Source: a virus | Reading direction: 5' to 3' (one strand) | Virus record (IMG/VR): IMGVR_UViG_3300045988_138852 | DNA: 35,436 nucleotides | Part shown: positions 1-35,436 of the stretch, in pieces | How positions within the stretch are numbered: position 1 is the first letter of the stretch | Layout: every line of letters starts with the position of its first letter | Notes under the pieces: model-generated | The model's input: only the letters and a program-made list of their open reading frames with translations | Told to the model about the DNA's origin: nothing | Database searches by the model: none | Position numbers and translations under genes: made by a program

Positions 1-55
1 AAAACAATAGAAAGGAGCCACAAAATGAGATTTCCAAACGTGAGAGCGGATGTAA
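1..55. repeat. Left copy of a 55-nt terminal direct repeat (identical to 35382-35436); circular-contig closure overlap
   Basis: Base-by-base comparison: aaaacaatagaaaggagccacaaaatgagatttccaaacgtgagagcggatgtaa is present at both ends. The repeat cuts through the RBS and first 31 nt of ORF 25..309. Confidence 0.95.
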
Positions 56-309
56 AGACTGCATTTGAAATGTATCACACGCTACCATATTTTACATCTG
101 GCGACATAAGAAAGCTGTTTAATGGATGCGCAGGGTCAACTGCAGCGAAAATCGCAAAGCTGACACGCGATGAAATGGCAAGGCGAGAAATCAAGATGTA
201 CTGCGAACATGACAATTATTTAAACAAGGATGTCTTATATGACCTGGCGGGGTTAGACATAAACAGCATCAACAAGTCATACAAGATGTTAGAAAGGAGG
301 ACATTATGA
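25..309 (+). CDS. Hypothetical early protein (94 aa)
   Basis: ORF with RBS gaaaggag 6 nt upstream. Its stop overlaps the next start (ATGA). No family recognised. Confidence 0.55.
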   Translation: MRFPNVRADVKTAFEMYHTLPYFTSGDIRKLFNGCAGSTAAKIAKLTRDEMARREIKMYCEHDNYLNKDVLYDLAGLDINSINKSYKMLERRTL

Positions 310-794
310 AAATCAAATCAATCATACCACCGACACTATTTATAAGTACAGTAATCGCTCTGAACGGCCTAGCAACGGCAATAGACACACCTCAAGTGTA
401 TCAGCAGACGGAATACAAAGTCGTTAGCAATATACAAATTGATGTTAAAGGAATTTCAAACGAAATGATTGACGATATAGCGACAAGAAGTGGTGTAGAC
501 CCAGCTATCGTCAAGGCCATAATCATGGAAGAGTCAGGAGGCAATCCTAATGCGGTAGGAGACAATGGCGAATCAATAGGCTTAATGCAGATACAACCAA
601 AACACCATAAGAAAAAAATGGAAGAACTAGGAATCGTAAGCCTATTTGACCCACAAGAGAACGTGATTCTAGGATGTAGCATTTTGTCAGACCTCTACGA
701 CAAATATGGAAACTACGAGGACGCACTATCAGTATACAACAGTGGTAACACTGAAGACGGAAAGGCTTATGCAGAAAGGATATTGAATAGATGA
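306..794 (+). CDS. Secreted or membrane-anchored lytic transglycosylase (SLT domain)
   Basis: N-terminal hydrophobic signal/anchor (IIPPTLFISTVIALNGLATA). SLT catalytic motif region EESGGNPNAVGDNGESIGLMQIQ...YNSG. RBS aggagg. Confidence 0.8.
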   Translation: MKIKSIIPPTLFISTVIALNGLATAIDTPQVYQQTEYKVVSNIQIDVKGISNEMIDDIATRSGVDPAIVKAIIMEESGGNPNAVGDNGESIGLMQIQPKHHKKKMEELGIVSLFDPQENVILGCSILSDLYDKYGNYEDALSVYNSGNTEDGKAYAERILNR

Positions 795-808
795 CAAAAG
801 GAGGAAGC

Positions 809-1072
809 ATGGAAGACATAAAAAAAGACGCTCCGAAGAGCGCCGAAATCCAATTTCATAATATCACACCTGAACTCCCAGAGCAAGGGCTAATAATGAA
901 TAAGATAACAGGTTATGTGACACTGTTTAATCCAGAAAGTTCGCTTGTGTTTAAATTCGACAACTTAGCTGAACTCATGGCATTTACGCAAACAGCATTT
1001 ATGACAAGTACAAAGCAGCTTAATGCACAGATAGTTATAGACAAAGGAGAGGGTGGATATGAGTACAAATAA
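809..1072 (+). CDS. Hypothetical protein (87 aa)
   Basis: ATG at 809 preceded by aaaggagga. The track start at 791 lacks an RBS. No family recognised. Confidence 0.5.
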   Translation: MEDIKKDAPKSAEIQFHNITPELPEQGLIMNKITGYVTLFNPESSLVFKFDNLAELMAFTQTAFMTSTKQLNAQIVIDKGEGGYEYK

Positions 1073-1598
1073 AAAAATAACAGGCGATTACAGACAGTAC
1101 ATGGATAAGGACTTTATTGGCGAATGGGATTTGCCGGAAAACGATGACTTAATTGTCGAGATAGATCACGCAGAGGTTAACCAGGTCAAAAGCGAACGTG
1201 GATCAGAAGAAAAACTCTGCATACACTTCAAGGGTGGCTACAAGCCATTAATCATCAATGCAACGAATGGAGGGGCGATAAAAGATGCGCTCGGAACGGG
1301 GAAGGTCGAGAGATGGGAAGACAAAAGAATTTCCCTGTACCGCGAGCGCGTGTCAGCTTTTGGCAAGACAGTAATGGCTGTCAGGGTAAGACCATTTGCA
1401 CCTAAGCAAGATGAATATTTCTGTGATGAGTGCGGATGCCAAATTACAGATGAAGGTAAGTACACGGCAAGGGCTATTGCGCAGAGTTCGAAGAGTAAAT
1501 TTGGACGAACACTTTGCATGGATTGTGCAAAGCAAGTCAAAGCAGAGCAGGAGAAGGCAGATTTAGAGGGAGACATATTAAACGATGAGAATAACTAA
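1059..1598 (+). CDS. Hypothetical protein with C-terminal CxxC...CxxC zinc-ribbon
   Basis: ATG 1059 after aaaggagagggtgg. C-terminal CDECGC...CMDC cysteine pairs. Confidence 0.55.
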   Translation: MSTNKKITGDYRQYMDKDFIGEWDLPENDDLIVEIDHAEVNQVKSERGSEEKLCIHFKGGYKPLIINATNGGAIKDALGTGKVERWEDKRISLYRERVSAFGKTVMAVRVRPFAPKQDEYFCDECGCQITDEGKYTARAIAQSSKSKFGRTLCMDCAKQVKAEQEKADLEGDILNDENN

Positions 1599-3015
1599 GA
1601 TTAAGATTAAAAATTTGTTTGGAATCAGTGAAACCGAACTTGACGGAAGAAATATAGAGCTATCTGGCTCAAACGGTACAGGAAAAACATCCGTGATTGA
1701 TGCAATTAGATATGCTCTAACAAATCAGTCTGATAGAGATTACATCATACGAAATGGCGAAAAAGAGGGCGAGATACTAATTGAGGCAGGTGCAGACCTG
1801 TATATCAACAGAAAGAAGCGCACGGATAAGGCTGATTATAAGTCGGTCAAAGAAGCTGGCCGAGAAATAGGTAGCCCTGAGTCGATGCTCAAGACACTAT
1901 TCACACCACTGCAGCTCAACCCTGTCGAGTTTACTCAGATGACAAAGGCAGAGCAGAACCGTGTAATCCTTGATCTGATTGAGTATGATTGGGACCTTAA
2001 CTGGATAAGGGAGCAGTTCGGAGAAATTCCTCCAAATGTTAATTATGAGCAAAATATTTTGCAGGTGCTGAATGATATCCAGTCAGAAAAGGGATATTAC
2101 TTTCAAGAGCGCCAGAACGTGAATCGCGATATCAGAAATAACAGGGCGTTGATTGAAGACATTTCAAAGGACATTCCGAGTGGATACCAGGCAGAAAAGT
2201 GGGAAGCATTTGATCTGTCAGCAAAGTATCACGAGCTCGAGAAGATAAGACAGAGCAACGATCTAATAATGCGAGCAAAAGCTTTCAAGGACTCGTTTGA
2301 CAATAAAATGAGAGGATATGAAGCTGAAAAAGAAATCAGCATCTCATCAAATGAGCGCGCTATTGCGTCAGAGAGAGAAAGCTTAAAGGCAAGCATAGAG
2401 AAGCTCAAAGCTGAGCAGTTCGCTGCGGAGGAAAAGCTGAAAGGGCTTGACGCAAAGTTAGAAGACAAGAACCGTGTTGCGATTGCCGAATTTGAGACAA
2501 AGGTTGCAAAGTTGCAAAAGGATATCGGTACTGCTAACGAATATATAGATAAGCCGATAGTTGATACTACTGCGTTATCGGACGAAATATCTACAGCAGA
2601 AGAGATGAAAAGACACTTAAACGAATACGCTCGCCTCAAGGCAAAGGAAGAAGAAACAGAGCAGCTTACGGAGGCATCAAATGAGTTTACAAGAAAGATT
2701 GAGCTTGCTCGTAAGCTTCCAGGCGAAATTCTTGAGACGGCTACACTGCCCGTTGCTGGTCTAACAGTTGAGAATGGAATTCCGCTTATAAATGGATTGC
2801 CAGTCACAAACTTATCCGAGGGCGAAAAGCTTGAGCTCTGTGTAGATGTGGCACTATCTAAACCAAACAGCCTGCAGGTTATCCTCATAGATGGTGTCGA
2901 AAGACTGTCAGATTCGAACCGTGAAAGGTTATACGCAAAGTGCAAAGAGAAGGGCTTGCAGTTTATTGCAACAAGAACAACCAACTCGGATGAACTCGAG
3001 ATTAATTATTTGTAA
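1585..3015 (+). CDS. SMC/Rad50/SbcC-like AAA ATPase (recombination/repair module)
   Basis: N-terminal Walker A (LSGSNGTGKTSVIDAIRYAL), long central coiled coil. C-terminal ABC-signature-like LSEGEKL and Walker B VILIDGVERLS. Confidence 0.75.
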   Translation: MRITKIKIKNLFGISETELDGRNIELSGSNGTGKTSVIDAIRYALTNQSDRDYIIRNGEKEGEILIEAGADLYINRKKRTDKADYKSVKEAGREIGSPESMLKTLFTPLQLNPVEFTQMTKAEQNRVILDLIEYDWDLNWIREQFGEIPPNVNYEQNILQVLNDIQSEKGYYFQERQNVNRDIRNNRALIEDISKDIPSGYQAEKWEAFDLSAKYHELEKIRQSNDLIMRAKAFKDSFDNKMRGYEAEKEISISSNERAIASERESLKASIEKLKAEQFAAEEKLKGLDAKLEDKNRVAIAEFETKVAKLQKDIGTANEYIDKPIVDTTALSDEISTAEEMKRHLNEYARLKAKEEETEQLTEASNEFTRKIELARKLPGEILETATLPVAGLTVENGIPLINGLPVTNLSEGEKLELCVDVALSKPNSLQVILIDGVERLSDSNRERLYAKCKEKGLQFIATRTTNSDELEINYL

Positions 3016-3027
3016 GGAGGCAGTTAA

Positions 3028-3801
3028 ATGCTAACAAGAGAAAACTATTTTGATAAAGAAAACGAGCTGAAATACTTCGGCTCGTCTCAGTTTAAATCAT
3101 TCATGAAGTGCGAAGCTTCAACTATGGCAAGAATTAACGGAGAAATAGAAGAAGAAACAAGCACTGCGCTATTGGTTGGATCATATGTTGACGCACAATT
3201 CGAGGGAACTTTAGATCTTTTCATGGCGCAGCACCCGGAAATCCTTAAACGAGACGGAAGTCTAAAGGCTGAGTATACTCAAGCGAATGAGATTATAAAC
3301 AGACTCGAGCGAGATGAAATGTTTATGAAATACATGAGCGGTGAAAAGCAAGTAATCATGACTGCCGAGCTGTTTGGGCACGAGTTTAAAATCCGAATCG
3401 ATAGCTACCACGAAGGAAAGGCAATCGTAGATCTAAAGGTAATGCGTGATTTTGAGCCGGTATATGTCGAGGAACTTGGACGAGTTAGTTTCGTAGAGGC
3501 GTGGGGGTACGACATTCAGGGCGCCATTTACCAGGCAGTAGTTGAGGCAAGTACAGGCAAGAGGCTGCCATTTATCATTGCTGGTGCGACAAAGCAGACG
3601 GATGGAGCCGATTTAGGATTGTTCCAGGTTCCACAGTACAAGCTAGATGCTGCATTAAAGATCGTTGAACATTATGTCGACCATTTTGCTGATATAAAAA
3701 GCGGACTAATCGAGCCGAAAAGGTGCGAAAAATGTGCTTACTGCAGACAAACAAAGAAGCTAAAGAGAATTGAGATTTTGGAGGATTTGGCAAATGAATA
3801 G
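3028..3801 (+). CDS. PD-(D/E)XK family nuclease (Cas4/RecB-like exonuclease)
   Basis: Motifs IDSYHEGKAIVDLKV (D...D/ExK) and QGAIYQ (QxxxY). C-terminal Cys cluster CEKCAYC. Confidence 0.7.
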   Translation: MLTRENYFDKENELKYFGSSQFKSFMKCEASTMARINGEIEEETSTALLVGSYVDAQFEGTLDLFMAQHPEILKRDGSLKAEYTQANEIINRLERDEMFMKYMSGEKQVIMTAELFGHEFKIRIDSYHEGKAIVDLKVMRDFEPVYVEELGRVSFVEAWGYDIQGAIYQAVVEASTGKRLPFIIAGATKQTDGADLGLFQVPQYKLDAALKIVEHYVDHFADIKSGLIEPKRCEKCAYCRQTKKLKRIEILEDLANE

Positions 3802-4162
3802 CATTAACATTTTCGGTAGATTGGTAAAGGATCCTGAACTAAAGACATACACAAATGCAAAAGGGAAAACTAATTCTTTGTGCAACTTTTCCGTGGCGGT
3901 AAATCGTAAATTTGGAGAGGAGGCTGACTTCTTCAGCTGCACTGTGTTTGGCAAGCGAGCTGAGGTGATCAACAAGTTTTTTGCGAAAGGCAGCAGGATT
4001 GCCGTCCATGGTTCGATGCAGTGTAGCAAATCGGAAAACAAGTACTTCTGGAATCTGATGGTTGATGATTTCACTTTCGTTGATAGCAAAAACGAGACAA
4101 AGGCACCAGCTGAGTCACCAAAGGATACATTCGAGGCAATCGATGACGATGTGCCATTCTAG
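3794..4162 (+). CDS. ssb: Single-stranded DNA-binding protein
   Basis: MNSINIFGRLVKDPELK OB-fold start, FFSCTVFGKRAE, acidic C-terminal tail DDDVPF. ATG 3794 after ggagga. Confidence 0.85.
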   Translation: MNSINIFGRLVKDPELKTYTNAKGKTNSLCNFSVAVNRKFGEEADFFSCTVFGKRAEVINKFFAKGSRIAVHGSMQCSKSENKYFWNLMVDDFTFVDSKNETKAPAESPKDTFEAIDDDVPF

Positions 4163-4172
4163 GCGGTGCATC

Positions 4173-4631
4173 ATGATTATACAGATTGATACGAGGGAGA
4201 AAGATAGAGCGATTAAAAAGATAATAGCAGAGTTTGACCGACAGGAAATTAAATACATCTCAAGCAAGATGTTTGTTGGTGACTATTGCGATCTATCTAA
4301 TCCACTCGTCATTATTGACAGAAAACAGAACATAGCTGAGCTTGCTCAGAACGCAACATCTCAGCATGACCGATTCAAGCGAGAGTTGCTGAGGCTCGAT
4401 GAAATCGGTGGAAAGATGTACATCCTTGTCGAGCAAGACAAAATTGATGGAGTAAAAATACAATCGCTCGATGATGTGATGATGTGGAAACCAAGGTTCG
4501 GTAAGATTATAGGCTTGCAAATCTATAGAATCCTATCAGCCTGGCAGCACAAACACAGTATAGAGTATGTATTTTGCAACAAGGCAAACACCGGCAAGGA
4601 AATCATTAGATTATTGGAGGACTCGAAATGA
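4173..4631 (+). CDS. ERCC4/XPF-type nuclease (structure-specific endonuclease, resolvase-like)
   Basis: IQIDTREK ... VGDYCDL ... IIDRKQNIAELAQN matches the GDx(n)ERKxxxD ERCC4 signature. ATG 4173 chosen over the long unsupported N-terminal extension from 4062. Confidence 0.6.
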   Translation: MIIQIDTREKDRAIKKIIAEFDRQEIKYISSKMFVGDYCDLSNPLVIIDRKQNIAELAQNATSQHDRFKRELLRLDEIGGKMYILVEQDKIDGVKIQSLDDVMMWKPRFGKIIGLQIYRILSAWQHKHSIEYVFCNKANTGKEIIRLLEDSK

Positions 4632-5149
4632 ATGGAGTTGCAGAGAAAATAATAAACGCACTGACCATTGAGGATGTCCTCAGAATGTATGGATACGGAA
4701 CAAGCCCAAAGGGTAGGATTCCGTGTCCTATTCACAAAGGTAAGCACAATAACTTTTGCTATACGGAAAAGGTATATCATTGCTGGAGTTGTGGAGCAAA
4801 AGGGGACTTGATTACGCTCGCCATGGAGTTGAACGGAATTACATTTTCTCAAGCGATTGCGAAGCTAAACTATGATTTTTCGCTCGGGATAGTAAATAAA
4901 AAGCCAAGTATAAGAGAGAGGCAGGAAATTGCGTTAAATAGCAAAATCTCGAAAGTGGCAGAGACTCTAAAATCCGATTTAAGCGATTATTATTCAAAAG
5001 TGACAGACATACATAGAGGACTATTTAAAGTTCGCTGCAGCTCAGATCTTAAAGCTGACGAAGCGAAGCTAATTGACTATTACATATCTAGTTCCGAGCA
5101 ATGGCTAGATGACAATATTGAGGGGGTGATGTATCCATGGGTACCATAG
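4628..5149 (+). CDS. CHC2 (DnaG-type) zinc-finger protein, primase-associated
   Basis: CPIHKGKHNNFCYTEKVYHCWSCGAKGDLITL is the CHC2 primase zinc-finger pattern. ATGA overlap with the upstream gene. Confidence 0.7.
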   Translation: MNGVAEKIINALTIEDVLRMYGYGTSPKGRIPCPIHKGKHNNFCYTEKVYHCWSCGAKGDLITLAMELNGITFSQAIAKLNYDFSLGIVNKKPSIRERQEIALNSKISKVAETLKSDLSDYYSKVTDIHRGLFKVRCSSDLKADEAKLIDYYISSSEQWLDDNIEGVMYPWVP

Positions 5150-6978
5150 ATTTTACAAAAGAGGATTATCTGACATCAGTTGTACCATTTGAATACATCG
5201 AACAGAGCGATAATGCTCTGGAAAAGGAGCAGAGGAAAGCACTTGTTACAGAGCACGCTAAGTCTGTAGGAATTAAAAACTTTACAACGCTTTATAAAGC
5301 TTATTTAAAGATGCTTAAACAGATGGCAAGTAATGACTTGATATGCAACGCAACAAACTTTACAGGTCAGGAATTTGAGCTTGAAGTCGGCACATGGACA
5401 GCTGACGATGGTGGCATTTCAAGAGTAGGATATGGCGGAATGGAAGAAGTTGCATGCCCTCACCCTATCATGCCAGTGCTAAGGCTTGACAATGTAGACA
5501 CTGGGCTTGAAAAGATTAAGCTTGCATATCGTCGAGGTGCAGTTTGGAAAGATATTATTGTTGACCGCAAGCAGATTGCATCAAACAGTTCGATAGTCGG
5601 ACTAGCCGACTATGGAATTGCAGTCACCTCGGAGAACTCTAGAGCGCTTGTTAAGTATTTGCATGACGCAGAGAATCTAAACTTTGATGTAATACCAAGC
5701 AAGAAATCCGTAAGCCGTCTCGGATGGGTTGGAGACGATGGGTTTTCACCTTATGTTGATGGACTAGTGTTTGATGGAGAAGAAGCCTTTAAATCTTTTT
5801 TTAACAGCGTGAAGCAAAAAGGCAACAGTAAAAAATGGATGGACCTAGCGAAAGAAATCCGAAGTGGGGATAATCCAGCGCCTAAAATTTTATTAGTTGC
5901 AGCGTTTGCTTCGGTACTGGTTGAACCGTGCTCATGCCTACCCTTTTTCGTCCATGTTTGCGGTGGAACCGAGACAGGTAAAACTGTTGGATTAATGCTT
6001 GCAGCGTCAGTATGGGCTAACCCTGAGATGGGAAAGTACATCCATACGTTTAATTCAACTGCAGTAGCACAAGAGTTATCAGCTGGCTTTGTCAACTCAT
6101 TGCCCCTAATCCTGGATGAGCTCCAGATTATAAAAGATCGCAAAGATTTTGACCAGCTCATATATCAGTTGTCGGAAGGCGTAGGAAAGGCAAGAGGACA
6201 AAAGACCGGAGGTCTGCAGCGAAATGGAACTTGGGCGAACTGCATTATTACATCCGGAGAGCAGCCAATAACTTCGAATACATCTGGAGGGGGTGCGGTC
6301 AATAGAATCATTGAGATTAGCTGTGAGGATACAAAGCTATTCGATGATCCTGGACGCATAGTAAAGGTTGTTAAATCGAACTATGGACATGCAGGGAAGG
6401 AGTTCGTAAGAATCATTTCAGACGACTCTGTCATGCAAGAAGCAATCAATTTGCAACAGTTGTTTTTCAAGGAATTAAATCAGAAATCTACAGAAAAGCA
6501 AGCACTTGCAGCGAGTTTATTGCTGACGGCTGATGCAATCCTCGGCGAGTATATGTTCTTTGATAATGGTTCTATTGGTGTTGAGGATATGAAGGCATAT
6601 TTGTCAAGCAAGGAAGATGTGTCACAGAATATGCGAGCGTACGAGTGGCTCCAGGGATGGATTGCAGAGAATCATAATAGTTTTATCACTGATAACTATA
6701 CGCCATTGGGTAAAATCTACGGGAGAATCTCGAGTGGCGAAATAAATATTATACGAAATGTATTCAACTCGGCATGCTCAGAAAATGGATTCAATCCGGC
6801 TGAGTTCGCAAAATGGCTCAGCAGGAATAATCTGACTGATACCCTCCAAGGACGAGTCGACAAACAGATTAGAATCAGTGGAATAAGGTTTTGGACAATA
6901 GCTCTTCATGTGAATACTGAAGACAAAACATCTGAAAGCATTGGTTTTGTAGAGGTTCAAGAGGAAATACCGTTTTAA
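5137..6978 (+). CDS. DUF927-like SF3-type replicative helicase / replication initiator
   Basis: Walker A VCGGTETGKTVGLMLAASVW and Walker B LILDELQ. Size and position after the CHC2 protein are typical of phage primase-helicase modules. Confidence 0.65.
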   Translation: MGTIDFTKEDYLTSVVPFEYIEQSDNALEKEQRKALVTEHAKSVGIKNFTTLYKAYLKMLKQMASNDLICNATNFTGQEFELEVGTWTADDGGISRVGYGGMEEVACPHPIMPVLRLDNVDTGLEKIKLAYRRGAVWKDIIVDRKQIASNSSIVGLADYGIAVTSENSRALVKYLHDAENLNFDVIPSKKSVSRLGWVGDDGFSPYVDGLVFDGEEAFKSFFNSVKQKGNSKKWMDLAKEIRSGDNPAPKILLVAAFASVLVEPCSCLPFFVHVCGGTETGKTVGLMLAASVWANPEMGKYIHTFNSTAVAQELSAGFVNSLPLILDELQIIKDRKDFDQLIYQLSEGVGKARGQKTGGLQRNGTWANCIITSGEQPITSNTSGGGAVNRIIEISCEDTKLFDDPGRIVKVVKSNYGHAGKEFVRIISDDSVMQEAINLQQLFFKELNQKSTEKQALAASLLLTADAILGEYMFFDNGSIGVEDMKAYLSSKEDVSQNMRAYEWLQGWIAENHNSFITDNYTPLGKIYGRISSGEINIIRNVFNSACSENGFNPAEFAKWLSRNNLTDTLQGRVDKQIRISGIRFWTIALHVNTEDKTSESIGFVEVQEEIPF

Positions 6979-6980
6979 TA

Positions 6981-7356
6981 GGTGTCACCAAGAAAATCTT
7001 AGAGGCAACACTTGATAAAATGATGGAATTTCAACGATATAGTGAGTGGTGTCACCAAGCGTCACCAAGCCATTGATGACGGATAAATGTTGAAATATAA
7101 ACAAAAACGTCAAGTGTCACCTGTCACCAAGAATTTACACACACTATATATAATGATAAAAAATTTATCACAAAAGAATATATAGAAACCCTCGCGTAAG
7201 GATAGCTAAAAACCATGGTGACACTGGTGACAATCGTTATAAGCATTGAAATTACTGAGATATAACGTCATCAAGCCATTGGTGACAGGAAATAAGGCAA
7301 TAGCTATAAGCATTGAAATAACTACATTAAACCGTCACCATGTTATTTGGTGACAC
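6981..7356. repeat. Iteron cluster / putative origin of replication
   Basis: GTCACC occurs at 6984, 7051, 7061, 7123 and 7334. Its complement GGTGAC occurs at 7217, 7226, 7281 and 7349. Variants GTGTCAC (7114), GATGAC (7075) and GTCATC (7267) also occur. An AT-rich spacer lies at 7131-7200, and two degenerate ~67-bp units start with tataagcattgaaat (7238, 7305). Confidence 0.5.
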
Positions 7357-7418
7357 TCGAAAATAAATAATAATGCATAAAGGGTTATTTATATACGCAT
7401 AGTATGAGGAGTAATAGC

Positions 7419-7715
7419 ATGATACCGAAAGCTAAGAAAAGCAAAAAACAAAAAAGACCAATCGAGCAGGTGCCACGTTTTGAAATCATAAAACTACAAA
7501 ACCTGCTGCACATATCAATCATGGTGCGAGTTTTATGGACAGTGTACGGCTGGAGAGAGAAACGCATTGGATATTTCCTCGAAGCGTACATGAGTCTGCT
7601 CGGAGAGGTATGGGACCAGAGGTGCACGGTCAATCAGATGATAGATGGCACTAAAGACATGACTGGTCACGACATAAGGCAGCTAGTAGACGATATGATT
7701 AAGTATGGGAGGTAG
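7419..7715 (+). CDS. Hypothetical protein (98 aa)
   Basis: ATG 7419 lies 7 nt after aggag. Basic N-terminus. No family recognised. Confidence 0.45.
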   Translation: MIPKAKKSKKQKRPIEQVPRFEIIKLQNLLHISIMVRVLWTVYGWREKRIGYFLEAYMSLLGEVWDQRCTVNQMIDGTKDMTGHDIRQLVDDMIKYGR

Positions 7716-7718
7716 CAG

Positions 7719-7868
7719 ATGAAATGCGAACTATGCGGAAAACGAATCAACCTGTACGGAAAATACAGTGCAGTAATAGCAGGCGAAGAACACTATCTCT
7801 GTGTTTGGTGCTATAGGAAGATTAAGAAAAGCAACGAGGTTTTGAGGGAGAAAAATGAAACGAAGTGA
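7719..7868 (+). CDS. Small zinc-ribbon protein (49 aa, below the ORF-track cutoff)
   Basis: My own translation: MKCELCGKRINLYGKYSAVIAGEEHYLCVWCYRKIKKSNEVLREKNETK. CxxC...CxxC pairs, gggagg RBS 6 nt upstream. Confidence 0.55.
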   Translation: MKCELCGKRINLYGKYSAVIAGEEHYLCVWCYRKIKKSNEVLREKNETK

Positions 7869-8055
7869 ATTAGAAAATTATTTAGGCCAGCATGTAGAAG
7901 TAACGCTATTTGATGATTTTGCATATAGAGGCATTTTGAGAAAGACAGAAGAAAATAAAGACAGGTACGGCAATCCAAAGCATTATTTTTGCGAAGGTGA
8001 TCAAGACAACTATATTTTTAGATGCTCACATGTAAAGAGGTTAAAGCAATTATGA
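7855..8055 (+). CDS. Hypothetical protein (66 aa)
   Basis: RBS gagggag. ATGA overlap with the methylase start. Confidence 0.5.
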   Translation: MKRSELENYLGQHVEVTLFDDFAYRGILRKTEENKDRYGNPKHYFCEGDQDNYIFRCSHVKRLKQL

Positions 8056-8840
8056 AAGCAATACTAAAATATCCAGGCGCAAAGAACAGAATAGCAAAAT
8101 GGATTGTTGATAATATCCCAACTCATAAGGTATATTGCGAGCCGTTTTTTGGCAGTGGTGCAGTATTTTTTAACAAAGAGCCGTGTTACAACGAAATACT
8201 GAACGACATAGACGATGAAGTCTATAACTTTTTTAAAGTGCTGAGAACTGAATCGAGCGAATTGGCCGAAGCTATAAACCTTACTCCGTACTGCAGGATA
8301 GAATACGAATCGGCGTATGAAAGCGCAACCGCAAATAATGATGTAGAGCGAGCGAGACTATTTGCGATTAAGTGTTGGCAAGGTTTTGGATGTGGAAACA
8401 AATATAAAAATGGTTTTAGACGAGGTATAGGAGTGACAAGTCCGAACCCAGCGAAAGCGTGGGGAGAACTACCCACTACCTTGCAATTCGCGGCTGAGAG
8501 ACTGAAAAACGCACAGATTGAGCATAAGGACGCAATAGACTTGATAAAAAGTCTAAGAGGTAAAGAGACTTTTATTTATGTCGACCCACCGTACTTGCTA
8601 AACACGAGAAAAGTAAACCTTTACAATCATGAATTGGACGACGAATACCATAAAAGGTTATTAAAAGTCATATGTGATAGTGATTGCAAGATAATGATTA
8701 GTGGGTACGACAACGAACTCTATAACTTATATCTCAAAGATTGGAATAAGCTGAGTAAAAATACTACTGCAGAATGTTCAGTTAAACGCACTGAAACAAT
8801 ATGGATGAACTACAACGAAACAGAACAGATAAGCATATAG
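8052..8840 (+). CDS. DNA N6-adenine methyltransferase, D12 class (Dam family), orphan
   Basis: KYPGAKNRIAKWI, EPFFGSGAVFFN (FxGxG SAM motif), YVDPPY (DPPY catalytic motif). No adjacent endonuclease gene. Confidence 0.85.
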   Translation: MKAILKYPGAKNRIAKWIVDNIPTHKVYCEPFFGSGAVFFNKEPCYNEILNDIDDEVYNFFKVLRTESSELAEAINLTPYCRIEYESAYESATANNDVERARLFAIKCWQGFGCGNKYKNGFRRGIGVTSPNPAKAWGELPTTLQFAAERLKNAQIEHKDAIDLIKSLRGKETFIYVDPPYLLNTRKVNLYNHELDDEYHKRLLKVICDSDCKIMISGYDNELYNLYLKDWNKLSKNTTAECSVKRTETIWMNYNETEQISI

Positions 8841-8856
8841 CAGAAGGGATGTAACG

Positions 8857-9192
8857 ATGAGATTAATAGATGCAGAATTAATGAACCAAATTTGTAATCA
8901 CACATCATTAAGCACATGGTTCCCAACATCAGCAGCATTGCCAAACGAACTAGAACCTGTACTCATAACTTGGGTAAATAGAGCACCAGTATCGTATTAC
9001 GAGGAAATTAAGGACGAGCCTATCACAGGTGTAGCAATTTACCACAAAGGACAATGGTGGTGGTATTCGAATTATTGCGAAGATGTGCTATCGGAATATG
9101 GGAAAGCATCTGACGAGGACGCAATCGATAGACACATTGATGTTATAGCATGGCAACCATTCCCAAAGCCATACAAGGAGGAGAGGCAATGA
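8857..9192 (+). CDS. DUF551-like phage protein
   Basis: W..P....LP...PVL ... IAWQPFPKPYKE resembles the DUF551 W/P pattern. This is a weak assignment. Confidence 0.45.
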   Translation: MRLIDAELMNQICNHTSLSTWFPTSAALPNELEPVLITWVNRAPVSYYEEIKDEPITGVAIYHKGQWWWYSNYCEDVLSEYGKASDEDAIDRHIDVIAWQPFPKPYKEERQ

Positions 9193-9365
9193 TACCACAA
9201 GCTAGATTAATAAATTACGCAAGCAATTTCCTTGAATCGGAAATAGAGAATATCGAGAAATTGCTAAAGGATGAAACAGTCGATGACGCAAGTAAGGATA
9301 TATTGAACAAGCTTTTAAAAGAATACAAGCACGATTTAGAAGTGATTGAAAGGGAGGCGGTGTAG
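9189..9365 (+). CDS. Hypothetical protein (58 aa)
   Basis: ATG 9189 in ATGA overlap with the upstream stop. Acidic helical sequence. Confidence 0.45.
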   Translation: MIPQARLINYASNFLESEIENIEKLLKDETVDDASKDILNKLLKEYKHDLEVIEREAV

Positions 9366-9375
9366 CGTGCAAAAA

Positions 9376-9681
9376 ATGACAATATACATCAGCGGTAGGA
9401 TTACCGACTATGACGACTACGAGAAGACTTTTAAAGAGGCAAAGGAAATGCTCTTTGACGAGTATCCTGGGGCAGAGATTATTAACCCAGCTGAAATAGT
9501 ATTGCCAGAGGTCTGCGATTGGGATGACTACATGGTGATATGCTTAAGGCTCTTGGATAAGGCAACGCACATCTACATGCTGGACAATTGGGTGCATTCA
9601 AAAGGCGCTTGCACTGAGCACTTATACGCACTAAAGAACGGCATAGAAGTTTTATGGCCAGAGAGTTCGCCATACAGATAA
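9376..9681 (+). CDS. DUF4406-like protein (nucleoside 2-deoxyribosyltransferase-like fold family)
   Basis: MTIYISGRITDYDDY...IINPAE...WDDYMVICLRLL...IYMLDNWVHSKGACTEHLYA matches the DUF4406 pattern. Confidence 0.6.
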   Translation: MTIYISGRITDYDDYEKTFKEAKEMLFDEYPGAEIINPAEIVLPEVCDWDDYMVICLRLLDKATHIYMLDNWVHSKGACTEHLYALKNGIEVLWPESSPYR

Positions 9682-9697
9682 CAGATAGGAGCAGGTA

Positions 9698-10021
9698 ATG
9701 GGTAATAGAACGAAAGCAATGAAATATATTGCAGATCACTATGGATACATGGGTCAGAAGGACATGCTGATAGAAGAATTGGCCGAACTCATACAAGCTC
9801 TTAACAAATTCGAGAGGTATGAGCACGAAAGCGGATTTCTTGCCAATCTGATTGAGGAAGTCGCTGACGTAGAGATCATGTTAACACAAGTCAAATATTT
9901 GCTAGGAATTAATGAGCGCGTAGAGCATGCAAAGTTTTTCAAAATCGATAGACAAATAAAGCGAATCGAGGAGGGAAGAACGGAGCGAGGTGATAGCCAT
10001 GATAGACTACGAACAGATTAA
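9698..10021 (+). CDS. MazG-like nucleotide pyrophosphohydrolase
   Basis: LIEELAELIQAL and LIEEVADVEIMLTQV (EExxE...ExxD metal-binding helices). Confidence 0.7.
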   Translation: MGNRTKAMKYIADHYGYMGQKDMLIEELAELIQALNKFERYEHESGFLANLIEEVADVEIMLTQVKYLLGINERVEHAKFFKIDRQIKRIEEGRTERGDSHDRLRTD

Positions 10022-10415
10022 GCAGCTTAAAGCATTGCGACGAGAAGCAGAGGGGTTAAAGTATTCTATCGACCATGCTAAGCCGGAAATAGTCACAGAC
10101 TACTACAAAGACTACCGAACGGGAAAAGGAATCCCTAAATCGCTTATAGGAGTCGATTTTGACTGGAAAGATATATCGAGTAGGGAGAGACGGTTAAAAC
10201 GCAAGCTAGACGAAATTAGCAAGCTAATTGAGACTATAGAAAAAGAGATAGAAGCTATAGGCGACCCGGACATGAGGACAATACTTCGGATGTACTACAT
10301 AGAGGAGCGTTCGCAGGAGGAAGTGGCAGATGTCATGCATTGTGACAGAACTACAGTATCTAAGAGATTGAAGAAACTTGCAACAAATGCAACAAAAAAG
10401 TGTGATATATTGTAA
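9999..10415 (+). CDS. Sigma-70 region-4-like HTH regulator, probable late-gene activator (ArpU/RinA/DUF1492-type position)
   Basis: ILRMYYIEERSQEEVADVMHCDRTTVSKRLKK is a region-4-type HTH. It is the last gene before the packaging module. ATG 9999 after aggtga. Confidence 0.55.
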   Translation: MIDYEQIKQLKALRREAEGLKYSIDHAKPEIVTDYYKDYRTGKGIPKSLIGVDFDWKDISSRERRLKRKLDEISKLIETIEKEIEAIGDPDMRTILRMYYIEERSQEEVADVMHCDRTTVSKRLKKLATNATKKCDIL

Positions 10416-10484
10416 CCAGTAAAAAGATGATTCTTGTATCTTAAAACTTTCACACATTTCACGTTTTTGATGTGATATATTGTA
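10401..10484 (+). repeat. Exact 14-nt direct repeat tgtgatatattgta (10401-10414 and 10471-10484), 70 bp apart
   Basis: Read directly. Related copies are tgtgatatt at 10568 and tgtgagatat on the minus strand at 10521-10530. Confidence 0.8.
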
Positions 10485-10543
10485 TTTAGCGAAAAGGGAA
10501 TTGTGGCTTCCTCAAAATTTATATCTCACATAATAACCAGCAG

Positions 10544-10570
10544 AAGGCGCCTATATATGGCGTCTTTTGT
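10544..10570 (+). terminator. Rho-independent terminator ending the early/middle operon
   Basis: aaggcgcc / ggcgtctt 8-bp stem (one G-U), 7-nt loop tatatat, T-rich tail. Confidence 0.6.
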
Positions 10571-10634
10571 GATATTTCCCAATATATTGTGGGTATATAG
10601 ATATTAGGCTATGTGTAGGCCCATATGTAGTGAC

Positions 10635-10664
10635 TTGTATTTGCCATTCATTGAATGGTAAAAT
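10635..10664 (+). promoter_or_regulatory. Sigma-70-type promoter with extended -10 for the Panacea cassette
   Basis: ttgtat (10635-10640), 18-nt spacer, tg-g-taaaat (-10 at 10659-10664). Confidence 0.45.
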
Positions 10665-10706
10665 AGTCTATACATAGCATTATGTTTTGATAGAGAGGAG
10701 GCCGAC

Positions 10707-11165
10707 ATGAAAAGAACAGTTTTTGATGTAGCAAATTGGTTTCTGTCAAAGGAAAGCATGACACCAAAGAAGTTACAAAAGCTAGTTTATTATGCGTATT
10801 CTTGGTACCTAACGCTTGTTAATGAAAGCAAGGACGATTTGACGGCTAAACTATTCACCTCGCGTCTCGAAGCATGGGTCCACGGCCCAGTTTTCCCAGA
10901 ACTTTACCAAAAATATAAGGGATATAGTGGCGAAGCTATAGAACTATATGATGGAGTAATAGAAGAATTCAATGAGGATGCAAAAGATATTCTTGACCAG
11001 GTTTGGGAAGTGTATGGTGGATATACAGGCAATCAGCTGGAGAGCATTACTCACAGAGAGTCACCTTGGCTCAATGCAAGAGGTGGATGCAGCACATATG
11101 AGATATGCACTAACGAAATAAGTGATGCTGATATTTTTGATTGCTATATAGAGAGAGTATCCTAA
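10707..11165 (+). CDS. Panacea-domain (DUF4065, SocA/GepA-like) protein; PanA-type antitoxin candidate
   Basis: PKKLQKLVYYAYSWYLTL ... LEAWVHGPVFPELYQKY matches the DUF4065 core. Strong RBS gagaggagg. Confidence 0.75.
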   Translation: MKRTVFDVANWFLSKESMTPKKLQKLVYYAYSWYLTLVNESKDDLTAKLFTSRLEAWVHGPVFPELYQKYKGYSGEAIELYDGVIEEFNEDAKDILDQVWEVYGGYTGNQLESITHRESPWLNARGGCSTYEICTNEISDADIFDCYIERVS

Positions 11166-11169
11166 CGCC

Positions 11170-11745
11170 GTGTCAAAAAAGGGTAAGTCAAAAAAAAGAA
11201 AAGTTAATAACAGGGAAGACGGCAAGGCTAATGTAAAGAACCTTAACGAACCAAAGAATGAAGAAAAGGGACTAAAATTCGATTTTTCTTTTGAAGCCCT
11301 GTACTACTCAGTGAGATTGAGTAAAGGCAAATTCAATAATTACCTAAAGAGCGAAGGGGAATTTATCGATAAGTTTAGGCAGATAAGAAGCATAAATGCA
11401 AAGTTAAAAAACAAGGCGTTTAGCGAGGTCAAAAATGATCCAGGAGCCCATTTCCATGTAGTTAGCGGTGAAGAAAGAGATATCGTTACTAACTGTGTTG
11501 GTCACGCCTTATCCAATTTTGACGAATCATGCAATGTGTCGAATTTTATTGAGCAACTATTAGGTAACGAAACTATATATCAAATAGGACTCAATAAAGG
11601 CGTCAGAGTAATAGGGACATATAACGAGGAGACATTTAGGGTTTACCTAATCGATTACCATCACAGACTGTATTACAACCAAAGTAAAAATACGCATGGG
11701 GAAAAGGAACTGACCTTTTGTCCGATGAAAAGTGAATTAACCTAA
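11170..11745 (+). CDS. Unassigned 191-aa protein coupled to the Panacea gene; toxin/effector candidate
   Basis: A 576-nt open frame in a roughly 33-37% GC stretch. GTG start 4 nt after the upstream stop, and no in-frame ATG until near the C-terminus. Lys-rich N-terminus. C-terminal VRVIGTYNEETFRVYLIDYHHRLY. Confidence 0.6.
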   Translation: MSKKGKSKKRKVNNREDGKANVKNLNEPKNEEKGLKFDFSFEALYYSVRLSKGKFNNYLKSEGEFIDKFRQIRSINAKLKNKAFSEVKNDPGAHFHVVSGEERDIVTNCVGHALSNFDESCNVSNFIEQLLGNETIYQIGLNKGVRVIGTYNEETFRVYLIDYHHRLYYNQSKNTHGEKELTFCPMKSELT

Positions 11746-11773
11746 AGACACTTCGAAAGAGGTGTCTTTTTTC
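11744..11773 (+). terminator. Rho-independent terminator closing the Panacea cassette
   Basis: aaagacac / gtgtcttt 8-bp stem, 10-nt loop, tttttt tail. Confidence 0.65.
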
Positions 11774-11810
11774 ATACTTACAAAACAGACGAAAAGAGAG
11801 GTGGTGAGGC

Positions 11811-12506
11811 TTGGCTGAAAAATATGAACTAGCAAAACAAGATTATATGAACGGCATGAAATACAAAGACATTGCCGAGAAATATGGCGTTAGTCTCAAC
11901 ACTGTCAAGTCGTGGAAGAAGAGATATAACTGGGAGCGAAAAGGGTGCACACAAAAAAAGAAAAAGGGTGCACACAAAAACTCGATTGCGCAACTCGGGA
12001 ACAAAAATGCGACAGGAGCCCCAAAGGGGAACAAGCGAGCTGAGAAATTTGGGTTCTTCTCCAGATTCTTGCCAGAGGAAACTCTTGAGATTGTACATGC
12101 TGTTGACCAGGCAAGTCCACTCGATTTATTGTGGCACCAGATACAGCTTGCTTATGCTGCGATTATAAGAGCACAAAGGATTGCTTATGTTGAAGACCAA
12201 AGAGACAAGACAGTCGAGCAGGTCGAAGCCAAGGCAGGAGCTACGATAGGGTCTAAGTGGGAAGTGCAGCAGGCTTGGGATAAGCAAAATAACTTTCTCA
12301 AAGCACAAGCTAGAGCCCAGGGTGAATTAAGGAACCTGATTAAGCAATATGACGAGATGCTGCATAGGGATTGGGACCTTGCTACAGAGGAACAGAAGGT
12401 GCGAATTGCGAAGCTTAAAGCTGAGACGAGCAGAATAGGTGGAGATGATGAAGTTGAGTTCTTAGATGATATAGAGGGGGATGTATATGGCGATAATAAG
12501 GCGTAA
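11811..12506 (+). CDS. terS: Terminase small subunit (N-terminal HTH)
   Basis: TTG start after ggtggtgagg. YKDIAEKYGVSLNTVKSWKKRYNW is an HTH typical of phage terS. Directly precedes terL with overlap. Confidence 0.7.
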   Translation: MAEKYELAKQDYMNGMKYKDIAEKYGVSLNTVKSWKKRYNWERKGCTQKKKKGAHKNSIAQLGNKNATGAPKGNKRAEKFGFFSRFLPEETLEIVHAVDQASPLDLLWHQIQLAYAAIIRAQRIAYVEDQRDKTVEQVEAKAGATIGSKWEVQQAWDKQNNFLKAQARAQGELRNLIKQYDEMLHRDWDLATEEQKVRIAKLKAETSRIGGDDEVEFLDDIEGDVYGDNKA

Positions 12507-13824
12507 GACAATCCCTTTTAATTTTTCCGAAAAACACAAGGAGTACATGAGGCGGTCGGCTGAGTGTATGTATAACATCGCAGAAGGAGCAATAAGAGCG
12601 GGTAAGACCGTAGACAATGTGTTTGCTTTTGCGCACGAACTCAAAACGGCTAAGGATAAATTGCATCTTGCTACTGGGTCTACTGTTGCAAATGCCAAGC
12701 TTAATATTGGCGATGCGAATGGCTTCGGGCTTGAGTATATCTTTCGTGGACAAAGCAGATGGGGCAAATATAAAGACAATGACGCATTGTTTATAAAAGG
12801 ACCATCAACAGGTGGCAGACAGAAGGTTGTAATCTTTGCGGGCGGTGCGAAAGCAGATAGCTTTAAAAAGATTCGAGGCAATTCGTACGGAATGTGGATT
12901 GCTACAGAAATCAATTTGCATCACGATAACACTATCAAAGAGGCATTTAACCGTACTGCTGCAGCAAGTAAACGCAAATTCTTTTGGGACTTGAACCCAG
13001 ATAATCCAAATGCAGATATTTACACTGAGTATATCGATAAATACTCAGAGAAAGCGGCAAGAGGGGAATTGCTTGGTGGATACAACTACCAGCACTTCAC
13101 GATTGACGATAACATTAACATTTCGGAAGAGAGACGAGCCGAGATAAAGAGTCAGTATGATCAGACCTCGATTTGGTATAAAAGAGATATTCTCGGATTA
13201 AGGTGTATAGCCGAGGGGCTTATATACAGGAATTTTGCAGACAACCCTAAAAGGCATATTTGGACGGATTCAATTCCTCGAATCATGAATATCTACATCG
13301 GAGTCGACTTTGGTGGAACAGGCTCTGCACATTCTTTCGTGGCAACAGGGATTACATCCGATTACAAGAATGTGATTAGTTTGCTATCGAAAAGGATTCC
13401 GTGTATAGATGCTGAGATACCACCCACGATGTTGGAATCGATGTTTTGTGACTTTGTTCGTGAAGTCATTAACCGATATGGTACCGTTACAGACATATTT
13501 TGTGACAATGCAGAACAAACACTTATTGCAGGTTTTAGGCAGGCATTAAGGCAAAACGGACTTGGATGGATACGCATTCATAATGCACTGAAAGACGAGG
13601 TTAACAACAGAATCAACCTTACCGCTAGGCTGATGGCTCAAGGGCGGTTTTTTTATGTCGAAAACTTGAGCGAATCGTTGGTTCTAGCTTTGAGTACGTG
13701 CATCTGGGACCCAAAGGAAAAAACAAAGAACGTAAGACTTGATGATGGAACGAGCGACATAGACTCACTAGATAGCTTTGAGTATACAATCGAGCGTTTC
13801 GCAAAGAGATTGATAGATTATTAG
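12487..13824 (+). CDS. terL: Terminase large subunit
   Basis: Walker A-like EGAIRAGKT, with ATPase and nuclease halves of expected size. ATG 12487 is better spaced from agaggggg than ATG 12481. Confidence 0.85.
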   Translation: MAIIRRKTIPFNFSEKHKEYMRRSAECMYNIAEGAIRAGKTVDNVFAFAHELKTAKDKLHLATGSTVANAKLNIGDANGFGLEYIFRGQSRWGKYKDNDALFIKGPSTGGRQKVVIFAGGAKADSFKKIRGNSYGMWIATEINLHHDNTIKEAFNRTAAASKRKFFWDLNPDNPNADIYTEYIDKYSEKAARGELLGGYNYQHFTIDDNINISEERRAEIKSQYDQTSIWYKRDILGLRCIAEGLIYRNFADNPKRHIWTDSIPRIMNIYIGVDFGGTGSAHSFVATGITSDYKNVISLLSKRIPCIDAEIPPTMLESMFCDFVREVINRYGTVTDIFCDNAEQTLIAGFRQALRQNGLGWIRIHNALKDEVNNRINLTARLMAQGRFFYVENLSESLVLALSTCIWDPKEKTKNVRLDDGTSDIDSLDSFEYTIERFAKRLIDY

Positions 13825-13834
13825 GAGGCAGTAT

Positions 13835-15214
13835 ATGTTTCACAGAATAATAGAGTGGATTAGAAAGGTTTTTAAGGAGCGTGCAGTACAAGGAGAGGTG
13901 CTTAGTACAATTGTCCTAGATGACAAGACAATCGATTACATAGAGTTGTGGTCTGCGATGTATGAAGACAAAGCACCATGGATAAAGGATGATGTGACAA
14001 GCACAGGCATTCCCTCTGCGGTGTCATCGGAACTAGCAAGACTCGTTACGCTTGAGATGGAATCGGAGATTATCGGAAGCAAACGAGCTGATTTTTTAAA
14101 CGCAGCATACCGAAAGGTTTTATCAGAACTAAGGATTCAGACGGAGTATGCGTGTGCGCTTGGAGGAATCATCCTTAAGCCTTATGTACAGGGCGATACA
14201 ATATCCGTTGAATTTATCCAGGCAGATAGATTTGTTCCTACAGGATTTAATAGCTCTGGACAGATAACCTCTTGTCAGTTTGTTGAGCAGGTGGTTCGTA
14301 ACGGAAAGATATACACTAGAGTCGAATCACACGATTTTGATGGAAAGTATTGCGTTATTCAAAACAGAGCTTATGAGAGTAAGCAAAAGGGCGTGCTTGG
14401 TCATCAGATAAATTTGACTGATGTTCCGGAATGGGAGAATCTTGAAGAGCACACGACAATTAAAAATGTGCCGGGCGTATTATTTTCATACTTCAAAATT
14501 CCACAGGCAAATAACAAGAATAGGCAAAGTCCATTCGGAGTGTCTGTCTATTCAAAAGCTGCTGAACTTATTAAGCAGGCTGATGAGCAGTGGGCACGTA
14601 TCATGTGGGAGTTTAAAGGTACGGAACTAGCTGTAGATATGTCCGAGTCACTGTTCAGAAAGGACAGTAACGGAAATACTATTTTGCCCTCTGGCAAAGG
14701 GCGACTATTCCGTCAGTACAGCATAGATACAGGCATATCCGAAAAACCTTTTTATCAAATTTTCAGTCCTGAGATAAGAGACTCAAGTTTATTTAACGGC
14801 TTTAATCAGATATTAAGACGTATTGAGTTTTCATGTGGTCTAGCGTATGGGACATTATCCGATGTTCAAGACGAGGACCGAACGGCTACAGAGGTTTTGT
14901 TTAGCAAGCAGAGATCATATTCTTTCGTATCTCAGATTCAGGAATCGCTGCAGAGTGCACTAGAGGATTTAATTAAGGCGATGGATGTATGGACGAGCCT
15001 ATACAAGCTCGCACCAGCAGGTTCATACGATGTATCATTTAACTTTGATGATAGCTTGATTGTTGACAGCAAGACGGAACATCAGTTGATGATGCAAGAG
15101 GCCACATCTGGGCTGATTCGAAAAGAAATCTATCTGATGAAAAGGTATGGCGTAACAGAGGAGCAGGCAAAAGATATGCTGCCTGAAACTGTGAGAACGC
15201 CTGAGGAAGAGTAA
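13835..15214 (+). CDS. Portal protein (SPP1 gp6-like)
   Basis: 459 aa, immediately after terL, aggagg RBS. Portal-like sequence features and synteny. Confidence 0.8.
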   Translation: MFHRIIEWIRKVFKERAVQGEVLSTIVLDDKTIDYIELWSAMYEDKAPWIKDDVTSTGIPSAVSSELARLVTLEMESEIIGSKRADFLNAAYRKVLSELRIQTEYACALGGIILKPYVQGDTISVEFIQADRFVPTGFNSSGQITSCQFVEQVVRNGKIYTRVESHDFDGKYCVIQNRAYESKQKGVLGHQINLTDVPEWENLEEHTTIKNVPGVLFSYFKIPQANNKNRQSPFGVSVYSKAAELIKQADEQWARIMWEFKGTELAVDMSESLFRKDSNGNTILPSGKGRLFRQYSIDTGISEKPFYQIFSPEIRDSSLFNGFNQILRRIEFSCGLAYGTLSDVQDEDRTATEVLFSKQRSYSFVSQIQESLQSALEDLIKAMDVWTSLYKLAPAGSYDVSFNFDDSLIVDSKTEHQLMMQEATSGLIRKEIYLMKRYGVTEEQAKDMLPETVRTPEEE

Positions 15215-16905
15215 TGCTTAGCCCTGAATACTTAGCGCAGTGCACATCTTATCTTCTAGGTATGATGGACTTGATTAACGAACAGCTTGTTGCAGACATT
15301 GCGAGACGAATTGTTAAGACAGGTACATTAACCGAAAGTGCACAGTTTGAGGCGGAGAAACTAACGCAGCAAAACATACTATATAAAGATATTGTTAATA
15401 GCATATCTAAGGTATCGGGCTTGACGGAAGCTGAAATTACTAGAGTCTTCGAAGAGGCCAATTTTGAGAACATGGAAAGCGAGAACCTCAGAGCTGCAAT
15501 AGCAGGAAAGACACCTATAGATCATGCGTCAAATGTTGCAATGGGCAACTTGATATCATCTCATATAAGAAAGACTAAAGGCGTGGTTAAGAATCTTACA
15601 AGGACCACTGCTAGTCAAGGACAAAACGCCTTTATTAACGCTGTTAATCTTGCTAATATGCAGGTAAGTTCGGGTGCTTTTACTTATGATTTTGCTATTA
15701 AAAATGCTATCAAGCAGGTCGCAAAATCAGGACTTACCGTACAGTATCCTACAGGTCACATCGACAAGCTAGATGTTGCAGTTCGCAGAGCTGTGCTCAC
15801 CGGAGTAAATCAATCTTCTGCCGAACTTAACATGTTATATTGCGACGAAATAGGCACGGATTTGGTAGAGGTTACCGCACATTCTGGAGCGAGACCGTCA
15901 CACGCCGATTGGCAAGGCGGGGTATACAGTCTTAGTGGTAAAAGCAAGGGATATGGCTCTTTTTATGATATTACGGGCTACGGTACGGGTGAAGGACTTT
16001 GTGGATGGAACTGCAGACACAGTTTTTACGCTTACTACGAAGGGACTGAGAGAACTTACTCGAAGGAATACCTAGATAGTTTGGATAGCAAAACCTATGA
16101 ATATGGTGGAGAGACATACACTAATTACGAAGCAGGACAGAAGCAGAGATCATATGAAAGAGCAATTCGAGCAGAAAAGAGATACTTGGCTGGTTTGAAT
16201 TCTGCTTACAACGAGACAAAAGATGATACCTTAAGGCAGAGCATAAAATACGAGATGGAGAGCACTGCGGTCAATTTAAAGCGTAAGGAAGCGGAGCTGA
16301 AACATTTCTGCAAGGCCACAGATAGGCGCGTCGATACGACTAGAACTCAAGTTCATGCCGTAAAAGATGCGTCCGGTAAGATTGTAGGATTTGATAGAAG
16401 TGCTGCACAAAGGGCAAGGAATGTAGCAATTAAGCACCATATAGATTGGTTAAAGTCAATCGGAGCTGAAAGCAGCGAATTAAAAGTGCTTGACAAATAC
16501 TATGATGCCAAATATAATAATTCTCCTGCCTATAAGAATCTAATGGATTATAGATTTTTGGTAAGCAAAGGAGAGATAAGCCCACTGCTGAGTTATAAAG
16601 TATATGATGCGTATAGTAGAGCCGTGCAAAATAATTTAGTGGGAGTACAAACACCGTTAGGTTTACAGATAGAAGGATATGCGTCTCATTTTGTTGGAAG
16701 AGTGATTGGGAATTCGGCATTAAACCAGAAATATAATAGACCTGGTGTTTCAATTGAGGCTTTGATTGATTGCTTGAAATCGGGAAGAGTTGGAAAAGAA
16801 CAAGTAAGCAAATTAGGAGAGCGCAGCATTCTTTTGAAAAGTGATAAATGCAACATAGCAATTAATCCGGATAAAAGAATACTGATACAGTGTAACTCTA
16901 AATAA
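15214..16905 (+). CDS. MuF/SPP1 gp7-like minor head (morphogenesis) protein with an approximately 180-aa C-terminal extension (toxin-like)
   Basis: VTAHSGARPSHADWQGGVY and GWNCRHSF are MuF-family motifs (residues about 1-380). Residues 381-563 are extra and AT-rich. Confidence 0.8.
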   Translation: MLSPEYLAQCTSYLLGMMDLINEQLVADIARRIVKTGTLTESAQFEAEKLTQQNILYKDIVNSISKVSGLTEAEITRVFEEANFENMESENLRAAIAGKTPIDHASNVAMGNLISSHIRKTKGVVKNLTRTTASQGQNAFINAVNLANMQVSSGAFTYDFAIKNAIKQVAKSGLTVQYPTGHIDKLDVAVRRAVLTGVNQSSAELNMLYCDEIGTDLVEVTAHSGARPSHADWQGGVYSLSGKSKGYGSFYDITGYGTGEGLCGWNCRHSFYAYYEGTERTYSKEYLDSLDSKTYEYGGETYTNYEAGQKQRSYERAIRAEKRYLAGLNSAYNETKDDTLRQSIKYEMESTAVNLKRKEAELKHFCKATDRRVDTTRTQVHAVKDASGKIVGFDRSAAQRARNVAIKHHIDWLKSIGAESSELKVLDKYYDAKYNNSPAYKNLMDYRFLVSKGEISPLLSYKVYDAYSRAVQNNLVGVQTPLGLQIEGYASHFVGRVIGNSALNQKYNRPGVSIEALIDCLKSGRVGKEQVSKLGERSILLKSDKCNIAINPDKRILIQCNSK

Positions 16906-16924
16906 TTTGGGGAGGTGGAAATAT

Positions 16925-17137
16925 ATGGAAAGTATTTTGATTTATAAACCTGATGACTTCAGGTACTTGAAGAAATATTATAGTGAAGAATATCTAAAAA
17001 ATGCATCGAAATCGGACTTCTTGGATGCTATGAATGAGAAAATCATGGAAGTAGGTTTTGATGATAAATTGGAATTTTATAATGACGAGGGTAAAAAGCT
17101 CCAGGAAATATATGACAATATTTACTATATGAATTAG
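16925..17137 (+). CDS. Small acidic protein (70 aa); candidate immunity protein for the MuF C-terminal domain
   Basis: ATG 16925 lies 5 nt after ggggaggtgg. About 30-33% GC. Followed by two terminators. Confidence 0.55.
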   Translation: MESILIYKPDDFRYLKKYYSEEYLKNASKSDFLDAMNEKIMEVGFDDKLEFYNDEGKKLQEIYDNIYYMN

Positions 17138-17174
17138 TATCCTAAAACCATAGGCGAGTTTATCCCAATGATAT

Positions 17175-17203
17175 AAACACACTCAGGCAGGGTGTGTTTT
17201 TTA
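17175..17203 (+). terminator. Intrinsic terminator 1 after the MuF/immunity pair
   Basis: aaacacac / gtgtgttt stem, 9-nt loop, tttttt tail. Confidence 0.5.
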
Positions 17204-17223
17204 GTGAACAAATAACGATACTT

Positions 17224-17248
17224 AAGGCAGCTATATAGCTGTCTTTTG
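17224..17248 (+). terminator. Intrinsic terminator 2 (tandem)
   Basis: aaggcagcta / tagctgtctt palindromic stem followed by tttt. Confidence 0.5.
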
Positions 17249-17340
17249 TTATACAAAAAATTAGCTTAGTACAGAGCGTAATCATGTACACGGAGGAGAA
17301 GCAACCTCGTATAAAAGCGTACCGAGAAAGGAAAAACATC

Positions 17341-17901
17341 ATGAAAAGAGAAGTTATTGAAAATCTCCTTAAGGGACTAGGAGTGGCCGAGGATAAGGTC
17401 AAGGAGGCTGTAGATACTATCATGACCGAAAATGGTAATGACATCGAAAGATATAAAACCTCAGAGACCAACCTTAAATCGCTGCTTAAAACTGCGAACG
17501 AGACACTTGAGAAGTTTAAGGATGTCGACATCGATGGACTTAAAGGTGAAGTGCAAAAGTACAAGGATGCAGCTGCCGAGGCAGAGTCAAATAGCAAAGC
17601 CGAAATCGAAAGGCTGCAATTCGGATATGCTCTTGATGGGGCGCTGAGAACTGCAGGTGCAAAGAACAGTAAAGCAGTAAGAGCGCTACTTGATGAGGCA
17701 GGGCTTAAGCTTAACGGCGACAGCATCGTCGGTCTTGATGAGCAGCTAAAAACCATCAGAGAGAATAACGATTATCTCTTTAATGATGACACAAAGCCAG
17801 TTATCGTTAGATCCACTCCAGGAGCAACTGGTGGAACAGGGTCTGATGATAAGAACAAAGAAGTTAACACAGCAATAAGAAATCTTTTAGGAAAGGAATA
17901 A
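17341..17901 (+). CDS. Scaffolding protein (GP20-like)
   Basis: MKREVIENLLKGLGVAEDKVKEAVDTIMTENGNDIERYK, a helical, charged protein directly upstream of the capsid gene. Confidence 0.7.
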   Translation: MKREVIENLLKGLGVAEDKVKEAVDTIMTENGNDIERYKTSETNLKSLLKTANETLEKFKDVDIDGLKGEVQKYKDAAAEAESNSKAEIERLQFGYALDGALRTAGAKNSKAVRALLDEAGLKLNGDSIVGLDEQLKTIRENNDYLFNDDTKPVIVRSTPGATGGTGSDDKNKEVNTAIRNLLGKE

Positions 17902-17905
17902 TATT

Positions 17906-19084
17906 ATGCTAAACGTAGTAACAAGAGAAAAAGTTGAAGCTCTAATCAGGGAGCAGGTGACTCCAGCAATTTTTCAGGACACACCAAAGGAATCAGTTGT
18001 TTTGAGTCTTGGTAAGAAGCTGCCAAACATGAGCTCAAAGACAACAAGAATCAGAGTAACCGACATTCTACCAATGGCTTACTGGGTAGATGGCGACACA
18101 GGAATGAAGCAGACTAGTGATATGGCATGGGATAATGTGTATCTCACAGCAGGGGAACTCGCAGTTATCGTTCCAATTCCTGAGGCAGTGCTAGATGATG
18201 CAGAATTTGATATCATAGGCGAGATTAAGCCTAGGGTAATTGAGGCAATCGGACAGAAGGTTGATAGCGCAATCCTGTTCGGTGTTAACAGACCAAGAGA
18301 GTGGCAGAACGACGTGATTACAATGGCGAGACAGTCAGGCAACAACGTCGCTCCTGGTTCAAAAGACATGTTCACACTTATCATGGATGAAGGTGGCGTG
18401 CTAAACAAGATCGAGGAGGACGGATATGTTCACTCTGGAGCTATCGCATCAACAGGAATGAAGGCAAAGCTCAGAGGGCTTAAGGGTACAGACGGACATC
18501 CAATCTTCATGTCAACATTGCAGGGGGCAACATCATACGGCCTTGACGGAGCACCTTTGTACTTCCCTGACAATGGAAGCTTTGACAAGAAGATTGCGCA
18601 GCTGATTGTTGGTGATTTCAACAAGCTTGTGTACTCAATCCGTCAGGATGTAACATTTAAGCTACTAACAGAAGGCGTAATCCAGGACCCACAGACAAAG
18701 GAGATTGTATATAACCTCGCGCAGCAGGATATGATTGCCCTAAGAGTTGTATTCAGAATGGGTTGGGCAATGCCAAATCCAGCTACAAGAATGAACGAGG
18801 ACAGAACAGGTTGTCCATTTGCTTATCTTGAGCCAGCTACACCTGTGACAACTCAGAAAGTTACATTCACTGTAAAGAACAAGACTGTCGCAATCGAAGG
18901 CGCAACTGTTGAGGTTAACGGTTCAAGACTAAAGACTAATGCTGCCGGTGTTGCAGAGTTTAATCTAAGAGCTGGAACATATCCAGTAAAGATTAAGGCA
19001 TCTGGATATGCACCTCAGACAGACACAGTGACTGTTGAGTCTGCAGAGGTAACAAAGGCAGTGGTTCTTGTAGCTACTAAGTAG
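17906..19084 (+). CDS. Major capsid protein (HK97 fold) with a C-terminal carboxypeptidase-regulatory-like/Ig-like domain
   Basis: Position after the scaffold gene, with a capsid-like core. The last ~85 aa (VTFTVKNKTVAIEGATVEVNGSRLKTNAAGVAEFNLRAGTYPVKIKASGYAPQTDTVTV) resemble a CarboxypepD_reg beta-sandwich. Confidence 0.8.
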   Translation: MLNVVTREKVEALIREQVTPAIFQDTPKESVVLSLGKKLPNMSSKTTRIRVTDILPMAYWVDGDTGMKQTSDMAWDNVYLTAGELAVIVPIPEAVLDDAEFDIIGEIKPRVIEAIGQKVDSAILFGVNRPREWQNDVITMARQSGNNVAPGSKDMFTLIMDEGGVLNKIEEDGYVHSGAIASTGMKAKLRGLKGTDGHPIFMSTLQGATSYGLDGAPLYFPDNGSFDKKIAQLIVGDFNKLVYSIRQDVTFKLLTEGVIQDPQTKEIVYNLAQQDMIALRVVFRMGWAMPNPATRMNEDRTGCPFAYLEPATPVTTQKVTFTVKNKTVAIEGATVEVNGSRLKTNAAGVAEFNLRAGTYPVKIKASGYAPQTDTVTVESAEVTKAVVLVATK

Positions 19085-19092
19085 GTAGAGCT

Positions 19093-19473
19093 ATGTATCT
19101 GACATATGAGGAGTATAAGGCTTATGGGGGAGAAATCCCCCAGACCGCTTTTGTTAAGTATGAAAGACAAGCTAGGTATACCATCAACTACTATACCTTC
19201 GGACGTATCAAAGAGCCTGTATCCGAAACAGTTAAAGAGTGCATGGTCGAGCTCATGGACTTTGAGTATGAGGTAGATAAGGCACGTGATGAAGGCAGTA
19301 AAGCGATAAAGTCGGAAACTGTCGGAGATCATACTGTTAGTTATGCAGATGGCCTTGACTCATTAGGAATCCAAACTGGTGTAAACACAGGAACAAACAA
19401 GGCATCGCTAGAATATAGCATCGTAGCTAAATATCTGGTGAATACAGGCTTGATGTATAGAGGGGTGGAATAA
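19093..19473 (+). CDS. Head-tail connector/adaptor protein (gp6-like)
   Basis: Synteny directly after the MCP, with typical size. Confidence 0.55.
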   Translation: MYLTYEEYKAYGGEIPQTAFVKYERQARYTINYYTFGRIKEPVSETVKECMVELMDFEYEVDKARDEGSKAIKSETVGDHTVSYADGLDSLGIQTGVNTGTNKASLEYSIVAKYLVNTGLMYRGVE

Positions 19474-19901
19474 TGCTGACAAATGCGGATATTACACTTT
19501 TTAATCGCTATTATGACAATGATAGCGGTGAATACAAATACGCAAGGACATTTCTTAGAGGGGTTAACTGGCAAGACTCCCAAGCTATAAACATCTCGCA
19601 ATCAGCGGGAGTTAAAAGCACGAATCATACACGAGTTTTTATCCCGTTAAAAGTTGACTCGGAAGAGAAAACATACCTCAAGCCTAAGACATTTAAGCGT
19701 AGTGACAAGGTCACTAATTACACTTTGGACAACGCAGATATCGTTGTTAAGGGAATTGTCGATTTTGATATGAACGACGCTCACAACGGCGGTTTTAAAG
19801 CTCTATTGCGTGACTTTGATGATGTGATGAAGATTACTAAGGTAGTTGATAATAGGTATGGTAGCAAGTTAGTACAGCACTTTGAATTGGAGGTTGAATA
19901 A
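19473..19901 (+). CDS. Head-tail joining / head closure protein
   Basis: Synteny. ATGA-type overlap with the upstream gene. Confidence 0.5.
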   Translation: MLTNADITLFNRYYDNDSGEYKYARTFLRGVNWQDSQAINISQSAGVKSTNHTRVFIPLKVDSEEKTYLKPKTFKRSDKVTNYTLDNADIVVKGIVDFDMNDAHNGGFKALLRDFDDVMKITKVVDNRYGSKLVQHFELEVE

Positions 19902-20032
19902 TGGCAAAAGAGTGGAAGGCAGGAGATTATATCCCTGTACAGTATATTAACGCCCTCGAAAAAGAGGTCGAAGAGCTGCGTAAGTTTGCTCCAGGGGATG
20001 GGGACGAAGATGTCGATAAGAGTGAAGGTTGA
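19901..20032 (+). CDS. Small ORF (43 aa, below the track cutoff)
   Basis: My own translation: MAKEWKAGDYIPVQYINALEKEVEELRKFAPGDGDEDVDKSEG. ggagg RBS 7 nt upstream, TAATG overlap with the upstream stop. Confidence 0.45.
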   Translation: MAKEWKAGDYIPVQYINALEKEVEELRKFAPGDGDEDVDKSEG

Positions 20033-20336
20033 CATTGACGCAATAAAGATAGCTAGAAAAAAAGGACTAGATCAAAACGGTGCGGCACAAAGATTTTTTA
20101 CGCATGAGGTTAGACGTTTGTCAGACCCTTATGTACCAAAAAAAGAGGGTGTTCTTAAGGGAACCGCAGTAGAAGGTGTCGATGAAATCGTATACCCTCA
20201 GATATATGCTAAAAAGCAGTACTATGAAAATAGAGGCAGAGGCATGAGGGGAAAACGATGGGACCGTAGAATGGTTGCACAACGAGGACCTGCCCTTTTA
20301 GCTAGTGTAGTTAAGTTTATAGCAAGGAGGGGATAA
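20010..20336 (+). CDS. Minor capsid / HK97 gp10-like head-tail joining protein
   Basis: MSIRVKVDIDAIK...RFFTHEVRRLSDPYVPKKEGVLKG resembles the phage Minor_capsid_1 family. The start is uncertain (19986, 19998 or 20010). Confidence 0.55.
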   Translation: MSIRVKVDIDAIKIARKKGLDQNGAAQRFFTHEVRRLSDPYVPKKEGVLKGTAVEGVDEIVYPQIYAKKQYYENRGRGMRGKRWDRRMVAQRGPALLASVVKFIARRG

Positions 20337-20773
20337 TGGCTGATGTAATAATCATGGACGCAATAAGAAATCTTATAAAGACTTGCCCGCATATCGATAA
20401 GTTTGCTGAGGGGATAGGAATAGATTATCTTGCAGAAGACCCTACTTGCTATGCAGTTGAGTCATCGCCCGCAGACCTTATTTTAAAGAGATATATCAAC
20501 GGAGACAGCGAACGTCAACAGGTCTTCGTTTTTTCGAGCAGAGAGGCGTACGGCGCTGATGTAAGACAAAACATTGAAAACATTGGTTTCTTTCAGCTTT
20601 TTGCTAGCTGGCTTGCGTCGATAAGCAAAAATAGGAACTTTATAGACTTGGGCTCAAATAGATGCCCAGTGAAAATTGAAGCCCTAACAACAGGCTACGT
20701 CTTTGATGTAGACGAATCAAGGGCAAAGTATCAAATCGATTGTAGGCTTGTATACCTACAGGAAGGAGAATAG
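20336..20773 (+). CDS. Tail completion / tail terminator-like protein
   Basis: Synteny only. aggagg RBS. Confidence 0.45.
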   Translation: MADVIIMDAIRNLIKTCPHIDKFAEGIGIDYLAEDPTCYAVESSPADLILKRYINGDSERQQVFVFSSREAYGADVRQNIENIGFFQLFASWLASISKNRNFIDLGSNRCPVKIEALTTGYVFDVDESRAKYQIDCRLVYLQEGE

Positions 20774-20775
20774 AT

Positions 20776-21282
20776 ATGGCATTAACAGAAGTTAGAAAAA
20801 GAGTTGCACAGGCAAGTTATCTAGACTGTGCAAAGACTGGTGAAACAGCAGCTATGGAGCTACTTGGCACAGGGTTCAGGGAACTCAACGAAGAGCCAAG
20901 TGCACAGGTGAGAAGCAAGCGATATATTAACCAGAAATCCACATCAAAGGGTATTTCAGGTTACGAGTGGCAGTCTCCGTTTTCTGCTGATCAGATTCGC
21001 AGTGAAAAAGCTATTGCCTTCATCTGTGAAATTGGCGAAAGACAGAGGACTGGAGCAGATGTTGAAAGAGACTACATCATAGTTGACCTTGATCAGAAAG
21101 TAGGAGGCGGAGCAACCACTTTCAGCGCTAGAAAAATAAAGGTAGCCATAGAGGTTTCTAAGTTTGGTAACGAGGATGGCGAGATGACTTGCGAAGGAAA
21201 CTTCTTGGGCGTTAGTGATGTTGTTGTGGGAACATTCGACACATCAAACAAAAAGTTCACTGAGACAGTGATAGCTGGTTAA
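20776..21282 (+). CDS. Major tail protein
   Basis: Position immediately upstream of the chaperone pair and TMP. 168 aa, strong RBS. Confidence 0.6.
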   Translation: MALTEVRKRVAQASYLDCAKTGETAAMELLGTGFRELNEEPSAQVRSKRYINQKSTSKGISGYEWQSPFSADQIRSEKAIAFICEIGERQRTGADVERDYIIVDLDQKVGGGATTFSARKIKVAIEVSKFGNEDGEMTCEGNFLGVSDVVVGTFDTSNKKFTETVIAG

Positions 21283-21297
21283 TAAAGGAGCAACACA

Positions 21298-21645
21298 ATG
21301 GTTAATACAAAAATAACATTCGCAAATGGGCAGGATCTCGTAGCAGATTTTTACGATCTAGACTTTCGTACATCATATAAGTCCAACATGGCAACTTTTG
21401 TTGAGGAAATCAACGGAATTGACCTTTCACAGGATGACGACATTGTCCTCAGCAATCAGATGGACGCGCTCAAACGTTGTATTGATAGTATTTGGGGTCC
21501 AGGCGAAGGAGATAGAGTCTTTGGCGGAAAACGAAATGTCATGATGATGTTTGACGTTATGAATAAGCTGCGTGAGCTTAATGAGGCTGTTAACGAAGAT
21601 CTTGTTGCAACAAGCAAAGCTATGCAGCTTGAGCTAGCGAAATGA
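21298..21645 (+). CDS. Tail assembly chaperone
   Basis: Synteny (first of two small genes before the TMP). Confidence 0.55.
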   Translation: MVNTKITFANGQDLVADFYDLDFRTSYKSNMATFVEEINGIDLSQDDDIVLSNQMDALKRCIDSIWGPGEGDRVFGGKRNVMMMFDVMNKLRELNEAVNEDLVATSKAMQLELAK

Positions 21646-22271
21646 TAGGTAGTATATTAACCAATAAACCGAGCAAATCAGTAACTATAAGAGGTGTTGA
21701 GGTTCCCATAAACTGGGACTTTCGCACCTCTATTAAGTTTACTGAGTTACTGACAGACCGCGATTTATCCAAAATTGAGTTAATCAAAAAGGGCGTGCGT
21801 CTTTACTATGGAACATGGGCAGATACACATAGTTTTGCAGAAGGAGAGCTTGAAGAAGCTATCGAAAAGATGATTGAGTTTTATTCATACAGTGTAGCAC
21901 CTGTAAATAGTAAGAATAAATCATCGAAAAAGCAATCGTATTCATTTACTTATGATGCTGAGTATGTTTACGCAGCCTTTTGGGAACAGTACAAGATTGA
22001 TTTATCTGTCGTTGAAATGCATTGGTGGAACTTCAAGGCCCTATTTAATGGGCTTAGCGAGAACACACAGTTCGGAAAGATTATTGGTTATAGGACAATG
22101 GACATATCGAGGCTTAGTGACGAGGAGAAGAAGTTTTATCGCGAGATGAAATCGCTATATAAACTACCTACAAATGAGTCTGAAATCGATGAAGCGCTTA
22201 GCAATGAACTTGCAGAGGCACTTGAAAATGGCGGTGATATTGATGCAATCCTGTCAAAAAAATATGATTAA
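21642..22271 (+). CDS. Tail assembly protein (phage Gp15-like)
   Basis: Synteny. ATGA overlap with the preceding chaperone gene. Confidence 0.55.
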   Translation: MIGSILTNKPSKSVTIRGVEVPINWDFRTSIKFTELLTDRDLSKIELIKKGVRLYYGTWADTHSFAEGELEEAIEKMIEFYSYSVAPVNSKNKSSKKQSYSFTYDAEYVYAAFWEQYKIDLSVVEMHWWNFKALFNGLSENTQFGKIIGYRTMDISRLSDEEKKFYREMKSLYKLPTNESEIDEALSNELAEALENGGDIDAILSKKYD

Positions 22272-22410
22272 AGTCAAATGCAGTGGATGTGGGCAGACAC
22301 TGTGTAGGGCTAATTTAACGGACGGAGAAGTCGAAATAAAATGCCCACGCTGTAAAAGAATAACATTGATTGAAAGCAAGATAAAGAGCAGAGAGAGCAC
22401 AGATAAGTAG
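22264..22410 (+). CDS. Com-like zinc-finger protein (Mu Com family)
   Basis: MIKVKCSGCGQTLCRANLTDGEVEIKCPRCKRITLIES parallels Mu Com (CxxC...IEIRCPRCK). Confidence 0.65.
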   Translation: MIKVKCSGCGQTLCRANLTDGEVEIKCPRCKRITLIESKIKSRESTDK

Positions 22411-22419
22411 CTGAGTCAA

Positions 22420-22443
22420 CCTGTCTTGATGATATAAGGCAGG
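22420..22443 (+). promoter_or_regulatory. Stem-loop overlapping the tape-measure Shine-Dalgarno sequence
   Basis: cctgtctt (22420-22427) pairs with aaggcagg (22436-22443), 8 bp with one G-U and an 8-nt loop. The 3' arm runs into aggtgat, the SD for ATG 22451. Confidence 0.45.
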
Positions 22444-22450
22444 TGATTAC

Positions 22451-25400
22451 ATGGCAGATGGTAAGGTTACTATAGAAACCATATTGGATTCCAGAGAATT
22501 TAATAAAGCTGTAAGAGAGCTATCTGGCACGACAAAAAAAGGGCTTAAAGTTGTCACTGAAGCTGTTGCAAGTACCGCAACTGCTTTGGGAGGATTAGGA
22601 CTGCTTGCTATTAAGCAGGGAATTGCTTTTGAAAGTGCATTTGCTGGTGTTAAAAAGACTGTAGATGCAACGGACAAAGAGCTTGCTGAATTTGAACAAG
22701 GCATACGAGATATGGCAAAATCTATGCCTCAGTCAGCGACTGCTATTGCGTCAGTCGCAGAGGCTGCAGGTCAGCTGGGCATCAAAAATGAGAGCTTATT
22801 GCAATTTACGAAAACAATGGTAATGCTCGGAGATGCAACAAACATGACATCTGACGAGGCAGCTACTGCTCTTGCTAGATTTGCCAACATAACTGGCATG
22901 AGTCAAGATAACTTTGATAAGCTTGGATCTACCATCGTAGCGCTTGGAAATAATCTTGCTACAACCGAGTCAGAAATTGTGGACATGGCGATGAGAATAG
23001 CAGGTGCGGGTCACCAAGTAGGTTTGACGGAAGCCCAAATCATGTCGTTCTCTGGAGCACTATCTTCGGTAGGTATTGAAGCTGAAGCTGGAGGAACAGC
23101 TTTTTCTAATTTAATTTCAAAGATGAGTCTTGCGACACAAAAGGGTGGCGAGCAGTTAGAGCAATTCGCTTCCGTTGCAGGAATGAGCGCTGATGAGTTT
23201 AAAAAGGCATTCGAAGAGGATGCAGCGAGTGCAATCATAAGCTTTATTAAAGGACTCGACAACATAAACAAAAATGGTGGGTCTGCAATTAAGACGCTCG
23301 ATGATATAGGGTTATCAGATATACGTATGCGAGATGCACTATTAAGAGCATCAGGTGCAAGCGATGTATTTAGTAAAGCACTGTCGATAGGCACAAAAGC
23401 CTGGAGCGAAAATACCGCGCTCACACACGAAGCAGAAGAGCGATATAAGACCCTTGAATCAAGGCTAGGAATTTTTAAGAATACTATAACAGACATAGGC
23501 ATATCGCTCTACAAGTCAGTAGATACCCCTTTGGGTGATATTGTAACTTCAGCAACAGATGCAGCAAACGGCTTATCTAAAGCATTTGAGCAGGACGGTA
23601 TTCAAGGTCTCGCAAAGGCAATAGGAGATGTATTAGCTGATGCGGCAACCGCTGCAGCAAAACACGCTCCTGAACTCATTTCTGCCGGAGCTAAGACCGT
23701 TAAGGCTTTTGTAGACGGATTATATGCACATCGAGGCGAAATTGTTTCTGCTGCAGGTGATATGGCAATGGCGCTTGCTAGTGGTATTGCCGATATGCTC
23801 CCTAAAGGTCTAGGAAACACAATTAAAAACCTCACTGAGGTGACTATTTCTATTGCTAAGCCTCTTCTAAAGATGGCTGATGGGTTACTTAGAGTTGCAT
23901 CCGCTGGATCTAGCCTAGCTCCAATACTAGCTGGATTAATTGGGGCGTTCAAAATACACTCAAAGCTCACACCAATCATACGACTATATAAAGAGTTTGT
24001 CGTTGCACAAAAGGCACTAGGTACGGCTATGGCAGTATCGATGGTCAGCGAAAAAGGAGCTACTGCTGCGCGAATCGTAAACAATGCTGTTACGACATTT
24101 GCTGCAGCTAAGGCAAAAGCGCTAGCAGCTGCAGAAACACGAAATGCATTAGCCACCGCAGGCGGAACTACAGCAACAATAGCAAATACTATGGCTGTAC
24201 AGGCTCAGGGAGTTGCAGCAGGTATTGCTGCAGTTGCTACAAAGGGACTTAGCGCAGCGATGTCATTTTTGGGCGGACCAATGGGGCTCATAATAACTGC
24301 GGTCGGAGCGTTAGCTGGTGCATTTTTACTGTTATCAAAAAAAGAAGAGAGCGAAGCAGAAAAGTCAAGAAAAGCCATAGAGGAAAAGAAGAAGAAAATC
24401 TATGAGCTTCGAGACGCATATAAGGAATCAATTAAGACCGCTGAGGAGCAACTCGAAAAAGACTTAATCCAGATCAATAACACGAAAAAACTTGCTCAGG
24501 AACTAGGAACAATAGTTGACGCAAACGGTAGAGTAAAAGATGGCTACCAGGACCGTGCAAACTTTATTGTTGGTCAGTTAAAGGAAGCAACTGGGCTTGA
24601 AATACAGATGGTAGATGGAGAGATACAGAAGTATGACGAAATCAAAGGGCAAATTGATAGCTATATAGAGAAAAAGAAAGCTGAAATCATAATTAAGTCG
24701 AATGAAGAAGGTTATAAAAAAGCACTAGAGCTACAGCAAAAAGAAGTAGATATGTATGTTCAGCAGAAGAAAGAGCTTGATGAGATTGTTCAAAAGCGTA
24801 AAGAGGCTGAAAAGCAAACAAAAGGCTTGACAGGACGTGAATTAGAAGAAGCCAAAGGGGCGGTAAGTCAGTACAAAGAACTTGAGAAAAATAAACGTAA
24901 GGAAATTTCAAAAACAGAAAACTCTTTAAGAGACTCTCTCGAAACTCGTAAGGCTTACGAAAAGATGTATGCTGATTTTGAAGCGGGGAATTATTCTGCA
25001 ATAACTATGGTTGCAGAGGACCATGCTAAAAAAATGTCTGAAATTGAGGGTATGAAAAAGGATGACCTCAAAGCCACGATTAAGGACAAAGAAGATAATT
25101 TGGCTTACCTCAAAGAATTGCAAAAGGACTTTAATACGCAAGAAGTTCAGGACGCAATAGACGCATCTGAACAGGAACTTCAGCTTGCTCGCGATAAGTA
25201 TAAAAGTATGGAGAGCGAGACGAAGAGTGGTGGAGACAAAGTTGCAAAGGCATCAGGCGATGCTGCCATGAGCGCATTTAATGCTGCAGTTAATGCAAGA
25301 AATTCATGCGACTGGAGTGGCTTGGGTCAAAGCTTTTGTGATGGCATAATTGCTGGCATAAATGCTGGAGCACAAGCTGTCAAGAACGCCGTTGCAAATG

Positions 25401-25843
25401 TAGTTGCACAGTCTGAAAAAGCTGGACGTAAAAAAGCGAAAACAAATTCTCCGTCCAAGCTATTTAGGGATGGACTTGGTAAATCGTTCCCTGAGGGCAT
25501 GGCAGTTGGAGTAAGCAGGAACGCATATCTCCTTGACAGAGCTATCGAGGAGAGCATAGAGCATGCACTTAGAGCTGGAAGTAAAGTAAGTACTGGCATC
25601 GATAGCGCGATAGGCGGTATTGATGTAGATGTCAACTTTGCAAAAATCAATACTGCTATAAGTAATCAGAAGAGCATCGTTCCGAAGGCTATCTATGGAA
25701 ATGTTAATGCTGGAGGCGTGCAAGCGACAGGTGCAACAAAAATTGAGCAAACAATAATATTCGAAGATAAAATACAGTCTCCAGCAGACATAGCAAGAGC
25801 TATACGTAAAGAGGCTGTTATTTTAGGTTTAGGAGGACATTAG
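22451..25843 (+). CDS. Tail tape measure protein
   Basis: 1130 aa with a TP901-type TMP N-terminal region, an Ala/Gly-rich hydrophobic segment and a long coiled coil. Canonical position. Confidence 0.9.
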   Translation: MADGKVTIETILDSREFNKAVRELSGTTKKGLKVVTEAVASTATALGGLGLLAIKQGIAFESAFAGVKKTVDATDKELAEFEQGIRDMAKSMPQSATAIASVAEAAGQLGIKNESLLQFTKTMVMLGDATNMTSDEAATALARFANITGMSQDNFDKLGSTIVALGNNLATTESEIVDMAMRIAGAGHQVGLTEAQIMSFSGALSSVGIEAEAGGTAFSNLISKMSLATQKGGEQLEQFASVAGMSADEFKKAFEEDAASAIISFIKGLDNINKNGGSAIKTLDDIGLSDIRMRDALLRASGASDVFSKALSIGTKAWSENTALTHEAEERYKTLESRLGIFKNTITDIGISLYKSVDTPLGDIVTSATDAANGLSKAFEQDGIQGLAKAIGDVLADAATAAAKHAPELISAGAKTVKAFVDGLYAHRGEIVSAAGDMAMALASGIADMLPKGLGNTIKNLTEVTISIAKPLLKMADGLLRVASAGSSLAPILAGLIGAFKIHSKLTPIIRLYKEFVVAQKALGTAMAVSMVSEKGATAARIVNNAVTTFAAAKAKALAAAETRNALATAGGTTATIANTMAVQAQGVAAGIAAVATKGLSAAMSFLGGPMGLIITAVGALAGAFLLLSKKEESEAEKSRKAIEEKKKKIYELRDAYKESIKTAEEQLEKDLIQINNTKKLAQELGTIVDANGRVKDGYQDRANFIVGQLKEATGLEIQMVDGEIQKYDEIKGQIDSYIEKKKAEIIIKSNEEGYKKALELQQKEVDMYVQQKKELDEIVQKRKEAEKQTKGLTGRELEEAKGAVSQYKELEKNKRKEISKTENSLRDSLETRKAYEKMYADFEAGNYSAITMVAEDHAKKMSEIEGMKKDDLKATIKDKEDNLAYLKELQKDFNTQEVQDAIDASEQELQLARDKYKSMESETKSGGDKVAKASGDAAMSAFNAAVNARNSCDWSGLGQSFCDGIIAGINAGAQAVKNAVANVVAQSEKAGRKKAKTNSPSKLFRDGLGKSFPEGMAVGVSRNAYLLDRAIEESIEHALRAGSKVSTGIDSAIGGIDVDVNFAKINTAISNQKSIVPKAIYGNVNAGGVQATGATKIEQTIIFEDKIQSPADIARAIRKEAVILGLGGH

Positions 25844-26709
25844 TGAGCAAAAAATTTGAGCTATTTGAACTAAACGTAATACGGTCAGACGGGTTAAGGC
25901 ACACGTTAGGAAAAGGAGATTGGGGAGTAGAGTCATTGACAGGGGTCGACTTCCCTGAAATCGAGATTTTTAGTGAACCCAGGGGTTACGGAAACGGTGA
26001 TATTGTAACGGGCAAACGCAAGAAATCAAGACTAATTACATTCACAGCATCTTTCAGAGCAAGTGATGATAAGTATGAATCGGAACGCAGAAATGTACTC
26101 GGGTTTTACAATGCGAATTACACATATCAACTTGAGGTTACATATCTAGGCAATACGCTTTTAGCAAAAGAATGCGAACTAGTAGCTGCCAATTATCCAA
26201 GTGCAAATATATATGATAGTCCTGACTTGTCAATTAGTCTTATGTCGCCTTACCCGGACTTATTCGCAGATAACAAAGAAACGACAAGCTTTAGCTCCGT
26301 GACACCTATGTGGCACTGGAAGAGAATATATATTGGTGATGAAGGCAAACTCGCATTTGGCGAGATAACAAAGACTGACACAAAGGTAATCAATTACCTC
26401 GGTAGCGAGCCAGCTCCGATTGTGATTACAGTAAAGTCCACTGGCTACGTTCAAGGTGTCGACATCGAGATGGGTGACCTTAAGACTAGTGTGAAAACGG
26501 TCTTAAATGCGTCTGATGTCCTCGTTATTGATTGCGACAAGCGAATGGTCAAAAAGAACGGTAAAGACGTGCCATACAGCGATTTTGACGCTAGAGACCT
26601 CATGCAGATGGTACTTGGCTATGGTGATAATCAAATCAAAATATCAAAAGACGGCAATACAGCATTTACCGCAGAAGTAAGCTATGTTGGTAGGTATGGA
26701 GGTGTGTAA
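25843..26709 (+). CDS. Distal tail protein (Dit)
   Basis: GTG start 6 nt after aggagg. Directly follows the TMP, with typical size. Confidence 0.65.
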   Translation: MSKKFELFELNVIRSDGLRHTLGKGDWGVESLTGVDFPEIEIFSEPRGYGNGDIVTGKRKKSRLITFTASFRASDDKYESERRNVLGFYNANYTYQLEVTYLGNTLLAKECELVAANYPSANIYDSPDLSISLMSPYPDLFADNKETTSFSSVTPMWHWKRIYIGDEGKLAFGEITKTDTKVINYLGSEPAPIVITVKSTGYVQGVDIEMGDLKTSVKTVLNASDVLVIDCDKRMVKKNGKDVPYSDFDARDLMQMVLGYGDNQIKISKDGNTAFTAEVSYVGRYGGV

Positions 26710-27861
26710 ATGATTAAGTGTCTAAACAAATTCGGCGAAGAGGTCAAGATGATTGACTTCGTCGAACTTCAATGGAGTAGAAAATATTTCGAGAGTGGGT
26801 CATTCGTGCTATATATGGCAGCTAAGGATTATGATCCCAATGTCAAGTACATCCAGTGTATAGGACGGCCTGAAACAGCGATGGTGCAAAAGGTCGTGTA
26901 CGAGGAAAAGAATAACGGCGAATTTGTAACACTATCAGGCTTTTTTATCGACAAAGTGCTTGATTGGAGCGCTTATACGATACCGATTTCGACAATGACA
27001 TTTAAGAGTAAGACAGAAGTTGAAACGCAATTAAAGAAATGGTTGCTTGAAACTGTGAGTGACAAGTACGCTCAGCTTGGAGGGGGAACGGTAAACGGTG
27101 CAAAACTAAGCACAGATAGTGACGTACCAAGCGAGCTATCTATAAGTGCAGAACTTGGTGAAAGTACAGGCTCTGCGATGCGAAAAGCTTTAAAGTCTGC
27201 AGGATATACACTCATTTGCAGACCGATTTTCTCGGCAAAGGAAGAACCAGGCAAACCACTTCTAGGCATTGAGTTGCACGTTCAAAAGGGCAAGGATTTA
27301 CGTGATGACGTATTTTTTGGCGAAGCTTGGGGGAATATCTCTAAGTGCGAATACGCATGTGACGAAAGCGGCATATACAGTGGCTTTTTAGCGAGCCAGG
27401 AGATACCTGACGATTTTAACACGTCAAACGAAGTTCACGGATTTTGGAAGGACGGCAAAAAGGTCAGAGCAATACACGAATACGTACAGTTTGACAACAA
27501 CATACCTAGTAATCTCGGGCATTGTATTCCGCTCAAAGTTTTTAATGCAAGCATAAGCGGAGTCGAAATCAAGAGCGAAAACGAGGCCCTCATAAGGTCT
27601 AAGATGAGGGATGCAGCAAAGCTAGAAATGTTAAACAGCTACAAACAAGAGACTATCTCGGTAGATGTATTGCAGCATCGTTTTTATTATCTCAAAGACT
27701 ACGACCTGGGTGATATTTGTACAATCAATATTGATTCGATACAAAAAGAATTTACTTCCAGGCTCGTCGAAGTCAGAGAGGTTCACTCTAAAAATACAGT
27801 AAAAGTCGAGCTTGTCTTTGGAACTCCAAACAGGCAAATTTACAGAAAGGTGGATGTATAG
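26710..27861 (+). CDS. Tail-associated (Tal / Gp37-like) baseplate protein
   Basis: Synteny after Dit. 383 aa. Confidence 0.55.
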   Translation: MIKCLNKFGEEVKMIDFVELQWSRKYFESGSFVLYMAAKDYDPNVKYIQCIGRPETAMVQKVVYEEKNNGEFVTLSGFFIDKVLDWSAYTIPISTMTFKSKTEVETQLKKWLLETVSDKYAQLGGGTVNGAKLSTDSDVPSELSISAELGESTGSAMRKALKSAGYTLICRPIFSAKEEPGKPLLGIELHVQKGKDLRDDVFFGEAWGNISKCEYACDESGIYSGFLASQEIPDDFNTSNEVHGFWKDGKKVRAIHEYVQFDNNIPSNLGHCIPLKVFNASISGVEIKSENEALIRSKMRDAAKLEMLNSYKQETISVDVLQHRFYYLKDYDLGDICTINIDSIQKEFTSRLVEVREVHSKNTVKVELVFGTPNRQIYRKVDV

Positions 27862-27862
27862 T

Positions 27863-28960
27863 ATGGCAAAGAGTTTTCCGTTCGAATCGAAACGAATAAT
27901 AGGTAATGAATGGGACAGAGCAATCACGGCTCAGGATGAAAGAGATTTCAACAAGATGTGCTGGGGAAACGGTGTGTTTATTAACCCAATTGATGGGCTT
28001 ATGGTCACAGCACACGGAGGTATGACCGTCAATGTAAAACCAGGAGGCGCAATCATCGAGGGCGCAGTATTTAAAGAGAGTAATAACAGACAAATCACAT
28101 TGTCTCCTGCGTCGAGCCTGCCTCGTATCGACAGAATCGTTTTGCGATTCGATACAGCAGAGGATAGGCGAGACATTGACATCTACCTCAAAGAGGGCGT
28201 TGCAGCAACAAATCCTGTTGCCCAGGATCTAATCCGCGAATCGAACTATTACGAGCTAGCAATCGCTGATGTTTATATTCCAGCTCGAACAAGCTCAATC
28301 GAATCCGTCAACATATCTGATACAAGGATGGATTCAAATCTTTGTGGTTGGGTAGTTCCAGCTGTAGAGTATCGCGGACTATTTGACAACCTATGGCTAC
28401 AGCTACGTGATAGTTTTGGTACAGTTAACTCAGCACTATCTGGGACACTTGCCCAGGACCTCAAGCAAGAGATTAAAGCCACAGATGAAAAGTATGCAGA
28501 CCAGATCAGGCGCGTTAGAGACGACATGGGCGATACAACCATGTTGAAAACTAGCGCAAGAAATCTTGCAGATGCAATCAATGAGCTATATAACGGAGGC
28601 GGAAGAGCTCAGGATTATGTCATAGATCAGGGCGAAGTCGATGGATGGCAGTATATAAAATGGAAGAGGGGGAGATTAGAGCTTATTAAGACAGCTGATT
28701 CAGACTCCAGATCGGGATGGACTGCTGCACCCTGGAACAACATGATTTTTAACAGAAAAACGTTTACATTCCCATCGTCTTATCGATTTACCACAAAGCC
28801 CAACGTAACGGCATCAGTGCAGATTGGCAACGGATATTCGTTTGCCGCTCAAACAATCAATACGCAAAATACAACGATGTTGACGGTAGCTGCGAGTCAA
28901 AGCTCCGCATCTGCAGATATTTTAAACTTACAGATCTACGCGATAGGTAAGTGGAAATAG
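27863..28960 (+). CDS. Tail fibre / receptor-binding protein candidate
   Basis: The last structural gene before the lysis cassette. ATG 27863 follows the upstream stop at 27861. Confidence 0.5.
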   Translation: MAKSFPFESKRIIGNEWDRAITAQDERDFNKMCWGNGVFINPIDGLMVTAHGGMTVNVKPGGAIIEGAVFKESNNRQITLSPASSLPRIDRIVLRFDTAEDRRDIDIYLKEGVAATNPVAQDLIRESNYYELAIADVYIPARTSSIESVNISDTRMDSNLCGWVVPAVEYRGLFDNLWLQLRDSFGTVNSALSGTLAQDLKQEIKATDEKYADQIRRVRDDMGDTTMLKTSARNLADAINELYNGGGRAQDYVIDQGEVDGWQYIKWKRGRLELIKTADSDSRSGWTAAPWNNMIFNRKTFTFPSSYRFTTKPNVTASVQIGNGYSFAAQTINTQNTTMLTVAASQSSASADILNLQIYAIGKWK

Positions 28961-28968
28961 GAGGGCGT

Positions 28969-29277
28969 ATGGAAAGAGCGATAATAATAGCGGTATTTGC
29001 AAGCACGGGATTATGGAGTTTTATAAGCATGATTGTGCAGAGATACATGGAGCGTAAGAGTGACTACGCGATGATGATGAGGGGACTTGGGCACGATAGA
29101 ATTTGCTATCTGGGAGAGTGCTATATTAAAAGAGGGTGTATCACTCGAGACGAGTACGAGAACCTTGTTGATTATCTTTATATACCGTATAAGAAATTGG
29201 GTGGCAACGGCACCGCTGAAAAGGTGATTAACGAGGTCAAGCAACTTCCCCTAAAGGATAATTGTAATATTAAATAA
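28969..29277 (+). CDS. Membrane-anchored protein of the lysis region (one N-terminal TM helix)
   Basis: AIIIAVFASTGLWSFISMIV hydrophobic helix. ggaggg RBS. Confidence 0.5.
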   Translation: MERAIIIAVFASTGLWSFISMIVQRYMERKSDYAMMMRGLGHDRICYLGECYIKRGCITRDEYENLVDYLYIPYKKLGGNGTAEKVINEVKQLPLKDNCNIK

Positions 29278-29287
29278 TTGGTCAATC

Positions 29288-29310
29288 GGCAGCGATATGC
29301 TGCCTTTTTA
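29288..29310 (+). terminator. Hairpin plus T-tract between the structural genes and the holin
   Basis: ggcagc gatat gctgcc ttttt. Confidence 0.5.
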
Positions 29311-29328
29311 ATTTCAAGGAGGTACATT

Positions 29329-29622
29329 ATGAATCTTGAATTTTTAACAAATCTTTACATCCCACTAGTTATCGCAGTTTGTTTGGTCGTAGGCTATCTG
29401 ATGAAGAAATTCCTACCGACGGACAACAAATACATTCCACTCACAGTCACAGTGCTAGGAGCAGTGCTAGGCTGTATCAATGCTCAAGCGATAACACTTG
29501 TTGCCATTGCTAGTGGCATGGTCAGTGGACTTGCGTCAACAGGACTGCATCAGATATTTAAGCAAATATTAAAATTAGATAAAACTGAAGAGGTCAAAGA
29601 CTTCAAGGACCTGGAGGGCTAA
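29329..29622 (+). CDS. Holin (Hol44/phage_holin_5-like)
   Basis: Multiple TM segments (IPLVIAVCLVVGYLMKKF, IPLTVTVLGAVLGCI, LVAIASGMVSGLA). Immediately upstream of the endolysin. Confidence 0.7.
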   Translation: MNLEFLTNLYIPLVIAVCLVVGYLMKKFLPTDNKYIPLTVTVLGAVLGCINAQAITLVAIASGMVSGLASTGLHQIFKQILKLDKTEEVKDFKDLEG

Positions 29623-29623
29623 T

Positions 29624-31054
29624 ATGTTACACGGAATTGATATTTCGGGCTGGCAGGAAGGAATACAGCTAGCAAATGTACCCGCAGATTTTGTAATAAT
29701 TAAAGGAACAGGCGGTGCCGGATATGTATCGGCAGAGTGTGACGGATTTGTGCAACAAGCAAAAGCAGCAGGAAAGCTAATCGGAGTATACCACTTTGCT
29801 CGCGAGGTTGGTTTTGGTGGCACTCCTGAAGAGGAAGCACAGTGGTTTGTAGATAACTGCGGTACATATTTCGATGGCACGGTTATTCCCGTGCTAGACT
29901 TTGAGCAGGATGTATATTTGGGCGCAGAATGGGCAAACGCTTGGCTCGATGCAGTTTATAACCTTATAGGCGTAAAACCTTTATTTTATAGCTATTTAAG
30001 TTTCATAGAAAGTCACGATTGCAGTGCTATAGCTAACGCAGACTATGGATTATGGGTAGCCCAGTACGACCACAACAATGCAACCGGATATCTCGAAAAG
30101 GCTGCACCATATGTGCCATACTGGAGCGTTGTTGCAATGCATCAGTACACATCGCATGGATACCTAAGTGGATACAGCAAAAGACTTGATCTTGATGTAT
30201 TTTATGGCGATGCAGATACATGGTATGCATATGCGAGGAAGCAGGGCGAAAAAGCAACGCAAGTTGTTACAACAAAACCTAAGCAAGTCGATATTGGTGC
30301 AGAGGTCATCAAATACGCAGGAGATGACAGATATGCAACATCTGATATAATAGACAAGGAGTTTGCAAAAGCAAATAAGGTGATTGTTTCAGGTAAAAAC
30401 TTCCCTGATGGAATAAGCGCAGCATTTCTTGCAAAAGCAAATAAGGCGAACATAGTGCTAGATCACCCCGAGTTATCTTACGGGTTCGAAACATATATTG
30501 TTGGTGGCGATATAGTAAACAAGGGTGGAGCAAAAGTAATAAAGGGAGATACTAGATACGATACAAATCTAGAAGTTCTGAAAGAATGCTTTTCAAAGAC
30601 AAAATCAATCATTGTTACTAATGGTAGCGATTGGGCTGATGGCGTATCCACACTTACGACAAATATTCCAGTGCTTATAGTCTCTGAGTTCGTAAAAGCA
30701 AATCAGATCGTAGAACTAAAAAAACACAATGATTTACATTTCATCATTGTGGGCGATACAGGTGTTGTTAATACTACTGTAGAAAAGCAGCTCGCTGAGA
30801 TTGGTAGCGTCGAAAGAGTCAAAGGCGCAGATAGATTTGAAACGTCGAGAAAAATTGCAGAGCATTTTTTCCCATCAGCTGAAGAGGCTATTGTAGTTGC
30901 TTCATGGGCCGACGCAATCGTGTCAAGCAACATAGGTGAAATGCCTATACTTCTTATAGGAGAAAATAATACATCTGAAGCAAGGGCATATATTACATCT
31001 CATGGGGTGAAGAGAGCATATGTTGTTGGGCTTGCTTGTGAGCTTGTTGTATAG
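29624..31054 (+). CDS. Endolysin: GH25 muramidase plus three CWB2 cell-wall-binding repeats
   Basis: MLHGIDISGWQ...FVIIKGTGG is a GH25 start. Three repeats each have a D(R/T)(Y/F)xT motif (GDDRYATSD, GDTRYDTNL, GADRFETSR). Confidence 0.9.
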   Translation: MLHGIDISGWQEGIQLANVPADFVIIKGTGGAGYVSAECDGFVQQAKAAGKLIGVYHFAREVGFGGTPEEEAQWFVDNCGTYFDGTVIPVLDFEQDVYLGAEWANAWLDAVYNLIGVKPLFYSYLSFIESHDCSAIANADYGLWVAQYDHNNATGYLEKAAPYVPYWSVVAMHQYTSHGYLSGYSKRLDLDVFYGDADTWYAYARKQGEKATQVVTTKPKQVDIGAEVIKYAGDDRYATSDIIDKEFAKANKVIVSGKNFPDGISAAFLAKANKANIVLDHPELSYGFETYIVGGDIVNKGGAKVIKGDTRYDTNLEVLKECFSKTKSIIVTNGSDWADGVSTLTTNIPVLIVSEFVKANQIVELKKHNDLHFIIVGDTGVVNTTVEKQLAEIGSVERVKGADRFETSRKIAEHFFPSAEEAIVVASWADAIVSSNIGEMPILLIGENNTSEARAYITSHGVKRAYVVGLACELVV

Positions 31055-31065
31055 TAGTTAAATCA

Positions 31066-31090
31066 AGAGGGCGTTTGCCCTCTTTTTTTA
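31066..31090 (+). terminator. Terminator of the late operon
   Basis: agagggc gttt gccctct followed by ttttttt. Confidence 0.75.
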
Positions 31091-31346
31091 TTGCCATAAA
31101 CCAATTTTGCGAATACAATCTACGTAGTAGAGGCAGCAAAATCAAAAATACGAATTATATACGAAAAATATATTTTTGATGACTTTGAGGATGGAGATAT
31201 AAGGCTCGAAATGGCTAAAAATAGCCATAAGAATATATGTGTAAATCTTAAAAAATATATCAAATTACTCTCGCCATCTCCACCAAAACGACTTGAACCG
31301 TTGAAATTTCAACGGTTCATTTTTTCTGTACACGGTCTGTACACGT
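31091..31346. other. Probable attP region (non-coding, AT-rich, between the endolysin and integrase genes)
   Basis: Canonical location. Direct repeats ctgtacacg at 31326-31334 and 31337-31345. The segment ctcgccatctccacca (31270-31285) ends like a tRNA 3' terminus. Confidence 0.4.
31295..31326. terminator. Bidirectional hairpin terminator downstream of int
   Basis: Perfect 24-nt palindrome gaaccgttgaaatttcaacggttc, followed by attttttc on the plus strand. Confidence 0.6.
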
Positions 31347-32453
31347 TTATATCTTGATTTTGTCTAAAACTTTAACAGCTTTCTCCTGTTCTGCAGGATA
31401 AAAATGGCTATATCTATTTAATGTCTGTTCAATATTTTTATGTCCGAGCCGTCGGCTAATCTCTAAAATATTTATATTATTGTTAGCCAATAGCGAGGCG
31501 TGACTATGTCTAAAGTCATGGATTCTGATGTGATGTAGCCCTGCTCGTTTTGCTGCCTTTTTGTTCACGTTTTCTATGCTCGTGTCCCTAAGCGGTTTAT
31601 ATCCACCAGTTATGTAAAAGTTATCATTAAAGCCGTCAAAATCCTTGCACTGAGCATAGTGCTGCTCAAGCACTCTTTTTAGAGGTTCAGGAACTTGTAA
31701 GGTGCGATTGCTACTCATATTCTTAGGTGGTGTTTCACGGTCCCCTCCGGATAGTTTTTGTGATATGCTTTTGCTAATGGTTATAGCGCCGTCTTTATAA
31801 TCTGACCACCTAAGGGCGTGTATTTCGCCTTTTCTCGCTCCTGTAAAATAAGCAAGCATAAAGAACACATAATAGTCATAAAAACCTTTCTCAAGAGCGA
31901 TTTCGCGGACGTAAACTATATATCGCTTGAACTCATTTGGTGTATAGAATTGTATTACATCTTTCCCTTTATATGGATTCCTGAAATTACCGACCTTATT
32001 TAAAGGATTGCTCTTAAGATATTCTTTTGATACGGCCCAATTCAAAATAGACCTAAATTGACCGTAGATGTTTTTCTTCATAGTGTGGGATAATGGCAAA
32101 TTACCTATTGATAGCTTCCATTCGTTTAGTCTTCGCACGCTAAGTTTATTTAAGCGAATGTCCAAAGGGTAAATGTATTTATAAGTAATTCCCTTAGCTT
32201 TTTTCAGTGTCGATTCCCTTACATCAATTTGTTTAAATTCAAAATATAATTCAATTAGATCCTGGAGCATCATATTGCTATGAACTTGCTCATTTTTGTT
32301 CCTATTTAGTTTTGCTTCTAATTCTTTTGCTGCTGTAAGACCGTAAGCTATACGCGTGAAAGAACGATTTTTGCCACTGTCATCAACATAATTTATTCTT
32401 ACTCTGTATTTAGAAAGCCCATCTTTTTTTTTCTTTGTTTTGTAAATTGGCAT
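31347..32453 (-). CDS. int: Tyrosine recombinase (phage integrase)
   Basis: C-terminal HDFRHSHASLL...LGHKNIEQTLNRYSHF (R, HxxR and Y catalytic residues). ATG at 32453 lies 7 nt after aaggagg. Confidence 0.9.
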   Translation of the reverse strand: MPIYKTKKKKDGLSKYRVRINYVDDSGKNRSFTRIAYGLTAAKELEAKLNRNKNEQVHSNMMLQDLIELYFEFKQIDVRESTLKKAKGITYKYIYPLDIRLNKLSVRRLNEWKLSIGNLPLSHTMKKNIYGQFRSILNWAVSKEYLKSNPLNKVGNFRNPYKGKDVIQFYTPNEFKRYIVYVREIALEKGFYDYYVFFMLAYFTGARKGEIHALRWSDYKDGAITISKSISQKLSGGDRETPPKNMSSNRTLQVPEPLKRVLEQHYAQCKDFDGFNDNFYITGGYKPLRDTSIENVNKKAAKRAGLHHIRIHDFRHSHASLLANNNINILEISRRLGHKNIEQTLNRYSHFYPAEQEKAVKVLDKIKI

Positions 32454-32493
32454 GGCAACCTCCTTGATTTTGGGTACAAAAATACCCCTACAT

Positions 32494-32522
32494 TTGACAT
32501 TCAGGGGCTGCAATGGTACAAT
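32494..32522 (+). promoter_or_regulatory. Near-consensus sigma-70 promoter, divergent from int
   Basis: TTGACA (32494-32499), 17-nt spacer, TG-g-TACAAT (-10 at 32517-32522). Confidence 0.55.
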
Positions 32523-32528
32523 TTCGTT

Positions 32529-32600
32529 GTTCAGACGGGTTGTACCTTACAGCCTTATGCATTGCCCTCGGTTTCAGTCGGGGGCTTTGTTATATTTCTT
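32529..32600 (+). ncRNA. Candidate ~65-nt small RNA (promoter plus intrinsic terminator, no ORF)
   Basis: Predicted TSS about 32529. GC-rich hairpin gccctcg / cgggggc (32564-32585) followed by tttgttatatttctt. Confidence 0.3.
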
Positions 32601-32631
32601 TCTTATCGATTATAAAAATTAAAAATTTATG

Positions 32632-33201
32632 TTATTTTTTCGCTTCATATTTTGGTTTTTTTCCATTAGCCATATCGTTAAGAGCTTTTTCATATTGTTT
32701 GGCTTGCTCCGGTGTTAAATATCCGCTAACTCTCATTAAAGTAGCGCCTTGCAAGTAATCATATTCATACACAAGAGGGGCGGATAATGACTGCAGATAG
32801 TCCATTCTTTTTTTTGCAAGGCTATGCGTTTCAAAAACTTCTACATCCACACCAAGAAGATAATTGTCTTTTTCAAATTCTTCAATTGTTTGAAAATCAG
32901 ATACCTCTGCATTATCATAAGCTGTTTGGATAGCTAAAGTATCATTAACTAAAGCTTTGCTTTTATATCCGTTTGGACGACCTAGTAAAAGGTTAGGGTC
33001 AGTCTTTTCATCATAAGTTGTGATTTCTTTCAAAGGGAATCCACCATCTTTTAACATCTGCTCAACTTCTGTGGCTGTCATTCTCTCTAAAATAACATCT
33101 TTCTTTTTATTCGATTTATTCGGCGAAGATGTGTTAGATGAACATGCCGGTAACATAAGAATTAAGACAATTAACATTGAAATACTGAGTGCTTTTTTCA
33201 T
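32632..33201 (-). CDS. Prophage lipoprotein (superinfection-exclusion candidate)
   Basis: Signal peptide MKKALSISMLIVLILMLPAC with lipobox LPAC, then a Ser/Asn/Lys linker. Located between int and the repressor. Confidence 0.75.
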   Translation of the reverse strand: MKKALSISMLIVLILMLPACSSNTSSPNKSNKKKDVILERMTATEVEQMLKDGGFPLKEITTYDEKTDPNLLLGRPNGYKSKALVNDTLAIQTAYDNAEVSDFQTIEEFEKDNYLLGVDVEVFETHSLAKKRMDYLQSLSAPLVYEYDYLQGATLMRVSGYLTPEQAKQYEKALNDMANGKKPKYEAKK

Positions 33202-33292
33202 TTTTTTATCCTTTCATTAAAATAATAACATCTACATTTAAAACTTAGCTCTAAGTTCTATAACATTGCCTAAAAACCTTATAGGAAGTTCT

Positions 33293-33397
33293 TCAGTTTT
33301 GAATTGTTGTAAATAATTTATAGCCAAGTTTATCCGCTAAAGTCCTTTGAGATATTCCTTTTAATCTTCTATAGTATCTAATTTTATCTTTAAAAAT
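33293..33397 (-). pseudogene. Relic of the 5' end of a CI-type HTH repressor gene
   Basis: 33297-33397 aligns without gaps to 33947-34047 (repressor codons 1-34) with about 15 mismatches in 101 nt. ATT replaces the ATG, and there is an in-frame stop after 33 codons (FKDKIRYYRRLKGISQRTLADKLGYKLFTTIQN*). Confidence 0.65.
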
Positions 33398-33411
33398 TGC
33401 TAGATGCTCAT

Positions 33412-34047
33412 TTAAAACATTGAAATCGTTGAGTGGAATACACCAACGCACTCTCCTATTACAGTCATCCCCTCGGCATCGGTTACAATCGGCTCATAGT
33501 CTGCGTTGCATGGGTTGAGTATGATTGTATCCTCTTGCCAAAATACCTTTTTAAGAACAGCTTCGCAGTCAGAGTTAATCCGTACTGCATAGATTTTGCC
33601 ATTCGTATAGTCATAAGTCTTTTTGATAAAAGCTAGATCACCGTTAAATATTCCAGCATCAATCATGCTATCACCACGGACACGCACGCAAAAATCTGCT
33701 TTTACTGAGCTGTCTATAAAAAAGTGTCCTTCAAAGTTCTCTTCGCACCAGGTTCCTTCTCCAGCACAAATATCGCCTAGAATTGGAATAGGGCGAGAAG
33801 CTGGAAACGAAATGTTGCTTATACCTGTGAGGTCAGGGTCAACAGAGTGATTATCATCTGACGTCAATTCTTCAATTGTTACGCCTAGAATATCAGCAAC
33901 CTTTTTAACTGTACCAATAGGAGGGCTTGATGTACCATCTTCCCATTTTTGAATTGTTGTAAATGATTTATAGCCAAGTTTATCAGCAAGAGCCTCTTGA
34001 GAAATTCCTCTTAATTTCCTGTAGAATCTTATTTTATCTTTAAACAT
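33412..34047 (-). CDS. CI-like repressor: XRE HTH plus S24 (LexA-like) autopeptidase
   Basis: N-terminal FYRKLRGISQEALADKLGY...TIQKWEDG HTH. C-terminal VRGDSMIDAGIFNGDLAFIKK (Ser) and AVLKKV (Lys). Confidence 0.9.
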   Translation of the reverse strand: MFKDKIRFYRKLRGISQEALADKLGYKSFTTIQKWEDGTSSPPIGTVKKVADILGVTIEELTSDDNHSVDPDLTGISNISFPASRPIPILGDICAGEGTWCEENFEGHFFIDSSVKADFCVRVRGDSMIDAGIFNGDLAFIKKTYDYTNGKIYAVRINSDCEAVLKKVFWQEDTIILNPCNADYEPIVTDAEGMTVIGECVGVFHSTISMF

Positions 34048-34062
34048 AATCACCTCTATGTA

Positions 34063-34079
34063 ATAGAATTGTTTTCAAG
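34063..34079. promoter_or_regulatory. Degenerate operator (half-site conserved)
   Basis: atagaa ttgtt ttcaag. The right arm is perfect against the CTTGAA-N5-TTCAAG consensus. Confidence 0.35.
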
Positions 34080-34082
34080 CTG

Positions 34083-34110
34083 ATTATAACATTTTTTCAA
34101 TATTTTTCAA
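34083..34110 (-). promoter_or_regulatory. Repressor (maintenance-type) promoter
   Basis: Minus strand ttgaaa, 16-nt spacer, tg-t-tataat (plus-strand attata at 34083-34088, tttcaa at 34105-34110). Confidence 0.5.
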
Positions 34111-34116
34111 CAAAAA

Positions 34117-34133
34117 CTTGAAAATAATTCAAA
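34117..34133. promoter_or_regulatory. Operator site (palindrome)
   Basis: cttgaa aataa ttcaaa. Confidence 0.55.
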
Positions 34134-34139
34134 TAATGC

Positions 34140-34168
34140 TTGACACTTGAAAATGATTCAAGTAATAT
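34140..34168 (+). promoter_or_regulatory. Early lytic promoter (PR-like)
   Basis: TTGACA (34140-34145), 17-nt spacer, TAATAT (34163-34168). The spacer is exactly one operator palindrome. Confidence 0.65.
34146..34162. promoter_or_regulatory. Operator site (perfect 6+6 palindrome) inside the PR spacer
   Basis: cttgaa aatga ttcaag. Confidence 0.6.
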
Positions 34169-34192
34169 ATAGCTACAAGGAGGTGAGACAAA

Positions 34193-34384
34193 TTGAAAAA
34201 AAGCCTAAAGGAACTACGAGCAAGGGAAAATAAAACACAAATCGAAATGGCTGGACTTTTAGGAGTATCCGTTCAAACATACAACACCTGGGAGAACAAC
34301 TTCAAGAAGCTCAGTATCGAAAAAGCAAAAAAAGTAGCGTCTATACTCAATGCGTCACTAGATGAGATTTACATCGAAGAGTAA
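34193..34384 (+). CDS. Cro-like XRE-family HTH regulator
   Basis: TTG start 7 nt after aaggaggtg. KTQIEMAGLLGVSVQTYNTWEN HTH. Divergent from the repressor. Confidence 0.8.
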   Translation: MKKSLKELRARENKTQIEMAGLLGVSVQTYNTWENNFKKLSIEKAKKVASILNASLDEIYIEE

Positions 34385-34401
34385 TTTTTTTTACCCTTTT
34401 A

Positions 34402-34418
34402 CTTGAACAATATTCAAG
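34402..34418. promoter_or_regulatory. Distal operator copy downstream of the cro-like gene
   Basis: cttgaa caata ttcaag, with the flanks a...taat shared with the 34146 site. Confidence 0.5.
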
Positions 34419-34447
34419 TAATCGCACCAGCCGAGAAAGGAGGAGGG

Positions 34448-34657
34448 ATGAAAGAAGAAAAGAAATTAGTATCAGCGGTAAGACCACGTGGAACTGATGA
34501 GGCCTGCGTAATACAAGTTATAAGGACAAAATCGCTTGTAGGCGCAGGCACTCCTGATGATTTATCTAAAATAATGGTTCAATACTGGGATTTTGAAGGA
34601 AATCTATTGGCTACTTCGTATCACCAGCAAGCTTTCTCGAAACAGGCGGATGCTTAA
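34448..34657 (+). CDS. Hypothetical early protein (69 aa)
   Basis: ATG 34448 after gaaaggaggaggg. Its 3' end overlaps the convergent gene by 47 nt. Confidence 0.45.
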   Translation: MKEEKKLVSAVRPRGTDEACVIQVIRTKSLVGAGTPDDLSKIMVQYWDFEGNLLATSYHQQAFSKQADA

Positions 34658-35309
34658 TCATATATTGAACCTCAATAGACTTTATGAAGATTTCCATGTA
34701 ATTCTTCAGAAGAGCAAAATCGTGTTCGGGATACTTGCGTTTGTAGTGAGTGTAATCATTTCCGAGAATGCGAACAACATCAGCACTATTGGTTAGCGCT
34801 TCGTTAGGTAGATAGCTGGAAATGGCATCAAACAAGGTTTTATTTACGACTTCATCCTCGGGTTTTCCGAGTTCGTGAATAGCAAAGTCCTTTATCAGAA
34901 CCTCAAGTGCAGAACGATAGCCTATAGCAGCAAGCTCTAAAGAACCAGCGAACTCTGACCTTTCGGCTTGATTGTAAATATACATGAACCTTTTGGATAA
35001 AGCTCGTAGGTTGTCGTTATCGAATAGTTCGACATTGGATTCAGGGTAAACAAAAATGTTTTTTGCATCAGTAGGTTCATCTAAACGACGATCTGATATT
35101 GACAGAGTTTGTTTGCCACAATCAGTGCACTTGTACATTCCAACCAAGAACCAACTAGTATCGGATTGAACAACAGCAGATGTAGACAAAATGAAATCAG
35201 TTGAAATTCCACAATGTGGACAAATGATGGGTTTTTCATAACCAAAAGAATAATAAGCCGAGTATTCTGAAGCGGATTTGACAGTGAATTTTTTATAACT
35301 TCTTTTCAT
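34611..35309 (-). CDS. Zinc-ribbon plus DUF4145-like domain protein (defence/abortive-infection candidate)
   Basis: N-terminal CPHC...CTDC. C-terminal helical domain with AIGYRSALEVLIKDF and VRILGNDYTHY (the R..GN...H motif of DUF4145). aaggaga RBS. Confidence 0.7.
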   Translation of the reverse strand: MKRSYKKFTVKSASEYSAYYSFGYEKPIICPHCGISTDFILSTSAVVQSDTSWFLVGMYKCTDCGKQTLSISDRRLDEPTDAKNIFVYPESNVELFDNDNLRALSKRFMYIYNQAERSEFAGSLELAAIGYRSALEVLIKDFAIHELGKPEDEVVNKTLFDAISSYLPNEALTNSADVVRILGNDYTHYKRKYPEHDFALLKNYMEIFIKSIEVQYMIKHPPVSRKLAGDTK

Positions 35310-35342
35310 ATCGTTCTCCTTAAAATAATGGTCTATCTAAAA

Positions 35343-35371
35343 AGTATATCACAGATATGAAGATATGAAGA
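35343..35371 (-). promoter_or_regulatory. Extended -10 promoter for the DUF4145 gene
   Basis: Minus strand tcttca, 17-nt spacer, tg-a-tatact. Contains tgtgatata, the same 9-mer as in the 10401 and 10471 repeats. Confidence 0.4.
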
Positions 35372-35381
35372 GATTAAGAAA

Positions 35382-35436
35382 AAAACAATAGAAAGGAGCC
35401 ACAAAATGAGATTTCCAAACGTGAGAGCGGATGTAA
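35382..35436. repeat. Right copy of the 55-nt terminal direct repeat
   Basis: Identical to bases 1-55. Confidence 0.95.

What the first reader, a model, noticed from the sequence alone, without database searches (positions are those of the whole stretch)
10635..11773. Self-contained moron cassette: Panacea (DUF4065) protein translationally coupled to an unassignable 191-aa partner, a candidate novel PanA-toxin / abortive-infection pair
Seen in sequence:
(1) 10707..11165 encodes a 152-aa protein whose core (PKKLQKLVYYAYSWYL ... LEAWVHGPVFPELYQKY) matches the Panacea/DUF4065 (SocA/GepA-like) domain.
(2) Four nt after its stop, a 191-codon frame opens with GTG. It has no usable SD and no in-frame ATG until near the C-terminus. 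This is a termination-reinitiation layout typical of toxin-antitoxin pairs.
(3) The pair has its own extended -10 promoter (10635-10664). It is bracketed by hairpin/T-tract terminators (10544-10570 and 11744-11773).
(4) It sits in the classic moron slot between the late regulator and terS.
(5) Two hand-counted 60-nt lines of the partner gene give 33% and 37% GC. Hand-counted head-gene lines give 48-52%.
Established knowledge: Panacea-domain proteins act as antitoxins for many unrelated toxin families (PanAT systems).
Inference: the 191-aa protein is the toxin or effector. It has a Lys-rich, probably disordered N-terminus, then a domain I cannot place. Its C-terminal VRVIGTYNEETFRVYLIDYHHRLY has a RelE/ParE-like strand-turn-strand-H..Y look, but this resemblance is weak.
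Basis: partly seen in the sequence, partly recalled or inferred. Interest (0 to 1): 0.8.

Follow-up and report, generated by a model that had tools for sequence, protein, structure and literature searches.

The report
Phage PanA antitoxin with unknown partner
A temperate phage carries, in a swappable slot before its DNA-packaging genes, a two-gene cassette: a Panacea-type antitoxin gene followed by a gene from a small uncharacterised protein family that always sits next to such antitoxins and is therefore probably a new toxin; it extends a known kind of system rather than founding a new one.

Summary
10707..11165 encodes a standalone Panacea/SocA protein (PF13274, E 1.9e-17). The GTG-started 191-aa ORF at 11170..11745 ("X") begins 4 nt after its stop. 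X has no Pfam, PADLOC or PDB sequence match.

X is not an orphan. A profile search found 131 clusters, mostly 160-220 aa, matching phrog_24206 and, distantly, NCBIfam MAG6450_fam. In all 15 independent contexts examined, a 150-165-aa standalone Panacea gene lies directly upstream.

Near-isogenic phages carry different cargo between the same regulator and terS:
- PanA+X
- another PanA plus a PemK/MazF toxin
- two other cassettes
- nothing

All cargo sits between two terminator hairpins.

A confident AlphaFold model (pLDDT 83) has no significant PDB match. RelE/YafQ/HigB toxins recur only as weak hits, and profile comparison with HigB is not significant.

Best reading: a PanAT-type toxin-antitoxin / abortive-infection moron with an uncharacterised toxin family (about 0.7). 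A RelE-like RNase mechanism is only a lead (about 0.35). Toxicity is untested. The GC contrast was overstated (36% against 41-44%).

Verdict: a new member of a known kind, of moderate interest.

The parts
10540..10572 (+). Hairpin 1 plus T-rich tail. It looks like an intrinsic terminator after the regulator gene and forms the left border of the cargo slot.
   Evidence: Folds at -18.7 kcal/mol, z -4.8. It is conserved in every slot variant, including the empty-slot phage L026. Sequences diverge right after it, at about 10573.
10573..11779 (+). The cassette as an insertion relative to empty-slot relatives: promoter, panA, X and hairpin 2.
   Evidence: In L026, hairpin 1 is followed directly by the terS ribosome-binding region, which corresponds to window 11780 onwards.
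10635..10664 (+). Promoter-like site TTGTAT-N18-TGgTAAAAT, with an extended -10 element.
   Evidence: It is the only match in the window, against 0.08 expected. The motif is kept in cassettes L004, L001 and L022 with different spacers. No expression data exist.
10696..10701 (+). Shine-Dalgarno sequence AGGAGG for panA, 5 nt before the ATG.
   Evidence: Read directly from the sequence.
10707..11165 (+). panA: a 152-aa standalone Panacea (DUF4065/SocA-like) protein, the putative antitoxin or sensor.
   Evidence: PF13274 E 1.9e-17. phrog_1281 E 9e-41. It is 34-81% identical to the PanAs upstream of every X homologue.
11170..11745 (+). X: a 191-aa protein with a GTG start, the putative toxin/effector of an uncharacterised family. 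Residues 1-30 form a Lys-rich disordered tail. Residues 33-165 form an alpha/beta core. H94, D162 and H165 are invariant. N57, H96, Q138, G140, R146, G149, H164 and N174 are invariant or nearly so (at least 90% of sequences) in the alignments examined.
   Evidence: family and conserved residues. AF2 pLDDT 83.2. dN/dS 0.1-0.23. No Pfam, PADLOC or PDB sequence hit.
11744..11775 (+). Hairpin 2 plus T6 run. It looks like an intrinsic terminator and forms the right border. All cargo types in this slot share it.
   Evidence: Folds at -14.6 kcal/mol, z -4.5. It is identical or near-identical after the PanA+X, PanA+PemK, 59+201-aa and SDH-protease cassettes.

Best explanation
This is a PanAT-type two-gene toxin-antitoxin module carried as a moron by a temperate phage of a Clostridia-like host. 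Its most likely role is abortive infection or superinfection exclusion.

Proposed mechanism, all inferred:
- In the lysogen, the cassette's own promoter (10635-10664) drives a bicistronic mRNA that ends at hairpin 2.
- X is translated by coupling to panA (GTG 4 nt after the panA stop). X is therefore made only alongside, and probably in lower amount than, its neutraliser.
- The standalone Panacea protein binds X directly and holds it inactive, as shown for other standalone PanAs.
- A cue, probably an infecting phage or loss of PanA, frees X, which then arrests the cell.
- X is an enzyme. H94, D162 and H165 are invariant, and H96, R146 and H164 are invariant or nearly so, all on or next to a predicted beta-sheet, with a basic disordered N-terminal tail. 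The leading guess is a nuclease built like RelE/HigB/YafQ with a two-helix insertion.

What is shown: the gene pair, its strict synteny, its cassette nature and purifying selection. What is inferred: toxicity, neutralisation, the trigger and the RNase chemistry.
For: The first gene is a Panacea protein.

X has a real family. There are 131 clusters at E<=1e-3, of which 60 are at E<=1e-10. X is under purifying selection, with dN/dS 0.1-0.23.

In 15 of 15 independent contexts, X homologues of 25-60% identity lie directly downstream of a 150-165-aa standalone Panacea gene. Most are tightly spaced or overlapping; L102 has an 85-nt gap. The contexts are:
- three phage backbones with different replication and terS modules
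- Clostridium estertheticum chromosomes
- prophage lysis or integrase ends in Ornithinibacillus, Peptoanaerobacter stomatis and metagenomes
- a Mob_Pre/resolvase element
- a site next to recG
- Streptococcus satellite phages Javan218/219

This meets the neighbourhood criteria that Kurata et al. 2022 (PMC8832971) used to predict PanAT loci. In that study the antitoxin-first order was the commoner one, 943 against 325.

Near-isogenic phages (regulator 73-100%, terS 93-100% identical) hold different cargo in the same slot: PanA+X, a different PanA plus a PF02452 PemK/MazF toxin, a 59+201-aa pair, an SDH protease plus a 64-aa protein, or nothing.

The window is a temperate phage. It has an integrase, an S24 CI-type repressor, and a GH25+CWB2 lysin.

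Standalone Panacea neutralises its toxin directly in tested systems (PMC10440598).

For the RelE-like idea:
- The first AF2 model gave RelE, YafQ, YoeB and HigB chains as nearly all of its top 10 PDB hits (probability up to 0.93, target-normalised TM 0.43-0.54).
- These families remain in the list for the confident model, at target-normalised TM 0.42-0.54 for the longer alignments.
- hhalign aligns X 136-164 (IYQIG..GVRVIG..FRVYLIDYH) with HigB 63-92 (..WRITF..YILNYEDYH).
Against: No experiment shows toxicity or neutralisation. In Kurata et al., 8 of the tested PanTs were not toxic in E. coli, and some PanAs failed to neutralise.

No statistically significant link to any known toxin exists.
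- PADLOC gave 0 hits.
- Pfam gave no credible hit for the 61 members scanned; only scattered single-member chance matches appeared.
- A PDB profile search found nothing relevant.
- Foldseek's best E against PDB for the confident model was 0.22, to an unrelated protein.
- hhalign against a HigB profile gave probability 0.13%; against YafQ 0.08%; against YoeB 0.07%.

The promoter is a motif match only. The generic scan found no more promoter-like sites in the region than chance, and it missed both hairpins.

A third conserved gene of 103-126 aa follows X in one branch of the family. The minimal unit and the identity of the toxic partner are therefore not certain for the whole family.
Confidence: 0.7

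Rival explanations
1. The module is still a PanA-neutralised toxin, but X is not RelE-like. It is instead a metal-dependent nuclease or other hydrolase with a fold of its own. His/Asp, and in most members Cys, ligands would build a Zn or Mg site: HCH at 94-96, DYHH at 162-165, N174 and FCP at 183-185. The target would be DNA or another substrate rather than ribosome-bound mRNA.
For: The confident model (pLDDT 83) has no significant PDB neighbour. Its top hits are unrelated proteins: MCT-1, a nitroreductase and GNATs. All profile comparisons with RelE-type toxins are non-significant. The consensus HCH...IDYHH...N...FCP resembles a metal site.
Against: C95 is Phe in the window clade, and H96 is Arg in P0005, so the Cys/His cluster is not universal. 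Foldseek returned no HNH/His-Me or metallo-hydrolase hits. RelE-family chains are the only recurrent toxin fold in both Foldseek lists.
Confidence: 0.25
2. The pair is not a toxin-antitoxin system. Panacea acts as a sensor or adaptor and X is a non-toxic effector, for example an anti-defence or host-modifying enzyme used by mobile elements. The conserved synteny would reflect a two-subunit enzyme or a regulator-effector pair.
For: Ernits et al. 2023 propose that Panacea is primarily a sensor. Several predicted PanTs were non-toxic in E. coli. A conserved third gene in some loci hints at a larger functional unit.
Against: The same slot in sister phages holds a PanA+PemK pair. The pair sits at classic moron or defence positions: prophage ends, lysis modules, satellites and mobilisable elements. 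The tight antitoxin-first coupling is typical of type II TA systems.
Confidence: 0.12
3. X is an accessory packaging factor, such as an HNH-like endonuclease that works with terminase. It would lie next to terS for that reason.
For: X lies immediately upstream of terS/terL. It has conserved His, Asp and Asn residues. In L103 a terminase small-subunit gene lies about 2.5 kb downstream.
Against: Sister phages with 96-99% identical terS and 98-99% identical terL lack X altogether, or carry unrelated cargo or nothing in the slot. X homologues occur on chromosomes, beside recG, in a Mob_Pre element and after lysis genes, always with PanA and usually far from any terminase. A terminator separates X from terS. 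No HNH or terminase family hit was found.
Confidence: 0.02

Closest known systems
PanAT systems (Panacea/DUF4065 antitoxin with diverse PanT toxins; Kurata et al. 2022, PMC8832971; Ernits et al. 2023, PMC10440598)
   Same: A standalone Panacea protein is encoded first. A tightly coupled second gene follows. The two-gene synteny is conserved across taxa and mobile elements and occurs in temperate phages. Partner swapping is visible in sister phages, which carry PanA+PemK in the same slot.
   Different: The partner family has no detectable relation to any named PanT domain (MqsR, Fic/Doc, toxSAS, PemK/MazF, ParE, membrane toxins). It is not related to the MazF-like PanT of Listeria phage B025, a tested member of cluster T1 (hhalign probability 0.3%). 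I could not tell whether it is one of their 41 unannotated clusters. Nothing about it has been tested.
RelE/ParE superfamily ribosome-dependent mRNases (HigB PF05015, YafQ, YoeB)
   Same: The predicted strand and helix order is beta-alpha-alpha-beta...beta-beta-beta. A conserved Arg lies on the penultimate strand, and an Asp-Tyr-His motif ends the last strand, as in the HigB C-terminus ...YEDYH. These families recur as weak Foldseek hits, with target-normalised TM about 0.45-0.54.
   Different: X is twice the size. It has a roughly 30-aa basic tail, extra N-terminal elements, and a roughly 32-aa two-helix insertion between the HxH strand and the final sheet. No sequence-profile or Foldseek score is significant. 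Its partner is Panacea, not a HigA/DinJ/YefM-type antitoxin.
Phage morons and defence hotspots (promoter-gene-terminator cassettes between conserved phage genes; defence hotspots in P2/P4-like elements, from established knowledge)
   Same: The cassette is self-contained, with its own promoter-like site and terminator, between the late regulator and terS. Sister phages hold alternative cargo or nothing at the identical site.
   Different: Here the borders are two related terminator hairpins, and at least two of the cargo types are Panacea-based pairs. No defence phenotype is known.
NCBIfam NF046006 MAG6450 family / phrog_24206
   Same: 29 of 61 family members match MAG6450_fam over the C-terminal sheet and DYHH region (best E 4e-7). 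46 of 61 match phrog_24206 (best E 1.3e-16).
   Different: Both are families of unknown function. MAG6450 is listed only as a conserved hypothetical protein of Mycoplasma agalactiae. The window protein itself scores below threshold for both (E 0.013 and 0.017).

Membership tests
PanAT (Panacea-antitoxin TA systems) | One gene encodes a protein with the Panacea/DUF4065 domain (PF13274) above Pfam's gathering threshold. | tested here: met
   64.6 bits against a cutoff of 25.7, E 1.9e-17, residues 23-121.
PanAT (Panacea-antitoxin TA systems) | [quoted passage not shown] | tested here: met
   The gap is 4 nt in the window. All 15 independent contexts keep PanA directly upstream of X, across Clostridium, Ornithinibacillus, Peptoanaerobacter, Streptococcus satellites and metagenomic phages. 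Loci have two genes, or three in one branch.
PanAT (Panacea-antitoxin TA systems) | Reciprocity: close relatives of the putative toxin are also found next to PanA. | tested here: met
   Every X homologue whose context could be read had PanA upstream. Only about 15 of the 131 clusters were sampled.
PanAT (Panacea-antitoxin TA systems) | The partner is toxic when expressed alone, PanA neutralises it, and the two form a complex. | not testable with these tools
   This needs a toxicity/neutralisation assay and a pull-down. No multimer prediction tool was available.
RelE/ParE superfamily toxin | A significant sequence-profile match to a RelE, ParE, HigB, YafQ or YoeB family. | tested here: not met
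   Pfam gave no credible hit for 61 members. The PDB profile search found none. hhalign against a HigB profile gave probability 0.13%, E 0.43; against YafQ 0.08%; against YoeB 0.07%.
RelE/ParE superfamily toxin | The RelE fold: a small alpha/beta domain with an antiparallel sheet packed on two helices. | tested here: inconclusive
   For the low-confidence model, nearly all of the top 10 hits were RelE-type, with E>=0.05. For the confident model these hits had E 1.5-3 and probability at most 0.23, with target-normalised TM 0.42-0.54 for the longer alignments.
RelE/ParE superfamily toxin | Ribosome-dependent mRNA cleavage, or gyrase poisoning in the case of ParE. | not testable with these tools
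   This is a biochemical assay.
Phage moron | A gene or genes flanked by their own promoter and terminator, present in some but absent from other closely related phages at the same site. | tested here: met
   Presence, absence and replacement at the regulator-terS junction are shown. The promoter-like motif is, as sequence evidence only.

The most novel reading that the evidence does not exclude
X founds a toxin family with a fold and chemistry of its own, not a diverged RelE. It would be held in check by a standalone Panacea protein that senses an incoming phage, so the cassette would be a prophage-encoded abortive-infection system with a new effector mechanism. The variant with a third gene (Y, about 104 aa) would add a further regulatory or targeting layer.
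Probability: 0.2. Interest if true: 0.65.

Novelty: new member of a known kind. Interest (0 to 1): 0.45.

Why it matters
Panacea antitoxins are known to pair with dozens of unrelated toxins, and many of those partners remain unannotated. This finding supplies one such partner family with several useful properties:
- defined boundaries
- a confident structure model with no close solved relative
- a short list of invariant residues to mutate
- a natural set of near-isogenic phages that differ only in the cargo of one slot

Those phages carry PanA+X, PanA+PemK, two other cassettes, or nothing. They form a ready-made system for testing what such cassettes do for a prophage and how cargo is exchanged between terminator-like borders. 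If X proves toxic with a new mechanism, it adds a new effector class to phage-encoded defence. If it proves RelE-like, it shows how far that fold can be elaborated.

Tried and rejected
- **Library scans of X.** Pfam, PADLOC and NCBIfam gave nothing significant for the window protein. PHROGs gave only a marginal match, phrog_38762 at E 5.8e-4.
- **PDB sequence searches.** Neither the single protein nor the 61-sequence profile found anything relevant.
- **First AF2 model.** An 8-sequence alignment gave pLDDT 54.8, too weak to trust. A 44-sequence alignment gave pLDDT 83.
- **Foldseek on the good model.** There was no significant PDB hit. BFVD gave one unnamed viral protein, D7RWK8, at E 4e-4.
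- **hhalign.** Comparisons of the family profile with a HigB profile, YafQ, YoeB and the B025 MazF-like PanT were all at probability below 0.4%.
- **MAG6450 literature.** It is listed only as a conserved hypothetical protein.
- **tblastn against 50,697 phage records.** Three family members found only the Streptococcus satellites Javan218 and Javan219.
- **GTDB species genomes.** The 61-sequence alignment was too diverse for pattern design. A 12-sequence subset found only Peptoanaerobacter stomatis.
- **Kurata et al. Dataset S1.** I looked for the accessions and species found here and found none, but the held copy is truncated, so this is inconclusive.
- **Positive selection in X.** I tested the variable middle of X and rejected it: dN/dS is 0.2-0.3 there. 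The pattern reflects intragenic recombination instead.
- **Rfam scan of 10300-11900.** No RNA family matched.
- **Packaging-accessory idea.** Rejected on presence/absence in sister phages and on non-phage contexts.
- **The third gene Y.** It is absent from the window.
Full report
**What is there**

The window is a temperate siphovirus-like genome. It has an integrase at 31347-32513(-), an S24/HTH CI-type repressor at 33412-34053(-), and a GH25 lysin with CWB2 repeats at 29624-31054. Replication genes lie upstream and a packaging-head-tail block lies downstream.

Two same-strand ORFs lie between the sigma-70 region 4 / DUF1492 regulator (9990-10415) and terS (11811-12506; phrog_509, E 5e-86).
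- 10707-11165 starts with ATG, is preceded by AGGAGG, and encodes 152 aa.
- 11170-11745 starts with GTG 4 nt after the first gene's TAA and encodes 191 aa.

The first protein is a standalone Panacea protein. It matches PF13274 at E 1.9e-17, well above the gathering score, and phrog_1281 at E 9e-41.

The second protein, called X here, matches nothing in Pfam, PADLOC or the PDB. Its only library signals are weak: phrog_38762 at E 5.8e-4 and NCBIfam MAG6450_fam at E 0.013.

**Regulatory signals**

Hairpin 10540-10570 reaches -18.7 kcal/mol (z -4.8). Hairpin 11744-11769 plus a T6 run reaches -14.6 kcal/mol (z -4.5). The generic terminator scan missed them because the T-run overlaps the stem.

The promoter-like TTGTAT-N18-TGgTAAAAT at 10635-10664 is the only such motif in the window, against 0.08 expected. 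It is retained with different spacers in diverged cassettes. It remains a sequence match only.

The claimed GC contrast is overstated. X is 36.3% GC and PanA 39.4%. The window averages 40.8%, and terS, terL and portal lie at 41.7-44.4%.

**X is a real gene with a real family**

A first word-indexed search found only 8 clusters, at 59-95% identity. A profile search of 1.84 billion representatives found 131 clusters at E<=1e-3, 60 of them at E<=1e-10. Most are 160-220 aa.

Across 61 and 44 diverse members, H94, D162 and H165 are invariant. N57, H96, Q138, G140, R146, G149, Y163, H164 and N174 are invariant or nearly so (at least 90% of sequences) in at least one of the two alignments. The N-terminal 30 residues or so are basic and variable.

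X is under purifying selection. dN/dS against three alleles is 0.1-0.23.

46 of 61 members match phrog_24206, and 29 of 61 match NCBIfam MAG6450_fam (best E 4e-7). Both families are of unknown function.

**Synteny, the key test**

I read the neighbourhood of X homologues of 25-60% identity in 15 independent settings. In every one, a 150-165-aa standalone Panacea gene lies directly upstream. Most are 1-4 nt apart or overlapping; one locus has an 85-nt gap. The settings were:
- phages with different replication and terS modules
- two Clostridium estertheticum chromosomal sites
- prophage lysis or integrase ends in Ornithinibacillus, Peptoanaerobacter stomatis and metagenomes
- a Mob_Pre/resolvase element
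- a site beside recG
- a MAG contig
- Streptococcus satellite phages Javan218/219

These PanAs form a coherent subfamily, 34-81% identical. This satisfies the operational criteria used to predict PanAT loci. The antitoxin-first order is the commoner one in that study (PMC8832971).

One branch of the family has a third, tightly coupled gene of 103-126 aa, called Y here. Y is homologous across loci, has no Pfam match, and is absent from the window.

**The slot is a cargo hotspot**

79 IMG/VR loci encode relatives of the regulator. Phages with near-identical regulator, terS and terL carry different cargo between them:
- PanA+X in 11 loci
- a different 179-aa Panacea protein plus a 103-aa PF02452 PemK/MazF toxin in 3 loci
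- a 59-aa plus 201-aa pair in 3 loci
- a PF01972 SDH-type protease plus a 64-aa protein in 2 loci

Relatives with a different terS have nothing in the slot.

Alignments place the left border just after hairpin 1, at about 10573. The right border is at hairpin 2, which all four cargo types share. The empty-slot phage goes straight from hairpin 1 to the terS ribosome-binding site, which corresponds to window 11780.

A PanA+PemK pair in the same place puts X in the toxin position by analogy.

**What X might do**

With a 44-sequence alignment, AlphaFold2 gives a confident model: pLDDT 83.2, pTM 0.76, and core blocks above 90. The element order is beta(36-38), alpha(62-79), alpha(84-88), beta(93-98), alpha(100-117), alpha(123-131), beta(136-141), beta(146-152), beta(155-162).

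Foldseek finds no significant PDB neighbour; the best E is 0.22. In BFVD there is one unnamed viral protein at E 4e-4.

RelE-type toxins (YafQ, YoeB, HigB, RelE, HP0894) made up nearly all of the top 10 hits for the earlier low-confidence model (E>=0.05). They persist for the good model at E 1.5-3, with target-normalised TM 0.42-0.54 for the longer alignments.

hhalign against a HigB profile picks the register I would draw by eye. X 136-164 aligns with HigB 63-92, so R146 pairs with R73 and D162-Y-H164 pairs with D90-Y-H92. The probability is only 0.13%. YafQ and YoeB do no better.

The RelE-like RNase idea is therefore a lead, not a result. A metal-dependent nuclease with its own fold is a live alternative. 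The consensus HCH...IDYHH...N...FCP would suit one, although C95 is Phe in the window clade.

**Comparison with what is known**

This is a PanAT-type module (PMC8832971). For standalone Panacea antitoxins, direct neutralisation has been shown, and a sensory role has been proposed (PMC10440598).

Membership in PanAT is met for the domain, spacing, conservation and reciprocity criteria. It is untestable here for toxicity and complex formation.

Membership in the RelE/ParE superfamily is not met at sequence level and is inconclusive at fold level.

I could not determine whether X is one of the 88 PanT clusters already listed. The held copy of their dataset is truncated and contains none of the species or accessions found here. 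X is not related to the MazF-like PanT of Listeria phage B025, one tested member of their large cluster T1.

**Verdict**

It is a new, or at least uncharacterised, toxin partner in a known kind of system, sitting in a well-defined, exchangeable phage cargo slot. Interest is moderate. The main value lies in the testable toxin family and the natural set of slot variants.

Noticed in passing
window 10573-11779; loci L019, L022, L036, L037, L052, L055, L057, L063, L026: Near-isogenic phages carry alternative cargo at the same regulator-terS junction. The cargo types are PanA(179 aa)+PemK/MazF toxin, a 59-aa plus 201-aa pair with no Pfam hit, an SDH-type ClpP-like protease (286 aa) plus a 64-aa protein, or nothing. 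This is a cargo or defence hotspot.
   Followed up: partly
window 10540-10572 and 11739-11779; L019 about 5515-5545: The two border hairpins resemble each other (AAGGCGCC..GGCGTCTTTTGTG against AAGACAC..GGTGTCTTTTTTC), and the right one is shared by all cargo types. The PanA+PemK cassette of L019 keeps about 20 nt identical to the 3' end of X (GAAAGTGAAaTAACCTAAAG) after its own stop codon. That suggests one cargo replaced another by recombination inside the cassette.
   Followed up: partly
window 10401-10450 and 10471-10520: A direct repeat lies 70 nt apart, with an exact 14-nt core TGTGATATATTGTA. The first copy is the last codons of the regulator gene (..KKCDIL*). The second copy is conserved even in relatives whose regulator ends differently. 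It looks like a scar of regulator C-terminus allele exchange, or a regulator or late-promoter site.
   Followed up: partly
window 11170-11745 compared with L004 and L061: In cassettes where PanA is 97-99% identical (dS 0.03-0.10), X is only 82-84% identical (dS 0.41-0.47). In L004, dS is about 0.9-1.2 across codons 36-135, yet the last 56 codons are identical. This points to intragenic mosaic recombination, not positive selection (dN/dS about 0.2).
   Followed up: yes
L011 4532-4849, L013 4495-4809, L015 4537-4917, L017 1566-1877, L100 1435-1758: In one branch of the X family, a third conserved gene of 103-126 aa with no Pfam hit is tightly coupled downstream of X, giving a three-gene PanA-X-Y variant. 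Y is absent from the window.
   Followed up: partly
window 10416-10572, and the empty-slot locus L026: In the empty-slot relative, only a terminator hairpin separates the regulator gene from terS, with no room for a promoter. Late transcription must therefore read through hairpin 1. The regulator has a weak Phage_antitermQ match (E 0.001) besides its sigma-70 region 4 match, so it may act as an antiterminator.
   Followed up: no
window 34611-35309 (-): A 232-aa protein with DUF4145 and a zinc-ribbon lies beyond the CI repressor at the end of the element. It may be another accessory or defence-type gene.
   Followed up: no
window 1585-3015 (+): A 476-aa AAA ATPase lies in the early region. It has weak AAA_15, AAA_21 and AAA_23 matches, which are families that include AbiEii/OLD-type proteins. 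It was not examined further.
   Followed up: no

Follow-up and report, generated by a model that had tools for sequence, protein, structure and literature searches.

A MuF2-Type Minor Capsid Protein of a Temperate Gut Clostridia Phage with an Exchangeable C-Terminal Tip and a Predicted Immunity Gene

The window, meaning the whole 35,436-nucleotide stretch of viral DNA that was analyzed, contains a phage head module in which the genes are ordered portal, muF, scaffold, and capsid. All features described below lie on the plus strand. The portal gene (13835-15214; PF05133, SPP1_portal, E = 2.7e-8), orthologues of which lie upstream in 44 related loci, ends in a stop codon that is also the start point of the muF gene (15214-16905), which is present in the list of open reading frames and encodes a minor capsid protein of the MuF2 type, 563 aa in length and bearing a tip at its C-terminus. 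Residues 2-367 of this protein (15217-16314) match positions 1-366 of the Pfam profile PF06152 (Phage_min_cap2) with an E value of 2e-89, and the protein also matches PHROG 581, "minor head protein" (E = 2.6e-94). The MuF motifs named in a preliminary description of the locus are found within this domain, AHSGARPSHADWQGGVY at residues 222-238 and GWNCRHSF at residues 264-271. The MuF2 domain is predicted to be the capsid- or portal-associated carrier of the tip. It is followed by a conserved linker, residues 368-401 (16315-16416), whose DNA is 87-98% identical to that of loci bearing other tips, placing it in the backbone. The scaffold gene (17284-17901; PF06810, E = 6.7e-34) marks the backbone on the 3' side. 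The phage encodes an integrase, a CI-like repressor with HTH and S24 domains, and a GH25-CWB2 endolysin, which identify it as a temperate Clostridia phage. Its sole genome match is a Clostridia MAG, and it is a phage of the gut.

A second gene (16925-17137) starts 19 nt past the muF stop codon and encodes a 70-aa acidic protein with a pI of 4.5. Its ribosome-binding site, GGGGAGGTGG (16909-16918), can be read from the sequence 6 nt upstream of the ATG. Two intrinsic terminators follow. The first (17175-17203), a 10-bp stem with a U run (-12 kcal/mol, z = -3.6), sits in conserved backbone and is kept in the related locus L037; the second (17224-17250), found in a terminator scan, is a hairpin with a U run (-13.3 kcal/mol, z = -4.6). 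The small acidic ORF is thus present as first described, together with its ribosome-binding site and both terminators. An AF2 model of the protein is a four-helix structure (pLDDT 91.5), and its family, which has 49 members, shares an invariant C-terminal YDxIY motif. The protein matches no family in Pfam, PHROGs, or NCBIfam, DNA-binding families included, and a Foldseek search of the model against the PDB returned no match. The preliminary description had held that a pairing with the tip would fail if this ORF were not conserved beside it; a homologue lies directly 3' of the tip in 14 of 14 sampled diverse loci, across MuF1, MuF2, VG15, and LPD3 carriers. The 70-aa protein is predicted to be the cognate immunity protein of the tip.

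The tip and the small gene lie together in an AT-rich, exchangeable cassette (16417-17166) consisting of residues 402-563, the putative immunity gene, and the 29 nt beyond it. When the window is compared with phages carrying type B or B' tips, identity of 90-98% gives way to about 35% at 16417, and from 17167 onward it is 97-100% again. Both DNA breakpoints are sharp, the flanks being 90-100% identical in the phages compared, and the region between them is unrelated among phages whose backbones are 95-98% identical. The cassette is 750 bp long with a GC content of 0.340, as compared to 0.428 and 0.437 in its flanks, which puts it within the lowest 1.9% of 750-bp segments. Every cassette type has a GC content of 0.32-0.35, versus 0.40-0.43 in the backbone. 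The GC values counted by hand in the preliminary description are exact (0.517, 0.267, and 0.317), and its proposal of a separately acquired 3' module agrees with both the composition of the cassette and its replacement among related phages. The alignment with MuF homologues that it recommended shows that the C-terminus as a whole is not shared, with unrelated tips sitting on backbones that are 95-98% identical. The extra module it placed at residues 381-563 does exist as a C-terminal part outside any Pfam, PHROG, or NCBIfam family, but its boundary shifts to residue 402 or 438: relative to type B the exchangeable part begins at residue 402, and relative to types C, D, and E it begins just past KYNNS, at residue 437.

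Tip types A, C, D, and E have in common the junction motif LDKYYDAKYNNS (residues 426-437; 16489-16524) and part ways directly after it. In the wider tip A family, the consensus at this junction is KTLxxxxxxKYN. The motif is likely a recombination joint, and the sequence comparisons indicate that related phages and prophage remnants trade the cassette of tip and 70-aa gene through recombination. A promoter scan places a perfect sigma-70 consensus, TTGACA-17-TATAAT (16490-16518), in the same stretch of the muF gene. It is the sole 12/12 site in the 35-kb window, where 0.02 would be expected by chance, and is a candidate internal promoter of the immunity gene. The site is kept in divergent loci and absent from 3 of 12 diverse loci; its hexamers overlap the conserved L-D...K-Y-N peptide, and because of this coincidence its conservation is no independent evidence for a promoter. 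No in-frame start downstream of the site is preceded by a good ribosome-binding site, as read from the sequence.

At least six tip types are known (A, B, B', C, D, and E), riding on backbones that are 72-98% identical in protein sequence. The tip in the window is of type A, which is carried by most close relatives (about 45 loci). Each type is followed by its own small ORF, with zero exceptions in about 60 loci. Within type A, the tip and the ORF diverge together (84%/70% and 64%/59%), while the MuF domain holds at 97-99%. The type E tip, found at the same position in an orthologous protein, is an Ntox50 domain (PF15542, E = 1.2e-29), which is a named and curated domain of polymorphic toxins. 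When the tip A profile was aligned with the type C and D tips using hhalign, the His motifs aligned with a probability of only 1-2%, leaving homology unsupported. Chromosomal prophage remnants hold truncated tips (37-40% of their length) beside small ORFs that are full-length and represent up to four types. These arrays occupy a fixed chromosomal site, adjoining an adenine deaminase gene, in a decayed prophage whose muF and scaffold genes are both truncated; they bear, in their gene content, the signature of orphan immunity genes. Short matches of 105-216 aa in the first protein search were rejected as stand-alone proteins, since they stem from genes called in truncated remnants, from frameshifted copies, and from contig ends.

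The tip A family comprises 473 cluster representatives, and the domain is C-terminal in all of them. Among 107 representatives that were scanned, the carriers include 45 MuF2 proteins, 16 MuF1 proteins, 3 VG15 proteins, and 1 LPD3 polyvalent protein, and none is an LXG, Rhs, or CdiA protein. A tblastn search of 50,697 deposited phages with three family members found one unannotated gut contig only, so no cultured phage is at hand as a model. The AF2 model of the tip (119 aa; pLDDT 95.2, pTM 0.86) has two parts. A helical N-terminal sub-domain, residues 423-475 (16480-16638; helices 2-8 and 16-31 of the model), is conserved together with the core across the family. The predicted catalytic core, residues 476-563 (16639-16902), was delimited from the model and from invariant columns. 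It is laid out as a helix bearing His492 and Arg496, a loop with Arg509, a second helix, and a four-stranded meander sheet with Gln559 in its last strand, the helices spanning positions 47-54 and 70-79 and the strands positions 81-118 of the model. Conservation across the family is highest at these four residues, which fall in part within H-x-x-x-R and R-x-G-V motifs; His492 and Arg496 are invariant or close to it. The tip is basic, with a pI of 9.5 (9.6 for the 88-aa core). The invariant His, Arg, Arg, and Gln suggest that the tip is an enzyme, and we infer that it acts as a toxin.

The preliminary description likened the last part of the tip to DUF4258/RelE-like RNases of the BECR fold. The motifs on which it relied are indeed the best conserved in the family, but the likeness stays at the level of topology and was borne out by none of the statistical tests applied. 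The tip matched no family in Pfam, PHROGs, or NCBIfam, and toxin family models gave nothing at E ≤ 5 for the window's own tip. DUF4258 was matched by 1 of 25 tip A members, at an E value of 0.1, and 0 of 107 members matched a toxin family at E ≤ 0.01. A profile search of PDB sequences yielded chance matches only. In the Foldseek search against the PDB, where the best E value was 0.11, weak matches to BECR proteins head the list: CdiA-CT (E = 0.11-0.23), RelE (0.58), HigB (0.8-1.0), and colicin E5, with TM scores of 0.3-0.4. Against BFVD, the tip matched the model of a phage DUF4258 protein (E = 0.02, TM 0.40). Like the BECR RNases (Ntox49/DUF4258 PF14076, Ntox50, PBECR1-5, colicin D/E5, and RelE), the tip core has about 90 residues, is basic, and places a helix with His and Arg/Lys before a four-stranded meander sheet; these RNases, too, occur in association with polyvalent and MuF proteins of phages. 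Unlike them, the tip has no significant sequence, profile, or structure match and carries an extra two-helix sub-domain before the core, and its last strand bears the invariant Gln559 where Ser, Thr, or His is usual. That tip A is a BECR RNase is accordingly put forward here as a hypothesis from the structure model.

Phage-borne MuF polymorphic toxins are already known, having been described by Zhang et al. in 2012 (PMC3482391) and by Jamet et al. in 2017 (PMC5576092), the latter of whom place PF06152 proteins in the "MuF2" class. Like MuF2 toxins such as the nuclease toxin of Streptococcus pyogenes SF370.1, the 563-aa protein has an N-terminal MuF2 domain, is encoded right after the portal gene in a temperate Firmicutes siphophage, and ends in a variable extension with a small ORF directly 3'. 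Unlike in those toxins, neither its C-terminal domain nor the protein encoded next has a match among curated toxin or immunity families, which puts it in the class "C-terminal extension, unknown domain" of Jamet et al. (PMC5576092). Of the features by which a MuF polymorphic toxin is recognized, the N-terminal domain of the MuF superfamily (here PF06152, out of PF04233, PF06152, MuF3, and MuF4), the post-portal position, the polymorphic tip, the co-varying small ORF of less than 150 aa, and the temperate Firmicutes phage are all present, whereas searches of Pfam, NCBIfam, PHROGs, and PDB sequences found no recognized toxin domain in the extension. MuF toxins and immunity proteins that have been validated by experiment are the Apk2 pairs of Streptococcus pneumoniae, Mannheimia, and Pasteurella prophages (PMC12226406). 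The arrangement of MuF carrier, C-terminal toxin, and cognate immunity protein is the same, with toxin and immunity being predictions in the present case. The Apk2 tips are RelA/SpoT-like (p)ppApp synthetases, whereas the tip in the window is an unrelated small alpha+beta domain. The remnant arrays resemble the orphan arrays of CdiA, Rhs, and MafB systems, in which 3' toxin fragments, each beginning at a conserved junction motif and each with an intact immunity gene, are stacked behind a main gene. Those arrays sit 3' of an intact secretion-system toxin, and the present ones lie in a decayed prophage by the adenine deaminase gene.

Exchange of tip and small ORF as a unit, their strict pairing, the Ntox50 sister tip, their joint travel across carriers, and the small ORFs kept in remnants together make it likely that this temperate Clostridia phage encodes, in the 563-aa protein, a polymorphic toxin of the MuF2 type, along with a cognate immunity gene. 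The toxin/immunity reading offered in the preliminary description is thereby supported by comparative genomics, and the family indeed has no name. In the mechanism we propose, a few copies of the 563-aa protein would be packaged in the capsid via the MuF domain and would pass into the target cell along with the DNA. The tip would then act there, most likely as a metal-independent RNase of BECR-like architecture. The acidic four-helix protein would bind and block the tip, shielding the producing cell during virion assembly and protecting lysogens or carriers of remnants from incoming toxin. The internal promoter and the two terminators may render the immunity gene a separate transcription unit that is on in the lysogen.

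The human gut is considered rich in MuF toxins. For about two thirds of MuF C-terminal extensions a domain assignment is lacking, and experiments so far cover very few of them. One such domain and its partner are now defined as a large family (473 tip and 49 partner representatives), nearly all from uncultured phages. The confident structure models and clear invariant residues offer targets for mutagenesis, and six exchangeable cassettes on one phage backbone, together with the chromosomal orphan arrays, constitute a ready experimental system. Such a system bears on whether capsid-delivered toxins act in competition, in lysogeny decisions, or against host defense, and on the expression of immunity in the lysogen.

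The biochemistry proposed above would also serve a different biological role, which is a less probable but serious alternative. The tip could be an injected effector for host takeover or anti-defense, for example, an RNase acting on host or defense RNAs, instead of a means of fighting rival bacteria. In that case the small protein would be an inhibitor that spares the producer cell, and the chromosomal arrays of small ORFs a host defense against phage effectors. Iyer et al. proposed such a role for MuF-fused RNase domains in 2017 (PMC5512222), and PBECR domains on MuF and polyvalent proteins have been read in this way. Two present observations fit this role: among the 107 representatives, tip A is found solely on phage-delivered carriers (MuF1, MuF2, VG15, and LPD3) and on no secretion-system carriers, and the remnant arrays of intact small ORFs lie at a fixed chromosomal site. 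However, the Ntox50 domain of the sister cassette is shared with T6SS, T7SS, and MafB antibacterial toxins (PMC3482391), and competition systems are the ones that show polymorphism from strain to strain with immunity to match. A further reading, somewhat more speculative still, keeps the toxin and its immunity protein but takes their fold to be new, non-BECR, and restricted to phages, delivered from capsids. The decayed prophage, kept by gut Clostridia at its fixed chromosomal site, would then be an "immunity island" in which orphan immunity genes directed at several types of MuF toxin are stacked and from which spare tips are drawn for recombination, and the promoter embedded in the LDKYYxxKYNNS junction would drive each immunity gene, making the junction coding sequence, joint, and promoter at once.

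It is improbable that the tip and the small ORF form a moron, that is, a toxin-antitoxin-like module for addiction or abortive infection that is expressed in the lysogen from the internal promoter and works independently of the capsid. The perfect sigma-70 consensus and the two terminators after the small ORF fit such a module, as do remnants lacking capsid genes that keep an intact truncated tip ORF (216-238 aa) with a small ORF, and the 216-aa sequence P0001, which begins at an internal Met in the linker and has 211 member sequences. Against this, every full-length member examined has the toxin fused to the end of a capsid or polyvalent protein as its C-terminus, the starts downstream of the promoter lack a good ribosome-binding site, and the arrays hold truncated toxins but intact small ORFs. 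Compared with RelBE-like type II systems, the order of toxin before inhibitor is atypical, as is a downstream four-helix partner that matches no DNA-binding family in Pfam or NCBIfam. Least probable is a nontoxic structural or assembly domain (for instance, one that binds DNA or the portal) with the small ORF as its chaperone: this would fit the prevalence of tip A among close relatives, the lack of any toxin family match, and the structural nature of MuF proteins such as SPP1 gp7 (PMC5576092), but phages with 95-98% identical backbones swap in unrelated tips, Ntox50 included, the invariant residues point to an enzyme, the pair of tip and small ORF shifts between unrelated carriers, and the small ORFs are kept in remnants devoid of all capsid genes.

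The locus does hold a MuF-type polymorphic toxin/immunity cassette, of a kind already known; neither the toxin nor the immunity family has a name, and both are nearly confined to uncultured phages. The muF gene (15214-16905, + strand) encodes a 563-aa protein, residues 2-367 of which align end to end with PF06152 (Phage_min_cap2; E 2e-89), which corresponds to 'MuF2' in the classification of Jamet et al. 2017 (PMC5576092). A further match of this protein is PHROG 581, 'minor head protein', and the MuF motifs named in the preliminary description lie at residues 222-238 and 264-271. The start of the muF gene coincides with the end of the portal gene (PF05133). On its 3' side follow a small ORF of 70 aa (16925-17137, +) and the scaffold (PF06810) and major capsid (PF05065) genes. 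The window is a temperate phage, and it encodes a tyrosine integrase, a CI-like HTH+S24 repressor, and a GH25 endolysin with CWB2 repeats. The C-terminal module of the MuF2-type protein, here called the tip, is present in only one genome of the species collection, an uncultured Clostridia MAG. The major capsid protein (17906-19084, +) has a CarboxypepD_reg/PEGA-like beta-sandwich extension at its C-terminus (residues 322-385), possibly a surface decoration domain.

About 70 related loci, given L-numbers, were fetched for comparison. Against phages that are 90-100% identical to the window in the portal, MuF domain, and scaffold genes, DNA identity falls to ~35% across 16417-17166 and returns to 97-100% 3' of 17166. 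The exchanged cassette (tip plus small ORF) spans 750 bp at a GC content of 0.340, with flanks at 0.428 and 0.437, and lies in the lowest 1.9% among windows of that size. Alternative cassettes found at the same position are also AT-rich (GC 0.32-0.35). The hand-counted GC values reported earlier were exact on recount (0.517, 0.267, and 0.317), and the sharp exchange together with the AT-richness of all these cassettes bears out the earlier view of a separately acquired 3' module. Its start, previously placed at residue 381, has to be moved to residue 402 in comparison with type B, or to just after KYNNS at residue 437 in comparison with types C, D, and E.

Six tip types (A, that of the window, and B, B', C, D, and E) are carried by this backbone or its orthologue, in which the protein is 72-74% identical and the portal gene upstream is orthologous. 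In the architecture table, every tip type is invariably paired with its own small ORF downstream. Among type A relatives, tip and ORF identities fall jointly (84%/70%, 64%/59%), with the MuF domain steady at 97-99%. The type E tip is Ntox50 (PF15542, E 1.2e-29), a predicted BECR RNase toxin that Zhang et al. 2012 (PMC3482391) already list alongside MuF carriers. Tips B, B', C, and D and their partner ORFs match no Pfam family (loci L037-L039, L064, L065, L067; L060; L010, L058, L063). An S-(S/D)-H-x-x-x-(F/R) motif in types C and D resembles the one in tip A; homology to tip A could not be demonstrated, profile comparisons not being significant. In many relatives, one or two YjcQ family genes (PF09639, E 6.7e-19; ~110 aa), absent from the window, directly follow the immunity gene and precede the scaffold gene (L014-L016, L019, L020, L023-L030, L032, L033, L044, L045, L048, L049, L055).

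The window's tip is one member of a large family that has no name but has an obligate partner. When 1.84 billion cluster representatives were searched with a profile, 473 proteins matched at E<=1e-3, 195 of them at E<=1e-10, and the domain always lay at the C-terminus. Carrier domains among 107 representatives were PF06152 (45), PF04233 (MuF1; 16), VG15 (3), and LPD3 of polyvalent proteins (1); a secretion-system carrier domain was found in 0 of 107. Fourteen diverse loci were sampled, covering MuF1, MuF2, a putative-intein MuF1, an LPD3 protein, and two long proteins without a family, and all 14 encode a homologue of the 70-aa protein (a 66-95 aa ORF) directly after the tip. In the partner family (n=49), YD is invariant within a C-terminal YDxIY motif. 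Among 50,697 deposited phage records, the tip A domain occurs in a single one. One MuF1 protein bearing tip A (773 aa; L078, 1021-3342) shows a weak match to the intein-splicing domain PF14890 in its MuF region (E 1.7e-5, below the Pfam cut-off).

As the preliminary description had held, the tip and the small ORF cannot be assigned to named families; no Pfam, PHROG, or NCBIfam model matched either. The small ORF is acidic (pI 4.5), as claimed, and the tip is basic (pI 9.5). An AlphaFold model of the tip, built with a 25-sequence alignment (pLDDT 95.2, pTM 0.86), opens with two N-terminal helices. His492 and Arg496 sit on the helix that follows, and Arg509 on a loop; a second helix and a four-stranded meander sheet come next, and the last strand of the sheet carries Gln559. 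These four residues are invariant in the tip A family. The topology is that of the BECR fold as defined in the literature; a significant PDB match does not accompany it, the weak top matches (CdiA-CT, RelE, HigB, and colicin E5) reaching nothing better than E 0.11. In BFVD, the two significant matches are both unannotated phage proteins, and a DUF4258 model from a phage reaches E 0.02. On these results, an RNase of BECR-like fold is the leading, if tentative, candidate for the tip's activity. The partner is modelled as a four-helix protein (pLDDT 91.5), for which no structural relatives were found. We infer that the tip is toxic, acts as an RNase, is delivered through the capsid, and is neutralised by its partner.

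Inside the muF gene, a perfect TTGACA-17-TATAAT sigma-70 consensus (16490-16518, +) falls on the conserved junction motif LDKYYDAKYNNS; it is the only one in the 35-kb window, where 0.02 would be expected by chance. Of 12 diverse tip-A loci, 9 have a site matching at least 10/12, which keeps its position in seven and lies nearby in two; L071, L073, and L079 lack one. Three of the seven (L001, L057, and L078) are perfect despite 32-68% protein identity. The hexamers overlap conserved codons. The small ORF has the ribosome-binding site noted earlier, GGGGAGGTGG, 6 nt upstream of its ATG at 16925, and the two terminators noted after it (17175-17250, +) are U-run hairpins of -12 and -13.3 kcal/mol (z -3.6 and -4.6). 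The candidate internal promoter and the terminators suggest, but do not prove, that the lysogen transcribes the immunity gene as a unit of its own, in the manner of a moron. Both terminators are strong and intrinsic and belong to the conserved backbone, outside the cassette; their place between the immunity and scaffold genes, midway along the late structural operon, implies that late genes are expressed by read-through or re-initiation.

Several metagenomic contigs lack the portal gene, and of muF they carry just the final ~230 codons. One form holds tip A and its ORF. The other is stacked: tip C-immC, a 40% tip A fragment-immA, immB, a 37% tip B' fragment-immB', and a truncated scaffold gene. 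Both forms adjoin the same adenine deaminase gene, as in L006 (single cassette) and L053 (array), and therefore represent one chromosomal site with variable cassette content. Single-cassette remnants also include L043, L050, and L051, and array remnants L052, L056, L058, L061, L063, L066, L068, and L070. In these chromosomal prophage remnants, the muF 3' end, tips, and the scaffold gene are truncated, and as many as four small ORFs, each of a different type, are intact. The pairing of intact small ORFs with truncated toxins is classic for orphan immunity genes. In L011, L054, L059, and L066, the ORF of the tip A region is split by frameshifts, either through assembly errors or through remnant toxins pseudogenising beside a still intact small ORF. 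Locus L047 is a decaying prophage, with an IS200-type transposase (PF01797; 4716-5264) inserted beside its remnant array and a CI-like repressor gene upstream.

Follow-up and report, generated by a model that had tools for sequence, protein, structure and literature searches.

The window, that is, the whole 35,436-nt stretch of DNA analysed here, carries a 55-bp direct terminal repeat at its ends and thus represents a circular, complete temperate phage genome. The carrier is a temperate phage of gut Firmicutes. Its host is probably one of the Clostridia, and the contig IMGVR_UViG_3300009962_000087 is 99% identical to it. It is not among the described phages: megablast of positions 33000-35436 against GenBank phages returned zero matches; at the protein level, matches of at most 40% identity were found in Anaerostipes, Lactobacillus, Fusobacterium and Streptococcus phages. 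The region under study contains a CI-like repressor gene and, divergently oriented, a Cro-like gene that opens the early lytic operon (Table 1). Cro is followed by a small early ORF of 69 codons and, convergent with it and oriented as the repressor gene, by a gene that encodes a 232-aa protein with an N-terminal zinc ribbon and a C-terminal DUF4145/HEPN domain (ZnR-DUF4145). Plus-strand early genes resume at position 35406 and run on through window position 1 of the circular genome, so that the neighbours of the ZnR-DUF4145 gene are cro, the 69-aa ORF and a 93-aa early ORF.

Table 1. Features of the ZnR-DUF4145 locus (positions within the 35,436-nt window).
Feature	Position	Strand	Basis or remark
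CI-like repressor (HTH_3 + Peptidase_S24)	33412..34053	-	Pfam; oriented as the ZnR-DUF4145 gene
Cro-like HTH gene, early lytic operon gene 1	34193..34384	+	Pfam HTH_3 2.9e-13
Conserved 69-aa early ORF, phrog_14088	34448..34657	+	After cro; 3′ overlap of 47 nt with the 3′ end of the ZnR-DUF4145 gene
232-aa zinc-ribbon + DUF4145/HEPN gene (RAZR/PD-T7-4-like)	34611..35309	-	ORF list, Pfam, PHROG, PADLOC, AF2
Cassette of ~739 bp (gene + promoter)	34627..35365	.	Missing from close relatives L097, L101 and L103 (blastn)
DUF4145/HEPN helical domain	34710..34943	-	Pfam PF13643, aa 123-200; Foldseek
Predicted catalytic motif R180-I-L-G-N184-D-Y-T-H188	34746..34772	-	Conservation, RAZR register
Two Zn knuckles, Cys4 zinc ribbon (putative sensor)	35118..35222	-	Conservation, weak Pfam, AF2, PD-T7-4 profile
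Shine-Dalgarno AAGGAG	35316..35321	-	Sequence; 6 nt before the ATG
Extended -10 TGaTATACT	35343..35351	-	Sequence; 34 nt before the ATG

The ZnR-DUF4145 gene is real. It starts with ATG and ends with a TAG codon (34613-34611, minus strand), and the original prediction, which had described a 232-aa minus-strand ORF with a good ribosome binding site inside a plus-strand early region, was borne out at the coordinates given. A word-indexed search retrieved 372 homologues, and an exhaustive search yielded 2287 representatives of 50%-identity clusters at E ≤ 1e-3; among the best 150 of these 2287, nearly all were ~215-240 aa long. The AF2 model of the protein had a mean pLDDT of 88, and a BFVD structure search found two unnamed full-length viral homologues. 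In every annotated or gene-called homologue locus that we inspected, the gene lay antisense to the early operon, usually directly after cro. The same antisense early-region slot, close to the immunity genes, is occupied in phages of Anaerostipes, Streptococcus and Lactobacillus as well as in gut prophages, and the modules flanking the homologues vary between loci. JNU_P10 is an exception, as its homologue comes after two regulator genes, both oriented like itself, and not after cro.

The N-terminal domain (approximately aa 1-90) consists of beta strands in the AF2 model and contains the two knuckles C30-P-H-C33 (35222-35211) and C61-T-D-C64 (35129-35118), both on the minus strand. Pfam zinc-ribbon matches to this domain were weak; C30, C33 and C64 were invariant among 41 aligned homologues and C61 was at least 90% conserved, which bears out the four-cysteine zinc ribbon that had been read from the CPHC and CTDC motifs. 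Also invariant in this alignment was P89 at the domain boundary, at the position of the conserved Pro that opens the linker alignment of RAZR and of clade B, two related groups described below. As for the C-terminal half, AF2 helices spanned aa 99 to 219, and PF13643 (DUF4145, HEPN clan CL0291) matched aa 123-200 against profile positions 10-82 of 88 with 24.7 bits (E = 2.5e-5), above the gathering cut-off of 23.1 bits; most database homologues carried a precomputed PF13643 match as well. DUF4145 belongs to the HEPN superfamily (PMC3710099), whose all-alpha fold is of the four-helix type. The Pfam check proposed earlier thus established membership of DUF4145, and the two motifs on which that proposal had been based were located at aa 128-142 (AIGYRSALEVLIKDF) and aa 179-189 (VRILGNDYTHY). 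Within the second motif, R180, N184, D185 and H188 were invariant in the 41-sequence alignment.

Structure comparison pointed in the same direction. Foldseek of the whole model against the PDB matched its C-terminal half to the HEPN proteins 2q00 (probability 0.98, TMt 0.60), 1o3u (0.98, 0.67) and 1ufb (0.95), as well as HepT (5yep/7bxo), with E-values that were weak (0.17-0.6) because just half of the query was aligned. No match reached E ≤ 1e-3, and 9y9c, the RAZR structure, was missing among the top 50. The canonical HEPN catalytic motif is Rx4-6H, and RAZR has Rx7H. The idea that the conserved Arg/His pair might be HEPN-like, put forward at first as a hypothesis only, is now favoured by these HEPN matches and by the alignment of R180 and H188 in register with R146 and H154 of RAZR.

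RAZR, the ring-activated zinc-finger RNase, is the PD-T7-4 protein of E. coli UMB1727 (Zhang et al., Nature 2026, PMC13017515; PDB 9y9c). Made of a Cys4 zinc ribbon and DUF4145, PD-T7-4 is a validated single-gene system (Vassallo et al. 2022, PMC9519451; PMC13017515) whose mode of action is abortive infection (PMC9519451, as cited in PMC13017515). RAZR is triggered by large homo-oligomeric rings, such as the portal or an Erf-like recombinase (Gp77), and forms higher-order oligomers; its non-specific cleavage of ssRNA and the abortive infection need the catalytic R and H, mutation of either R146 or H154 to Ala abolishes defence, and the protein overproduced alone is non-toxic and requires no antitoxin (PMC13017515).

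The PADLOC PD-T7-4 model PDLC04109 was the top defence-library match for the window protein (E = 1.4e-5, 22.7 bits), aligning aa 27-188 with profile positions 13-154 of 211 and thus spanning both the Zn knuckles and the HEPN motif. Direct similarity to RAZR was weak. In phmmer against chain 9y9c_OA (E 0.024), ADVVRILGNDYTH was aligned to ADICRIVGNQAVH, with the same R-x3-N-x3-H spacing, and 9y9c was the sole HEPN-protein chain in the PDB matched by the window protein at E ≤ 1. The profile of the window clade did not retrieve 9y9c from the PDB sequences at E ≤ 1; what it did retrieve, the C2H2 zinc fingers of Aart and CTCF, we rejected as spurious matches produced by CxxC spacing. In hhalign, the same profile matched RAZR residues 64-195 in the right register at a probability of only 21%.

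Because of this weak direct similarity, membership of the RAZR family rests on an intermediate, clade B, which is a second ZnR-DUF4145 clade in the identical prophage slot (for example L128 3167-3838 and L176 4175-4858). Clade B is a clear member of the PD-T7-4 family, matching RAZR 9y9c at 5.6e-13 and the PD-T7-4 model over its full length at 7.6e-18, next to which the 1.4e-5 of the window protein is weak. It has the slot, size, architecture and promoter type of the window clade, and there too the gene, placed after cro, faces the same small ORF in convergent orientation. The two clades are ~27% identical over 114 aligned columns, and hhalign joined them with 95.6% probability (E = 1.2e-8). 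As judged from these sequence comparisons, the window gene belongs to a divergent sister clade of RAZR, linked to it via clade B. Window protein and RAZR are each a single protein of ~220-230 aa with an N-terminal Cys4 zinc ribbon, a conserved-Pro linker and a C-terminal DUF4145/HEPN domain, and they share the R-x3-N-x3-H spacing within an AD[IV]xRI[LV]GN...H context. They differ in that the N-terminal domain of the window protein is ~25 aa longer, cannot be aligned ahead of the first knuckle and is the most divergent part; for this reason it may respond to another trigger than RAZR does, perhaps even by a principle other than ring sensing. The window gene also differs in its Gram-positive gut Firmicutes host, in its antisense location within a prophage early operon and in being paired with a conserved small ORF at about one third of the loci.

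The original prediction had placed an extended -10 promoter (tg-a-tatact) on the minus strand upstream of the gene. The element is present, together with a weak -35-like TCTTCA (35371-35366, minus strand) that has 3/6 consensus matches, and a generic sigma-70 scan missed the promoter because of this weak -35. Among distinct upstream regions of homologues, TGnTAnnnT lay at a distance of 18-62 nt before the start codon in 72/109 window-type and 24/28 RAZR-type sequences, compared with 3/109 and 0/28 in a distal segment of equal length; on the opposite strand the counts were 1/109 and 1/28. Pooled counts (96/137 proximal, 3/137 distal, 2/137 opposite strand) indicate a family-wide enrichment far beyond chance. 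In the published work RAZR was expressed from its native promoter (PMC13017515, PMC9519451), and the window gene likewise comes with a conserved promoter element. Comparison with three close relatives by blastn delimited the unit: homology ends at 34626 and restarts at 35366, the flanks are 85-98% identical, and ~7 bp stand in place of the cassette. As otherwise collinear close relatives lack exactly this segment, gene and promoter form a discrete moron cassette. The proposal of a moron expressed from its own promoter is thereby strengthened by a precise presence/absence polymorphism, the conserved extended -10 and the conserved antisense orientation. Base composition did not mark the cassette as foreign.

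A gene that is always found beside the immunity switch, in the orientation of cI, might serve the decision between lysis and lysogeny rather than defence. Either a nucleic-acid-binding zinc-ribbon protein would act on early transcripts or on the immunity region, or the antisense transcript itself, extending over the small ORF and then cro in the direction of cI, would stabilise lysogeny. The second variant is consistent with a generic scan that found no terminator-like site between the ZnR-DUF4145 gene and cro, including the junction of the convergent genes. The first is in line with the label 'DNA binding protein' that PHROGs attaches to phrog_1305 (matched by the 232-aa protein at 2e-36) and RefSeq to homologues in Streptococcus and Aeribacillus phages, although this label appears to be based on the zinc ribbon alone. 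Some subclades, such as pneumococcal Spn1, lack the catalytic Arg, a point in favour of a regulator; within the window clade, however, the R/N/H triad is invariant. Furthermore, close relatives function without the cassette, which fits an accessory role better than that of a core regulator, and homology leads to a validated abortive-infection RNase. Overall, we consider a regulatory role very unlikely.

Since HEPN domains are frequent as toxins of toxin-antitoxin systems (PMC3710099), and PemK-like and MqsA-like genes occupy the adjoining cargo slot of related prophages, we also weighed an addiction toxin that would stabilise the prophage, and an RNase of the lytic cycle acting in host shut-off or RNA processing. 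To neither do we give more than a very slight chance. In all the loci inspected, nucleotidyltransferase families were absent beside the homologues, a minimal nucleotidyltransferase (MNT) being the adjacent antitoxin in HEPN-MNT systems of type II/VII; an antitoxin-type neighbour of any other kind was absent too, and the one neighbour that is conserved is found in loci lacking the gene as well. An antisense position with respect to the lytic operon and an own promoter put the gene outside the lytic programme, and the lack of toxicity of overproduced RAZR speaks against both roles.

Taken together, the shared PD-T7-4/RAZR architecture and the best PADLOC match favour the earlier proposal of a single-gene defence or abortive-infection candidate, and we estimate at roughly 65% the probability that the gene encodes an abortive-infection defence of RAZR (PD-T7-4) type, carried by the prophage and consisting of one protein. 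In a lysogen, the gene would be transcribed from its extended -10, codirectionally with the repressor gene and against a silent early lytic operon, and the protein would stay inactive as long as the cell is uninfected. Upon infection, the N-terminal Cys4 zinc ribbon would bind a protein of the invader, and oligomerisation driven by this binding would assemble the HEPN (DUF4145) domains at the C-terminus in an active form, in which R180 and H188 might form a composite RNase site. Cleavage of RNA would then halt translation and the infected cell would yield no phage. Expression in the lysogen, RNase activity, the identity of the trigger and the abortive outcome are what we infer. On induction of the prophage, transcription from the early promoter must cross the whole gene in antisense, which would lower its expression while the carrier phage itself grows lytically.

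A role of the gene in prophage defence is plausible, but the kind of gene is not new. The novelty implied by the original prediction has to be lowered, as the architecture has a characterised prototype in RAZR; what was said of the gene itself stands, as far as computation can show. The discovery is incremental, since systems of this kind, and the mechanism likely to apply, are already known. A 2013 catalogue (PMC3710099, Table 1) already lists the fusion of DUF4145 with a zinc ribbon in Firmicutes and its presence in dsDNA viruses. Several other systems share DUF4145-type HEPN as presumed effector. DUF4145 fused to type I restriction-modification subunits (PMC3710099) and BxaP, which joins DUF4145 to HEAT (PMC10799925; compared by description), have different partner domains, and the ZnF + HEPN protein DS-38, also compared by description, has a different N-terminal domain, illustrating that the Zn fingers of such proteins can be of unrelated type, a point against the RAZR reading (DefensePredictor, bioRxiv 10.1101/2025.01.08.631726). 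HepS of the Salmonella prophage Gifsy-1 is a tetrameric anticodon nuclease triggered by the tail-tip protein J (PMC13043305). Like HepS, the window gene would, by prediction, be a prophage-encoded abortive-infection system made of a single HEPN protein that senses a structural protein of the invader and cleaves RNA; in contrast to the window protein, HepS would have no zinc ribbon, as it is described as a single HEPN domain, and the comparison is one of descriptions. For both, one has to ask what keeps the carrier prophage from targeting itself.

To our knowledge, RAZR/PD-T7-4 has been characterised solely in Enterobacteria. Among temperate phages of Firmicutes from gut and rumen, a large divergent branch of the RAZR architecture, comprising the 2287 cluster representatives mentioned above, now emerges as a standard accessory cassette, with a fixed antisense slot by the immunity switch and a conserved extended -10. 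Defence annotation may well miss the branch of the window gene, because the PD-T7-4 model matches it weakly (down to 7e-3, or no match, on other members). The branch offers a natural series of highly diverged zinc-ribbon sensors, with which recognition targets in Gram-positive phages become addressable.

The small ORF convergent with the gene, together with convergent transcription, is a concrete candidate for the means by which such a phage avoids triggering its own abortive infection. As an extension of the RAZR-type defence, which it does not exclude, the two genes could form a module, in which the ZnR-HEPN protein is the effector and the small ORF a self-immunity off-switch. The second gene of the early transcript would encode a natural anti-RAZR factor that neutralises the RNase upon induction, so that neither the portal (SPP1-type, 13835-15214 in the window) nor the recombinase of the carrier phage would set off suicide, with convergent transcription adding to the switch-off; in phages that have the small ORF alone, it would act as counter-defence against RAZR-type prophage immunity. 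We hold such a module to be unlikely. If true, it would provide the first inhibitor of the RAZR family and a general answer to how ring-making phages can carry abortive-infection systems that sense portals or recombinases.

Linkage of the two genes is what speaks for the module. Whenever small ORF and ZnR-DUF4145 gene share a locus they are directly convergent, with a gap of -58 to +119 nt; the sole exception was one viral locus, with none among the genome loci. Of 78 viral loci found via the small ORF, 58 had ZnR-DUF4145 in the slot (31 window-type and 27 RAZR-type), and in the other 20 the slot was empty, with no clear alternative cargo gene seen there. The pair was present in 17/47 species-representative genomes, from Clostridia to Enterococcus and Limosilactobacillus, and is kept while the integrase, repressor and replication modules on either side are swapped. 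Identity was higher for the small ORF (50-70%) than for the fast-evolving ZnR-DUF4145 protein (30-50%). Precedents exist for prophages that escape their own defence, namely trigger-variant evasion in the case of Gifsy-1 HepS (PMC13043305) and BstA/aba, in which an abortive-infection protein is co-located with its self-immunity, aba being a DNA element in the bstA locus (PMC8585504). The likeness to BstA/aba is conceptual, as the protein is unrelated, with zero homology, and aba is not a small protein.

Against the module, the small ORF is intact and 93-98% identical in the closest cassette-less relatives (L097-L105), and must thus serve some purpose that does not depend on the defence gene. 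About two thirds of the window-type loci (50/76 viral, 30/47 genomic) carry no detectable small ORF, and RAZR, non-toxic alone, needs no antitoxin. In addition, many loci are near-duplicates, so the counts above are not independent, and the linkage could reflect common ancestry of the early region of one phage lineage.

Two simpler views of the small ORF were rejected. Survival without the gene, together with the non-toxicity of RAZR alone (PMC13017515), spoke against a classical antitoxin. That the ORF is unrelated to the defence gene, as 49/80 loci without window-type DUF4145 might suggest, proved wrong, since 27 carry RAZR-type in the slot. The small ORF had gone unremarked in the original prediction. 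It had no significant match in Pfam, NCBIfam, PDB sequences or Foldseek, where the best matches were at E ~0.35-2, and a likeness to annexin and to T7 gp1.2 was discarded as noise-level. Structure and family thus give no clue to what it does, a further point against the module; the AF2 model folds as a small beta-meander (pLDDT 78).

A complete temperate phage genome of about 35.38 kb makes up the window; it is circularly permuted, was assembled as a circle and carries a direct terminal repeat. Inside its plus-strand early region, the predicted minus-strand ORF for a 232-aa protein was confirmed together with its ATG and ribosome-binding site.

Features of the phage genome, with the gene order outside the immunity region
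Feature	Coordinates	Strand	Remarks
Direct terminal repeat	1-55 and 35382-35436		55 identical bases
Early genes			order: SLT transglycosylase, SbcC-like ATPase, PDDEXK exonuclease, ERCC4 nuclease, primase/helicase
SLT-type lytic transglycosylase	306-794	+	PF01464, 7.8e-23
Genes after the early genes			terminase, SPP1-type portal, then head, tail, lysis genes
Integrase	31347-32513	-	
Predicted lipoprotein, 189 aa	32632-33201	-	signal peptide ends LPAC↓SS
52-aa ORF	33293-33451	-	
CI-like repressor	33412-34053	-	HTH+S24
cro	34193-34384	+	
Small ORF, 69 aa	34448-34657	+	phrog_14088
Defence ORF, 232 aa	34611-35309	-	ATG start, Shine-Dalgarno AAGGAG 6 nt upstream
Extended -10	35351-35343	-	TGaTATACT, 34 nt before start codon
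Promoter repeat and palindrome	within 35343-35366	-	
Early ORF, 93 aa	start 35406	+	crosses junction into position 1; early operon resumes here

The zinc ribbon and the DUF4145-like motif of the original prediction both held. Among 41 homologues, the CxxC knuckles C30/C33 and C61/C64 are invariant or nearly so, and R180, N184 and H188 of the motif VRILGNDYTHY are all invariant; in the window protein, the Pfam model of DUF4145 scored 24.7 bits against a gathering score of 23.1. DUF4145 is a domain of the HEPN superfamily that a 2013 catalogue recorded in dsDNA viruses and, fused to zinc ribbons, in Firmicutes (PMC3710099). The AF2 model (pLDDT 88) consists of a beta-rich N-terminal domain and a helical C-terminal domain, and Foldseek matched the latter to solved HEPN proteins with a probability of 0.95-0.98. 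The best match in a defence library was PD-T7-4 of E. coli UMB1727 (E=1.4e-5), with an alignment that begins at the first Zn knuckle and ends at the catalytic motif. Alignment by phmmer of the window protein (ADVVRILGNDYTH) with PD-T7-4, now called RAZR (ADICRIVGNQAVH), placed R180/H188 in register with R146/H154, consistent with the suggested HEPN-like Arg/His pair.

A functional selection in E. coli yielded PD-T7-4 (PMC9519451), which has carried the name RAZR since 2026 (PMC13017515). Its N-terminal Cys4 zinc-finger domain sets phage specificity and is joined by a linker to a C-terminal DUF4145/HEPN RNase in which R146 and H154 are essential. By itself RAZR is harmless; it forms a 24-mer around ~170 Å rings of phage portal proteins or an Erf-like recombinase and, once assembled, cleaves ssRNA non-specifically, so that translation stops and infection is aborted (PMC13017515). 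The direct similarity of the window protein to RAZR is not very close. The phmmer E-value was 0.024, a profile of the window clade did not retrieve RAZR chain 9y9c, hhalign of this profile with RAZR 64-195 gave a probability of 21%, and 9y9c was absent from the top 50 Foldseek matches of the whole AF2 model. Examination of neighbours brought to light a second, RAZR-type clade, a ~223-aa zinc ribbon-DUF4145 protein with motifs SPKASATLSRRCLQGMIRDF...LRRIGNIGAH that occupies the identical slot in many related prophages. This clade matched the PD-T7-4 model over its full length (7.6e-18) and chain 9y9c (5.6e-13), and profile-profile comparison with the window clade gave a probability of 95.6% (E=1.2e-8) across a stretch that starts at the second Zn knuckle and takes in the catalytic motif. 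Given the weak direct similarity and this bridge, we assign the window protein by sequence to a divergent sister subfamily of RAZR, an assignment that stops short of demonstrated orthology. Its N-terminal domain is ~25 residues longer than that of RAZR, in which this domain varies most and determines specificity.

The family comprises 2287 representatives at 50% identity (E<=1e-3; 1961 at E<=1e-10), 215-240 aa long in nearly all of the best 150 listed, and its named hosts are exclusively Bacillota (Lachnospiraceae, Oscillospiraceae, Peptoniphilus, Anaerococcus, Enterococcus, Listeria, Limosilactobacillus, Metabacillus). The gene is thus a divergent representative of a kind of system that has been characterised before. 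As a probable prophage-borne Abi moron it is ordinary in principle, but it is useful in pointing to a wide distribution of RAZR-type immunity, at one fixed locus, among Gram-positive prophages. Some subclades, seen in Streptococcus phage Spn1 (L002, 3944-4633) and at loci L080-L095, are without the canonical catalytic Arg (SAYIGNDEGHY in Spn1) or have it two residues away (LATRSAWIGNDEAHY). These subclades retain the N, the H and the antisense slot, were not matched by the PD-T7-4 model, and may be inactive or work by another mechanism.

In the closest phages (L097, L101 and L103), whose flanks are 85-98% identical, about 7 bp take the place of precisely 34627-35365, so that the gene and its -10 element form one 739-bp cassette, a textbook moron as had been proposed. 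A 99%-identical copy is present in another metagenome (L016). At every inspected locus with gene calls or annotation the gene is antisense to the early genes and next to the immunity switch, in most cases after cro with one small ORF in between. These loci come from Anaerostipes and pneumococcal phages and from numerous gut prophages; the gene of Lactobacillus phage JNU_P10 is preceded instead by two same-strand regulator genes. Integrase type, repressor type and replication modules vary between loci, as does the cargo beside the integrase (Abi_2, TIR/SLATT, NYN, PemK-like), and in cassette-free relatives the next early gene directly follows the small ORF.

The gene's own extended -10 is present as predicted, and was missed by a generic promoter scan because its -35 is poor. 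Of 137 distinct regions upstream of homologous genes, 96 have TGnTAnnnT at 18-62 nt from the start, with a sharp peak at -50 to -31, against 3/137 in an equal-length distal segment and 2/137 on the opposite strand; the surrounding sequence is otherwise without conservation, which marks this as a selected promoter element. With the early promoter shut off in a lysogen, nothing would oppose the cassette promoter, and the gene could be expressed. The layout implies that, once the prophage is induced, the early transcript has to cross the antisense gene, about 740 nt, before it arrives at the replication genes, and convergent transcription plus full-length antisense RNA should then lower expression of the defence gene; a generic scan found no terminator-like site between the convergent genes. 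The promoter region also contains a tandem repeat, TTCATATC-TTCATATC, and a 5-3-5 palindrome overlapping the extended -10 (ATATC-TGT-GATAT), identical in related locus L004 and retained as ATATC-TAT-GATAT in L017, which could be an operator, the comparison being limited to very close relatives.

The best-supported account, in line with the original proposal and given a probability of 0.65, is that the gene encodes a lysogen-expressed, RAZR-like abortive-infection RNase. A lysis-lysogeny regulator would suit the gene's position, its annotation as 'DNA binding protein' in PHROG/RefSeq and the Arg missing from some subclades, such as that of pneumococcal Spn1, but is very unlikely, and a TA-like addiction toxin or lytic-cycle RNase is highly improbable; both are less easily reconciled with the homology, with an invariant catalytic triad and with the gene being accessory. 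For the abortive-infection RNase, the zinc-ribbon domain would recognise a protein of an invading phage, oligomerisation would activate HEPN dimers, and RNA cleavage would arrest translation. RAZR is triggered by a ring-shaped portal or recombinase; the trigger of the window protein may be of another kind, its sensor domain being different from RAZR's, and, as DS-38 illustrates, ZnF-HEPN defence proteins can employ unrelated fingers (bioRxiv 10.1101/2025.01.08.631726). Three sources of self-tolerance are conceivable: a non-triggering variant of the phage's own portal (the SECphi27 portal does not trigger RAZR, PMC13017515, nor the Gifsy-1 tail tip HepS, PMC13043305), antisense transcription upon induction, or the small ORF.

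This conserved small convergent ORF, which overlaps the 3' end of the defence gene by 47 nt, is one further lead. Its product had no match in Pfam, NCBIfam or PDB, is modelled by AF2 as a three-stranded beta-meander (pLDDT 78), and has 226 database homologues and a well-conserved core (RPRGTDxAxVIQVIxTKSxxGxGTxxDxxRxVxQYWDFxGNLLA). Among 78 viral loci found via the small ORF, which are not independent samples, 58 carry a directly convergent zinc ribbon-DUF4145 gene (31 window-type, 27 RAZR-type) and 20 slots are empty, with no clear alternative cargo gene. The gene is adjacent to the commonest variant, P0180 (indexed in 204 collection blocks), in 8/8 distinct contexts shown. Only about a third of window-type loci have the small ORF (25/76 viral, 17/47 species-representative genomes), and the nearest relatives of the window phage carry it at 93-98% identity with the cassette absent. 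The association is real and notable, but compatible with plain linkage within one phage lineage. A self-immunity or anti-RAZR factor, the most interesting reading remaining, is tentative and on balance doubtful.

The lipoprotein gene lies between integrase and repressor, the usual site of superinfection-exclusion lipoproteins (Ltp-type) in Gram-positive prophages; its product matched no Pfam family and NCBIfam only at noise level, and related prophages carry Abi_2, TIR/SLATT, NYN, T5orf172 or PemK-like cargo in this slot. Between it and cI, the 52-aa ORF duplicates the N-terminal HTH of the repressor (25/33 aa identical; ~105 nt of DNA resembling 33944-34047) and is a truncated second repressor 5' end, probably the scar of an immunity-region exchange, given that L097 is 98.6% identical over 33002-33844 and divergent over 33845-34385. 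At L017 (5001-6788, IMGVR_UViG_3300007648_000139) a 90%-identical defence ORF forms one 595-aa ORF with the integrase by in-frame fusion, and the small ORF, cro, cI and lipoprotein gene are deleted; the locus is either an assembly chimera or a derivative that has lost its immunity region. Finally, the SLT transglycosylase gene sits in the early operon, away from the lysis and tail genes, a position kept in related prophages L004 and L176-L183.
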